NCBI GenBank assembly: GCA_030704615.1
Contig: CM060733.1
Span: forward strand, 46,128,001-46,192,000
From: Takakia lepidozioides
Taxonomy: Eukaryota > Plantae > Bryophyta
Direction: 5' to 3'
Length of the DNA stretch: 64,000 nucleotides
Each line of letters begins with the position of its first letter. Positions within the stretch are counted from its first letter, which is position 1. The position numbers were made by a program, and so were the translations under genes. The notes beneath the pieces are model-generated. The model was given only the letters and a program-made list of their open reading frames with translations, ran no database searches and had not been told where the DNA came from. This document shows, piece by piece, positions 1 through 64,000 of this stretch.

Positions 1-326
1 TTAGTATCCATGATGCTCTATGTTGATCATCTTCCTCTAACGCTGAAGAATGTGTGGTCACAGATATCTTCATGAGTGATTTGTGTTCATCTTTCACATT
101 ACAATCTGTGGTTCCGTTAGAGAGCCAATTTTACCTTGTAGTCCAGTAGTCTCTCGCACCATTATGCCCCCATCGCCTTTACCTGTGTGGGAGCCAACGT
201 ATGTAAGTTCCAGACATGCAAGATGTTCTGTTTGAAGGATGTCATTTTCAGTTATGAGCCTACAAATGACGGCATCGATAAGAGGATGATTGCAACCAAT
301 TTAACATGTTTATGTGGGTTCTGCAG

Positions 327-3300
327 TACAAGATAGCCGCATGCCAGATTTTGGTGACGGCTGATAAGGAGGCCAACATAGCCCATACTCGTAGTGTAAT
401 AGAGGCAGCTGCAGACAAAGGAGCTCAACTCATCCTCCTGCCAGTAAGCTTTCTAGATCCCTTCAGGATGTCTGGCAAAGATAGATCGAGTTTGATGATG
501 GAGAGGTCTTAGTTTTCAGTAAGCTGTCTGCTTTGGGTTCAATAGAAGGAGCCATCCGTGCAGACAATGCCTATTACCTCATCATTTAAGCTCTTGGCCT
601 TTCTGTGGATATTATAAAGTCCCTTTCTTGTTCCTTGTCTTTAATACATGAGGGTATGAATCTTATCCTGGGCCGATCTTTGTAGCACACTGTAGACAAT
701 GATGTCATGCACCCCTACTACTTCTACTAAGACAGAAGTGGCTGGTCTAGGACCAGAAATAAGAACATTGATACCCATAAATCTGTGCAGTTTAGGTTCC
801 TGTATTACTATGTGTGGAAAGACACAGTTCAGTGTGAACTTAAACCTTCTTGTCAATGTTTCCAGGAGATGTGGAACTGTCCTTTATCAAATGACAGCTT
901 TCCAATGTATGCGGAGGACATTGATGCTGGGTATGAAGCTTCTCCGTCTTCAGCAATGCTGGCTGAGGTGGCGCGCACAAAAGAAGTGACTATAATTGGA
1001 GGATCCATACCTGAGCGTAGTAACGGCCTCTTGTATAACACATGCTGTATTTTTGACAAAGACGGAGAGCTCAAGGCCAAGCACCGCAAGGTGTACACTT
1101 TCACTGAACAAGCAGGGGGGGCCAATGTTCCAAGAGCACTTTTCATACTTTCTGTCATTGTTAGATTGTTTGCAGAATTCCATGTGACAAAGTTAAGGAA
1201 CAGCAATGTCGCCATCTCCTGGGATATGCAATCTTTCTTGTTGTCTCCGCCATAAGGTAGAGACTAGGCATTCAACTGTCAAGGTCACTAATTATTCACC
1301 CTGTGAGTTGTCTGGTTGCCTAGCTCAGCATGGGCTGGGCTAGGTGAATCATCTCTTGAGAGGGCCAAGCCGTTGGGTGTGAAGGAGGGTGCTTCACTGA
1401 ATTAAATGGCATTTTGTGTTAAAGAGTGTCTTCTAACTTGATTGTTATCACCACATAAACAAACAGAGATGGAAATTTTTGCTAAGGCTGGAGTTGCATC
1501 TCTTTGTGGTCAGGTGCATCTGTTTGACATTGACATACCGGGGAAAATCACTTTTAAGGAGTCAGAGACGCTACACCCTGGAGAAGGCCTCACGGTTGTG
1601 GACACAGGTGGCCATATCAAAGCACCTAGCTGTTCTCTTTAATACATTGGGCACCAAAAGAGAGCCTAGCAAAGTCTAAACTCACTTTTGAGAGGTAGCC
1701 AAGATGAAAACATAGCCACATTTAGGGTAAGGTTTCCTGTCACATGTTTCCTTTCTGATGTGCCTGTTTGTATCACTGTCACACATGTACTTCCCTTTCC
1801 ATCCTTCTGTTTTCACTCAAGGGTGTTTTCTGAGTGCAGATGTTGGGCGCATAGCAGTAGGAATTTGCTATGATATCCGTTTTCCCGAAATGGCTATGCT
1901 CTATGCTGCCCGCGGTAAACTGGCCTCCTCCTGCATTCTAATCATATACTCAAATTGAATGATTTTTGGACCGGGTCAAGTTGAAAGAAAATTCTCTTTG
2001 ATAATGGCTTGAGCAAAAGACCTACATACTGGCATTAAACAGCTCTTACACACATCCAGATGCCAGGATTGACCTGTGTTGTTGTCGCAACAAACAGGGG
2101 CACACATTATATGCTATCCTGGGGCATTTAACATGACTACTGGCCCTCCCCACTGGGAGCTATTGCAAAAGGCCAGGTGCTCTCTCCCTATCCTTCTCTC
2201 TATTTCTTTCTAAATCTCGAGGCTGAGCCTAAAGCCCTGGTCCTGTTGAGGTCTAATTGCTGGGCAGCTTACACACAACAAATCGATGCTTTTGTGAAGG
2301 TCTTTCTAGAGGAATCTGGAAAGCCCGAACTAACTGCTTATGTCAAGGTAAGTCCTACTACTGGAGTGCCCCTCACAAATGTAGTGTCTGTTTTCTGCCC
2401 AAACTGGGCATGGGGTCTATGGCCACAAGGCTATTGAAAACAATTTCTCATGAGTACACTCTCTATCCCTGCCGTTCAGTGTCATATTCGCAAGGGGAAA
2501 GCTGAATGTTACATATGGTATGTTGTTGGTCATGAAATAGCTATTGCCATTTCATGTTGAAGTAGTCATCCAACTGGTTCTTCCAGGGGGTGGATATCCA
2601 CAATTCTACCACATTCGTGTCATAGCAAAGTATTACTTGTGTTACTGGTCTTTTTATTTCACTAGCATGGGGCTGCTGAGCCTCAGTGCTTCTAGCTATG
2701 GACTGACATGTCTTTTGCATGTTGGGGACTGGATATGAAACATTTCGGCAATTTCGCTGAGTGAGTCAGAGCTGTGGACAATCAGGTGAGATCATGACCA
2801 TTGGAGACAGAGTTCCAATGATAATGGTCTTCTCAAAGACCATTGATTTCTGGGTTTTGATCTTGCTTCTTGACCAGGTGCTAGTTGATGCTTTTGGATG
2901 TCAAGTAATAATTAAGACCTGTAGTTTGCACTGTATTTCGTAAAATGCATCAGCTTGGGACTCTTCCTGATTGCTCTACTGGGAGGTTCTTCATGCCAAC
3001 ATGACAACTGGTTCCCTCACTGACTGCACTGAAGCTAGATAGCACCATATACGCCCTTCACAACATATAACACATTCGTTGTTTACTCCTTCATTACCAC
3101 CTGAAGATGGAGAATCTGTATTGAAATGGGATGTGGTATGATGACAGATCTACGTAGTGACATGTTCACCAGCGAGGAATACTAGTGCAGGCTACATTGC
3201 CTGGGGACACTCTACCGTTGTCGGGCCTGTAAGTGTTCTCTCCTCTTCCTCTGTTTCTCTGCTCCCTATCCTAATGCAACATTAACCGCTTGTTGTGAAA

Positions 3301-6080
3301 CAGCTGCAACGTCATGTGACAGGTTCATGCATCTCTTGCTCACTTTAGAAGCTGCTTAGGCAGAGGGGTGGAAAGACCGAGTTTGGGCCAGTTTGAAATT
3401 CACCAACAGGTTTCTGGAATAGGCTTTTGGGTCTTTGTGGATCTAACACCAGTAGCAGCGAGTATGTGGATCAAAAGATGATCGATCTTCAAGTGCTATG
3501 GTTAAGTGGTCGAAAGAGTTAAGACTTCAAGTAAAATTTTCCTTTCAGGATGTCAATAGTATGACAGCATAATGGCTATATGTTCATAGATGTCATGGAG
3601 GTTTACAAAGAAGATTGCAGAGATGTGCACTAATGCTTTCTGAATTTCTGTGTGATCAACAGTTTGGTGAAATTCTGGCCACTACTGAACATGAGGAGGC
3701 AACCATTTTTGCAAATATTGATTACTCAGAAATTGACCAGAGAAGGTGCAGTTTTTTTCCCTGGCAGACTGAATACATCTTGAAATGCATCTTTAGTGCT
3801 TGTGACAATGTGACTTTAAAGGCAAGTTTCACAAGTACCTTACTTTTTGTGAGGTGGGTTCTCTTCTTTGTGATTTAGTGGCTCTCTAGCATGTGAAGAT
3901 TGCACCTGCTGAAGGCCATGAGAGAATGTACTCAAGACGATGTTTGCTGTAGCCCAAGGCCATGAGAGAGATTGTACTCATAAGACGTTGTTTGCCGTAG
4001 CCTTGTGGCCATTGACCCTGCGCCCAGTTTGAGCGGGAACAAAAGGGACAGAACCTACCTCTGTCAGGGGCTGACGTTGGTAGTAAGACTTACCTCCATA
4101 TAAAGAATTAATCCGGGTTTTCCAGATATCCTCTAGAAATCCCTTCACACAAGCATCAATCTGCTGTGTGTGATTTGCCCAAAAACTAGGCCTCAGGAGG
4201 GCCTGGGCTTTTGGCTCAGGCTCGAGACTTTCAAAGTTGGTAAACAGGGGTACAGGCACAATTCCCTTAATAGATTTGAAGAGAGCGTCTCTTTGGTGAG
4301 AGAACCCCGGACAGTGTATCAGAAAATGAATACTGTCTTCAGATTGCCCACACAACGGGCAATTGCACTCTCCCTTTCCTCTCTGCTTCTGTTTGCTGTT
4401 CAAAGGTAGGCTTCCTGCCCTGAGTTTAAATTTCAGTCTAGTGCCGAGAGTGGGTAGACCCTTGAGGTCATCCAAGATGTCCTCCCCCATGTCACAGACT
4501 GGAAACAAGTTCAGGGAAGTTTTCTGCCTAACTTCATTTTCATCAGACAATCTCATGGCAACAGACATGGCTTCGGACACTACAGCCTCTAAGTCAGATT
4601 TATCCAGCAGGGTCAAGACTTGCGGATCCAGGTCCAGGTCCTTGAGGATCTCTTCTACTCTCTTCTGCCAGGACTTAGCCTGTTTGACAGGGCGGTCCTG
4701 TTTCCAAGATATAGAGTCGATTAACTTAGGATATCTGGTGTTGGGCATATGTTGCAGCTGACCCCACCATCTGACCTTGAATTCATCTCGTCAGGAGCTT
4801 AAGGACGGAATGCCAAACTCACCCCGAACAGCCACATTGGCTGTTTTGGAGCATGCTGACATACACTCCTTAAGCACCCCACTTGAATGGATTCTAGAGA
4901 CTTAGCCTGGTTGGAGTTATCAACCCATATAGCAGATCCGTACTCCAAGGCAGGTCTAATAACGCGACAAAGCATGGTTTTCTTAACCTCAGAGTTGACC
5001 CCTCTGCAGTGGAAAAATTTAGTGAGCCCCAGAGCTTTGCCCTTGCCAGTTTGAACAACTTTCCGGATATGTGCATCCCAATTACAATTGGAGGAGAACT
5101 CAACGCCCAGGTAAGTGTAGGAAGGGAGGACCGGGATCTCTTGGCTACCCCACTGCCACTTAAGATCACTTCCTCCCTCTCCTCTGTCGTTGAATGCTAC
5201 CACTGCACATTTGCTGACATTAGCCTCTAGCCCCCAAAGATCAAAGTATCTCTTCGCGCAATCAATCAACTCCTGGAGATTGGTTGGAGTTTCCCTTTGC
5301 CTGCGAAGTCATCCGCAAACATAAGGGCTGGTATGGTGATATCACCCACCCTTAACCCAAATCCCTCACTTTCCACATCCTCGAGGAGTTGATTGATGAA
5401 AACATTGAAGAGCAGAGGGGAGAGAGTACATCCTTGAGCTACACCTTGGTCTATGTCAAAGAAGTTGGACTTCTGTCTGTTAACAGTGACACAGCTTTGG
5501 TGTGAGCATACAAGTTGCGGACAACTCTCCACATCTTTCCCTTGATCCCACAAGACCAGAGGCGGAACCATAGGCCATCTCTCCACACTGTGTCATAAGC
5601 CTTTTTGACATCCAGGAAAAAGACGTAAGTGGGTTTCCCTTCTTTTTTCCTTCCCTGGATAATCTGGCTTAGAGTGAAGATATGATCCACACAGCCCCTG
5701 TTTCGCCGAAAGCCAGCTTGGCCTTCGTGGAAACAACCTCTAGACTCCAGATCAACCTCGAGACGAGTACTTATAACTCTGCAGAATGTCTTGCCAACAG
5801 CATTGAGGAGCGTGATGCCACGGTAGTTCCCCGGTTCTTCTCTGTCACCCTTCTTGTATAGATTGACAATGACCCCTGTCGCCATCGAAAGGGGATCATT
5901 TCAGTCTTCCAGATAAGGTTAAAGAGGAGAACTAGGGCCTCTATCATGGGATCGCCACTGTGCTTGATAAGCTCGTTGACAATACCATCAGGTCCACCAG
6001 CTTTATATCCATCTAAATGCTCAATTGCTTCCACAATCTCAGAAGAACTAATGGGAGCGTTATAAGCCATTGAAATGCTT

Positions 6081-6129
<49 letters not shown>

Positions 6130-9100
6130 CTCATAAGACGTTGTTTGCCGTAGCCTTGTGGCCATTGACCCCGCGCCCAGTTTGAGCGGGAACAAAAGGG
6201 ACAGAACCTACCTCTGTCAGGGGCTGACGTTGGTAGTAAGACTTACCTCCATATAAAGAATTAATCCGGGTTTTCCAGATATCCTCTAGAAATCCCTTCA
6301 CACAAGCATCAATCTGCTGTGTGTGATTTGCCCAAAAACTAGGCCTCAGGAGGGCCTGGGCTTTTGGCTCAGGCTCGAGACTTTCAAAGATGGTAAACAG
6401 GGGTACAGGCACAATTCCCTTGAGAGAGAGATTGTACTCATAAGACGTTGTTTGCCGTAGCCTTGTGGCCATTGACCCCGCGCCCAGTTTGAGCGGGAAC
6501 AAAAGGGACAGAACCTACCTCTGTCAGGGGCTGACGTTGGTACTTTCAAAGATGGTAAACAGGGGTACAGGCACAATTCCCTTGAGAGAGAGATTGTACT
6601 CATAAGACGTTGTTTGCCGTAGCCTTGTGGCCATTGACCCCGCTCCCAGTTTGAGCGGGAACAAAAGGGACAGAACCTACCTCTGTCAGGGGCTGACGTT
6701 GGTAATCCAGATATCCTCTAGAAATCCCTTCACACAAGCATCAATCTGCTGTGTGTGATTTGCCCAAAAACTAGGCCTCAGGAGGGCCTGGGCTTTTGGC
6801 TCAGGCTCGAGACTTTCAAAGATGGTAAACAGGGGTACAGGCACAATTCCCTTGAGAGAGAGATTGTACTCATAAGACGTTGTTTGCCGTAGCCTTGTGG
6901 CCATTGACCCCGCGCCCAGTTTGAGCGGGAACAAAAGGGACAGAACCTACCTCTGTCAGGGGCTGACGTTGGTACTTTCAAAGATGGTAAACAGGGGTAC
7001 AGGCACAATTCCCTTGAGAGAGAGATTGTACTCATAAGACGTTGTTTGCCGTAGCCTTGTGGCCATTGACCCCGCTCCCAGTTTGAGCGGGAACAAAAGG
7101 GACAGAACCTACCTCTGTCAGGGGCTGACGTTGGTAATCCAGATATCCTCTAGAAATCCCTTCACACAAGCATCAATCTGCTGTGTGTGATTTGCCCAAA
7201 AACTAGGCCTCAGGAGGGCCTGGGCTTTTGGCTCAACCTCGAGACTTTCAAAGATGGTAAACAGGGGTACAGGCACAATTCCCTTGAGAGAGAGATTGTA
7301 CTCATAAGACGTTGTTTGCCGTAGCCTTGTGGCCATTGACCCCGCGCCCAGTTTGAGCGGGAACAAAAGGGACAGAACCTACCTCTGTCAGGGGCTGACG
7401 TTGGTAATAAGACTTACCTTCATCTAAAGAATTAATCCGGGTTTTCCAGATATCCTCTAGAAATCCCTTCACACAAGCATCAATCTGCTGTGTGTGATTT
7501 GCCCAAAAACTAGGCCTCAGGAGGGCCTGGGCTTTTGGCTCAGCCTCGAGACTTTCAAAGTTGGTAAACAGGGGTACAGGCACAATTCCCTTAATAGAGT
7601 TGAAGAGAGCGTCTCTTTGGTGAGAGAACCCCGGACAGTGTATCAGAAAATGAATACTGTCTTCAGATTGCCCACACAACGGGCAATTGCACTCTCCCTT
7701 TCCTCTCTGCTTCTGTTTGCTGTTCAAAGGTAGGCTTCCTGCCCTGAGTTTAAATTTCAGTCTAGTGCCGAGAGTGGGTAGACCCTTGAGGTCATCCAAG
7801 ATGTCCTCCCCCATGTCACTGACTGGAAACAAGTTCAGGGAGGTTTTCTGCCTAACTTCATTTTCATCAGACAATCTCATGGCAACAGACATGGCATCGG
7901 ACACTACAGCCTCTAAATCAGATTTATCCAGCACGGTCAAGACTTGCGGATCCAGGTCCAGGTCCTTGAGAATCTCTTCTACTCTCCTCTGCCAGGACTT
8001 AGCCTGTTTGACAGGGCGGTCCTGTGTCCAAGATATAGAGTCGATTAACTTAGGATATCTGGTGTTGGGCATATGTTGCAGCTGACCCCACCATCTGACC
8101 TTGAATTCATCTCGTCAGGAGCTTAAGGACGGAATGCCAAACTCACCCCGAACAGCCACATTGGCTGTTTTGGAGCATGCTGACATACACTCCTTAAGCA
8201 CCCCCACTTGAATGGATTCTAGAGACTTAGCCTGGTTGGAGTTATCAACCCATATAGCAGATCCGTACTCCAAGGCAGGTCTAATAACGCGACAAAGCAT
8301 GGTTTTCTTAACCTCAGAGTTGACCCCTCTGCAGTGGAAAAATTTAGTGAGCCCCAGAGCTTTGCCCTTGCCAGTTTGAACAACTTTCCGGATATGTGCA
8401 TCCCAATTACAATTGGAGGAGAACTCAACGCCCAGGTAAGTGTAGGAAGGGAGGACCGGGATCTCTTGGCTACCCCACTGCCACTTAAGATCGCTTCCTC
8501 CCTCTCCTCTGTCGTTGAATGCAACCACTGCACATTTGCTGACATTAGCCTCTAGCCCCCAAAGATCAAAGTATCTCTTCGTGCAATCAATCAACTCCTG
8601 GAGATTGGTTGGAGTCTCCCCTATGCCTGCGAAGTCATCCGCAAACATAAGGGCTGGTATGGTGGTATCACCCACCCTTAACCCAAATCCCTCACTTTCC
8701 ACATCCTCGAGGAGTTGATTGATGAAAACATTGAAGAGCAGAGGGGAGAGAGTACATCCTTGAGCTACACCTTGGTCTATGTCAAAGAAGTTGGACTTCT
8801 GTCCGTTAACAGTGACACAGCTTTGGTGTGAGCATACAAGTTGCGGACAACTCTCCACATCTTTCCCTTGATCCCACAAGACCAGAGGCGGAACCATAGG
8901 CCATCTCTCCACACTGTGTCATAAGCCTTTTTGACATCCAGGAAAAAGACGTAAGTGGGTTTCCCTTCTTTTTTCCTTCCCTGGATAATCTGGCTTAGAG
9001 TGAAGATATGATCCACACAGCCCCTGTTTCGCCGAAAGCCAGCTTGGCCTTCGTGGAAACAACCTCTAGACTCCAGATCAACCTCGAGACGAGTACTTAT

Positions 9101-12100
9101 AACTCTGCAGAATGTCTTGCCAACAGCATTGAGGAGCGTGATGCCACGGTAGTTCCCCGGTTCTTCTCTGTCACCCTTCTTGTATAGATTGACAATGACC
9201 CCCTGTCGCCATCGAAAGGGGATCATTTCAGTCTTCCAGATAAGGTTAAAGAGGAGAACTAGGGCCTCTATCATGGGATCGCCACCGTGCTTGATAAGCT
9301 CGTTGACAATACCATCAGGTCCACCAGCTTTATATCCATCTAAATGTTCAATTGCTTCCACAATCTCAGAAGAACTAATGGGAGCGTTATAAGCCATTGA
9401 AATATACTCCAGTTCATCAGGGCTGTTGTGAATCATAGGAACAGTTTTTCCAACTGTGTCCCTCCATTCAGCAGAAGACCCCTCACTGTTAGACCTAGAA
9501 GTTCTGCCAAGGATACTGTAGTTAGTTTCAAAGGTTTTGACAATGTCAACTGATGAAGTCACCACTGCACCTTTAGTAGTCTTCAGCGCTTGTACTTGCT
9601 GACCGTTTTTTGGCTTGTACAAACGTTGAAGGGCCAACCAGAATTTCTTGTCATTACCACCATGGTGGTTTGAGTTTATTTCACTGTATAACTTGTCCCA
9701 GTATAATTTCTTCTGAGACCTAACAAGCTGATTGATATCTTTACGGAGCTGGTAGTACCTCGCCCACAATTCTCTGTTGGTTTCCAAATTGCAGCACTCT
9801 TTATAGAGGGCTCATCTCTCAGCTATCTTGAGTTTAATCTCATTAGTCCACCAATTAACTGCTCTACCGCAGACAATTAGTTTCCTCCCAATGATCTTGT
9901 CAGCCACGGAGGAAACGAAACTCTCCCAAGAGTCCACTGCTCTTTCGACTTCATTTCTTGCGTTAACAGAGCGTGACTGAAGTTCTTGGAGCGATTGGAC
10001 AAAATGAGGGAGAGCCTCTTGCAAGGCTTGGACATACTCAGCCTTGACCTCTTCATCTTGGAATTTTGCTATGCGCCACTTCCGAATCGAACGCTTCACA
10101 GATCTCTTGGTGTTGGGAAAACACCTTTTGATCTCAGTCCAAACCAGGAAGTGGTCAGAGGTACCAATATCAGTTCTGTCGATCAACACACTGGCACTCT
10201 GGGGAAACAAACTTTTGTCCATTATGATATAATCCACAATGAAACGTTCCCCAGTTTGGGCTTTCTCACGAGTCCCTGCACTTGGTCTCCTTTTGACCTA
10301 TTATTCAAGGTCAAAAGCTGAAGTTCTTCCAGACAGTTTATTAACCGTCTACCATTGGAATTCAGCTCGTCCTCACCAAAAGGCCCAATGTTATCATCCT
10401 GATGGAGACCTTTGCCCACCCGGGCATTGAAGTCACCCAATAAGACCACCTGACCTTTGGCGAGGGACTTAGCACAGTCCAGCTTTACGTCTTCGAAGGC
10501 TTTGTCTGCGTCAGCACTACGGGTCCCCTCTGTGGGCATCTAAACACAACCCACAAAAGGTCCTTCGTATTCATGCGGCCCTTCAATTTCACTTTAGCCA
10601 AATACTGTGCTTGTACCGCAAATCCTTTTTGATAATTTCACAATTGTCACACAAGAAATCACGGACAAAGAAGCCAACCCCTTTTTGACCGCGTTTGGCA
10701 GAGGCTGCCTTGAGAGTACACATCCTACCTGCCCATTTATAACCATTGACATCTCCAACCAGTTTATCCGACGTTTCCCATGTTTCTTGCCCAGCACAGA
10801 TATGAATATCATTAGTCCGAAGGACTTGTCCCACTTCGAGTTGTTTCCTTTGGTTAGTAAGCCCTGAGAAGTTGAAAGTGGCCAGCCGCAAGCCAGCCCT
10901 TTGCATGTGAATTGTTTGTCGTCTAGGTAGCTTGTGATTGCTCCTGGACAGCCAACCGTTCTGCCCCATGTGTAGATTTTGCTCGTCTTGTGTAGACTTT
11001 GAGAATTGGTAAACCATTCAGGGTACCAAATCCTTCAGTTACATGACGCAGAGGCTCCGCACACTTAGGGGCATATTGTCCGTCAGACTGCTTGGGGACA
11101 ATTACCCCGTGTATAGGTTTTGCTCGTCTTGTGTAGACTTTGAGGATTGGTAAACCATTTAGAGTACCAAATCCTTCAGTTACGCGACGTTCAGGCTCTG
11201 CACACTTAGGGACAGATTGTCCATCTGACGGCTTGGGGACAATTACCCCGTGTATAGAATTTGTTTGTCTTGTGTAAACCTTGAGGATTGGTAAACCATT
11301 CAGAGTACCAAATCCTTCAGACTCAGGACGTTCAGGTTCTGTAGCTGTTTGGATTCAACCTCATCCAGAGCATCAAACCGATTAGAAACTTTCAAGTTGA
11401 AGTCCTTGCCCTTGGTTGTCTTCCTAGAGCGCCCCATTGAATCACCAATGTCTAAGACCGCTCTCCAGCCAGTCAAGGGACGAACTTCTTTGAGATTGAA
11501 TTGATGTGGGACTCTATTAGAAGCACTTTTGGACATTGCAACCTTCAACGTACCCCTGTTATCAAGTCTTGAGATGGAACCATTAGCCAAGAAATCCAAG
11601 CCTAAGCTAGAGCATGTAGTTTTAAAGGACACATCGTCCATCCTGGGATTCACCCCAAAAACTACACATGAAGCCCTAGATTTGGCATAAGTAACCAATT
11701 CCCAGGAATCACCCTGGGGAGTGTTGATGTTGATAGGAGCTAAAATATTGATTGATCTCGCAGGCTATAAGTTTAAGCACAGGAACCAACCCGAGCCCAA
11801 GTGCCGAGTATGCTATACAGAGCATACGACTGCCCAATTTGGCGGAGGGGCTGCCCCCAAGCGGTAGGGGTCCGCTTGTTACCATTCAGAGATCACACTC
11901 CAGGGAGTTGCAGGGAATGGCCCGTGTAGGCATATTCTAAAGAGGGAAAGGCCCCAAGCTTTCCAACTAAATCCAATGCACTACCTTACCTGGAGCAAAG
12001 CGCTTTAGGTCGAAACAAACAAGGACACGAGGTCACAAGGCCGGCATTTAGTCACAGAGAGAGAGAGCTACCATGGACCTGGGTGTACCGGTAGCCTGCA

Positions 12101-12607
12101 ACTGATGCTAACCCTCCCGGAGCTGGTTGTGGGGTTGGACAAACTCAGTTCCCGATTCCTGTTGGCCTTAGGGAGGTCAATGCCAATCCAGTTACAGAGT
12201 TTTCAAGGGCAGGCATTGACACGTATTGAAAAGCATAACATCAAGTCCAGAACTGTATCTCGAATCGCTCAAATAGTTTCACACAGATTGGTTTTGCAAG
12301 ACCGCAGATGGGCCCACTGCCAGCTAAAGTTGCCTTCCACAGTCTTCAGGTTGTGGTACTGGAATGTATGCCCTTCTGGTACCTTTTGTAGGCCTTATTT
12401 GGTTGATTACGCGTGCTGTGATTCTCCTGCAATACAATGGGGATGTAACATGGATATCTTGTGCATGCAGTCTGTATGGGGGTCTAACTTGTTATGGGGC
12501 TATTGAATGGGAATTCTGTGTGCAGACTGAACATGCCACTAGGGAACCAAAGAAGAGGAGATTTGTATCGCCTCATCGATGTAGCCCGAGGCAGTAGTCA
12601 TCGTTGA
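327..12607 (+). CDS. NIT2: Omega-amidase, nitrilase superfamily (NIT2/NLP3-like). Exons 327-443, 866-1090, 1514-1607, 1840-1914, 2098-2176, 2770-2785, 3148-3228, 3663-3745, 12526-12607; a further upstream exon may end at about 202
   Basis: Spliced translation YKIAACQ..LLP|EMWN..HRK|[48 protein letters not shown]|AVDNQ|..WGHSTVVGP|FGEILAT..R|[14 protein letters not shown] contains the E-K-C catalytic triad. GT-AG boundaries are in phase. The last intron (3746-12525) contains the LINE stack. Confidence 0.92.
2207..2464 (+). mobile_element. Old, diverged 3' fragment (~260 bp) of the (TC)n-tailed LINE, in a NIT2 intron
   Basis: Translates [25 protein letters not shown] and ends AAACTGGGCATGGGGTCTATGGCCACAAGGCTA..TGAGTACACTCTCT, matching the 3' end of the LINE at 7286-12055. 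It is preceded by a TC-rich tract. Confidence 0.85.
3912..3969 (-). mobile_element. 30-bp extreme 3' tail of the LINE flanked by a 14-bp target-site duplication
   Basis: AAGGCCATGAGAGA at 3912-3925 and 3956-3969 flanks ATGTACTCAAGACGATGTTTGCTGTAGCCC, a variant of the LINE terminus. Confidence 0.75.
3964..6076 (-). mobile_element. 5'-truncated LINE copy A (RT + C-terminal CCHC), frameshifted
   Basis: Near-identical to 7286-9403. RT motifs [35 protein letters not shown]. Bounded by GA repeats. Confidence 0.95.
6082..6124. repeat. (GA)n microsatellite, the tail of a LINE fragment
   Basis: About 21 GA units directly abutting the LINE terminus TTGTACTCATAAG. Confidence 0.95.
6082..7285 (-). repeat. 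Tandem array of five LINE 3'-end fragments (6082-6421, 6422-6583, 6584-6853, 6854-7015, 7016-7285)
   Basis: Each unit starts with (GA)n-TTGTACTCATAAG and ends at GGCACAATTCCCTT. The 162+270 bp pair is repeated twice (432-bp period, also seen in the ORF offsets 6346/6778 and 6686/7118). Confidence 0.95.
7286..12055 (-). mobile_element. Apparently full-length (~4.8 kb) non-LTR retrotransposon: ORF1-like region, APE endonuclease, RT and CCHC finger (RTEX-like architecture); carries stops and frameshifts
   Basis: APE motifs [31 protein letters not shown]; full RT motif set; [16 protein letters not shown] repeats at both ends (7286-7295, 12056-12067). The clade assignment is inference. Confidence 0.93.
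10970..11342 (-). repeat. 141-bp tandem repeat (~2.6 copies) in the LINE, upstream of the endonuclease
   Basis: G(C/T)T(C/T)GTCTTG recurs at 10981, 11122 and 11263. One minus-strand frame is open through all copies ([24 protein letters not shown]). Confidence 0.85.
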
Positions 12608-14168
12608 TCCCCTCCTATCTTTCTTTAAGGAGAGACTTCATGGAAGCCTTTAGCTTGTTCTCGGTCTTGAACGAGTATGGTAGACTTCAGTGGATTTAAA
12701 AGGTGCTGTCATGGTAAGATGGAGATTTGTGCCCTGTTAATTGGAGCACCCCCAAGTGTAAATCCTGGGATGGAGATTCATCGATGAATCATGAAACTCT
12801 TAAATAAATCACTGGTATTATGTTGGGCACATGTTTGAATACCAGATTGAACTACCTTTGAAAGGTAAAGTTCTGTCGCACAATCTTCAGCATTTTGGGG
12901 ATTGAGCATCTGTGGTTACCCAGAAGCTTAGTTAATGGTTGCAAACACTTGTGACAGCTTTTTTGAAGTATCCCTTACACGTAAAAGTGCGTAGTGATGT
13001 GATTGGGAAACTATGAATGCTGCGGGCATCCTGTACAGTATGTTTTGAGTTGTGAGCATCTAGAAGAATGCTGCGTAATGTCTTGGAATTATGATGTTGG
13101 TGTGCAAATGTGGATAGACACTAGACCTTCAGGATTCTCCATTTGTTGTCAGGACTCACCTGTCAGTCATTGGTGTCGAAAATTTAAAACCCAAGTATAG
13201 AAGTTTGCTCAAGCATCTTAAGGAATCGGTAGTTCTCATTTTACTTAAGACCCACCAAGCAAGCTCCCAAGGCCTCATGGGACACCACCATGTAAAGGCT
13301 ATTATCTTACTTTGTGGGGAGGAAGGAATCCCCAGGAGTGGCTGCAAGTCTAGCTCATACACGTGTTTCTTGCAAGGCCATGTTCTCTTCCACCATCTCC
13401 TTCTGTTCTGTTTTTCCACGGTGGCAAAATGCCCCTCCAGAAACCACGGTACAAGTGAATCTTAGCAAGAGAATTTCTCAGCCACTACACCTATGCAGGC
13501 CTGGAGCATGCAAGCTGGGTGGAAAATGCATTTGGACTCGCAACGTCCTCTGTACATAACCAGGTACAATCTGAGTACAATCTGAGTATAATCTGAAGCT
13601 CCCACTCGTATGATAGTGATAGACCAGTAAGCCCTGGGGTTGATATTTAATTTTGTGGCATGTGAAGAGAATCAAGATTTTTGGCGCATGATGAGTAAGC
13701 ATGTAATGTGTTACTACAAATGTTTGTTGTCATGCATGGAAACCTGGACTTGTGGACGAGTGGCACATGAGCGAGCTCATTAAGATCTGAATTCTTTACG
13801 GATCTGCAAGACGTAGACAGGCCACGCACGGATATGGAACCTGCATAGACCGTGGAAAGTGGCCAGGGAAATGAGTTAGTTGATCCAAGAACCATCTTCC
13901 AAGGGATCAGAAGTTGATGAACGTGATGATTGGATATGTATCCCACGACATCCTGGCCTGAGCTTGGTTGAGGTAAGGAAAGATGTGATGAAATGCGACA
14001 GACTGAGTAAGTACGGCCTACAATCTTTCATCATGAAGAAGAGAGTTACTCCGGCTGTCCAGAGGTACACGAAAACTAGCGCCTGCAATGTGGGAGAATG
14101 TGATCTACTACATGCAAGCAGAGGCAACAATGATCGAAACAATAATCTCAACTACATCAACTCCTTAC

Positions 14169-15932
14169 TTAACCGCCTCCAGAGTACGCCTTGCCGGCAG
14201 AAGAAGATGAGCTGTCAAAGCTTCGCTGAAGCTGGTCATAAATTGCCAACACTCCGGCTCCAGCAACAGCACGCAAAATGTTAGCACTGGCCCCCTTGAA
14301 CAAGGACTTGGCACCCTCCCTCTCAATGATTTGCTTGAATGCGTCCAGTGAGTTCTTATACTTCACCGGCTCTCCGGAGGTCATCATCATCCGACGTCGC
14401 ACAGTGTCAAATGGGTATGAGGCTAGACCAGCACCAATGGTAATCCCCCATCCAAGCAAGAAGGTGGCCACAAAGTTGTCCTATCATTTGCAACCCGAAA
14501 TTGCTCAATGAATAATGTGAGTTCGATCTTCCACTTACGCAAACAATCAGCAGCAAAGCAAACACAAGAAACAAACTATAGAGATCTCATGTTACAGACT
14601 AGATCGACCTCACAAATTCCAACGTGCCGTGCTGTGCAGCATCTAAAACTGTTTCTGACAATCTGTCACGTATGCAGCTCGACGGGAGCCATGATAGATC
14701 TACATTTCCGGATGACAAAGTTCAAGGGCTGACGCACTCACCTGAAGAGGTCCAACTAAGACAACAGGCTTGAGAGAGTCGTACAACCCGAAGTACAGAC
14801 CCCGGTACACAATGATGCCCACACAGGAGATGCCAAACCCTCGATAGACACCGACAATCCCGTCAGTAGCAATAGTCTTCTTGTAGACATCAAGCATACC
14901 TTTGAATTGGTGTTCACCACCTGCATCTGCTGCCAGTCTTGTACGCGCATAGTCAAGAGGATATACAAAAAGAAGAGACGTAGCACCAGCGGCACCACCG
15001 GAAGCCAGATTTCCGGCAAACCACTTCAAATACCCATCCCTTTCCTTACTGTAACCGAAGAGACGCTTGAAGTAATCCTTGAATGCAAAGTTCAAAGCCT
15101 GCAGGCAGTTTGCAAACACCAGTCGATATCCAGACTCAAATCGAAGGTTCCTCGACCATGATAGCAGAATTCTTCAGTGGATACAAGTGCAACCAGTGTA
15201 ACAGAATCGACCATCTGGAAAGAAAATTCTCAAAGTTCTCCAGGGGCCAGCAGACCAAGTTGACATTTCTAGGAAGTCTCTAGATAATGAATTCTAAAAA
15301 CCTCGGAGATGTCTTGGGAATAGCTGATGATGACTTAGATCTGAGACTCTTCTCGGACAACATTTGCAGCTTCTTCATACCTGAGTTGGGAAGTACCGGA
15401 GGACATTTGCAAGATTGCCACGCCACAAAGAGAGCACACCCTCTTCCCGGATGGTTCGTTTGAAACAATCAGAAATGCCTTTGTAGGGCTCCTTAAGACG
15501 ACCTTGTTTGAGCATCTCATCTTGGTTCTGGATTAGAATTTTGACACGCTCGATAGGTGCTGCTGCCGTCTTTGACACAGCTGCGGCAACACCCCCCGTG
15601 AGAAAATCTCTCATGAACGTTGAGGCACCCTTTTCAGCTGGTGCAGCGACGAAAATCGGGGAGTCTAAGCAGATCTTTGAGGCAAAGTTCTGCCCTCCCG
15701 TAAAATCTGTGGGACGATCGGTGGTATGGAAACCAGCAGGCTTAGGAAAAACTCGAAACCTAGCTGGAGAAGAGATGATGAAGGCTCCATTCAGATTTTC
15801 CTTATGAGCGTGATAAAACTGTGACCCGTGTGGAGATAACTTTGATCCCAAATATGAAAGCTTGAATTGCAATAAGGTGGTAGCCGCACTCTCTCCACCA
15901 TCTTGGAGAGATTCCACGCAAATCTCGACCAT
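14169..15932 (-). CDS. AAC: Mitochondrial ADP/ATP carrier. Exons 15932-15381, 15098-14742, 14480-14169 (start uncertain)
   Basis: [34 protein letters not shown]|ALNFAFKD and the RRRMMM signature; GT-AG introns in phase. Confidence 0.93.
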
Positions 15933-16043
15933 CGCAATGAGGTGCCCAGATGGAGTGCAGCAAGCAGATTAAACATATATATAATTTCTGTGTGCGGAAG
16001 ACAGTAGATCATGCACTTGCAGGTGATTTCAGAATCTCATGCA

Positions 16044-16308
16044 ATCCTCAAGTGAGCAGAGATGGTAGCCCTGGGCAGCCTCTCTTCAGACACGGAATAT
16101 TCCACGGGCCGGTTCTGGGAGCTCCCTTGGTTTAATAGTGCTCAGAACCTTCGTTAGTGAGATAACCAGTTTTGATATCCTCAAGTGAGCAGAGATGGTA
16201 GGGGCAGCCTCTTTTGGGACACGGAATGTTCCAGAGGGCCCGTTCTGGAAGCTCCCTTGGTTTAGTAGTGCTCCTGAAGATCCTTCGTTAGTGAGTCAAC
16301 CAGTTTTG
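16044..16308. repeat. Diverged ~133-bp tandem duplication between the divergent AAC and peroxidase genes
   Basis: ATCCTCAAGTGAGCAGAGATGGTAG...CCTTCGTTAGTGAG..AACCAGTTTTG occurs twice. Confidence 0.85.
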
Positions 16309-16420
16309 TAAGCTACCAATGTGAGAGGGCAACCGACTCCACGCTCTCCATGTTCAGCTTCTTACATGACACTTGGCGACTTTGTTCTAAGCCTCCCCCG
16401 TTTGGAGTTCTGACACATAG

Positions 16421-18588
<2,168 letters not shown>

Positions 18589-19234
18589 GTACTTTCACCT
18601 GCGGGGTAGTGAAGTAGGAACTGGGTCCACATGTTGAACAAGAATACTACCACCACCACACAGGATTTGTTGATTCCACAGACTACTAGACTACCGACAA
18701 TGGAAGGACGCTAGAGAGTATCAGGTTTGAAGATGATGTATCGTGGTTATAGACTCATCCGCAGATTTGAGAAGTATGACGCTGACATTGACCGCTTCCA
18801 GAATGTGACAATGATACTAACATGGCAAGTATTGACTCTATTCTCCAAGTGTCAAACATGCTGGCTCGCTGCGCAGGGAGCGGCAGATTGATGTGCCAGA
18901 CACGCGTTGCAGATATGTTTAGTTACACTCTCTCGACACTGTGGCAACGTCCTTGTAGCCTGCTGTCCACACGTAACCGCCTTCCACTGTGGAGGCAGGC
19001 CCAAGACGTGCAGGAGAGACAAGGTGGCCACAAAACAAGAGAAATTCGGCACAATCTTTCAGTAGGTATGCCACCTACAAATCGTCCTCTCGCCTACATT
19101 GCTGTCAGTCTCTGACTCCTTGTAAACTGCAGTCCTTGCAGTCAGGGAGGTGGATTCGTGGATTCAAGCAGACTAGGTCACTGGCCTTTCTCTACTCAGG
19201 CACGAGCTACCTCCAAAGATTCATCCCTTGCACT

Positions 19235-19724
19235 GGACTGTGCTTATCTCGTCCTCGGGAAGAAGAATGTACCTACTGTTTTGGAGAAGTCCCTGAGCTA
19301 TCCGCTTGTCTCTCTTTCAATGATACTACTGTCATGCCTTGACATTCGTCATGTCAATCCATTGGTCTTGGTTTCCTCTGGAAGAAGGGCCCTTATTCTC
19401 AATGGGCACTGTAACATTGTATTGCTCAACTCTGGCTTCATTTCTCGGAGTGCCATGCTAATAAGAAGTACAGAGGACTGACTGTGCTTATCTCGTCCTC
19501 GGGAAGAAGAATGTACCTACTGTTTTGGAGAAGTCCCTGAGCTATCCGCTTGTCTCTCTTTCAATGATACTACTGTCATGCCTTGACATTCGTCATGTCA
19601 ATCCATTGGTCTTGGTTTCCTTTGGAAGAAGGGTCCTTATTCTCAATGGGCACTGTAACATTGTATTGCTCAACTCTGGCTTCATTTCTCGGAGTGCCAT
19701 GCTAATAAGAAGTACAGAGGACTG
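19235..19724. repeat. Near-perfect 244-bp tandem duplication
   Basis: GACTGTGCTTATCTCGTCCTCGGG...AGTACAGAGGACTGA occurs twice; the duplicated ORFs end at 19481 and 19725. Confidence 0.92.
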
Positions 19725-21265
19725 AAAGCTAACATGTTCCCAGAGTGGAAATGAACACAGCAGGTGTTACCTTATCATTCCTGTCAACCGCACTTAACCA
19801 CATTGACTACAATGGTACCATATGAGCAACAACATGATTGATTGCGCAAGGCCTCGTTTCAGGTCACTGCACTACTCAAACCAAAGATCAAAGCAAAATC
19901 TGGGATGGCAACAAAGTCTGAGCATGAATGAGCATTTCTTCTTGGGCCTGGCCTATACAATGTTGATCATGACAGTTCCAAACTAAAATAGAAACAAAAT
20001 GTCAGACACTACACTCGTACCTTCCTGCAGACCTGAGATGAGTTCTCTGGCATCTGTCTTCCCTTTTAGGTTTTGGAATCTAAAAACTCTTGGTGGTAAT
20101 GCTTTACTTTGAGCCGTGATATCAGTTCTCTGATATCTTTTTAAAGGACATAGGCATTCAATCAGGGCAAAAACTTGGATACCGGCAATCCACTGCAACA
20201 ATGATGCAGTTTACAGGACCACAAAAGAACTGGGCCCCCTAAACACTGAAGAGAAGGCCGTGCTCCAGGGTCTGAATCATGATGAGTCTGCACTTCCACA
20301 GGAGAACATCTTTAGCTGTAGTAATTTTCCTGTACTCCAATGAAATCACGACTTGCTGGGGATCAAATGTGCCCAGACAATCTGCCTCATTTATAGCACA
20401 AATTAATTTTGCAGAGAGGGTGACAAGGAGTTTGGATGGTTTCAGCAAGAGACGATAAGAGATCCCACAGACATACTATTGTGGAATCCATGCCCACTAT
20501 ACCACTCCCTAAGAGGCACTTGGGTTGCAGACGAAAAATCCCTAGCAGGATTCTCTCTTCCTGAGCTCCATAAGGGCAAAGACCCCAGTGGGCAGAGACC
20601 TCAAATTGGCTAATTTTGTCGTCAGCTGCTACCATACTTCAAACCTTATTTCCATTCTTCAGAAGATCCAGCACCCTTTTAATAAAACCCAGGTCTCAAA
20701 AGCATTTCCCCTTGATGCTGACTTAATGCTAAGCCACCTGTCGCAGTTTCTCTCCTGTGTTGAATAGAGGTGTCCAGTCCCACTTGCAGTCCAGTTCTTC
20801 TTTGTCTCAGAATATTACAAGAGATGGATCCAAGCCCTCCCGGACTTTCCAGCAGCTTTTCTTTGCCCTGCTCTGGTCGTAGATGATCATTGAAATTTCC
20901 TGGCTCTCAGCAATCACAGATGGAAGTGCTGGCTATACAGATATTGCACTTCTGTCACGCCATGCCCAAATGATGCCCAAATTTAAGAGGGATCCTGAGG
21001 TATGACAGATCCATTGGGCTAGCAGCAGGATCATTTACATGTCTCGGGGAGGGGTTTCTGCCAAGAATTGTAGCCTCTGTGAGATGTGTTTCCACTGCGT
21101 TTAGCTGGGTTCCCTGCTGATGTTTGGGCATACTGCACTGAACAATTGTGCTGATGAAACTCCAGTATGTTGGGACCCTGTGGTAGTATATGTCTGCGGG
21201 ACACACAAATTTGGAGAAAGCTGCTTTCACTATCATTTCTGTATGAACTAATGCTGAGATAATGT

Positions 21266-23893
21266 CTACCATCGCCGGAAAGCCTCCCCAAGATAATGTT
21301 GCCTTACATATGAGTTCTGGTAAAGCTCATCAGGATTACCCGATGCCATGACCTGGCCATTATGCACCATATATGCACGCTCACAAATCCGTAATGTCTC
21401 ATTGACATTATGATCAGTAATGAGGATGCCCATGTCCTTTTCATCACAAAGGCGTCGCAGCTGTTTCTGGATCTCAGTTACCCCTATTGGATCCACCCCC
21501 GCAAAGGGTTCATCAACTAATAAGAGTTTAGGAGGGCCACCAGCACAGTTTGACGCCAGGGCTCGCGCAAGCTCTGTGCGTCGTCTCTCTCCCCCAGAGA
21601 GGGCTCTTCCCAATGTACTCTCCACATGCCGCAAGCCAAATTCTTCCAGCAGGTCGTTCGTCCGCTGCACATGTCGATCTCGTGCTACACCTGTCTCTTG
21701 TAGAATGAGCAGAATGTTGTTGCGTACAGAGAGCCCCCGAAATACACTAGCCTCCTGTATTGCACTAGGATATGATTAAATTCAGTGCAAGTATAACAAA
21801 ACAGAGACCACACAGAAAGCTAGCAACAAAGCAAGAAGCAGGACAGTAAGAGAAAGAAAGAAAGGAATGGACTCTATAGATTCGACATAAAGCCAAAGAG
21901 TTTATGGGATTTGAACACATAACAGAGAAACTCATTAAACATGGCTTGACATGGCATTGGTGTGAAGAGAAATGAAATGAAATGTACTTTATAACGTCTG
22001 CGGAAAGCTCAAAAGCTCATGGGACAAAATTGAAAAACAAGAGAGAGGAAACAAAATCAGAGCCAAAAACAGCAACTACTGCTCAAGGGATTGTCTAAGG
22101 TTGAAGGCCTAATGCAGGTAAGCTGCCAAGCATTTCTGATCCTCATAGTGGAAGACTTCAGTGAGAGATTGAGTTCCATGGAATAGACAGTGGAATCTCC
22201 CACGGATCTCATAATATAGAGGGCAATAAAAGAAGAAAGTTCTTCAGTTTCAATTTCCTGGTTGCGCCCGGTGCAAGCTGGGCATAGGCAGTCCTCCCGT
22301 TGCAGGTTTTCCCATCTGCATTTGGATGTGATTTCCACCCCTTCTGGATTTTCTGGCAATAGCAAAGCAATAGAGAGTCTATTGCGCTCAAAAAAACTTC
22401 ACACTCGAGCATACCAGGAGTGCTTGAAACCTGCTGTTTTGAGCCTAATAGATGTTGCGAGGGCTCTTGCCACGAGCCCTTGGGTGGAAGGGCTTGTAAC
22501 CTTTTAAGAAAGATTGTAAGCTGGAAGAGGGCCTCGGTTGAAGTGGCACACATGCAAACTCTGCACATAGGATGTGAGATGGAGTTGTGCTCTGGCACCA
22601 AGCATTGCTTGGAGAAAAGATGTCTGCAATGGTTCCAGATTTTTTTCCCACCAGGAAACTGGGACACCAGGTGCCCAGAACTCACAATCATACATGGCGG
22701 CTGGGGCGACAATGCTGTCAAATAGCCACTTTTTGGTTGGGGGGTGGTGCAGATGTATCTGTTTGCATTTGGCCTGAAGGCGGATGGAGGCAGCCTTGCC
22801 CTTCGTAATCTTTCCAGGGCAGTTGATGCAAACTGGAATATGGTAGAGTGGATAACCTGACCCAGGTAGTGGTATGATTTGACAATCTCAATTTCCAGTT
22901 GCTTGAAGATGAAGAGAGAGAGATCTCTTAATGAGTGGAGTGTCCTAAATTATCAGCTCATGAGATTCTACGAATATTAAATATAGACCACCAATACAGA
23001 GACACCGCTATGACATTTCAGGCAGAACATCCCCTAAGCTAAGCTGGATGTCCATCTGAGACATTTCAGGGTTTCAAGGAAGAGTAATATCAGAAGAAAC
23101 TGCTATTTGCATCAAGCCAAACTCATCCTTTCTGAGTGGATCTTTTAGAGAAGTGATCAACCAGTACACTTCTAAAGCACTGGGACCGAGGGCTTATACC
23201 TTTGAATGACATATATACAGTGTATACACCTCTCTGACACATTAGCTGCAAAGAAAAAGTAGGTTTGCAGTGGGGCGCAAACCTACTTTTTCTAGTACAG
23301 AGAGTTGATTTGACCCCTAAAACATCACTTATAGTAAAGAAGAGACTTAATCTGTTTGCAAGGATCCCGCGGGCCCCATATCAGTACCCACTATGTCAGC
23401 CATGGCGAGATTTAGAACTTCAGTATTACTTGTCTGGCGAATATGCAAAAATGCACAACAATGAAGCTCGGCCGGTTTGCAAAGAATGATGAAGAGCAAA
23501 GATTTCCCGTACCTGGGTTACGTAGCCAATGCCGAGGCGAGCACGACGCTGAAGAGAAAACTTGGTGATGTCCATGGTCCCAAGCATCACAGTACCTCCA
23601 CTGGGCAGCTCCCTGCCTACAATCATATTGAAGGTGGTGCTCTTGCCCGCTCCATTTGGTCCCAGCAGCCCCACCACTTCACCCTGTCGAATGCTGATCG
23701 TGATTCCATCCACCACGTGCCTCCCTCCATACACTTTGCTCACGGTTTCCAGGCGCAGTTCAACGCCCCCTTCTGTGGATTGAGGCACGCAACATACTGC
23801 CCACCTTTGCCTCCAATCCCTGCTAGATGTGCAAGGACTGTTTGATTTGGTTTGGTGAATCCTGGTGCGCAAGGACCCAGGTGATGAAATCAT
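21266..23893 (-). CDS. lptB: LptB-like (LPS export) ABC ATPase with a putative plastid transit peptide. Exons 23893-23513 and 21754-21266, 289 aa
   Basis: GEVVGLLGPNGAGKSTTF, RARLGIGYVTQ|EASVFRGLSV, LSGGERRRTELARALA, DEPFAGVDPI, ILITDHNV.ETL and VRQHYLGEAF are LptB family hallmarks; single phase-0 GT-AG intron. Confidence 0.88.
22060..22960 (-). mobile_element. Decayed LINE RT C-terminal fragment (a different family) in the LptB intron
   Basis: Minus-strand remnants IEIVKSYHYLG and LFDSIVAPAAMYDCEFW resemble the post-YADD RT motifs; many stops. Confidence 0.55.
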
Positions 23894-24083
23894 GCTGGCC
23901 TGCTCTGCTGCCCTTCTCTGTCCACCATGCTATGCCCACCAACCTTTGGTCTCAAAGTTATTAAAGTTTTAGACTAAAAATTTATTTTTAGTTCTTGAAC
24001 TGAAAGTTGTGAAGATGCATGCCGACCTAATTCTGAAGGAGGGAAGAAGATGGCGGAGCTTGAGAATACGCCTCCCTCGTGTA

Positions 24084-24146
24084 TGCTTCACGCCCATCCC
24101 AGGGTCCCACGCTCCATGTTCCCGCTGCGGCACTCCCATGTTCCCG
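24084..24146 (+). repeat. Fragment of the TIR element found at 55882-56622
   Basis: GTGTATGCTTCACGCCCATCC.AGGGTCCCACGCTCCATGTTCCCG.TGCGGCACTCCCATGTTCCC is shared with ~55989-56055. Confidence 0.8.
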
Positions 24147-26830
24147 TTGCATGCAACAATCCAGACTCTCGATGGAAAAAAAGAAGCATGAATAGAAGTT
24201 CGAGGTATTTGAGAAAGTACTCTGCTTTTGCAGATATGCGACATTATCAACATGTTGTCCAGAAGAACAAGTGTCAGGCATCTGAAGTAAAAAGTAGAGA
24301 GCAGCGATGACGGCCCTACGAGCACATGGTTGTCTGTTCTGTGACCTCTGTGGGTCCATGCTTGCCTTCGATTCCACCTCCTACGCATCTTGCCCGCTCT
24401 GCAAGTCTCAACGCAGTGTGCAGGGTATTCTTTCTTCTCTACTTTCGCTGTGATGCAAGTCAATAGTGTAGAGTGCGTCTTATTTTCGTCGGAGCATCTC
24501 GCATCTTTCCTGCCTTGGCGATAAATGTGTGAGGTACTCAACTGAGTTTTTGCACAATAAATCTGACGTTTTTCTTATGCTGCCTGTGGGACAGAGTTTG
24601 AAGGGAAAGAGATTTGGTGTACGAGTGAACCTGATGTGAGTGTTCCTTCTTCTAAATTCTTTCCCGGGCTTCTGCATGAATGTTTTTGGATGGATCTTAT
24701 GCATTGCGATTGCTTGCAGAAGTTTACTCGGAAATGCAGTAAGTGCGAAACGAATGAGTTACGGATTCAGAACACCTCCTCTCTTTGCCAGTCTCTTGGC
24801 TGCTTAAGTGCACGTAGACTGTTTTGTAGAAATACTTTGAAACGTAGTGTGCGGATCATTTTCAGCTCCAATCGTTACCTTAGCTTGACAATATGATCAA
24901 GAGTGCGTAACTATTGAGTGAGTTCTATCTCTAGAATGTCTTAAAAACACTAGAAAAGTGAGGACCATTTCAAGTGCCATCTGAGATTGCCAGCAATTCG
25001 TATGCAAGTCAAAAACGAGTTTCAAGTTCACCCAGACCCTGCCTGCAAGTCTTCTTTACTCTCAACTGCTATAGTCCGAATCACAGTGTGGGTGCTGCAT
25101 ATCTGACTGTGACTCAGCTATGGGCAGCAGTCAACAAATATAGAAACTTGGGTTGAAGCCATCAGGCTAAGGTACAGACTTTAAATCATGTTTATACCCA
25201 CAGTCAACCGGTAAGCCTTCTTTGTTGAGATGGATTAGTATGGGAATTGGTGCATGGGGCCACTGAGGTAGTAAACCGTGTACTGTGTATGCAGGACTTC
25301 ATGCGGCGACTGGGGATTGATCATTTCATAACGCCTATTGATGATGCAATCAACACCGAAGATGGTGACCAAATTCAACAGCGAGCTGTGGTAGGTCTTT
25401 CTTTCATGAAGCTATCAAGCTGTAAACGCAAGCGTTGTGTGTGGCTTTGTCTGTTGGAGAGCAATTGGTTTTGGAGAGGGGCCAATTAGCTTAGTCACAT
25501 TTATCCTTCTCATCCTGCTTGACGCCTCTGTCTGAACTGTGTGTGGGTCTGCCAACCATAAGGCTATTGGAAAATTTTGATTTACAGTTAGGCCTCTTCT
25601 CTCCTACCTCCACATGTCCAAACTCAATCTAAAATGAAATGAGTGGGCATGGGTCTATGCAGGTTAATGATGAATGCCCTAAATGCCACCATCCAAACCT
25701 TGAGTACTACACGCGCCAGGTATCCTCTCTGAAGTTTTCCACTAAAATCCCACGGTGTAACGCTGTTATATAAGCTTAAAAAACCAGCTCCAACAATCGG
25801 CCGGTGACAGAAATATCTGAGCGAAACACTATAGGGAAAGGGAATTATGGGATGAGGCTCCTGATTCGTCAAGAGTACGTTGCACTTGTTTGTTTTGGTT
25901 ATATAAGCGTAAGTGGTGTCTCTCATGAGTACATCTCAAGTCACCGATCTTTTTCCAGAGCAAATATTCAGATTGTGCCTAGAAGAAGAAACACCTGATT
26001 TGGGTCCTTGTATGTCCAAGTTTGGTTCTGATGTCTTTCTTTCTGCTAGAATTGTTGTTCTAGCTCAATGTTGTTGTTCAGGGTTGGCAGGCCTGTTCTA
26101 TGCACACGAATTATGAAGTCTGTTTGATCCATTAAGTCGATCAACCCACACATTCAAGGGTAGCATATGGCAAGTTATTACCACCTTGACAAAATAATGA
26201 ATCCTTGTGGTTGGCTTCTTTGTGTGGCAGTTGAGGTCAGCAGATGAAGGGCAGACGGTGTTCTATGAGTGCCCCAAGTGTCACCACAAATTCTCACAAA
26301 ATATGTAGTTCCCTTCAAGAATTTGAAGATCTAGAGCGGCATTCTCAGAAGTCTCGCAGTGGTTTGCTGATTCTTTCACATTGGAACTACAATACAGAGC
26401 AGAGTGTGATGCAGTTATCTGCCCAACTCATCCAGATTGGTTATCTAGTAAGATCTAGATGCCAAGTTTTCTCTCATTCTCTCTTTTTACAAGGATACAC
26501 ACTCCTGCGCAGAATTTCTTGAACATTCTGATTTACCTCAACATGCGTACACACCAACTCTTTTACCTCATTCTTCCTAGATGAGGTGATATTGAGCAGT
26601 CCATCGTAGTCTGCATCCACACTGAGCAATCTTTGCTGTAGGCTACCTCACTTAGCATGTGCATGATCCCATATTTGCATATTCACTGGGTTTATCATTG
26701 AACACTGTTACTTAAGACAGTCTGGAAATGACAGAGCAGGCCTGATGAAAAAGCTCACTTCTCCAGAAGATTCCTCAAGATTTCAAAGTGTGGTTGACAT
26801 GCATTTGTTTTCTGTACATAGCGTTGAGAC

Positions 26831-27495
26831 CACTGTTGGGCGGTTCTCAGGTTTTCATGAGCTCCTCCGGTGCAGGTTCTTTGCCAATTGCTTTGCCAAT
26901 TGCCCCTTCTTTAGAACCTCCGGAGGCGGTTAAATGGACAAAAGAAAAAATTAAATAACCTGCCGGAGGCGATTCTTTGATGTTTTAAAGACCTTTGCAC
27001 AGGCGGTTTTTTGAACCGGTTCTGGAAGTTCAATATACTTTATAACCGGTAGATAACCGGCGGTCCGGTTATATTGCAGTCATGTAAATGAACTACTTAT
27101 AAAATAAACATTTACATATATTGAATGATGAAAATATTTTAAAAAAGCTGAAATAAATGCCAAGCAGGGATGGACCAACCATGCAAGATGGTTAGCCCTT
27201 GAAACTGGATCATCCAGATGATCAATAATGGACATCTTAGTTACCAGATTGGTGTCACATTAATCTTAGCAAGGGTATATGCTGACACTATTGACACTAT
27301 TGATAACCGGGTCCTTTTTTAAGGCCATGGCCGGATACCAATAAATAAAAAACCAAACTTGCCCGTTCCTGAAGCCCGCCGGCTGAAGCCCGCCGGTTAT
27401 CTCAACCCCTAGCCTCCGCCGGATATATATATATATATAACCGGTCTAATAACAGGCGGTTATAACCGGTCAAAGTTCATAACCGCCCAACACTG
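26831..27495. mobile_element. Non-autonomous hAT-type DNA transposon (665 bp)
   Basis: TIRs CA(C/G)TGTTGGGCGGTT; perfect 8-bp TSD GTTGAGAC (26823-26830 and 27496-27503); many subterminal AACCGG/CCGG motifs. Confidence 0.9.
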
Positions 27496-27699
27496 GTTGA
27501 GACCCAAGCTTGAGATTTAGCCTTAGCGAGGCAGATCAAAGCCAAGTCTTGAAAGATGGAGCTTGGTACTCGGACAGACCTCTTAGAAAAGAATTGGACC
27601 ATGAGGGCTGGAGAGAAAAGAGTAACTCAAACTGGCACAAGAGCACACTCTTTACAAAAGACTGTTGGAAGGGGGCACAGTGACTGTTCCCCACAAGAC

Positions 27700-29421
27700 T
27701 CAACTTAATTCCTTGAAGTCCATTGTGTGGGAAGGCTCCAGTGGAGGGGGACTTGCAGCAGAATACACCACCCTCCTGTCTCTACTTATGAGCCAATTGA
27801 GTCTAAATTTCCTTGCCTTGGGAGTGCCAGCGATTTTACTGCTCTCTCCTGCACTCCCAAAACTGCTGTCAGTTTCGCATGGCTGCCATCCCAAGACGGC
27901 ATCCCTTGAGACTGATTCAAAAGCAGTTGTTTCTGATAAAGACCTCCGGTAGCGACTCGCACTAGTTTTGCCTTCGGGTAGCCGAAGCGAGGAGCACCGC
28001 TTGGAGAGATTGCTCTCTCTCTCTCGTGCTGGCTGATCTGCCAGGAAGTGTATAAGCTTCAGCTCTTCTTCTGCTGGTTGATTTAACTCCGACCCCTTGG
28101 CCTCCAACAGAGCATCGGCAGCTCCTTGTGCTTCAGCTTGTTTCTCCATATTCATAACTATCCATTGCTCCGTAGAGTCTGGTGGTTCCTGACTTACACT
28201 AGGTGAGTAACGATACGCATACTGATCATAAATAGCAGGAGAGATTGTGCTGCTCCCAGGACTCGGCGTCAACAGCTCTCGCACTCTTGACAGAGTCTGG
28301 GGCGTGTAGAGGCCGCGGCTGGCCCAAAAGAGATCATCATTTGCAGGTGTTCCCCCTGCAGTCCCTAGCTCTGGTATGCTATCTGAAAGGGCACTTCGGT
28401 GGGTTGGCCTCGAAGGTGCCCAGTCCCGAGGGCGCCCAGGAAATGGAGTAGGGGCGATCATCAGCTCCAGGTTTGAGGGATCGACAATGTACTCGTAGGA
28501 ACCCATTGAGTACGACCGCCCTCCCCTGCGTGCGCCATGAGAACCACTGCTAACTCTTCTATTGTCCGTTTTCACCTTCCCCAGCTCCACTGTCAATATC
28601 CTCTCCGAGCCATAAGCATCGGTCACACGTACTGTGGGACCCAATGTCATGGGATCTTCGTCTTCCTCCACTATTTCACTCTCGGATTCGACTTCATCCA
28701 CCTCGCAGATTCTGAAGCTTTCATGGCGTTGTGCTTCCAGTACTGGTTCCAACAAGGAGAGCCCCTGAGCGTAACCACCCTCAGCCACCTCTACTTCCCA
28801 TCCGCCCTCTCGCCTGCCAGACTCAACGGCTGACGTAGGATCTGGCAAGAGGCTTCTCCTGCAGAGAGGGCAAGTCGAGTTGGAGAGCAACCAAGTGTCG
28901 ATACAGTCCAAGTGAAATGCATGCTTGCACTTTGGGAGCAGCCTGAGGCGATCGTCCTCCCCGAACTCATTCAGACACACTGCACAGTCTGCACTGTCTT
29001 TCAAACCCCGGATAGACCCATACGAGAACACCGGTAGTGTGTCTATGAATGCTTGATCTACACCTGCGTCATGTAAGTGGAATAAGTGCTGCAGCTGCCC
29101 ATGAAGAGCACTCACTGGGCCAGGCAGGGGCGGACTTTGCCTGGGCCGCCGTGCCAAACATCGGGCAAGAAGGTGGAGAAATCCCGACAGAATGAAAACA
29201 ACACTGAGAATAATAACAATCACGGCCACGCTCGGATTAATGTGCGATGTGCTTGAGCTTAACGTGTCCAACCGACGAATGTGTCCAAGGGGCAAATCGG
29301 AGGGGGGCCCTGGTGGTTGATACGTTGAGTGCAGTGGTTGTAGTCGCGAATAGGAATTTCGAGCTAAGGGCGGTGCTGGATGACTTTGAACTCTGCGAGC
29401 CCAAACATCTGGCGTGGACAT
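27700..29421 (-). CDS. ATL-family RING-H2 E3 ubiquitin ligase (ATL46/47/13-like), intronless, 573 aa
   Basis: TM segment, QLQHLFHLHDAGVDQAFIDTLPVF (GLD motif), RING-H2 CAVC..CKHAFHLDCIDTWL..CPLC, RSYSMGSYEY motif. Confidence 0.93.
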   Translation of the reverse strand: MSTPDVWARRVQSHPAPPLARNSYSRLQPLHSTYQPPGPPSDLPLGHIRRLDTLSSSTSHINPSVAVIVIILSVVFILSGFLHLLARCLARRPRQSPPLPGPVSALHGQLQHLFHLHDAGVDQAFIDTLPVFSYGSIRGLKDSADCAVCLNEFGEDDRLRLLPKCKHAFHLDCIDTWLLSNSTCPLCRRSLLPDPTSAVESGRREGGWEVEVAEGGYAQGLSLLEPVLEAQRHESFRICEVDEVESESEIVEEDEDPMTLGPTVRVTDAYGSERILTVELGKVKTDNRRVSSGSHGARRGGRSYSMGSYEYIVDPSNLELMIAPTPFPGRPRDWAPSRPTHRSALSDSIPELGTAGGTPANDDLFWASRGLYTPQTLSRVRELLTPSPGSSTISPAIYDQYAYRYSPSVSQEPPDSTEQWIVMNMEKQAEAQGAADALLEAKGSELNQPAEEELKLIHFLADQPARERESNLSKRCSSLRLPEGKTSASRYRRSLSETTAFESVSRDAVLGWQPCETDSSFGSAGESSKIAGTPKARKFRLNWLISRDRRVVYSAASPPPLEPSHTMDFKELS

Positions 29422-31632
29422 CCTTCAAATCTCTCTCTCGCTCTCACACTCTCTCTGATGCCAAAGAGCTGAGACGGGTCGAGAGGAACCCCAATCAATG
29501 AAGGGCGTGAATAGTAGCTTGGAAGAAACAAATTCTCCACGACCTGTTCATCCACTTTGTGTCTCTCTTCGGCCCCAGCAGCAAATGTGCATTGTTGAGG
29601 GTGGGCGGGAAACGTTTCAGCTGTACCGACGAAGGAGAGCCCAAAGAATCTGAACACTTTCTTCACAACCATGTCGACTTGCACTTCTTGCCTCCATCTC
29701 TCTGTGGCACTGGAATCACCTCTGCAAGTACATACTGTCCTCTGCGCTCAACATCCATACAATGTGAAGCATTGAAATTCAGAGGTGACAATGAAAAACC
29801 CCAAGAGAGAGCATCCATCGTCCGAGCCAGCTCTGAGTCCTCTTTCTGCCTCCTTCTAATTCGTCGTACTTGAACTTCCGTTGCACGGTGATCTCTTCCA
29901 AAGCGCATTCAAATTCGTTTTCTGGTTAGGGCCCTAGAATGGCAGCTCTTCACCAACAAGCAATGTGCGATCAGGGAAGGAGTGGAAAGAACCTACTAAG
30001 GAAACATCGACACGACTCTCTCCGGGGCACCAGTATATATGCTCAGCTCACCAACACCTCTGAGCTGAAACCTGAGATAACGAGTACAATGCTAGCTACT
30101 GAGTGTCAACCTCAGTTCAAGTATGCATGCGTCTTGGAAGCTCCCAGCCATGGCGGCACTGGACCTGCACACACGTAAACAGACGAGCACGCAGACAGAC
30201 AAGCGAGACGAGAGTGACGGGTTGGTGAAACCACCCCTAGTTGCTGCGGTCGATCTCTCCAGGCGGCACGTGAGTCGTCAGATCATCATATCTCACGGAC
30301 ATAAATGCGACAGCATGACGCGAGGTACAATACTTCATCCGTGTGGTAGCCGACAATAATTCCCCCAAACTTTAACAGTGGATGAGAGAGCTGTGGATGG
30401 ATGAACTTCGTGGTACCGGCTATACCCGGTAGGGCTGTACTTGCTCTGATGGACGGCCTGCAAGAGCGTTAATGACCGGGCAGGCCGGTCGCTCACCGAC
30501 TGACCGACCGGCGAACATTGTTCCCTTGTCACTGTAGAAGTGAGAACATGTTCTTTATAGTTCGCAAAGGATCCAATAATAGACAGTAAAAAGTTACTAG
30601 TAAGATACTAATGCCAGCCATGCGCGATTTGAAATATATTACTATATTACGAATTATTTGAACGATCCAGGCTTTTTCAAGTATATCTATATATATAGTA
30701 AGCGGGATACTACATGTCGTAACTTCACTAGTCTTGTTTTAGTGAGATGAATTACTGCAAACTTACTGAGAATACTTGACGAATGAATGAAGATGGACGA
30801 ATGACCGACCGTGCTTTCATCGGCGAGTCGGCTTCCATCCACGTTCTGGACGAATGATCTTCTGTATGGATGATTTCTCTCATCCGTTTAGCGCTCTCTC
30901 TCGCCCTCCCCTTGCATGGGAACTTGTGTTGGGTTTTCTGGCCAATACAACTCTTACTTTTTCATGCTTGAAGATCATGAACCATAGACTGTCAGGATCT
31001 GCAGTGTAACTTTGGCATGCATTGGCATATGGCAACACCAAGTTTTCACCAACCCTGCTGATGGGAGCAAGCGCAGTCTTTGTTGAGAGAGAAAGATAAA
31101 TGTATGACTTTCTTGCATCATGTTTGAATGAATAAGAACCCACCCCTTCTGACAATTCTTGCACAACAACAAATTTTCTTTGTTTTTCCTCGTAATACAT
31201 CCCTTTTTAGTAATGGTGGAATGGGCAGGACACAGGGGCTTGCTCCAGGTAGAGCTACATGGCAAGCCCAGTGTTGAAGGCAGGGAACATTTTAGGTGCT
31301 AGTGAGCTTGAAGAAGCTCCTTCTGTCACAGTCATGAGGAATATAGAATTGCACACTAGAAACCCCTTTCTCAACTTCACAAGGATTGTGTTTCATTGCA
31401 GTTTCAAAGAACGCTTCTCCAGCCTCTTAAATCTGTTCAGTAATGATGCTTGCAACGAAGAAGGACAACAACAGTATTTTGAAGGGTCGTTCACATTGAA
31501 TTGTTGCTAGCTAGCACAACAAATACTCGAGGCTCGTACAAAGCACAACAAGCTCATAAACACCCGAAGACTTTCACTGACTAAGCCAAAGAAGAGAAAT
31601 TTGCATGTTCTAGCATTGCGCACATGACAAGG

Positions 31633-33641
31633 CTAAAGATGTAAAGTGAAGTGAGGCTTTTGAGAAATTTCTGCACCTGCAACATCTTCAACGATGGATG
31701 AAAGGGCCCGTATCAATGAGTTGAGACCGCCCAAGAAATTTTCATCAACTGCATCCCGCTCATGGAGTACATGGGCAAAATCCACAAGTCTGACCGACAC
31801 AGATCTTGAAGAATGTGGACCAGCTGCTGGAGTTGGAAGCTCACCTTCATATATAATTAACACAGATGCAGAGTAGAAGTGGTAAAATGTTTGTGACTCA
31901 AACCTGTCAAAGGACCAACTTTGAAGGTGTAAGATTGTGCATGACCTCAATCATTTTCTCCCAAAGTTGATGAGACCAAGGCAAAACATTGCCAATGCAA
32001 CTACCCCCAAGTAGTGCCCTAGATAGTGATAGATGAAGTACATTCTCACACACAAGATTGTGAGGTAATCAAGCTGGACACCAGAGAAGCCAGAGCAGTG
32101 TAGCTGCCTTCTGTTGTCTTCTACTGGTTCCAATTTAACAATTATTTAAATTGTGAAGAGGGCTTTCGAGCCCAGTGCTTTTCTTATAGGTCTTCGAACC
32201 CCAAGGAGCCCACTTTGGTGAGGGAATGTCCAGAGTAGAAGAACAAAGAAATTCCACATCAAGATACCATGCACATACCAAGCTTTGAGCTGTTGGAGCT
32301 GGGCAATGGCTCCCTGAGGCCCAGCATAGACAGCAGTTGCCGAAGTGACATCGGGACTTGTCTCATCTGATGGATTTGATGAAACAAAACGTTTAAGGGC
32401 AAGAGGCACAAGCTCGGTGGTCAGATATTTACACCACTTGCGGTCAGCTTTCCATGCTGTCCCAGTTGCCAGCTCATATACCTGCACAGCAAACAGCTAG
32501 CCTTACTTCAAGCCCACCACTACATTTCTTCAATACTTCACGACCTTTGATCTATTTCCATGTACCAGATAGTCATGCCAGCTGCAAATTTGGGACATCG
32601 AACCGGTCAACAAAGCAAGATGTACTCTTTCACATTAGCATATGAAACTCAGCTCTATGGTGTGAAATAGGTTGCACTTTGTAGGAGGAAGTTGCACACT
32701 CAAGTACTTAATATGTCTCTAACGGTCCCAGGTGTGCAGGTGGCTGTTGATCTAAGTTCAGAGGCACAAATGTGATTCAAGGAAAACCTCAAAGGAAGGC
32801 ACAATAAGAACCTGCATTCCAGATAACCGGAACCCCAAGGCTCCTGATGTCGTTTCAACATCTTTCTTTCTAAGCCCCACACAAATTCAACAAAAAACAT
32901 GTCAAACGTTTTTCCTCCAAGATGGGTCAGTACAATTATCTTGCCTTTAAAAATGAAAGTATAAGCAGCCCCTCTCCCATTAAAAGCTCCCGTACTACCA
33001 AGACAACCAGCATTCCCAAGCCACTCTTCTTCTCCTCCTCTGTTGACTCACTTGAGACAATGTACCGTGGATGCTGAACGTCACAGGACCCTTAAATTCC
33101 AAGCTAAGAGGATCAAGTAACATCATTAACAGCACCTCCATGGAAGCAGCAATCAAATAGCCCCCCCAACCTGCTATGCAGAGAGATGGAGAGAGAACAT
33201 AATCATTAGACGTTGGTTGCCGTAGCCTGGTGGCCATAGACCCCATGCCCAGTTTGGTCGGAGCAAGAGGGAACAAATAGTGGGTGCGGCACTGGGACGG
33301 TCACCCATCCCAGTACTATTCTGGCCCAACGGCACTTTAACTTCAGAGTCCTGATGGGATCTGGTGTAGTAGCCTTGGTATGACTGCCACAAGATGGAGA
33401 GAATGTACAGATAAGATGTAGTTTGCCATAGCCTTGTGGCCATAGACCCCACACCGAGCTTGGGCAGAACAATATACTACCTTTGTGAGGGGTTCACTCA
33501 AGCAGTGGGACTTAAACTCAGCAAATAGATTGGGCTTTCCAGAGTTCCTCTAGAAAGCCCTCCACACAAGCATCAATCTGATGTGTGAGATCTACCCAGC
33601 AATTTGCCCCCAACAGGGCCAGGGTTCTAGGCTCAGCCAAG

Positions 33642-33672
<31 letters not shown>

Positions 33673-35333
33673 TGTGTGGCCGGAACCTGCATTTACTGAT
33701 ATATTTTTCTCCTGCTTCAGGATACCATGTGCGGGCTCCAATCTGCAAACCGGTTTAGAACCATTATGCATACTCTTCATGTGGTTTTCTTGCATGGCAT
33801 TCACCTTCTAAGCCCAAGACTTGCACTCTTTTTCTACCGGCAAGGAGAGGAAGGTTACCTTGAGGTCAACAATAGAAGGGTGGTGGAAGCTGTGGGTCAA
33901 ATCCTCCATGATCAGATGTCGTAACCACAAGAAGGTAAAAGTTCACCTCACAAATGAAACACTGTAAGCTTGATAGAATTTATGACCATTCTTAATCTAC
34001 TTGTTCTTTGTAGGGCCCTAAGTTAGGTCCAATGAGAGCCTTCGTGAGCTCCTCAATGGTGCAAAGGCACAGGCAGGATACTGGCAGGCATTAGTACAAC
34101 TATTGAGGCACCTACAACCTGTCCAAAAACTACAGTGGCTGAGGGGTGCTTGTTTCAAAACAACCCCACGTAATTATGAAGCCACTTACTCCCTGAAGGC
34201 TAGGACAAACCTTGAGCACCTTCAACGTGTTTTACAATCTACTATGGTATTTTCATTCCCAATCACTCATAAATGCCAACCTTATATGAACCTAGTTGGT
34301 GAGTGACCCCAATTACCGGGTGGGCAGTGCACCTGCACCCGAAAACACAAACTGTGAATCCCAATGCCATAATCACTGCCAGGCTATCTACTGGAAGCTG
34401 ACATATGGTATTGCTTCTTCTCCTGACAGAAAATGTTTTCAAAGGATATTGTTTGTCCCACTGCCATCAGGGGCGTCAATGTCAATCTCGCCACAAAACC
34501 GGGGGAAGAATGACTGCACCCAGGCAGGGACATTCTTGTCCTTCCATATCTCCTCATAAAATGCAATCTCTTTGTCACCCCGCAGACCACTTTGCAAGGG
34601 CTTGTAGAAGCAGCCCGAATCATCGACAAGTGACCCCAAACGCCCCGCTGCTCCCACCCACCCGAACAAGAGAACAGCCCCATGATCAAAGTTCTGCTGA
34701 TGGAAGATGATGGCTTCCTTTACTGAGTGTCGGAAATGCTATGAGAAACTGTACCATGAACTGCATTTTCTGAATCTGGGCTAAAATGAAAAAATGCACA
34801 AAGCGCCTTACCTTCAAATTGATGGCCTGCCACTTGATTCGTTGCAACTTTCAGCACCTAAGGCACCGCAACAGAAGAATTCCACACAAAACAACAACAG
34901 TCGAACTGAATGGTCATTGACAAAACAGAATGTCACCCACATCGGGAATCCCGAGGTTATCAACTATTTCAACACTAGCTCTACGTAAATTCTCTATAAC
35001 GGGGCAACTCCAGGCACACCAAAGATAAATCTGTGGACTTCAAATTTCGGGCTGTAGGATTGTTTCAGCAATTGACCTCAATTCAACAAATTCAGCTGAT
35101 TTGATGGCCCACTCCTGAGACACAATGCCTCTCGCATCTTGCAAGCCCCAGACACACGGAAATGCACAAGCTGGCAGTGCAGAATTCTCCATTTCACAGA
35201 AGCAGTGGCTTCGCATCCCTCCACCCTCATAAACTGTTCATACGACACTACGCCCTCTTTGAACTGAGTATTGAGAGAGAGAGGTACGTCTTACCGGCTT
35301 TGGTTGACAAGACGGAGATTGGTCAGCATCCAT
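31633..35333 (-). CDS. IPK2: Inositol polyphosphate multikinase. Exons 35333-35295, 34857-34812, ~34647-34450, 33920-33859, 33742-33687, 32869-32812, 32481-32279, 31903-31633
   Basis: NQVAGH, LVDDSGCFYKPLQ, PSIVDLK|IGARTW (PxxxDxKxG), GFRLSG, YSASVLIIYE and VDFAHV motifs; exon phases consistent. Confidence 0.92.
33195..33391 (-). mobile_element. 5S rRNA-headed, LINE-tailed retroposon (SINE3-like chimera) with an 11-bp TSD
   Basis: 5S-like head 33390-33281, LINE tail 33280-33195, TSD AGATGGAGAGA at 33184-33194 and 33392-33402. Confidence 0.85.
33281..33390 (-). pseudogene. 5S rRNA-derived sequence, nearly full length with a ~9-nt deletion
   Basis: GTCATACCAAGGCTACTACACCAGATCCCATCAGGACTCTGAAGTTAA..TTGGGCCAGAATAGTACTGGGATGGGTGACC-GTCCCAGTGCCGCACCCA matches the bryophyte-type 5S rRNA as I recall it. 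Confidence 0.9.
33403..33672 (-). mobile_element. Old, diverged 3' fragment of the (TC)n-tailed LINE plus the adjoining (GA)n tract, in IPK2 intron 5
   Basis: AEPRTLALLGANCW..THQIDACVEGFLEELWK and the tail GGGGTCTATGGCCACAAGGCTATGGCAAAC; (GA)n at ~33646-33672. Confidence 0.85.
33921..34449 (-). other. U12-type AT-AC intron in IPK2 (529 nt)
   Basis: 5' end ATATCCTTT, 3' end ..GGTTAC. Splicing here restores GSGTN-R-HLIMEDLT in frame. Confidence 0.85.
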
Positions 35334-38300
35334 CTCCAAGCTCCCTGCGATCAATCCCCCCACCACCAAATTGCGCCGTCGCAATCCTCCACACTCTTTC
35401 TTCCTCGACAGCAAAACAAAAGCGAGAGTATGAATTCAACAACCGGTCCACCGTAACCAGTTCTGTTACCTAACGTGCCCCAGTTAGGGCTGACGACGTA
35501 AGTAAGGTCAGGCTTACGTGGCGAAACGTCAGTTCTGACGCTGCCGTCGGCGTGACGTGGACGACAGTGCCGGTCGTCAATTCTGACACGCACGTCCGCT
35601 CCGCGTGACGGGGCGGGACGACGACCGACGCCGACGGGCGTCGCTGACATGGACGCTGAGCCGTCGTCGCTGCGGATTCAAATTTGAAACAAGGATAAGT
35701 CTGGGCTGCGAAGGTCTGGCAATGGCAGCAGCGCAGAGGAGAGCAGACAGTGCGAGTGATGGCGGTAGGTACTTAATTGTGCCTGCACTGCTTTGCTTGT
35801 TGCTCACACTCTGCAGCCTTTTCTCGCACGATGGCCATGACTTGAAGAGCAGTGTGCAGCGATCAACGACAGGGTTGAGAGGATGCGAGATCCGAGGTTG
35901 AGCTGGGGAAGACTTTGCAGCCCTTGCAGAGCAGGGAAACTGCTCAGGCAGCACATGTGGTTGAGCAGAGGAGGAAGAGCTCTTTCTTTGACTGCTGGCC
36001 TCCATCATCACCACCACCACCTCGCAACGCAGCTCTTGTTGCTCTGTCCTCTGCGTGTTACTACCAACTGTGCTGTCTGTATGCAGGGAAGACCTGTTGC
36101 GAGACATTGTTTACTCTTGTGATTGTTCTGTTTTCCTTACCCGTCTGTTTTGTTTGTGGGTCATTAATGAATCCATCATGCAGACTTAGGATTCCATAAA
36201 ACAAATTGTTGTCATGTTTGGATCCGATCAGCGGATGGTCGGGATTCCGAGTCTGCACGATGGAATAGTGTTAATTCGTTGAGTTTGGTGTGGATGCAGT
36301 ATAGTAATGTCTGTCACGCCTGTCTACGTGATGATCAGTCACGATCCGAGTGGCAATGTTTACGGTCTGATTAGATAAACTGACTAGAATTTAGGTGATC
36401 ATGCAAACCGCGTGCATTTATTACTCTCTGAATCTTGCTAAGAAAACTGATCAACAAGAAGTGTAGAGGACCACAAACACAGGAATACTTGGGTGAATGA
36501 GGGAGGGAGGGTTGGAATTGGGTGCATGACACAGTGACATGGCATGCTCTTATTTGGCAGATTGAGAATTCTGGACTTTGACTTGATTATCCGTTTCATC
36601 TAAAAATAAACAGAAATTACCATATTCAAAAGAAAATTCACAGCATAATATTTGAAGAAAAACAAGTTGGCAGAGTAAGTAAGAGGCCACCTCAGCATCC
36701 ACCCACCGCCTGCCATCTTGAGGCCTTCCTTCCGATTTCATGGCTCTCTACCAGGTTATTTTTTCCTGGTTTGTTACCTTCTTATTTATTTATTTATTTG
36801 GTTACCTTCTTATTTTATCAAATAAAATTAAGGGCCTCTGTCCCCTTTCTGCAGAGAAAAAAAAAAAACAAAGAAAAACTGTGAAACAAATTGGCAGTTC
36901 TAGTTTTATTTTTATTTTATTTTTTTAGAGAAAAGGGGAGAAAAGCTCCGATTGCTACTTCCAAAAGATAGTTTCATAATATTCAAAAAAAATAAAAATA
37001 GTTTCATGATATTTTAGTGGATAGAAAAGTAACGTTCGTTGGATATGATATTCAAGTGCTTCATCACAACATTCTACTAATTTCATCCATAAAACTACTT
37101 AATAGTACAGCAGGGCTGTGGTCCGGTGATGTGACACCTGTGCATCGACTTATGGGTCTGGGGTTCAAACTCCTGTAAGCTGTCCTCTAGAGGCCTTTGG
37201 GCTGGGGCTCATACCCTCATTTGTCTTCATGGTGCCATAAGGGGGTTTATTTTCCTCATCAAGGCCCATCCGTGATACAAAGATCAAATAATGAGCGGGG
37301 AGAAAAAGATATCATGATGCCCCAGAACAATACATGGCAGTTTTCCGTCATGAAGCTCGTTGCCTTGGGGTTGCGAGGGGGGGAGGCGGAGCATACTTCG
37401 CCCCCTCCAAAACAAAAGATGAAACGTGAGGGCTCTATGCGCACCTTGTTAGTTGGTGGTCTTCCCTACAACCTCTCCATAGTTAAGCAAGTATGTACAA
37501 TCAAGAATTTTATTTTTTTATTTATTTTTCTCTCCGGTGTCTCTTCGACTCTTCGGAGCTTGTGGGATACGCGTGTCTTGGACAATTACTTAGCAGGGAA
37601 GTGTTCAAAGAAGCAAGCAAATATATATAGTATATAAATATTCTCACCCTCTCTCCGACCTATTGAGGTGGAGTGGAATCACCTGATGGCTTCATGACAC
37701 ATAGCTAGGAAGGTGGGATCACTAGTGGTGGTCCGACGTGCACAAAATGGTACAATCGTTGGGAGCTTGTGACATTTTCTCAGAGTGGCGATGGTCGGAC
37801 GTGCATAAACTCGTATTGACATTGAGAGTTTGTGCCATTTTCTCGCGTTGGATCGACTTTCGCGCCATTTTCTCTATGGGATGTTAGAGTTGAAAATGCA
37901 CACAAGATTCTTCAAATCTTGCTATCTTGTCGGGAATATGATTTTCTCCCCCTTCCATTGGCTCGTTTACGGCCTGGGGCACGCCGAATTCTCGAGCGAA
38001 ATCGAAATCTGATATTTTCGCGAGGCACTCATGGTGAAGTTATTCTGAAAGAGGTCTACTACCTGAACGGGGACACCTTTGCGACACCAATCGGTGGATT
38101 GAACATTGAACCCACAACCACTTCCGAGGTGGTATGTGCCCAGTGTCACTATAAAGTAAGGTGCCTGATTTTATGCTTCCCTTTTCAAAAATATTTTTTT
38201 GATAAGAGGGGGCAGGGCGGTGGGCCTCCAAGTTTATTTTTGCAGGGAGGGAAAAAACAAGATGAATGGATGCCCATCACATTCATCCCTACTCAAACAG

Positions 38301-38855
38301 TAGTTCCCAATGATAATAGCAAGGTTCCCCTTCTCCAACCAATGATTTAAATGTAGGGCCTGCCTTTATGAAAAGGCAGGCCCAATAAAACCCTTTGGAG
38401 AGCCACAAGACCTACCCCAGTCTAAAGCCCTTTAAATACAAACTGCATCCAATAAAAGTCCACCACATTCATTCCAACTCTAGATTTTTGTATTTTCTTT
38501 TAAAAGCCTTTATATTTCACAACAAATGCATCATTCCCCAAAACAAAACAAATCATGAATTATATGCCCAAAATTAGAACATAATCAATACTTAAAACAA
38601 ATAGAAAAAAAATGCATAACCACTCTAGACAAATATCTATCAATCTATCAATGTTTTGTTTTTTTCTCTCAGTAGTTTTTAAAAAAAATAGTAGTAACTA
38701 ATCCTCAAAGTTCGAGCAGAAAAAAAAAAAAAAAAAAAAAAAACTAATCCTGGTTAATTTGATATGATCAGAAGGTCTTAAAGGGTGGTTAACTTTTATT
38801 TTTGAAAAAAGGGTGGCCGTTTTCAAATTACGGTACGTTACGGAAGAGACAGCTG

Positions 38856-38877
38856 CTCTCTCTCTCTCTCTCTCTCT
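38856..38877 (+). repeat. (CT)n microsatellite in the probable FPP promoter/5' UTR
   Basis: Seen directly. Confidence 0.8.
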
Positions 38878-40467
38878 TTTGCGTGGGCCCCAGAGATGGT
38901 TTGGGCGTTTCGGACATCTGCCTCTCTCTCCGCTCTCCATCTCTGTCGGTATCTGAAGCTCTGGTGGAATAAGAGCTTGTCTCCACACTTGTGGTTCCCG
39001 TTTTCTCCCTACTTTTTCAAGTACCTCTCAATCTCATGAATGCTGTTGTGTTGTCTCTGGGGAATCCACATTTCCCAAGGTTTGAGTGTACGGGGAATGT
39101 TCTGACATTGGTATGAATCATCCCCTGCTTGTCGCTCGTCATGAGCGCCACCTGCATTAGGAATTTGAGGGGAGACGGGTTAGATTTCGTTGCTGCCGGC
39201 AGGAATTTCTCGCTGCTGGTTCTGTCTCTAGGCCTCATGCTATCAGTGAGTATGGAGGAAGCATTTTGTGGGGCAACTGAAGAATGCTCTTGTATGTGGA
39301 ATTAGAGCTGCATTCGGCTGGCTGACGGAATGCGCCGCTCACGTTCGGTCTTTGAGTTGTTTTGAGTTCGAATTTCCGTGGCCAGAGCAGTGTAATCCCG
39401 TAACGTTTGAGTCGGTGGCGTGCTTCCACAATTCTGGCTTTCGAGAGCTCAAATTGATGGGTACGCGACGACTAAGCTGTGAAGGTGAGGCACTGAGTTT
39501 TGAGGCCGTGTCTTGGTATTCGTGGGATATGAAGTCTGCATTGTACGTTTGATAAGGGATACTGGGCGATGGGGCCGGACCAGATGTTTGAGCACTACTT
39601 GTATGCAGAGATATGACTTCTTCCGGGCGGCAGGGAGTAAAGTAAACCCGGGTGTGTATGCAAGAGACTGGTTGCCATAGCCTTGTTCATAGATTGCAAT
39701 TGAGGCAAACCGGACAGGGGAAAGAGCGGGAGGGGGCTCGAAGGAGTTAGATTTGTTCGTTTGCAAGCCTAAAGAGTATCGATTAAGTACTCGAGAGGGA
39801 CAATTGAGATCCCAAGTGTCGAGCGTCTACATCGTGTCATTCGCTTTTCGACCAATCCTTCGCACAGCCGTTGAAGATCTGGTTTGTGAGTGCCTTCAAG
39901 GAATAAGGCCATGATTCGGATCCACACTTCTCGAGGGTAAGCTGTTTTTGTGCTTTAGCGTAGCAATGTCTGGCCCACAGTCTAGAGAACAGCGATTTAC
40001 AAACTGGTTCCTGTGAACCAATTCTGAGCAGTTTGGGTTTGTCCTACGAGTTCAAGGAGATCTCGCACCACCCATTACTGTCTACCTTTTGCTTAGCCCC
40101 TGCACCCACCCATTACTACCCGTCTCTCTTCATGGATGTCCACGGTTTTAGTTTCAGATGACTGAGCGGCCTTTTTTAGGAGGACATCACTCCACATAGC
40201 AGAACTATGTATTCCCGCTTAGAAGTGTAGTCCCCTCTAAGAGAGGAAATACACTCAACAGGTGTGGTTCTTTGACATATGCAGCTGCACAAATCTTCCA
40301 ACCTTCGACACCACAGGATGGAACCCTCCTGGTCGCACGTCAATTCTCTCAACCACCATCTTCGCTTCTGCAAGGTTGAGCACCATCGCATCCGTTGACC
40401 TTCTGTTTGCAAACCTCTGCCACAGGTAAGCAGAGGCAATAGCCGAGTAGGTACAAGGGGTGTACCG

Positions 40468-43400
40468 ATGGAGAAGGATGCTGCACGCCGGAGTTGGCCA
40501 TGGAAGAAAAAGTCAAATGAAAAAATTGCTGCTGCCCCCGAGTCTGATGGGACATCGCCCAAATCTTCCAAGCTTCTTGATGAGCAGGTACATGTTTCCA
40601 TCCCTAGACTTTGTTGATACCTTTGCCTCTTAGATCTACTTTTGTCTAACCCGTAGCTAACATGCTGTTGTCCTTACAGAGATGGGATTTGCACCAACAC
40701 GACTATACCCAGGCCTTCCCTCCAAAGGTAAGGGATGTCCCCCCTCAACTAACTTTGAACCCAACCGCCGATTATGTTGGGCTACGTCAGTGAATACTAG
40801 GAGGGCTTTGTTGTATGCTAATAAGATGGGCCAAGTGATACTTGGGTGAAGTCATGTGGAGTTTTGGGAAGATTAAGATGGGAAATTGAACTACTGGATA
40901 GGCTCACATCAAAATCTCTTTCTCTACCATCAATATTGTGATCACCTGTGGAGAGTAAGGCCATAATAACATAAATTGGGAACAAAGATTTATGAGTGAT
41001 GGAAAAGTCATGCCTGATCAAACATATGTCCAGTTGTTTGCATGTACAATCTCTTCATCTATGGGACTTCTGCCTCACATCTATTTGAACACATATTTGC
41101 AGGAAGCACCAAGGGTATTGCAAGAGTATCTGCGTCTTTCTGACGAGCCAATGAGCCAATTGCAGCAACCGGAAGAGAAAGTAAAAAACCTTAGTGAGAA
41201 GCTTGCTAATGCACTGGCAGATATAACTACAAAGGACAATTTGGTCAAGCAACACACAAAGGTTGCAGAAGATGCAGTCACTGGTATTTCCCATCATCCG
41301 CTTCTAATGATCATCATTAATTCTCTATGCTGGCAATGCTTCTGCATTGGACTGTTGTGCGCTAGTGTGCACCGTATAAATGAAGGATTTGCCTAACCTT
41401 TTTATTTGCAAACCAGGTTGGGAGAAAGCTGAGGCCGAAGCTGTGGGTCTAAAACTACAGTTGGATGCTGCCCTGCAGCAAAAGCTGGCAACAGAGGATC
41501 GTGTTGCACACCTCGATGGAGCCTTGAAGGAGTGCATGAAGCAGCTACGGCATGTGCGGGAGGAGCAAGAGCAACAGATCCATGACACCCTAGTAAAAAA
41601 GACGAGAGAGTATGACAACCTGCGAGCTGAAATGGAATCTAAGCTGGCCGAAGCATCACAACTTGTGACCCAGACACGTTCAGAGCTGTTGGAGTCGCGG
41701 GCTGAGGGCATGGCACTGACACAAGCTTTGCAGGTAGTCTAACTGAATCCGCTTGCAAAAGGTGCACAACATGTTGGGGAGATTTCCAGCCAAAAGTGCC
41801 TGCAGGACTTGCTTGGCCTTAACTTGTGTCTGTGGAATAAGATGATAAGTTTGTTAGTTCTCCGCAGGGAGTTGGTTGGGCAGAGTCCTGGGAATAGATC
41901 GCAGGGGAGGGTATGATGCAATGTGGAACAATAAAAAGACTTTGTCCTTTGACATTTTTCCTGTCTTGAGATGTGTATACAGGAGCGCTCCCACACCATT
42001 GCACAACTCAGTGAAGCCAAGGGACGCACAGAGGCTGACAATAAAGTCCTACAGGTTGGTTAGCTTGATTTATTAGTTAAACTAGGGGGACAATTTTTAC
42101 AGGCATCATTAATTCATCAGGATGGGACCATTTTCACTTCTCAAGTTCTCAAAAGTTGAAGTGGTTTTGTGACTAATCGCTTGGTACAAAACGTCAACCT
42201 ATGGCAGGTCCGGCTTGAGCTAATGGAGAAAGAAAATGCAAACCTTACATATGAAGTCCACGTCCTTACCAAGGAGTTGGAGATACGGAATTCGGAGAGA
42301 GAGTATGAACGGAAGGCAACTGATGCAGCTGCTAAACAGCATCTGGAGAGTGTGAAGAAGATAGCAAAGCTGGAGGAGGAGTGCAACCGCCTCCGTATCT
42401 TGGTCCGCAAGAAACTCCCTGGTATCTCTTTCACCAATGCTTTTCCCCTTTGCTGCATTAGGCACACTTAACATTATTTATTCTTGTCGTGTGTCTTTGT
42501 CACCAACTGGATGGGCTGAGTTAGACCTACAAGTTTGGACGGATTGTGTTACCTTGAAGCGTTGAAAACCAGTGCCTGGAGTGATCGTTGCCCCTTGGGA
42601 ATTGTCCCTCTGGGGCCTGCAGAAGATATTTATTCCCTGATCTTGACAACTTCCATCGGAACATACCTCCCAATCTTTGACCAACCAAGTTCTGTTGCCT
42701 GTGATATAATTTATACCTATTATAATGGCCCATGAATTGTCTCCTCTAAAGTTGCCGAAAAGTGAGTACAATGTGCTGCAATTATGTATCACTTGACTGA
42801 TTGTCTCTGGTTGTTTTGGAACCATGTCCTGTATCCAGGCCCTGCAGCAATCGCCCGTATGAAGGTGGAAGTCGATAGCCTTGGGAAGGATCGTGGAGAT
42901 ACCAAACAGCGAAGGCGCTCATTTGGACGCAATAATAGCTCAGTGGATTTACTTCCTCCAGACATGATGCAAGAAAATGTGAATGAAAACGGAGGGTCAA
43001 TCAGCTCTAGGGAGGCTGACAAGATGTCTGAAAGGATTGTGGCCATGGAGGAAGAGACTAAGATTCTAAAGGAAGGTTTGGCTAAGCGGACTGAGGAGCT
43101 ACAGGCAGCAAGGCTCATGTGTGCTAAGACTGCAAGTAGGTTATCAACAGTTGAAGAAGAGCTTGAGCTGGCCTTTGGGGCACAAGGGCAAACCAACCAA
43201 GCCGGTAAGAATTATTCTTTACAAGTTAGTCAGTGATGTAACCAAATTGATGGAACACAAAATCCCAAGACAAGGGTTGTCACGTTCTCTGAGCATCTTG
43301 AAGCAGTACAGCATGAGGAGAAGGAGAATTCCTCAAAAGTCTTCTGTAAGTCCAGATTGGAGGCACCCAACCTGCTGCAATCCATTGAATTCCCCAGGAA

Positions 43401-46400
43401 CAGGACATGGACAAGATTTACTGTTGGGCTCTCGTCTGGGTAAAATCCAGTTGCAAAAGGTCCCTATAGTGTCTGTTGGTCTTCTACATTATCGGAAATT
43501 GGTCTTATCCTTGTGTATGTCGTATTTTCCAGGTCACGTTTTTCAGGTATGCTAAGGTTCCATGACTCACAACTGAACCATCGTCTTTTGATGTTGTGGG
43601 AAGCAACCCTTGAGCATGCAAAGACTTCCAGGGTTTGGCTTGTGACCATCACAATACTGCTGCTAAGTCAGCATACAGGACTTTGTGCTTGGGGTGGCTT
43701 AGGCTGGTTTGATCCAGCAAGGCTCCTTACTGCCACACTGGATTTGGATTCTGCTCCACCTGTGGCAGGAATTTCAATGTCTGTTGTAGAAAGGGGCTAG
43801 CCATCAAGCCAGTGGTTTAATAGTGTTGCCAGGAGGGACCATAGTTTAATAATGCTGTCTCGGAGTAAATCCAACGTGGCACAACTTTGCATCCTTGTCT
43901 GCTCTAAGACAGCAGCATGACTGCAGGAACTCTCAACCTAGCCAAAGACAGTGGCAAGGACCTGGTGCTAGGAAAGACCAGCAGCCACAGCAGTTCTCAC
44001 AACAGACGGGAATCACTGAATTTTGAGTTGATGGACGACTTTGCTGAAATGGAGCGATTGGCAAAGTCCCAGTCAGAACCAGTAGAATCAGAGCATGAGA
44101 TGGAGAATGTATCTTTTGACGGGGCCAGTGAGAAGCTGACAACCCACACCCAAAAGCAAACAGCAGCCCTGGAAGAGGCTCTGGCTCTGAAGCAGAGGGA
44201 CCTGCAGGCAGCGAATGAGATGTGCAGGGATTTGAGTGTCAAGCTCACCGCTGCAGAAGGACAGCTCGGTGAGTTGCGAACCCGCAATGCAGCCAATGAG
44301 GTGTCGCTAGTAAGCCTGCAAGAGCAATTAGACCGGTTCACTGACACTCAGGTGCAAGAGAGCAAAGGTGATGATCCAGCAGGGAGCCACTCAGGCAGGT
44401 TTTCCAATGATGGTGATTCTGTTATACGGATGGAGGGTAGCATGAAGACCAGGCCTGTTGGATCAGCTTCAGAGGGGAGCTTGTCTGAGAGGGCGGTGCT
44501 TGAATACAGTACCTCTGTCTCCAATGCGGAGTCCAAGGTACAAAATGGTCATTGATACTGGCATGATGTGTGACTGAATTTCAACTCTACTCTCTTTTTA
44601 GTGAGCTTGCTTGGTGTACTTAACCTTGGAGGGACCTGCAAGTTTCTTAAGTGAAGTCTTCCTGTTAGGAAAAAGGTTATCAACGGTTGGACTAAACCTG
44701 CTGCGTTTCTCCTTGCTTCATTGTCACTGAACCATGCAGGCGAGCACTGTGCGTTCAGAGCTGGCAGTAGCAGTGTGCAAAATTGTTTGCATTGTAGAAG
44801 CCCTTGCCCGAGCAACAGGTAGGGAATATGCCCTCTCAAGTTCAGGGGAGATGGACTCCAACGCACAAAGAACAGGGTCTGACAATGGCAACACAAGTAT
44901 GCACAGTGGACAGATTGTAATGTGCATGCATTGGAAAGATGTACAACTGGACACCTCAATACAGAGCCTTGTTCTCTCTGGTAACAAATTTTTGCAATGC
45001 AAGACGGACATGGTGGACTTCATGTTCGAGCTTGGATCCACCTTGGATTGTATCATGGCCATTGGGCAGTTTGAACCTTCCAACAGAGCAGTGAAGGAGT
45101 GCAGTGGAGACCATTCTACATCCGATGATGAGAGGACTAGAATTCCAATGAGTGTCCACTTAGGGGATTCTTTGCTTGTTGCAGAGTCCACAAAACCAGG
45201 GCCCTCTATGTTAGAAGAAGAGTTACAAACATTGCGGGAAGAAAGGGATGCCCTTCAGTCTCATGTGCAGGCAGAGTTAGGTCGATTTAGTGACATTGAG
45301 ACACAGCTGGATGGTCTCAAGATTCAGAAAGCTGCTGTGGAGCACAATTTGGAGGAGGCAAACGAGAGGGTCAAACTTCTTAAAAAAGAGCTAAAGATTG
45401 TTTCTCAACTGCGAAAGCGACAGGTAATAATCAGTCGATTTTCATCTTCTTGCTTGTATGAACCTACTCAACTGAACAAAAGGGCTTGGTTCCAGATGAG
45501 TACCTATGAAAGTTGTCTGTCCATGTCTGTTACTGAAGGTAAGTGTGAATGTGCATGAACGATGTTCAGGTTGAGCATTATGTCTAAAGTAGTACTCTGG
45601 TTCTGCGCAGTGTTCGAACACCAGTGTCACGAAAACGATGAACGCCGGATCGACAAGCAGCCATTGCAGTGCGATGGCCGAGTTGAGTGTCCACTTAGGG
45701 GATTCTTTACTTGCAGAGTCCACAAAACCAGGGCCCTCTATGTTAGAAGAAGAGTTACGAACATTGCGGGAAGAAAGAGATGCCCTTCAGTCTCATGTGC
45801 AGGCAGAGTTAGGTCGATTTAGTGGCATTGAGACTGAGCTGGATGGTCTCAAGATTCAGAAAGCTGCTGTGGAGCACAATTTGGAGGAGGCAAACGAGAG
45901 GGTCGAACTTCTTAAAAAAGAGCTACAGCAGGCTGAAAAGATTGTTTCTCAACTGCGAAGGCGACAGGTAATAATCAGTCGGTTTTCATCTGCTTGCTTG
46001 TGTGAACCTACGAACAAAAGGGCTTGGTTCCAGATTAGCACCTATGAAAATTGTCTCTGTCCATGTGTGCTAGTGAAGGTAAGTGTGAATGTGCATGAAC
46101 GATGTTCAGGTTGAGCATCGTGTCTAAAGTAGTACTCTGGGGTGCCACACAGGATAAGCAAAGCAATGAAGATGAGCTGATTGAGGAAGAGTTGTTGGAG
46201 CGCTCATCAACCCCAAGGCTGGCTTCAGGTATCCGGGCAGCAGATGCAGAGATGAACCAACTGCATGACAAAGTTGCTGCTTTGGAAATTGAATTGCAAG
46301 GGGAGCGCCACCGGCACCATGACGTGGTGGCCAAGCTGGAAGACCTCCAACTCCAGATCCACCGGTGAGCTTTACCTGCAGGTTTCCTGGGTATGACATC

Positions 46401-47416
46401 ATGTTCTGTGTCCTAGCACTATCTTTTCTCTGTCAAAAAGCTCGGATGGTTGTAACTCAATCCACCCAATTTTACAGGTTCTGATTTGATGCTACTGATG
46501 CTTCCCACAGGGGAGCTGCCAACACCGAGAGCACAGCAGGCAGGGAGGCCGACTGGGCCACCTCTGGGCGTCCCACTCAAGATGACGAAGAATCCAAGTC
46601 TAGAAAAGTACGAAGTAGATTGCTTGAAGCACTCCCCATGCAACTCCCTCCCTCTCCCCCTCCCTCCCTCCCTCCCTCTCATGTTTTCAAGGTTTCTTCG
46701 AGGCCCAAAGACAGTCATCAATCTCTCCCTCCCTCTCATGTTTTCAAGGTTTCTTCGAGGCTCAAAGACAGTCATCAATCTCTCCATCCCTCTCATGTTT
46801 CCAAGGTTTTTTCAAGGCCCAAAGACAGGCATCAATCTTTCTTGCTTCTCTCATGTTTTCAAGGTTTTTTCAAGGCCCAAAGACAGTCATCAATCTCTCT
46901 TGCTTCTCTTCCCAACACTCAACTGCTGTGGAATTGCAGGAGAGGGAGATCGCAGCGGCGGCCCTGGCAGAGTGCCAACGAACCATCCTGGCGCTGGGCA
47001 AGCAGCTCCAGGTCCTCCGCGACCCGACGGACGGCGCCCTCCGTCCAACCATCCAAACGATGACGCAAGACATGGAGCTTCTTCGTTGGCAGACGGAAGC
47101 AACCGACGCCGTCGACAAGCATCAAAAGAAATTCCCCGCGCGCGACATCCCGTGGAGCAGCCGAAGTAGCCCCGCGGAGCGCAGCCCGAGCCCGGGTGCC
47201 TGGCCCCGTACCCAGACCGGGTCCCGGGCTGGCCACGCCGCCCGCGACCCGAGCTTCTACCACAACGGGAACGGGAACGGGTACCACTCCACGAGCGACT
47301 CCCAGGACGGCCCGGCCTCGTCGCCCGGGTCGCCGTCCGATGTCTCCGTCTCCGTCCAGGGGTCGCCGGCCACGGTTCTGCGCAGCGTTCGAACACCAGT
47401 ATCACGAAATCGATGA
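40468..47416 (+). CDS. FPP: Filament-like plant protein (DUF869 coiled-coil), about 13-14 exons
   Basis: N-terminal RRSWPWKKKS, LVKQHTKVAEDAVTGWEKAE, HLDGALKECMKQLR, KKIAKLEEECNRLRILVRKKLPGPAAIARMK, ELMDDFAEMERLA and LAECQRTILALGKQL motifs. Confidence 0.9.
45149..46140 (+). repeat. Tandem duplication of an exon end plus intron (45149-45600 / 45684-46140) with filler copied from ~47376-47445
   Basis: Direct sequence match; copy 2 has an extra 12 nt (CAGCAGGCTGAA). Confidence 0.9.
46672..46905. repeat. Intronic 56-57-bp minisatellite (~4 copies)
   Basis: CTCATGTTTTCAAGGTTTCTTCGAGGCCCAAAGACAGTCATCAATCTCT repeated. Confidence 0.9.
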
Positions 47417-47890
47417 ACGCCGGATCGACAAGCAGCCATTGCAGTGTGAAATTCTGCGAGTGAGTTCGGAGGTGATCGGTAGTCGTGACGACGAAGACGG
47501 TGTTGTTAGTCTAGTCTTCTATCTAGTCTGTGGGGATCCAGAAAGCTAGCAGCGATGATTGAAGGGGAGGCAGCGATGGCGATGGGGGTTGTTTGAATGC
47601 GGTGAGCTGGGAAGAGAGTAGTATATCTATATCTATACTTGTGTGTCCCGTCCCTGCTGTGTAATTAAGAGACTGAGTATAGTGTTGAGCAAGAGCTCTT
47701 GTATAATGTAATCGGCCTGGCCTCAGTCGCCAGCCCAGCCATGCTCTGAAGTTCCGCGTCACGCTTCGCGTATTGTTCACTGCGTGTTAATCGGTTGTCG
47801 ACTAATCTCTCTTCTCTTTCCAGCTTGCAGAACGGCTTCTCTCTGAAATTTCTATACTTAACTCTATCTACAAGACAAGAAGGCATGTGA

Positions 47891-47963
47891 TCCGTAATAG
47901 TCTAGATGGTTAGGATACCTGGCTTTCACCCAGGCGACCCGGGTTCGAGTCCCGGTTACGGAA
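47891..47963 (+). tRNA. tRNA-Glu(UUC)
   Basis: Acceptor stem TCCGTAA/TTACGGA, anticodon arm CCTGG-CTTTCAC-CCAGG, T arm CCGGG-TTCGAGT-CCCGG, followed by a T6 Pol III terminator. Confidence 0.96.
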
Positions 47964-49090
47964 ACCTTTTTTAGTTCTCTCTTTTCTCCTAGCTGGGAAG
48001 GAATATTCCGTCCGGTAAAGTTTCAAGGGTCCCTCTTACCACTTCTGTTTGCCACCGAGGTGATGCGGGGTTCGAATCCTGCTGCCATGATGTCTGGTGT
48101 CGCGGCGTGGGGGTCCGGGCCCACTGAATTGTGAGCTGTCGCGCCTTTTTCAACCATATATATAATTATGTAATAATTAATTACTGGAAAAGGAGGGTGA
48201 GGAGGCAGGGAATAGAGCGCGAGGCGCGCATGGGCCGCGAGGCGCAGGGGGTGGTGCAGAGCGCGCCACGTCGGCGGGTGCGGGAAACAAGAAGGGTGAC
48301 GAGGGGTAGGGCAGCCGCGGCGGAGGTGTGGGGGGCTGACGGGGCGACCACGCGGCCTCTCGCGCTGCGGCAGCTGGCCCCACAGTGCGGGCTGACAAGC
48401 GCGCTGTCGGGCTTGTTAAGCGGAAGGGATTGACGGAATCTGAGATGGAGGCAGTTCAAGTGTTGAGGGCCAATGGGGGAGATGAAGGGAGGGATCCAAC
48501 TGCCTGGGCACATGGCTCCGATGCGAGTACCCAGGACGTGGCCTGCCTTGTCATAGACAGATGGTCAAAAGCATCCGGACGAGGTACTTGCAGCTCGTAA
48601 ATGTATATATATATACAGTCTTCACACTCCACACATCAAAAGCGTTAAGTTCCGTGTTGCATAGCTCGCTCACTCGAGACTGGGTTGTGCTGCTACAGTC
48701 ACTGGTGGTGGCCCAGCGTCCCCTGCTGTTTTCGTTCAGGTTCAGTTCAGGTTGTAGAGCTGGAGCTAGCTGGTTTTGTGCTAAGGTTGTGGGGAGGATG
48801 AGCTAGGGAGATGGGGTCCGAGTGATAGTGGGAGGAGTTGAATGTGGGCTACTGTGGTTTTGGGATGGTTTGTAAGCTCTGCGCAGGTTGACACATTCGG
48901 CATCGTTCTCGCAGTGGGTAACCTTAGAGTCGTAGGCCTCTGTGCGGTCTGCTGGGCACTTATCACTACTTTGTGGGTTCTGGCAAGCTGCACTGGGGTT
49001 TTACGGCTCTAAAGCTACCTACCGCAAGATGTAGAAGGTTCCCCTATTTGGCATTCCCTGTAGAAGTGATCCTTGTTTGAGCATCAAGCC

Positions 49091-49910
49091 GAGGTTTGTC
49101 TTGTCAAACACTACTCTGATCTGTGGATACGTGCTCTGTAAGCCATGTTGACCCTCACTTTTATCTTCGAGTATAGTATCGAACTGGGATGTAGAGTTGG
49201 CAATATCGTAAGGTCTGATGTCAGCTTTTGTTCGAAGCTCGAAAGGTCAATTCACTGTTCTACACTTTTCGAAACGACAATGAAGCGGATAACATAAAAC
49301 CACTTTTTTTCTTACATTTGCTCGTTTCGTTCATGAATGCATCATGGCGCAAGAACATTTGAGCCCAGTTCCTCCTGGTAAAACTGGCATATGTAGAAGG
49401 CTGTGAGTTCATTCTCATATTAGCTTCTCACAACAATGAAGCTAGATCTGCCCGCAGAAGGTCCCAGTACAATGAAGCTGAATATGTCTTTGCTTTATTT
49501 TATTTGTTGCTGTAGATTTTCCATTTAAGATCATAGGAGTTCCTTTTCATATGCGGGCACATGATGTGTAGGAGGGTTCACCTTGTTGAACACTACTCTG
49601 ATTTGTGGATACATGTTAAGTAAGTCATGTTGACAATCGTTGTTATCCTCTAGTCTATGGAACTCGGATGGAGAGTTGATAATATATTTATTTGTTGCAG
49701 TAGGTTTTCCATTTAAGATCGCGGCAGCTCCTTTGCATATGTGGGCACCGGATGTATAAGAGGGTTCACCTTGTTGAACACTACTCTAATTGTGGATACA
49801 TGCTATGCAAGCCGTCTTGACAATCTTTTTTATCTTTTAGTCTATGAAACTGGGATGTAGGGTTGATAATATCTCAAGGTCAGAGTTCAGCTTTTGTTCA
49901 AGCTTGCAAA
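49091..49910. repeat. Three diverged local copies of a ~150-200-bp sequence
   Basis: AACACTACTCT(G/A)AT..GTGGATAC...GGATG.AG.GTTG..AATAT recurs near 49107, 49589 and 49777. Confidence 0.7.
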
Positions 49911-51191
49911 TGTAAGAAGATAAGTGGTTTCATGTTACCCGCTTTCATTCTCGCTTGGAAAAGTGTAGAGTAGCGAATCGTTTCTTTCTTTCTTTTATAC
50001 GATCAACTCTTAAAGCATCATGTGAATCGTTTCTTTCGATCAACCCCTAAAGCATCGTGCCCCATCAACATTTGTGGGGAGCTCCACCTGGGTAAGATAA
50101 GATGGAGACGACCTGCCCAGATCTTATGGTAGACGATGAGTTCATTCTCATATCAGCATCAGCCGACAAGGAAGCTTAGTTGCTACAGTTTTTTTTCATA
50201 GGTGGGCACATGATGGATATGAGGGTTCATCTACTCCGGTTATAGCATCCTTTCCTATTGCACCTAAAATCTCTATTCCTGATGGATTGGTACATATTTC
50301 TAGTTTTTGTGTCTACAATCCTACATGACAATAACTATAATTCTTTTTTGCAACATCGCTTCTATGATCTTAGTGATGTATATGAGGGTTCATCTACTCC
50401 GGTTACAGCATCTTTTCCTATTGCACCTAAAATCTCTATTCTTGATGAGCTGGGAGTAAACAATTGCGGAATTGTCAGACAACTGATTGAGGGGGAGTGG
50501 ATGTAAACCTTGTACTTGGTGACATTATGTCAATATGTACAACAGAGGCCGGTGAAAATGATAGACACATGGCAGGCACATGCTAACATTCAGATGTAAA
50601 GACTACCTTCTGTTTCGATGGTAAATGATCTATCACTTTAACCCTGGCCTAATCATTCTCCTCTGCGCAGTTGCTTGAGCAGCATAATTGGTTGAGCGAA
50701 GAGATCCCTTGAACCCCATGACCCTCGGATTTCTGGAGTGGGGATCTCTTGCTCTTGAAAAACAAGTTAGCGGAGACAAATTGATGGTACAGTCTATTGA
50801 ACTATTGAGATGTGGAGCATTTGAGGGGAGTGGCTCTACCAGGCTAGGAGAGATGGTTATTCTTACAATCCACATTCATGTCCCTGAGGAATTCTATTTA
50901 CTCTTAAGATGATCTAAATGCTCGTATCTATACCATTGTTGGTTTCTCATCAAGCTTTACAATTTATAACGCCAACCTTTGAGATCAAATTGGCTTGTGA
51001 AGTTCCATTGAAACCGTTTGCGAGGAACAATATGCAAGGTTGGGTCCTTCAATTTGGAGCTCAATAACTGGGTTTCAGGTGGGCTACTATTGGCAGTAAG
51101 AAACTTGTCAAGGTAAACACTATGTAACCTTGGAAATAAAAGCAAAGCGGTTGTCTCAGGAACCTCCCTTGGCTATCAGTTCTAAGAGCTG

Positions 51192-51542
51192 GCACCAAAC
51201 AGCCTCATCATTAGCTCATATTGTTAAAGACATCAGGGACTCTCTCTTTTCTCGCATCACCTCATCTTCAACTTTTGTATCTAGTTTGCTCTATCCACTG
51301 TGCATGATATTTGTTATGTGGGATTAGAAACTGTACCGACGAATGTGGTAATCTTATACAATCTCAATGTGGTAATCTTATACAGGGATCTAAGCCTAAA
51401 GGTACAGCTTTCGACCCCACATAACAAACACCTTGCAGAGTGGATAGAGCAAAACTAGACACAAAAGTTGAAGATGAGGTGATGTGAGCAAAGAAAGAGT
51501 CCTTGTTCAACAATATGAGCCAGTGATGAGGCTGTTTGGTGC
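51192..51542. repeat. Long imperfect inverted repeat (arms ~145 bp, loop ~63 bp)
   Basis: GCACCAAACAGCCTCATCA...CTGTACC pairs with GGTACAG...TGATGAGGCTGTTTGGTGC. Confidence 0.9.
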
Positions 51543-52464
51543 AAAAGCAACATGAAAGACGGTGATATAAGGTTAAGAATACAGCGAAAGCGTGGCACCC
51601 GTGCAAATGCGGCATTGCTTTGATGATCATGCCATTCTAACAGATTAACACAGCCAGCCATGAATGCATCCACAACATATGGCTTTGCCACATAGCAGTG
51701 TGGGGACAGCAGAAAATGAGGCAACAGGGAGGAGGGAGACACATCATAGCAGACAGACTTAGGGAAAAAGAATTATTTACAGACAGACATGAATGGAACC
51801 TTTAGATTTTGCTTTCCATAGCATATCGTGAACAGAGGGCGAGAGGGAGGAGCTTGACACACGATGCCCGCTACCCGAATCTTACATGCAAAAACAGACG
51901 TTTGCCATGTTGTATATTCCTGATTAATATACAGAAATGGAGGTTCAGGCACCCGCTAAGTATCATCTGGCCGTAAGCTTCGTGCTGCCTTTGTTGACAT
52001 GGAATGACAGATTTTACAGATCACCCCCCTAGTATTGCATATCTCCTAGCAACCTTCTTTAGAAGACGAATGAAGAGTAAGCGCCTCAAGTCCGTTGAGC
52101 AGGTCTTAACTTTGACCCCTCTTGTAAGAGGCTTCGGCTCTGTTCCTTGATCACAATTTGCCCTTCTTTCACGGGCTGGTGGCACAGCCAAATCTGAAGA
52201 GATCGAGATATCAGAGGAGGGAGGATTACAGGGGCACTTCTCGAATCTCGATGTTGTTCCAGTTTGCCACGTGAAGACGAACCTCACTGGAAGCGGTGAC
52301 AGCGGTAGGCTCCCCGTGTCTCTAGAAGGGACCAGCTTCTAAGCCGTGGACTATCAACAGCTATGCACTGGCCTTCACTCTTAAGCCAGAATATACAGCT
52401 TCCAGCCAATGCCTTCGGCATGGAGGTCACGAATCACGATTCAGAATTCGGTGGGTGGAAAGTA

Positions 52465-54618
52465 CTAGCACGTGGAGGACACAGTTGAAGATGACAAGAC
52501 ATGGTCCTCTGTTATGATGTCATGCAAAGTAACTGGGGGACTAGTGGTGAAGTATGTGGGCACTGGTTTTGAGCTGGGAACTGGGGGCATGGGGGCATCC
52601 CCGCCCAGAATCTGCATAACCTGCCTCATGGTTGGCCTTGCAGTGGGATCCGGATGTGAACAAAGAAGGCCCACATGAAATACCTTCATCAGTTCATCAC
52701 CTCTGGATTGCTGCCCTCTCAGTCTCGGGTCCACAGCGTCCTCTAGTCTTCCTCTCTTGTGAAAACCCCACACCCAATCGACCAGAACAGTGTCCTCGGG
52801 GCAAACCCCTCTCTCGATGGGGCGTCGCCCAGTGACTATCTCCAGAGCAACTGCCCCGAAGCTAAAGACATCAGATTTCTCCGTCAAAGCTCCCATGTGG
52901 GTGCTCTCAGGGGCCATATAACCAAACGTTCCAACAATTGCAGTAGTTTCTGGGGATTTGTTGTGTTCGCTCAATCTAGCCAGGCCGAAGTCCCCGAGGC
53001 GCGCGTTAAATTGGGCATCTAGCATCACATTGCTGGCTTTCACGTCTCTGTGTAAGACTCTCTGCTCCCACTCTTCATGTATGTACGCCAGAGCTGCTGC
53101 CACACCGGTCACAATTTTGTACCTTTGATCCCAGCCCAACGCACACTCCTTTGGATTTTCAAACAGATGTTTGTCCAGGCTCCCATTTGGCATATAGTCA
53201 TACACCAGCAGTAGCTGGCCTTTGCCATGGCACCATCCCTGCAAGGGTACCAGGTTCCGATGGCGCAGCCGGCTGATGATCGACACCTCCACCAAAAACT
53301 CTCTCTTGCCCTTTGAGTCACCTGAAATGCATTTGACAGCAACCACTGACCCGTCATCTGGAAGCACGCCCTTGTACACACTCCCTGAACCCCCAATCCC
53401 AAGCAACCTTTGTGAGCTGAAGTCCTTGGTAGCACTGCTCAGCTCCTTGTAGGTGAACTTGCGGGGTCCGCAGATGAGGCTGTCAGATCCGGGGTCGTCA
53501 TCGTTGAGATCCAAAGTTGCATTTTCGAGTCTCCGCCTTCTTAGAAAAATGCAGACGATAAATAAAGAGGCTAGAAGCAGCAATCCTCCCATACCTATGC
53601 AAAACCCAGTAACCAGGGCCTCAAATTGGCACTTTAAACCTCTGCCCATGCACCTGGCAGATCGCAAACCCGCCGTAGGAACAGTGGAAGCAAGTGTAGG
53701 GGTTGGAGCAAAAGAGAGTGGGGAAATTCCAGTGCCAGACCCTGGCGGAGGGGCTGATTCAGCTGGAAGCCCACTAACAGCGAATCCCCAGGAGTGGACA
53801 GTGTGAATCTCAACCAAAGAGCCAGTGGAAGCGGAGAAACCCACATACATGTACTCATTGAAAATAGCCGACAGGTTAACAGTGGCATTAAGGAGCGCAG
53901 ACTCTGGTTTGATGAAACAATTCTGGGCCAGTCGAACCTCGAGGAACTGCGTGCTGGCGTCGTAGTCGATCCAGGCAGTAAGGTTTGAACCCTCTGCGAG
54001 ATTCACATTTGCACCTGCCAACGCATCCACAGATTTGATCGAGACCATGCTATCGATGTTTACACCCACGTGATTTGCATTGATGTCACTGAATCTCGTG
54101 TTCTGGAAGGTGTCAAACTCCACTGCGAATGTGCGGGGGCGGGGATTCTGCAGCATGCTATCATTCAACACCCCCAGCCAGCCCCCATAGCTGCCAATCG
54201 AAGTACTATCCGGAACTATGATGAAGGCCAGCCCATCTCCAGACCCATTCCCCGCACTGTCAGCTTGTATGGAAAAACCGAAAGTGGTCTGGAAAGAAGC
54301 GGTGGTGTTCGATGCAGGGTCCCGCATCCGCACCCGGTCTTTGTACACAGCTCTTCCTACACTGAAAGTCACAGGCTCCACAGTAGAGTCGAGTGTAAGC
54401 TCAATATCTCCTTGTCTGATGAACGACGATCCAAGCAAGCACAAATCGTCCTGAGTAAAATCGTGGTACATCAAAAACGAGACATTTTGAGCCAGAGCAT
54501 ACGGAATTAGCAGGTGCGAGACAGACAGAAACACTAGCTGAATAATCCACCCCAATTCCAAACAGGTGGCTCTGCCTTTCGCTCTACATCTCGGCCTACA
54601 TAAATTCGCTCCTTCCAT
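52465..54618 (-). CDS. LecRK: L-type (legume) lectin receptor-like kinase, intronless, 717 aa
   Basis: Signal peptide; lectin motifs GDGLAF, AVEFDT, NHVG, YVGFSASTG; TM segment; kinase HRDVKASN and DFG. Confidence 0.96.
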   Translation of the reverse strand: MEGANLCRPRCRAKGRATCLELGWIIQLVFLSVSHLLIPYALAQNVSFLMYHDFTQDDLCLLGSSFIRQGDIELTLDSTVEPVTFSVGRAVYKDRVRMRDPASNTTASFQTTFGFSIQADSAGNGSGDGLAFIIVPDSTSIGSYGGWLGVLNDSMLQNPRPRTFAVEFDTFQNTRFSDINANHVGVNIDSMVSIKSVDALAGANVNLAEGSNLTAWIDYDASTQFLEVRLAQNCFIKPESALLNATVNLSAIFNEYMYVGFSASTGSLVEIHTVHSWGFAVSGLPAESAPPPGSGTGISPLSFAPTPTLASTVPTAGLRSARCMGRGLKCQFEALVTGFCIGMGGLLLLASLFIVCIFLRRRRLENATLDLNDDDPGSDSLICGPRKFTYKELSSATKDFSSQRLLGIGGSGSVYKGVLPDDGSVVAVKCISGDSKGKREFLVEVSIISRLRHRNLVPLQGWCHGKGQLLLVYDYMPNGSLDKHLFENPKECALGWDQRYKIVTGVAAALAYIHEEWEQRVLHRDVKASNVMLDAQFNARLGDFGLARLSEHNKSPETTAIVGTFGYMAPESTHMGALTEKSDVFSFGAVALEIVTGRRPIERGVCPEDTVLVDWVWGFHKRGRLEDAVDPRLRGQQSRGDELMKVFHVGLLCSHPDPTARPTMRQVMQILGGDAPMPPVPSSKPVPTYFTTSPPVTLHDIITEDHVLSSSTVSSTC

Positions 54619-55881
54619 GCGGGAGCTAACGATGCAACCACTTCAAAACGAGCCCTGGAGAGTTCAATTGTGCACCTCACCCTATGCAATCAAAGGAAAA
54701 TTTGAACTAGGCAAAGAGGCAGCCATGAAGCTCGACGGTCCCAAACCTGCACCAAGGTGCGGATCGACAGACATCTCAGATCCTCAGAGCAGCGAGAGAA
54801 ATCCAAAGAGATAAGAGAGAGACAACGGCTTCCACCTCCGCGGACGCTTCACCGAAGGCGAGCACGTCGCTCTCACACGTGTGGATCAGCACGCGCTCGT
54901 CGGAGTGTGCGTGGCGAGCGCGTCAGAGATCCGTTGAGCGCCTCCGCCAACGGAATTCTTGCCGTCGTCGTCTGTCGCCGTTGCCGTTGCCGTGCCATGT
55001 CGGACGCAGCGGGTGTCCGTTGGGCTCAACGGACGGCGGTCCCCGCCGTCCGGTCCGACGGTTCTGCGCTGGTCAACGACATCCAAATAGGATAATCCAT
55101 TTTGGGCTTTTTTAAGGAAGTTCGTTATCAGTCATGAGCACGTTCATTATTCTGAGATATATTCTTATATTTTAACCACTTTTGGCCCTGCCTTCTCAAG
55201 GGAGGACTAGGCAAAGGGGGGGTTTGGCAAGGCCGAGGAATTTAATTTTTCGAGGAATCTTTTTTTTCGAGGAATCATTCAAGGTTTGACAGATATAAGT
55301 AAATTAGCTTAAATAACGGAGGAATCTGGTGCATGTTTGACAGATACACAATTTATAGAGACACATTGCTTTTGGTGGCGGTAACGCATTGGCGATTTAT
55401 GTCACCGTTGAAAAATTCCGCCAAACATTGACAGATTTGCTTGTCAAAACGTGTGTGCAACAAGGTAGTGTACATGAGCCAACTGTTCATTGACATAAGA
55501 TATTTGGAGGAAAGCCGAGAAAACATACAAGCTTTGCAAGGCAATTGAGACAACAAATTAGAAATATATAGTATTATTGGTCAAAAGCGCGATGTGAGTT
55601 CATGGTTTGCGGCCGTAAGGAACGTTCAACGGCCTCTTCGTCTCTCTTGACTAATGCTCGACAGCCTAGAGGGTGGTGGAAGCTTCAACACTATGAAACC
55701 TTTTCTTGTTCTTGCTTGTTTGTTGATATTACAAATCCAAAATCCCCAAAAACCTATCTCTAAACATCCCTTACCTCCTCTTCATCAAGCTCACATTTGG
55801 AAGTTCATCTTCCCTTCATCCTTTCAACCCAGCCCCTCCCATTAATTTGAGTGGGTCTACACTAGACATAGGATGGGAGTA

Positions 55882-56622
55882 CACTAGACATAGGATGGGA
55901 GTTGAATGTGCGAGTGCTAGGCTTGCCGGTACGATCCCCGGAGCTAACCGCGTGGGCCCGCGGTCAAATCCCCACCCACGATTCCCTAGTGTATGCTTCA
56001 CGCCCATCCGAGGGTCCCACGCTCCATGTTCCCGGTGCGGCACTCCCATGTTCCCATTCCGTCGCTCCCCTGTTCCCGCTGCGGCGCTCCCCTGCTCCCC
56101 GCTCCCCTGTTATTGCTCCCCGCTCTTATGCTCCCCTGTTCTCCGCTCCCCTGTTATTGCTCCCCGCCCTGTTATTGGAGCGGGGAAGCAGTAAAACAGG
56201 GGAGCAATAGCACAAGGGAGCTTGGAGTAGTAACAGGGGAGCGGAACAGGGGAGCGGCAGAGCAATAACACAGGGAACAGGGGAACAGGGGAACAGGGGA
56301 GCGGAGGTACGCTTGAGGGACTTAGAAAATTTTTGGAGATGCAAAAATCTAATGTCAAATCCTTAAACATACGATTTTCATCGCGCCATGGGCGAGATTT
56401 GAAACTAGCACCCCCAAATTACTGGTCAATGCATCCAACCAACAAGCTTCCCAACACTTTCTTGCAACCCCTCAGAATTTTTATGTTTTGTACTATAATA
56501 CAGGCAATAACAGCACGGCGCGGTGGGGATTTGACTGCGGGCCCCGCCAAGGGCGTCCCGGCTTGAGCGACCGTACCGGCAGCCTGGCACACGCGCATTC
56601 AACTCCTATCCTATGTCTAGTG
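55882..56622. mobile_element. Non-autonomous TIR element with CACTAG termini, ~100-bp TIRs and internal inverted motif arrays
   Basis: CACTAGACATAGGATGGGAGTTGAATG..GTCAAATCCCCACC mirrored at 56522-56622. The left 22 bp are tandemly duplicated (55860). No clean TSD. Confidence 0.75.
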
Positions 56623-58689
56623 TGTTCCATTTGAGTGCATGCAAGGCGGAGCCCCAAAATCCTTAACCCCGCTCTCCCACCATGTTGCAACTATAAACTA
56701 TACCTTATGTCAAAGTATGCGCAATTAGACACATGGGTGGACCTAGTGAGCTAAGAAAACAATTCTGCCATGCCCCAGAGTAGGGTCTTCTCAATCGTCT
56801 TTGAAACTCAAAAGACTGCTTTTCAAGCCCTTAAGTTTAATCCACACTTGCAGGGATTCAATGTTATTATTTTCCCATCCATGGTCATCCAAAATGGGGA
56901 ATTGAAATGGCAAGTTGGGGGGGCCCTGAATTGTCTCTATGCCTTACATACCATAATCAATACTTGTTAAATCTTCCATTTTTTTATTTTTTTAAGGGGC
57001 CAGCCCAGCTGTACACATTGCAAACCACTTTGGGGTATTAGATCCACAAATGTGCACAGAAAGTCTCAGGCAAGACTAGAAGGCTATTACAATAGCATCC
57101 AGATCACTTGATCATGATATTAGTTGTGCAAAAATGATTCCAAATTACCAGATTTTGTCATACTTAAGAAAACTACTATTCCATTAGATTGATTGAGGAC
57201 TCTATTTGTAGTGCATGCTTCAATTGTGGAAGACATAATCATATCAAAGCAGACTTAATGGGCTTCCTCCCCTTTCTTTAAATATTATTTTAAACAAGTA
57301 ATTTTATTTATTTTTTAAAACACAGATTGTCAAGAAGGGAAGAATATAAAGAAATCTCATGCAATCAAGATGATTGAGACTAACTCCCCTCTTGATTGAT
57401 ACTTACTCCCCTTTGGACGCCTCTCATTCAAATCTACTCTATAATTCTATTTTCACTACAAATCTTGTTCAAGCCTCTGAATTGGCAATACCATTTAGAA
57501 GTGATATGGACGTTTTAGCTCGACGGTCCCGAGAGCAACCAAAAATCAATAGACAGCTGCATTGACCCAGTGCATCCAGAGGTTGCTGCTGCTAGGCTAA
57601 TCTCAAATGCTAAAGGAAAACATTAGATATAGGATAGATATTCTCCTCATACTTCCCCCCAATGCAATGGCATAAACCCCCGATGTTCCTTGGACTAGTT
57701 CACCAACTCGAACCTCATTACTGGCATTGCAAGCAACCCAATGGTTGTAAAGATTTGTTTGAGATTTAAATCCTTCCTACGTCAGCTTGCTCTTGAAGGT
57801 TGCTCGTAGCTACATTTGAATGAGTATCTACAAGCGTCAAGCTTCCTACATCACCAGGTTGATCTGAAAGTAGACAATTTTGACCCATTCGTTAAAGATT
57901 CAAAACTTGGAAAATCGCATTACATTGGGGAGCAGATGAACGTGTGTGTTATTGCGACAAAGTACAGCATTATGGGAAATTTGTGGACTATGAGAGTTTA
58001 CAACTCACATGGGAAGAATGTTTTTTTTAAAGAATGGTAAGTAATGTAGATTCCAGTGGGAAAGGATACATAATCTTATTGCTATAAGCTGCTGATATCG
58101 ATCCCCAAGATAATCAAGGAAATGTCCTTCATCCTGGTCCATTGGCATCTAAAGAAGTGCGCACATGGTGGTATGAATGTGTCGCTAAGGTAGATGAACC
58201 TTTTCTTGGCATTTAAGAAACACAGCAGAATTGAGAGCGTTCCCACTTAATATATTTTTCTAATTGTGCAGTAATATTTGAAATTATGGACCGTCAGTAT
58301 TAATTTATCCACTAAGTGCTGTCATTATGATCATCTCTGAGTTAGAAGGGTTTTACTACAATTACCATTCTGGCCTAGCACGTGACCTAATCTAGACCAC
58401 TCATAATGAAAGCGCCTTTTAGAGTTTGCATCTGGTTAGTTTAATGTATTTTTCTAGGGGTCCATTTTAGAAAGTGGTTCGAATTAGGTTCATCTACCTT
58501 ACCCTCATTTGGGCCAAAAAGAAAAATCTCACTATTGGAGTGAATGTCATCTCAGTAAAAGCAACATTAGTTGCAATTGCCTCTATTGTGGGACCACTAC
58601 AACCTCCTCTTGGCGTTGCTAACAATTGTGCATCAATATGTTATGAAGTTCTTACAGTAAGAATCTTTATAGCAAATGATAACTAATTC

Positions 58690-59842
58690 TCATTTTATTT
58701 GGCGGAGGCATCCGTCATGATGTTTGTCATCCCATCACTTCATTTGCCACAAAAGCCATTGCCAAGTGAATTGCGGCGACATAGTAGTATGGTAGTTGTG
58801 GTGGTGTGTTTACTCTCAGCATCTATGTCCTAGTAGCTTTTGTAATAGCCACCACTGCAATGTTGCCTATATAGAGGCTTAGAGTGTTAACATTGAGCAC
58901 AACCATTGTGGGTAGGGTTGTGTATGTGATGGTTATGATGGCATTTTCTTTCCGGTTATTCAGATTTGTGTTGCATAGATATGAGTTTTTAAAAAATGTA
59001 TATGAGAATTATGTCTATTTTTAATGGGCAATAAACTTATGCCCAACTTTAATAATCAATCATTTTAGTTTTGTTTACTTTTACTCATATGGATATGAAT
59101 TTTAATATTGTTATGTAGCTGTCCATATATAACATGTTTTCACTCATTAGTATCTAGTTGTATAGCATCCGCGCAATTGTTTCAAACTATTAGAGGAACT
59201 TCATGGGAATGTATACATCGAAAAAACTATAAGATCTCCTATTAAAAGAGCTTGGTGAAATTCGCTTCAAGTTTTTCTTGATGTTTTGCAAGGAGAATAG
59301 AAATTTTCTATTGCAAGCACTATGAACATCTATATGAGTATTACCCGTTTGTTGACATGTGTACATCCATAAACGCATTTGTGAGAGCGGGGTCATTGAG
59401 TAAGTGATAGCTTGTCATTTTATTTGGCGGATGCATCCATCATGATGTCTGTCATCCCATCACTTCATTTGCCACAAAAGCCATTGTCAAGTGAGTTGCG
59501 GCGGTAGTTGTGGCGGTGTGTTTACTCTTAATATCTATTGTATGTGTCCTAGTAGCTTTTGCAGCAGCCACCATTGCATTGGTGCCCATGTGGAGGCCTA
59601 GAGTGCTGACCTTGAGCACAACCATTGTGGGTGAAGTTGTGTATATGATGGTTATGATGACAATGTTCTCTTTCCGGTTGTTCAGACTTATGTTGCATAG
59701 ATATGAGTTTGTTGAAAATGTATATGAGAATTATGTCGATTTTTAATGGTTAATAAACTTAATATCCCCAACTTTAATGATCAATCATTTTAGTTTATGT
59801 TATTTTTGCTCATATAGATATGAATTTTAATATTGTCATCTA
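58690..59842. repeat. Diverged ~430-bp direct duplication (58690-59118 / 59415-59842)
   Basis: TCATTTTATTTGGCGGA..GAATTTTAATATTG occurs twice. Confidence 0.85.
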
Positions 59843-62374
59843 GTCCATGTAGAATCAATCACCAGCCTAGAAGCTTTTCGGTGGCTCTCGAGAGCTTGTA
59901 AGCTGCAACAGCGTCCAGTGTTCATCTTGGATCCCTTTTCTCTTCACACCGATCGACGAATACCGCTAGCAACAGCAACGAAACATGACCCCCGCGGCCC
60001 ATCTGCTTGGCTGGTAAACAAGTTGATAAACATGAAAGAGAGAAAAGAGCTCACCAATAATTGAACACATCAACATCTCAGGCTTGAATAGAATTCTGTT
60101 GAATCCCACTAATTTCTCCAGACGAGACTCTGCTTCCAATTCAACCCAGTCAATTTTGCTTGCAGACCACGCCTATCAGTGATCATTCACCTCCAAGAGT
60201 TTCTTCCACAAAATGAAGAGGTACTTCCAACACAGCTTGTTGCACAATAGGACTTTCCAGCTTAACTTTCTTGTTTGCATTTACAAACATTTGTTCAGTT
60301 TTGCAGTAAGTTGCAAAATTGAAAGGAGTTGTGCAAAAGATTAGAAGGGGCAGGTTGGATCTGTGACTAGGAATACAAGTGCCTTCAACACTATCTCTTG
60401 CCTGTGAAGTATATAGACCTCCATCTTCCATAGATTTCATTAGCTTAAACAAGCCATCTCTATTGATGGTATGTTTCATCCCTGATGCCATGTGAAAAAA
60501 CAAATATGGACTCACCAATGAATCTATGGCAACTTGGTTGGTTGCCCTGGAACGCAATAAGCTGAAAGGTCACTCTTGACAGTCAATCTTGCATCCTCAT
60601 AACTTTGAAATATCTGCAACTCTGATCGGGGTAGAACAAGTTGAAACTCTTTGCCATTACCAAGCCACCTACATTGAAACTTGAATCTCTTCTCTCTCGC
60701 GTACAAAATCGCCATGGCGAACCTTGTATTTCCTCGCGGATCCTATCAATCTCCCTCAACCACACCTAACTCACACCTGTAAAAGTCAAGTAGGTGTTTA
60801 TGTGTGTTCCCTCAACCAAACTTATGAAGCGCATCATGCAAATCTTCTTGAAAGCAACCAAACCTGCGAAATGGACTCGGGAAATTTTACGATATCCCAT
60901 GAGCACTTCTTCCAAGTTCGCATCCCCCAAAGTTGGACTCGTATCCCTCGAAGGTGGACAGTATGACACAAACTCGACGTCATTTTCTCTGCCATGGTAT
61001 AACAACATCTTGGAAATGTTGCCCCTAATCAACAAGCACACAATATACCTCAACACTTTGATAATCTTGGAGACAAACATCCAGTCCAGAAAACAAATGC
61101 ATCAAGTTTTGAAGAAACTTCGTGGGAATGAATACATAAAAAAAAACATAAGATCTCCCATTAAATGAGCTTGGTGAAATTCTGCAAGTTTTTCTTGATG
61201 TAACTTTATTTTAACAAATTTTGGACTATTGGCCGCTTAAATCTGGATCATACGTCTCAAGCCTTCGCTCGCTCTTTCTCATTTTTTACCTTGTTGGCAA
61301 TTGTAGAGTGTTCTTCTCTACCGGCTGTCAAAGATGTTCCTTACACTTCATTTGCGGCAGCGCAGTCACGTCCACGCCCAGATATAGACACAGATGGTCA
61401 CTCTCTGGGCTTGCCCAAGATTATGATCATCTTTTACAAGACCCTCCGCTGACATCTCACGACCCTCTGCTGACGTTTCACACTATATGGACTTTTTTAG
61501 GATGACATGCATTGTGGTGATGCGGCACTGTCCTTTAGTTTGTACCCATATGACTCCAAGTCTAAAGTCCATTCCAAATTCAAGGTCAAAGCCTAGGTTT
61601 GCATCTGTCATTTCTGCCGATCCAAAAGAGATTGATGCATTGCACGAGTTCATTTAATTGAAAGAACAACAAGTGGAGCGACTCCAACATTTTACATCAA
61701 ACTTGGATGCAATTGAGGAGAACATGAAATTGGTAGATAACTTAGAGTATTTTCCAGCAGCAAATCGTACCAATGTTGCCAAAATGACATGGTTTTGGCC
61801 TAATAACGAACAAGTAAATCGAGATCACATGGATGGGTCAACCGATGATATGGAAGAAATGACTACATTTTTTTTTTTCTACCCAATGTTGAACCTCGTC
61901 AATATTTTGGTACAAAACGATTAATCCAAGAGAAGATCACGCAAAGATGTTTCACCTCCGGCCCAAGTGAATCTATTTTCAGAATTTGTCCTGATTTTGT
62001 TGGTATGCTTTCAAGTAGTTTGGGAAAGAGAGGGAAGTTCATACCGCGCAAACACCTTTACTTCGTCTTCTTGAGAAGGATGGTTTGTGATCCAAAGCGA
62101 GACTTCTTCATTCACCAAGCCACTATGAGTTTCAACGAAGTCAACGCACTTCTACAGCGGGATACAAGCCCATAGAAAGCATTCACTTGACACTCCAAAA
62201 TCTGTGTTTTCCTTGACTACAACTTGTAATGGAATGACTGGTCAAGTCCAGTGTCTCTCAATGTATGTCGTCTAACATCTTTGCTATGCGTGGGTCAATG
62301 CATTTATCGCATTGGTATTCTGTTTTCATTAGCAAGCACAAGAAACTACCTTCAGATAGACAGATGATCAAATC

Positions 62375-62606
62375 AACCTCGTGTTAACACGAGGTTTACT
62401 TGGAGTTTTCCAAATCCCCCTTGTGCCGACACAAGGTTGATTTTAGTTCTAAGAAAAGAACATCGTGTTAACACGAGGTTGATATGAAGTTCTCCGAATC
62501 AACCTCGTGTTGACACGATGTTGATTTTAGTTCCAGGAAAACAACCTCGTGTTAACACAACGTTCATTTCAGTTCTAGGAAATGAAGCTCCTGTTAACAG
62601 AAGGTT
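62375..62606. repeat. Six 22-bp palindromes (AACCTCGTGTTAACACGAGGTT) at exact 42-bp spacing
   Basis: Copies start at 62375, 62417, 62459, 62501, 62543 and 62585. Confidence 0.88.
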
Positions 62607-62798
62607 GAACTCCAGGAAAGCCCGAAACCTCGAAATCATGGGACATGCTTGTTTCGTTCCTCACTCAGGTAAGCACATGTATCTTAACTGTTGTGTGAAT
62701 AATTTTGCTTTGGCAACTTGTTCTAGCTTGTCGATGGGATTGATTTCCTGTTGGATCAAGATTGGGCTTGTGACACTGTCTCCTGTTTTTGGCTGTAG

Positions 62799-63790
62799 GT
62801 CACAAAAAGGCCGGATTGGGTGAATGGAGTTCAGCAGGCATACGCGACTGACCTTGTGGTGCTGGACATTCCTGACGGTTTCCCTGTCCCTGATGTGTTG
62901 CCTTCCAATTCAACCCCCACTTGGAACAAATCGGATTCTCGTTACTGGCAGTGGGCCTTCTCATTCAGCAACAAATTCTTTTATGACTCGGGGGCTCTTC
63001 TTCTCATGCAGTCAAAGGACATGTCGGCACGGAGAACTCTTTTCAGCTACATGAAAGCTTCCGGGTTTCGTGTCATCAAAACTTGGACATGCATCAACAC
63101 TTTGCCTCTTACGAAGGGCGAGTTCCCGGGGCAGAAAATGAGTTAATTCTTTTGAATTAAAGTTTAGTGGTTCTGATGTATATGTCAAAAGTTGGTTTTG
63201 TCTTTTGCCTCATGCTCTCTTCGTGATTGTTGACAGACTCGGGTGTTCGAAGCTTTGTGCCTGGTGAGGGTGCGTAAGGACACTCTTCCTCCTGGTATTG
63301 CTGAGTTCCAGTTGAGGGACCTTGCAGCTCACATTGACCCCACCTACGAGCCAATGGAGGATGATGTAATCTTCAGATACGTGGATTCGGGTCGAACCAC
63401 GAAAAGGTCGACTGGTGTCCCTTGGAGAGGTACACGGGAGAAATCCCCAGCTTTCATGCAGACTTTGGTGGAGACATGCAGCCGTCACGGTGGACGAGTG
63501 GTTGACTTGTCTATGGGAACAGGTGGGGCCCTGAACACTGTGTTTGAAATGTGGGCAGTGACCTTAGGGAAGCCTTGTTTTGATTTCTCGTTCATCTTCG
63601 ATTTGCAGGAGCATCTTTTCATGCGTGCAAAAGCGCCGGAAGGCACTTCTTCGGCATGGAGGCTGATACGGAGTTCTTTTCAGCGAGCTTCATCAGCTTG
63701 AGTTGGGCATTACTTCTGCCCCATCCACGGAGGGACTTCTTGAGAAGCCCGAAGCGCCTGACGAGGATCTCGACTCCGATTTTGAGTGTG
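62799..63790 (+). pseudogene. Spliced beta-class N6-adenine/N4-cytosine DNA methyltransferase-like gene, probably degenerate. Exons 62799-63137, 63237-63522, 63609-~63790
   Basis: DLVVLDIPD (DPPY-position motif IV) precedes EKSPAFMQTLVETCSRHGGRVVDLSMGT|GASFHACKSAGRHFFGMEAD (motifs X, I, II), the permuted beta order. The donor at 63138 reads AT instead of GT; probable frameshift near 63680. Confidence 0.7.
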
Positions 63791-64000
63791 AGTAAGTTCG
63801 GCTCTAGTCGTGCAAAATATGTTGCATTTCATTGTGTCATTCCCGTTCGACAGATGGTTGCTTACATTATCTATTTCTGGATGATAACATCTACCACCAT
63901 TCCTCTTCTTGCTTTCCAGAGTTCGGCAGGCGTCATCGAATACGCAGACACCTTTCGGTTTCCAAGGATACTACATGTCCCCGAGTCCCCCTAGAGCTTA

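What the first reader, a model, noticed from the sequence alone, without database searches (positions are those of the whole stretch)
33184..33402. 5S rRNA head fused to the local LINE's tail with a TSD: candidate plant SINE3 and its partner LINE in one window
Seen: on the minus strand a nearly complete 5S rRNA (33390-33281; A-box region and C-box GGATGGGTGACC retained, ~9 nt deleted) is joined directly to ~86 nt that align with the last ~90 nt of the LINE at 7286-12055 (CAAACTGGGC..GGGGTC.ATGGCCAC.AGGCTACGGCAA.CAACGTCT.ATGA.TA..TCTCTC). The unit is flanked by an 11-bp direct repeat AGATGGAGAGA and is inserted exactly at the tail of an older copy of the same LINE. Known: a 5S head with internal Pol III promoter plus a LINE-derived tail defines SINE3, described mainly in animals; plant SINEs are typically tRNA-derived, and 5S capture in plants is known from Cassandra TRIMs, which are LTR elements. 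Inference: this is either a 5S-derived SINE family mobilised by this LINE or a one-off template-switch chimera like the U6-L1 chimeras.
Basis: partly seen in the sequence, partly recalled or inferred. Interest (0 to 1): 0.88.

Follow-up and report, generated by a model that had tools for sequence, protein, structure and literature searches.

The report
5S rRNA fused to LINE tail
A 197-base retrocopy in a moss-like plant genome joins a whole, decayed 5S rRNA to the 3' end of a local LINE inside one target-site duplication; this is the build of a 5S-derived SINE, a kind not yet reported in plants, but I could not test whether it belongs to a multi-copy family.

Summary
On the minus strand, Rfam RF00001 matches 33391-33275 over the whole 5S model (52.5 bits against a gathering score of 38). 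It is followed directly by about 80 nt (33274-33195) that are 83% identical to the 3' end of the 4.8-kb LINE at 7286-12067.

The 197-nt unit is flanked by an exact 11-bp direct repeat, 33402-33392 and 33194-33184. That 11-mer occurs nowhere else in the window. The unit sits in the TC-rich tail of an older, 5'-truncated copy of the same LINE (33638-33392).

The host is a land plant. Its nearest named relative is Sphagnum, at 67-68% identity in a lectin receptor kinase.

The unit is therefore a LINE-mediated retrocopy of a 5S plus LINE-tail RNA. I could not test whether it belongs to a self-propagating SINE3-type family or is an independent template-switch chimera.

First readers of this scan noted the same architecture at 10 other places in this genome. 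I did not check those notes; they are leads only. My odds are about 0.5 for a SINE family, about 0.35 for an independent chimera, and the rest for other readings. A 2024 review states that no 5S-derived SINE is known in plants.

The parts
33646..33672 (-). (CT)13 microsatellite just upstream (in the element's sense) of the older LINE fragment. It is the target of that earlier insertion.
   Evidence: TRF reports (AG)13.5 on the + strand; the sense-strand read is.
33392..33638 (-). Older, 5'-truncated copy of the local LINE (last ~250 nt, LINE positions 4523-4782). Its degenerate TC-rich end was the target of the 5S-tail unit.
   Evidence: blastn gives 72% identity over 256 nt, E 6e-35.
33392..33402 (-). 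Left copy of the 11-bp target-site duplication TCTCTCCATCT.
   Evidence: It is exact and one of only two occurrences in the window on both strands.
33275..33391 (-). 5S rRNA-derived head. It is full length (model positions 1-120) and begins at the base next to the TSD. It is degenerate, with 11 non-canonical pairs.
   Evidence: RF00001, 52.5 bits, E 4.4e-08.
33331..33344 (-). Box A-like stretch of the 5S internal promoter, with one inserted base.
   Evidence: cmscan alignment; coordinates.
33299..33318 (-). Box C region, including GGATGGGTGACC. It matches the conserved positions of the 5S model.
   Evidence: cmscan alignment; coordinates.
33195..33274 (-). LINE-derived tail. It carries the conserved core GGGGTC.ATGGCCAC.AGGCTA.GGCAA and both predicted 3' hairpins of the LINE, and ends in a short TC run.
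   Evidence: blastn E 5e-17 to 3e-20 against six LINE 3' ends; alignment A1; RNAalifold; 83% identity to the young LINE.
33184..33194 (-). Right copy of the 11-bp target-site duplication.
7286..12067 (-). Full-length (4.78 kb) copy of the candidate partner LINE. It has an APE-type endonuclease and an RT, carries frameshifts, and is flanked by (CT)n/(TC)n.
   Evidence: Pfam RVT_1 and Exo_endo_phos_2. Nearest solved structure is human L1 ORF2p, E 1e-18. Flanks are read.
3964..7292 (-). Further copies of the same LINE's 3' end: a 2.1-kb copy and a head-to-tail stack of 49- to 314-nt 3' fragments, partly tandemly duplicated (period 432).
   Evidence: blastn; TRF.
2206..2467 (+). Older 273-nt 5'-truncated copy of the LINE 3' end on the other strand.
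   Evidence: blastn gives 76% identity, E 4e-50.

Best explanation
The 197-nt unit at 33391-33195 (minus strand) is a retroposed copy of an RNA made of a whole 5S rRNA sequence followed by the last ~80-100 nt of the 3' UTR of the local L1-like, (TC)n-targeting LINE. The LINE's endonuclease and reverse transcriptase inserted it by target-primed reverse transcription into the TC-rich end of an older truncated LINE copy, which produced the 11-bp duplication. This part is shown by the anatomy.

I infer that this copy is a dead member of a 5S-headed SINE (SINE3-type) lineage. The founder would have arisen when the LINE reverse transcriptase switched template from LINE RNA to a 5S rRNA. The 5S internal Pol III promoter (box A, IE, box C) would then drive read-through transcripts, since the 5S T-run is reduced to TTT and there is no T4 in the unit. 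The LINE tail in those transcripts would be recognised by the LINE protein. Membership of a family is inferred, not shown.
For: Shown:
- The 5S match covers the full model and starts at the base next to the TSD.
- The tail is homologous to six LINE 3' ends and keeps the conserved core and both predicted hairpins.
- The 11-bp repeat is exact, unique in the window, and carries a CCAT interruption that other LINE tails lack.
- The same LINE has (CT)n/(TC)n at its ends and stacks into its own tails.
- There is no run of 4 or more T inside the unit; the next one downstream is at 32985.

Suggestive for a master-copy origin:
- The head is strongly degenerate, with 11 of its pairs non-canonical and 52.5 bits.
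- The tail is about 17% diverged from the LINE.
- Yet the two 11-bp TSD copies are identical. If all that divergence had arisen after insertion, a perfect 11/11 would be expected only about 2-4% of the time (my arithmetic, 0.83-0.86 to the power 22). Part of the divergence therefore probably predates the insertion.

Lead only, untested: 10 other first-reader notes in the same genome describe a 5S head plus LINE tail. Seven of them are 156-245 letters long, against 219 for this finding with its TSDs.
Against: - Only one copy lies in the 64-kb window, so no shared junction, shared head indels or independent TSDs could be checked.
- The partner LINE is abundant here, and many of its copies are cut to 45-314 nt. 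This is the setting in which independent template-switch chimeras with short LINE parts would arise. Kojima's argument against independent chimeras, the absence of a LINE sharing the tail (PMC4494074), does not apply here.
- The TSD-versus-divergence argument is weak. It rests on 11 bp without CpG, while some of the divergence is CpG decay or lies on the LINE's own lineage.
- This copy has a base inserted in box A, and transcription was not tested.
- From my own knowledge, plant 5S genes also depend on upstream elements that a retrocopy would not carry.
Confidence: 0.5

Rival explanations
1. It is an independent template-switch chimera, the analogue of the U6/L1 and 5S/L1 chimeras. During one insertion of a LINE copy, the reverse transcriptase stopped about 80-100 nt from the 3' end, jumped to a 5S rRNA and copied it to its 5' end. 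The product was never transcribed and copied again. Other 5S-LINE fusions in the genome, if real, would be separate events.
For: - The layout (full-length sense small RNA, 3' LINE part, one TSD) is also that of the U6/L1 chimeras (10.1101/2025.02.02.635956; PMC4494074).
- Severely 5'-truncated copies of this LINE (45-314 nt) are common in the window, so early termination is frequent.
- A U-rich stretch of the LINE RNA lies at or near the junction and could pair with the A-run copied from it. That would suit a jump to the U-tail of 5S RNA, but this depends on which alignment is used.
- There is only one copy in the window.
Against: - The head is far from a functional 5S (11 broken pairs) while the TSD is perfect. 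That fits poorly with a copy made from functional 5S rRNA unless the TSD escaped mutation by chance (about 2-4%).
- In mammals, 5S/L1 chimeras are mostly truncated and antisense, unlike this full-length sense head.
- Ten similar notes in one ~325-Mb genome, if real, would imply a rate far above that seen for L1. This point is untested.
Confidence: 0.35
2. It is a single tripartite event. One reverse transcription copied a LINE 3' end, jumped to 5S rRNA, then jumped to the 3' end of a second LINE RNA and copied about 250 nt. On this reading 33638-33184 is one insertion and the 11-bp repeat is merely the shared end of two LINE tails.
For: - The two tails are about equally diverged from the young LINE (81% and 83%) and are 73% identical to each other, which is compatible with equal age.
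- The whole block lies between (CT)13 and a TC-rich end.
- From my own knowledge, double template jumps have been described for fungal LINEs.
Against: - The 11-mer contains a CCAT interruption that the other four LINE tails lack. Both RNAs would have had to come from the same odd source copy.
- The adjacent 70 nt are only 73% identical, which gives P(11/11) of about 0.03.
- Double jumps are rarer than single ones.
Confidence: 0.07
3. It is a DNA-level product: a piece of 5S rDNA (an orphon) with a LINE inserted downstream, moved or duplicated as DNA, or a Cassandra-type LTR fragment.
For: Other notes of the scan report 5S rDNA associated with DNA transposons elsewhere in this genome (untested). 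Cassandra TRIMs carry 5S sequences in plants (PMC10886601).
Against: - The 5S starts exactly at model position 1 next to the TSD and ends at its T-run, with no 5S spacer sequence.
- There is no second 5S and no LTR-like repeat of the region anywhere in the window.
- The TSD and the LINE tail are TPRT hallmarks.
Confidence: 0.03

Closest known systems
SINE3 (5S rRNA-derived SINEs: zebrafish SINE3, fruit-bat MEG, springhare Ped-1, lepidopteran HaSE3, python SINE-1_Pmo, coelacanth CoeSINE5)
   Same: A 5S-derived head with box A/IE/C at the 5' end, a tail taken from the 3' end of a co-resident LINE, short length (197 nt), a TSD, and no coding capacity (family descriptions in PMC10886601, PMC5786205, PMC10946416).
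   Different: - The host is a land plant. Known SINE3 families are from vertebrates and insects, with 5S-related SINEs also reported in Aspergillus (PMC5063351, abstract only). The 2024 review states that none is known in plants.
- There is no body between head and tail.
- The partner is an L1-like LINE that targets (TC)n, not a CR1- or RTE-type LINE.
- Multi-copy family status is not shown here.
U6/L1 and 5S/L1 chimeric retrocopies (template switching during L1 reverse transcription)
   Same: A small Pol III RNA joined 5' to the 3' part of a LINE within one TSD, made by the LINE's own machinery.
   Different: Those chimeras are one-off and do not propagate. Mammalian 5S/L1 chimeras are mostly truncated and antisense. 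Here the 5S is full length, in sense, and much more degenerate than its perfect TSD would suggest.
Cassandra TRIMs (5S promoter inside LTRs; the known route of 5S capture in plants)
   Same: A 5S-derived sequence with Pol III boxes inside a plant retroelement.
   Different: There are no LTRs and no second 5S copy nearby. The 3' part is a LINE tail and the insertion shows TPRT hallmarks. It has been speculated that Cassandra began with a SINE3 inserting into an LTR. An element like this one would be that kind of precursor.
Kibi/Koshi-type Tx1-group LINEs that insert into (TC)n or (TTC)n microsatellites
   Same: The partner LINE has APE and RT domains, is closest to L1 ORF2p among solved structures, ends in (TC)n and lies in (CT)n/(TC)n (description in PMC4494074).
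   Different: Kibi and Koshi are from teleost fishes. Clade membership was not tested here. The nearest named relatives of this RT are brown-alga (Ectocarpus) LINEs, at 55-63% identity over part of the query.

Membership tests
SINE3 (5S-derived SINE) | 5' head derived from 5S rRNA | tested here: met
   RF00001, model positions 1-120, 52.5 bits against a gathering score of 38.
SINE3 (5S-derived SINE) | Internal Pol III promoter (box A, IE, box C) retained and functional | tested here: inconclusive
   The box C region matches the conserved model positions. Box A has one inserted base. There is no T4 in the unit.
SINE3 (5S-derived SINE) | 3' tail shared with a partner LINE in the same genome | tested here: met
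   82-83% identity to the LINE 3' end, E 5e-17 to 3e-20, with the conserved core kept.
SINE3 (5S-derived SINE) | Insertion by TPRT, with a target-site duplication | tested here: met
   An exact 11-bp repeat that is unique in the window.
SINE3 (5S-derived SINE) | Multi-copy family descended from master copies: same junction, shared diagnostic changes, each copy with its own TSD | not testable with these tools
Metagenome, genome and viral scans were blank or chance hits. Ten similar first-reader notes exist but are unchecked.
Template-switch chimeric retrocopy (U6/L1 type) | Small RNA 5' of a LINE 3' part within one TSD | tested here: met
Template-switch chimeric retrocopy (U6/L1 type) | Each copy is a unique event that is not propagated, and the small-RNA part equals the functional gene at the time of insertion | tested here: inconclusive
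   The head has 11 broken pairs while the TSD is perfect, which leans against this feature but only weakly. The species' functional 5S gene was not available.
Cassandra TRIM | 5S sequence inside each of two LTRs flanking a short internal region with PBS and PPT | tested here: not met
   There is no second 5S and no repeat of the region in the window.
Tx1-group microsatellite-specific LINE (partner element) | APE plus RT, insertion into (TC)n, and phylogenetic placement in Tx1 | tested here: inconclusive
   The domains and the (TC)n flanks are met. The RT is nearest to L1 ORF2p in the PDB. No clade phylogeny was done.

The most novel reading that the evidence does not exclude
This is one copy of a true SINE3 family in a bryophyte. 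It would be the first 5S rRNA-derived SINE in plants. It would be mobilised by an L1/Tx1-like LINE that targets (TC)n microsatellites and stacks into its own tails. It would also be a living example of the kind of element proposed as the source of the 5S promoter in Cassandra LTRs.
Probability: 0.5. Interest if true: 0.75.

Novelty: new member of a known kind. Interest (0 to 1): 0.6.

Why it matters
Plant SINEs described so far are tRNA-derived. [quoted passage not shown] A verified 5S-headed SINE with its partner LINE in a moss-like genome would have three consequences:
- It would extend SINE3 to a new kingdom.
- It would show another independent birth of a SINE by fusion of 5S RNA to a LINE tail.
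- It would make testable the proposal that Cassandra began with a SINE3 insertion into an LTR.

If the copies turn out to be independent chimeras, the result would instead document frequent template switching to 5S rRNA by a plant LINE. I found no report of that in the papers searched.

Tried and rejected
- **Sequencing runs.** The tool did not say the stretch was human-like. Afterwards I ran four pattern scans with short motifs from the stretch, and I state that here for the record.
- **Collection scans.** The metagenome scan for box C plus the tail core found nothing, and the scan for the tail core alone also found nothing. The genome-contig scan gave 2 bacterial matches, about the number expected by chance. 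The viral-contig scan found nothing.
- **Own findings.** A look-up of the scan's findings by sequence was blank.
- **Distant LINE relatives.** Two relatives fetched from ENA metagenome contigs (L003, L004; 44-45% amino-acid identity) carry no 5S and no alignable tail.
- **Other copies in the window.** None was found, even with Rfam at E<=5.
- **Readings rejected.** The Cassandra and DNA-level orphon readings are rejected: there is no second 5S, no LTR and no spacer. A tripartite double-jump reading is kept at low odds.
- **Junction microhomology.** I considered a T-run microhomology at the junction but do not rely on it, because it depends on which of two alignments is used.

Full report
**What is there**

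All of the following reads on the minus strand.
- A (CT)13 microsatellite lies at 33672-33646 (TRF; sequence).
- It is followed by the last ~250 nt of a LINE at 33638-33392. This stretch is 72% identical to positions 4523-4778 of the 4.78-kb LINE at 7286-12067, E 6e-35.
- That fragment ends in a degenerate TC run. Directly after it, Rfam's 5S model (RF00001) matches 33391-33275 over the whole model (positions 1-120), at 52.5 bits against a gathering score of 38, E 4.4e-08. It is the only 5S match in the window, even with permissive thresholds.
- The 5S is followed without a spacer by about 80 nt (33274-33195) that match the 3' end of the same LINE: 82% to positions 4696-4780, E 5e-17. There are similar matches to five other LINE 3' ends in the window.
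- In a multiple alignment the tail keeps the invariant core GGGGTC.ATGGCCAC.AGGCTA.GGCAA. It also keeps the two small hairpins that RNAalifold predicts for the LINE tails. These hairpins are invariant, so there is no covariation evidence for them.
- The 197-nt unit is bounded by TCTCTCCATCT at 33402-33392 and 33194-33184. This 11-mer occurs only at these two places on either strand of the window. Its CCAT interruption is absent from the pure (TC)n ends of the other LINE tails.

- The 5S ends at 33275 rather than 33281.
- Infernal shows 4 deleted model positions and 1 inserted base rather than one 9-nt deletion.
- The junction is uncertain by 10-20 nt, because the first tail bases can be aligned to the LINE either with a 12-nt insertion or without a gap.

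**The host**

The window encodes an intact L-type lectin receptor kinase and fragments of a filament-like plant protein. The kinase's best named hits are three Sphagnum species at 67-68% identity; ferns, lycophytes and seed plants are at or below 55%. The exact proteins are not in the 15-billion-protein collection. The genome is therefore a land plant, probably a moss lineage distant from Sphagnum. I did not determine the species.

**The partner LINE**

- The 4.78-kb element has Exo_endo_phos_2 and RVT_1 matches spread over several frames, so this copy is broken.
- Among solved structures its RT is closest to human L1 ORF2p, E 1e-18.
- Its nearest named relatives in the protein search are LINEs of the brown alga Ectocarpus, at 55-63% identity over part of the query, not plant L1 or RTE elements.
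- The full-length copy has (CT)n at its 5' flank and ends in (TC)5.
- Shorter 3' fragments of 45-314 nt are stacked head to tail on its tail, and the stack is partly tandemly duplicated with a period of 432.

This fits a LINE that nicks (GA)n/(TC)n and primes on it. It is the behaviour described for the fish Tx1-group elements Kibi and Koshi (PMC4494074). I did not test clade membership.

**How the unit was made**

Four features are the hallmarks of an RNA copied and inserted by the LINE's target-primed reverse transcription:
- a 5S that begins at model position 1 right next to the TSD;
- a 5S that ends in its T-run;
- a LINE 3' end behind it;
- one TSD around both, in the LINE's preferred TC-rich target.

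I consider this part shown.

The RNA itself must have arisen, at some time, by fusion of 5S RNA to a LINE 3' end. The accepted route is a template switch of the reverse transcriptase from LINE RNA to a small RNA. The open question is whether that switch happened in this very insertion (a one-off chimera) or once in an ancestor that was then transcribed from the 5S internal promoter and copied many times (a SINE).

**Evidence bearing on that question**

*For a SINE lineage*
- The unit has the complete SINE build, and box C is intact.
- The 5S terminator is reduced to TTT. There is no run of 4 or more T in the 197 nt, so Pol III could read into the tail. The chance of no T4 in 197 nt is about one in three, so this is weak.
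- The head is far from a working 5S: 22 positions flagged, which is 11 non-canonical pairs.
- The tail is about 17% diverged from the LINE, yet the two TSD copies are identical. If all that divergence were post-insertion decay, a perfect 11/11 would be expected in only about 2-4% of cases (my arithmetic). Some divergence therefore probably existed in the source RNA. That fits a master copy better than functional 5S rRNA.
- This argument is weakened by three things: the TSD is short, it lacks CpG, and part of the tail divergence lies on the LINE's own lineage.

*For an independent chimera*
- The LINE is abundant here and very often truncated to 45-314 nt, which is the situation that produces chimeras with short LINE parts.
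- Kojima's main argument for a family over a sum of chimeras, that no LINE shares the tail, does not apply.
- Only one copy lies in the window.

*A third reading*

A double jump could have made 33638-33184 in one event. This reading is disfavoured. It needs two LINE RNAs with the same odd CCAT-bearing end, while their neighbouring 70 nt are only 73% identical.

**Leads from the scan**

By words and by place, the scan's notebook lists 10 other first-reader notes in this same genome titled as a 5S head fused to a LINE tail. Their lengths are 156, 167, 196, 207, 208, 226, 245, 345, 408 and 448 letters; the present finding is 219. None is marked as checked, and I could not see their sequences. They raise my prior that 5S-LINE fusions recur in this genome, and the cluster near 200 letters hints at a fixed unit length. 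They are not evidence.

**What I could not do**

- Two metagenome scans (box C plus tail core; tail core alone) found nothing.
- The bacterial/archaeal genome scan gave two chance matches, and the viral scan gave none.
- Two distant relatives of the LINE on ENA metagenome contigs (L003, L004) have no 5S.

**Comparison with what is known**

In build, the unit is a simple SINE3: 5S head plus LINE tail, with no body. Known SINE3 families come from fish, reptiles, mammals and insects, and 5S-related SINEs are also reported in Aspergillus (PMC5063351, abstract). [quoted passage not shown] My searches of the held library for later reports found none.

The unit is not a Cassandra element, because there are no LTRs and no second 5S. 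It differs from mammalian 5S/L1 chimeras, which are mostly truncated and antisense.

**Verdict**

The anatomy is real and well supported (about 0.9). Membership of a propagating SINE3-type family is plausible (about 0.5) but untested. An independent chimera is the main rival (about 0.35). One genome-wide search would settle it.

Noticed in passing
window 7286-12067 (-): The LINE's RT has no plant L1 or RTE among its named best hits. The nearest named relatives are Ectocarpus (brown alga) LINEs at 55-63% identity over part of the query, and many hits are unnamed ENA contigs. This could be an old clade that is rare in plants, or a horizontal arrival.
   Followed up: partly
window 6274-7406: The LINE's 3' end is present as a 432-bp tandem repeat (2.6 copies, 99% identical) with a nested 162-bp period. 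It is built from stacked 49-, 121- and 314-nt 3' fragments that share the same 5' truncation points. This is either repeated insertion into its own (TC)n tail followed by unequal crossing-over, or a short non-autonomous derivative.
   Followed up: partly
L003:11930-11945: About 400 nt after the RT ORF of a distant LINE relative (45% amino-acid identity, ENA metagenome contig) lies GGTCTATGGCCA. This is a 12-nt exact match to the invariant core of this LINE's tail. The 3' recognition motif may be conserved across the clade, or the match may be chance.
   Followed up: no
window 52465-54618 (-): An intact, intronless 717-aa L-type lectin receptor kinase (Lectin_legB plus Pkinase), 67-68% identical to Sphagnum proteins. 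It was the best clue to the host lineage.
   Followed up: partly
window 47891-47963 (+): A tRNA-Glu (TTC) gene, 65.7 bits, apparently intact and standing alone.
   Followed up: no
window 62370-62608: A tandem array of 42/84-bp units, each an inverted repeat (AACCTCGTGT...ACACGAGGTT). It gives weak miRNA-precursor-like hits on both strands, and is probably a terminal or subterminal repeat array of a DNA transposon.
   Followed up: no
window 27700-29421 (-): A 573-aa uninterrupted ORF with a RING-H2 finger (zf-RING_2, E 5e-15). The exact sequence is not in the protein collection.
   Followed up: no
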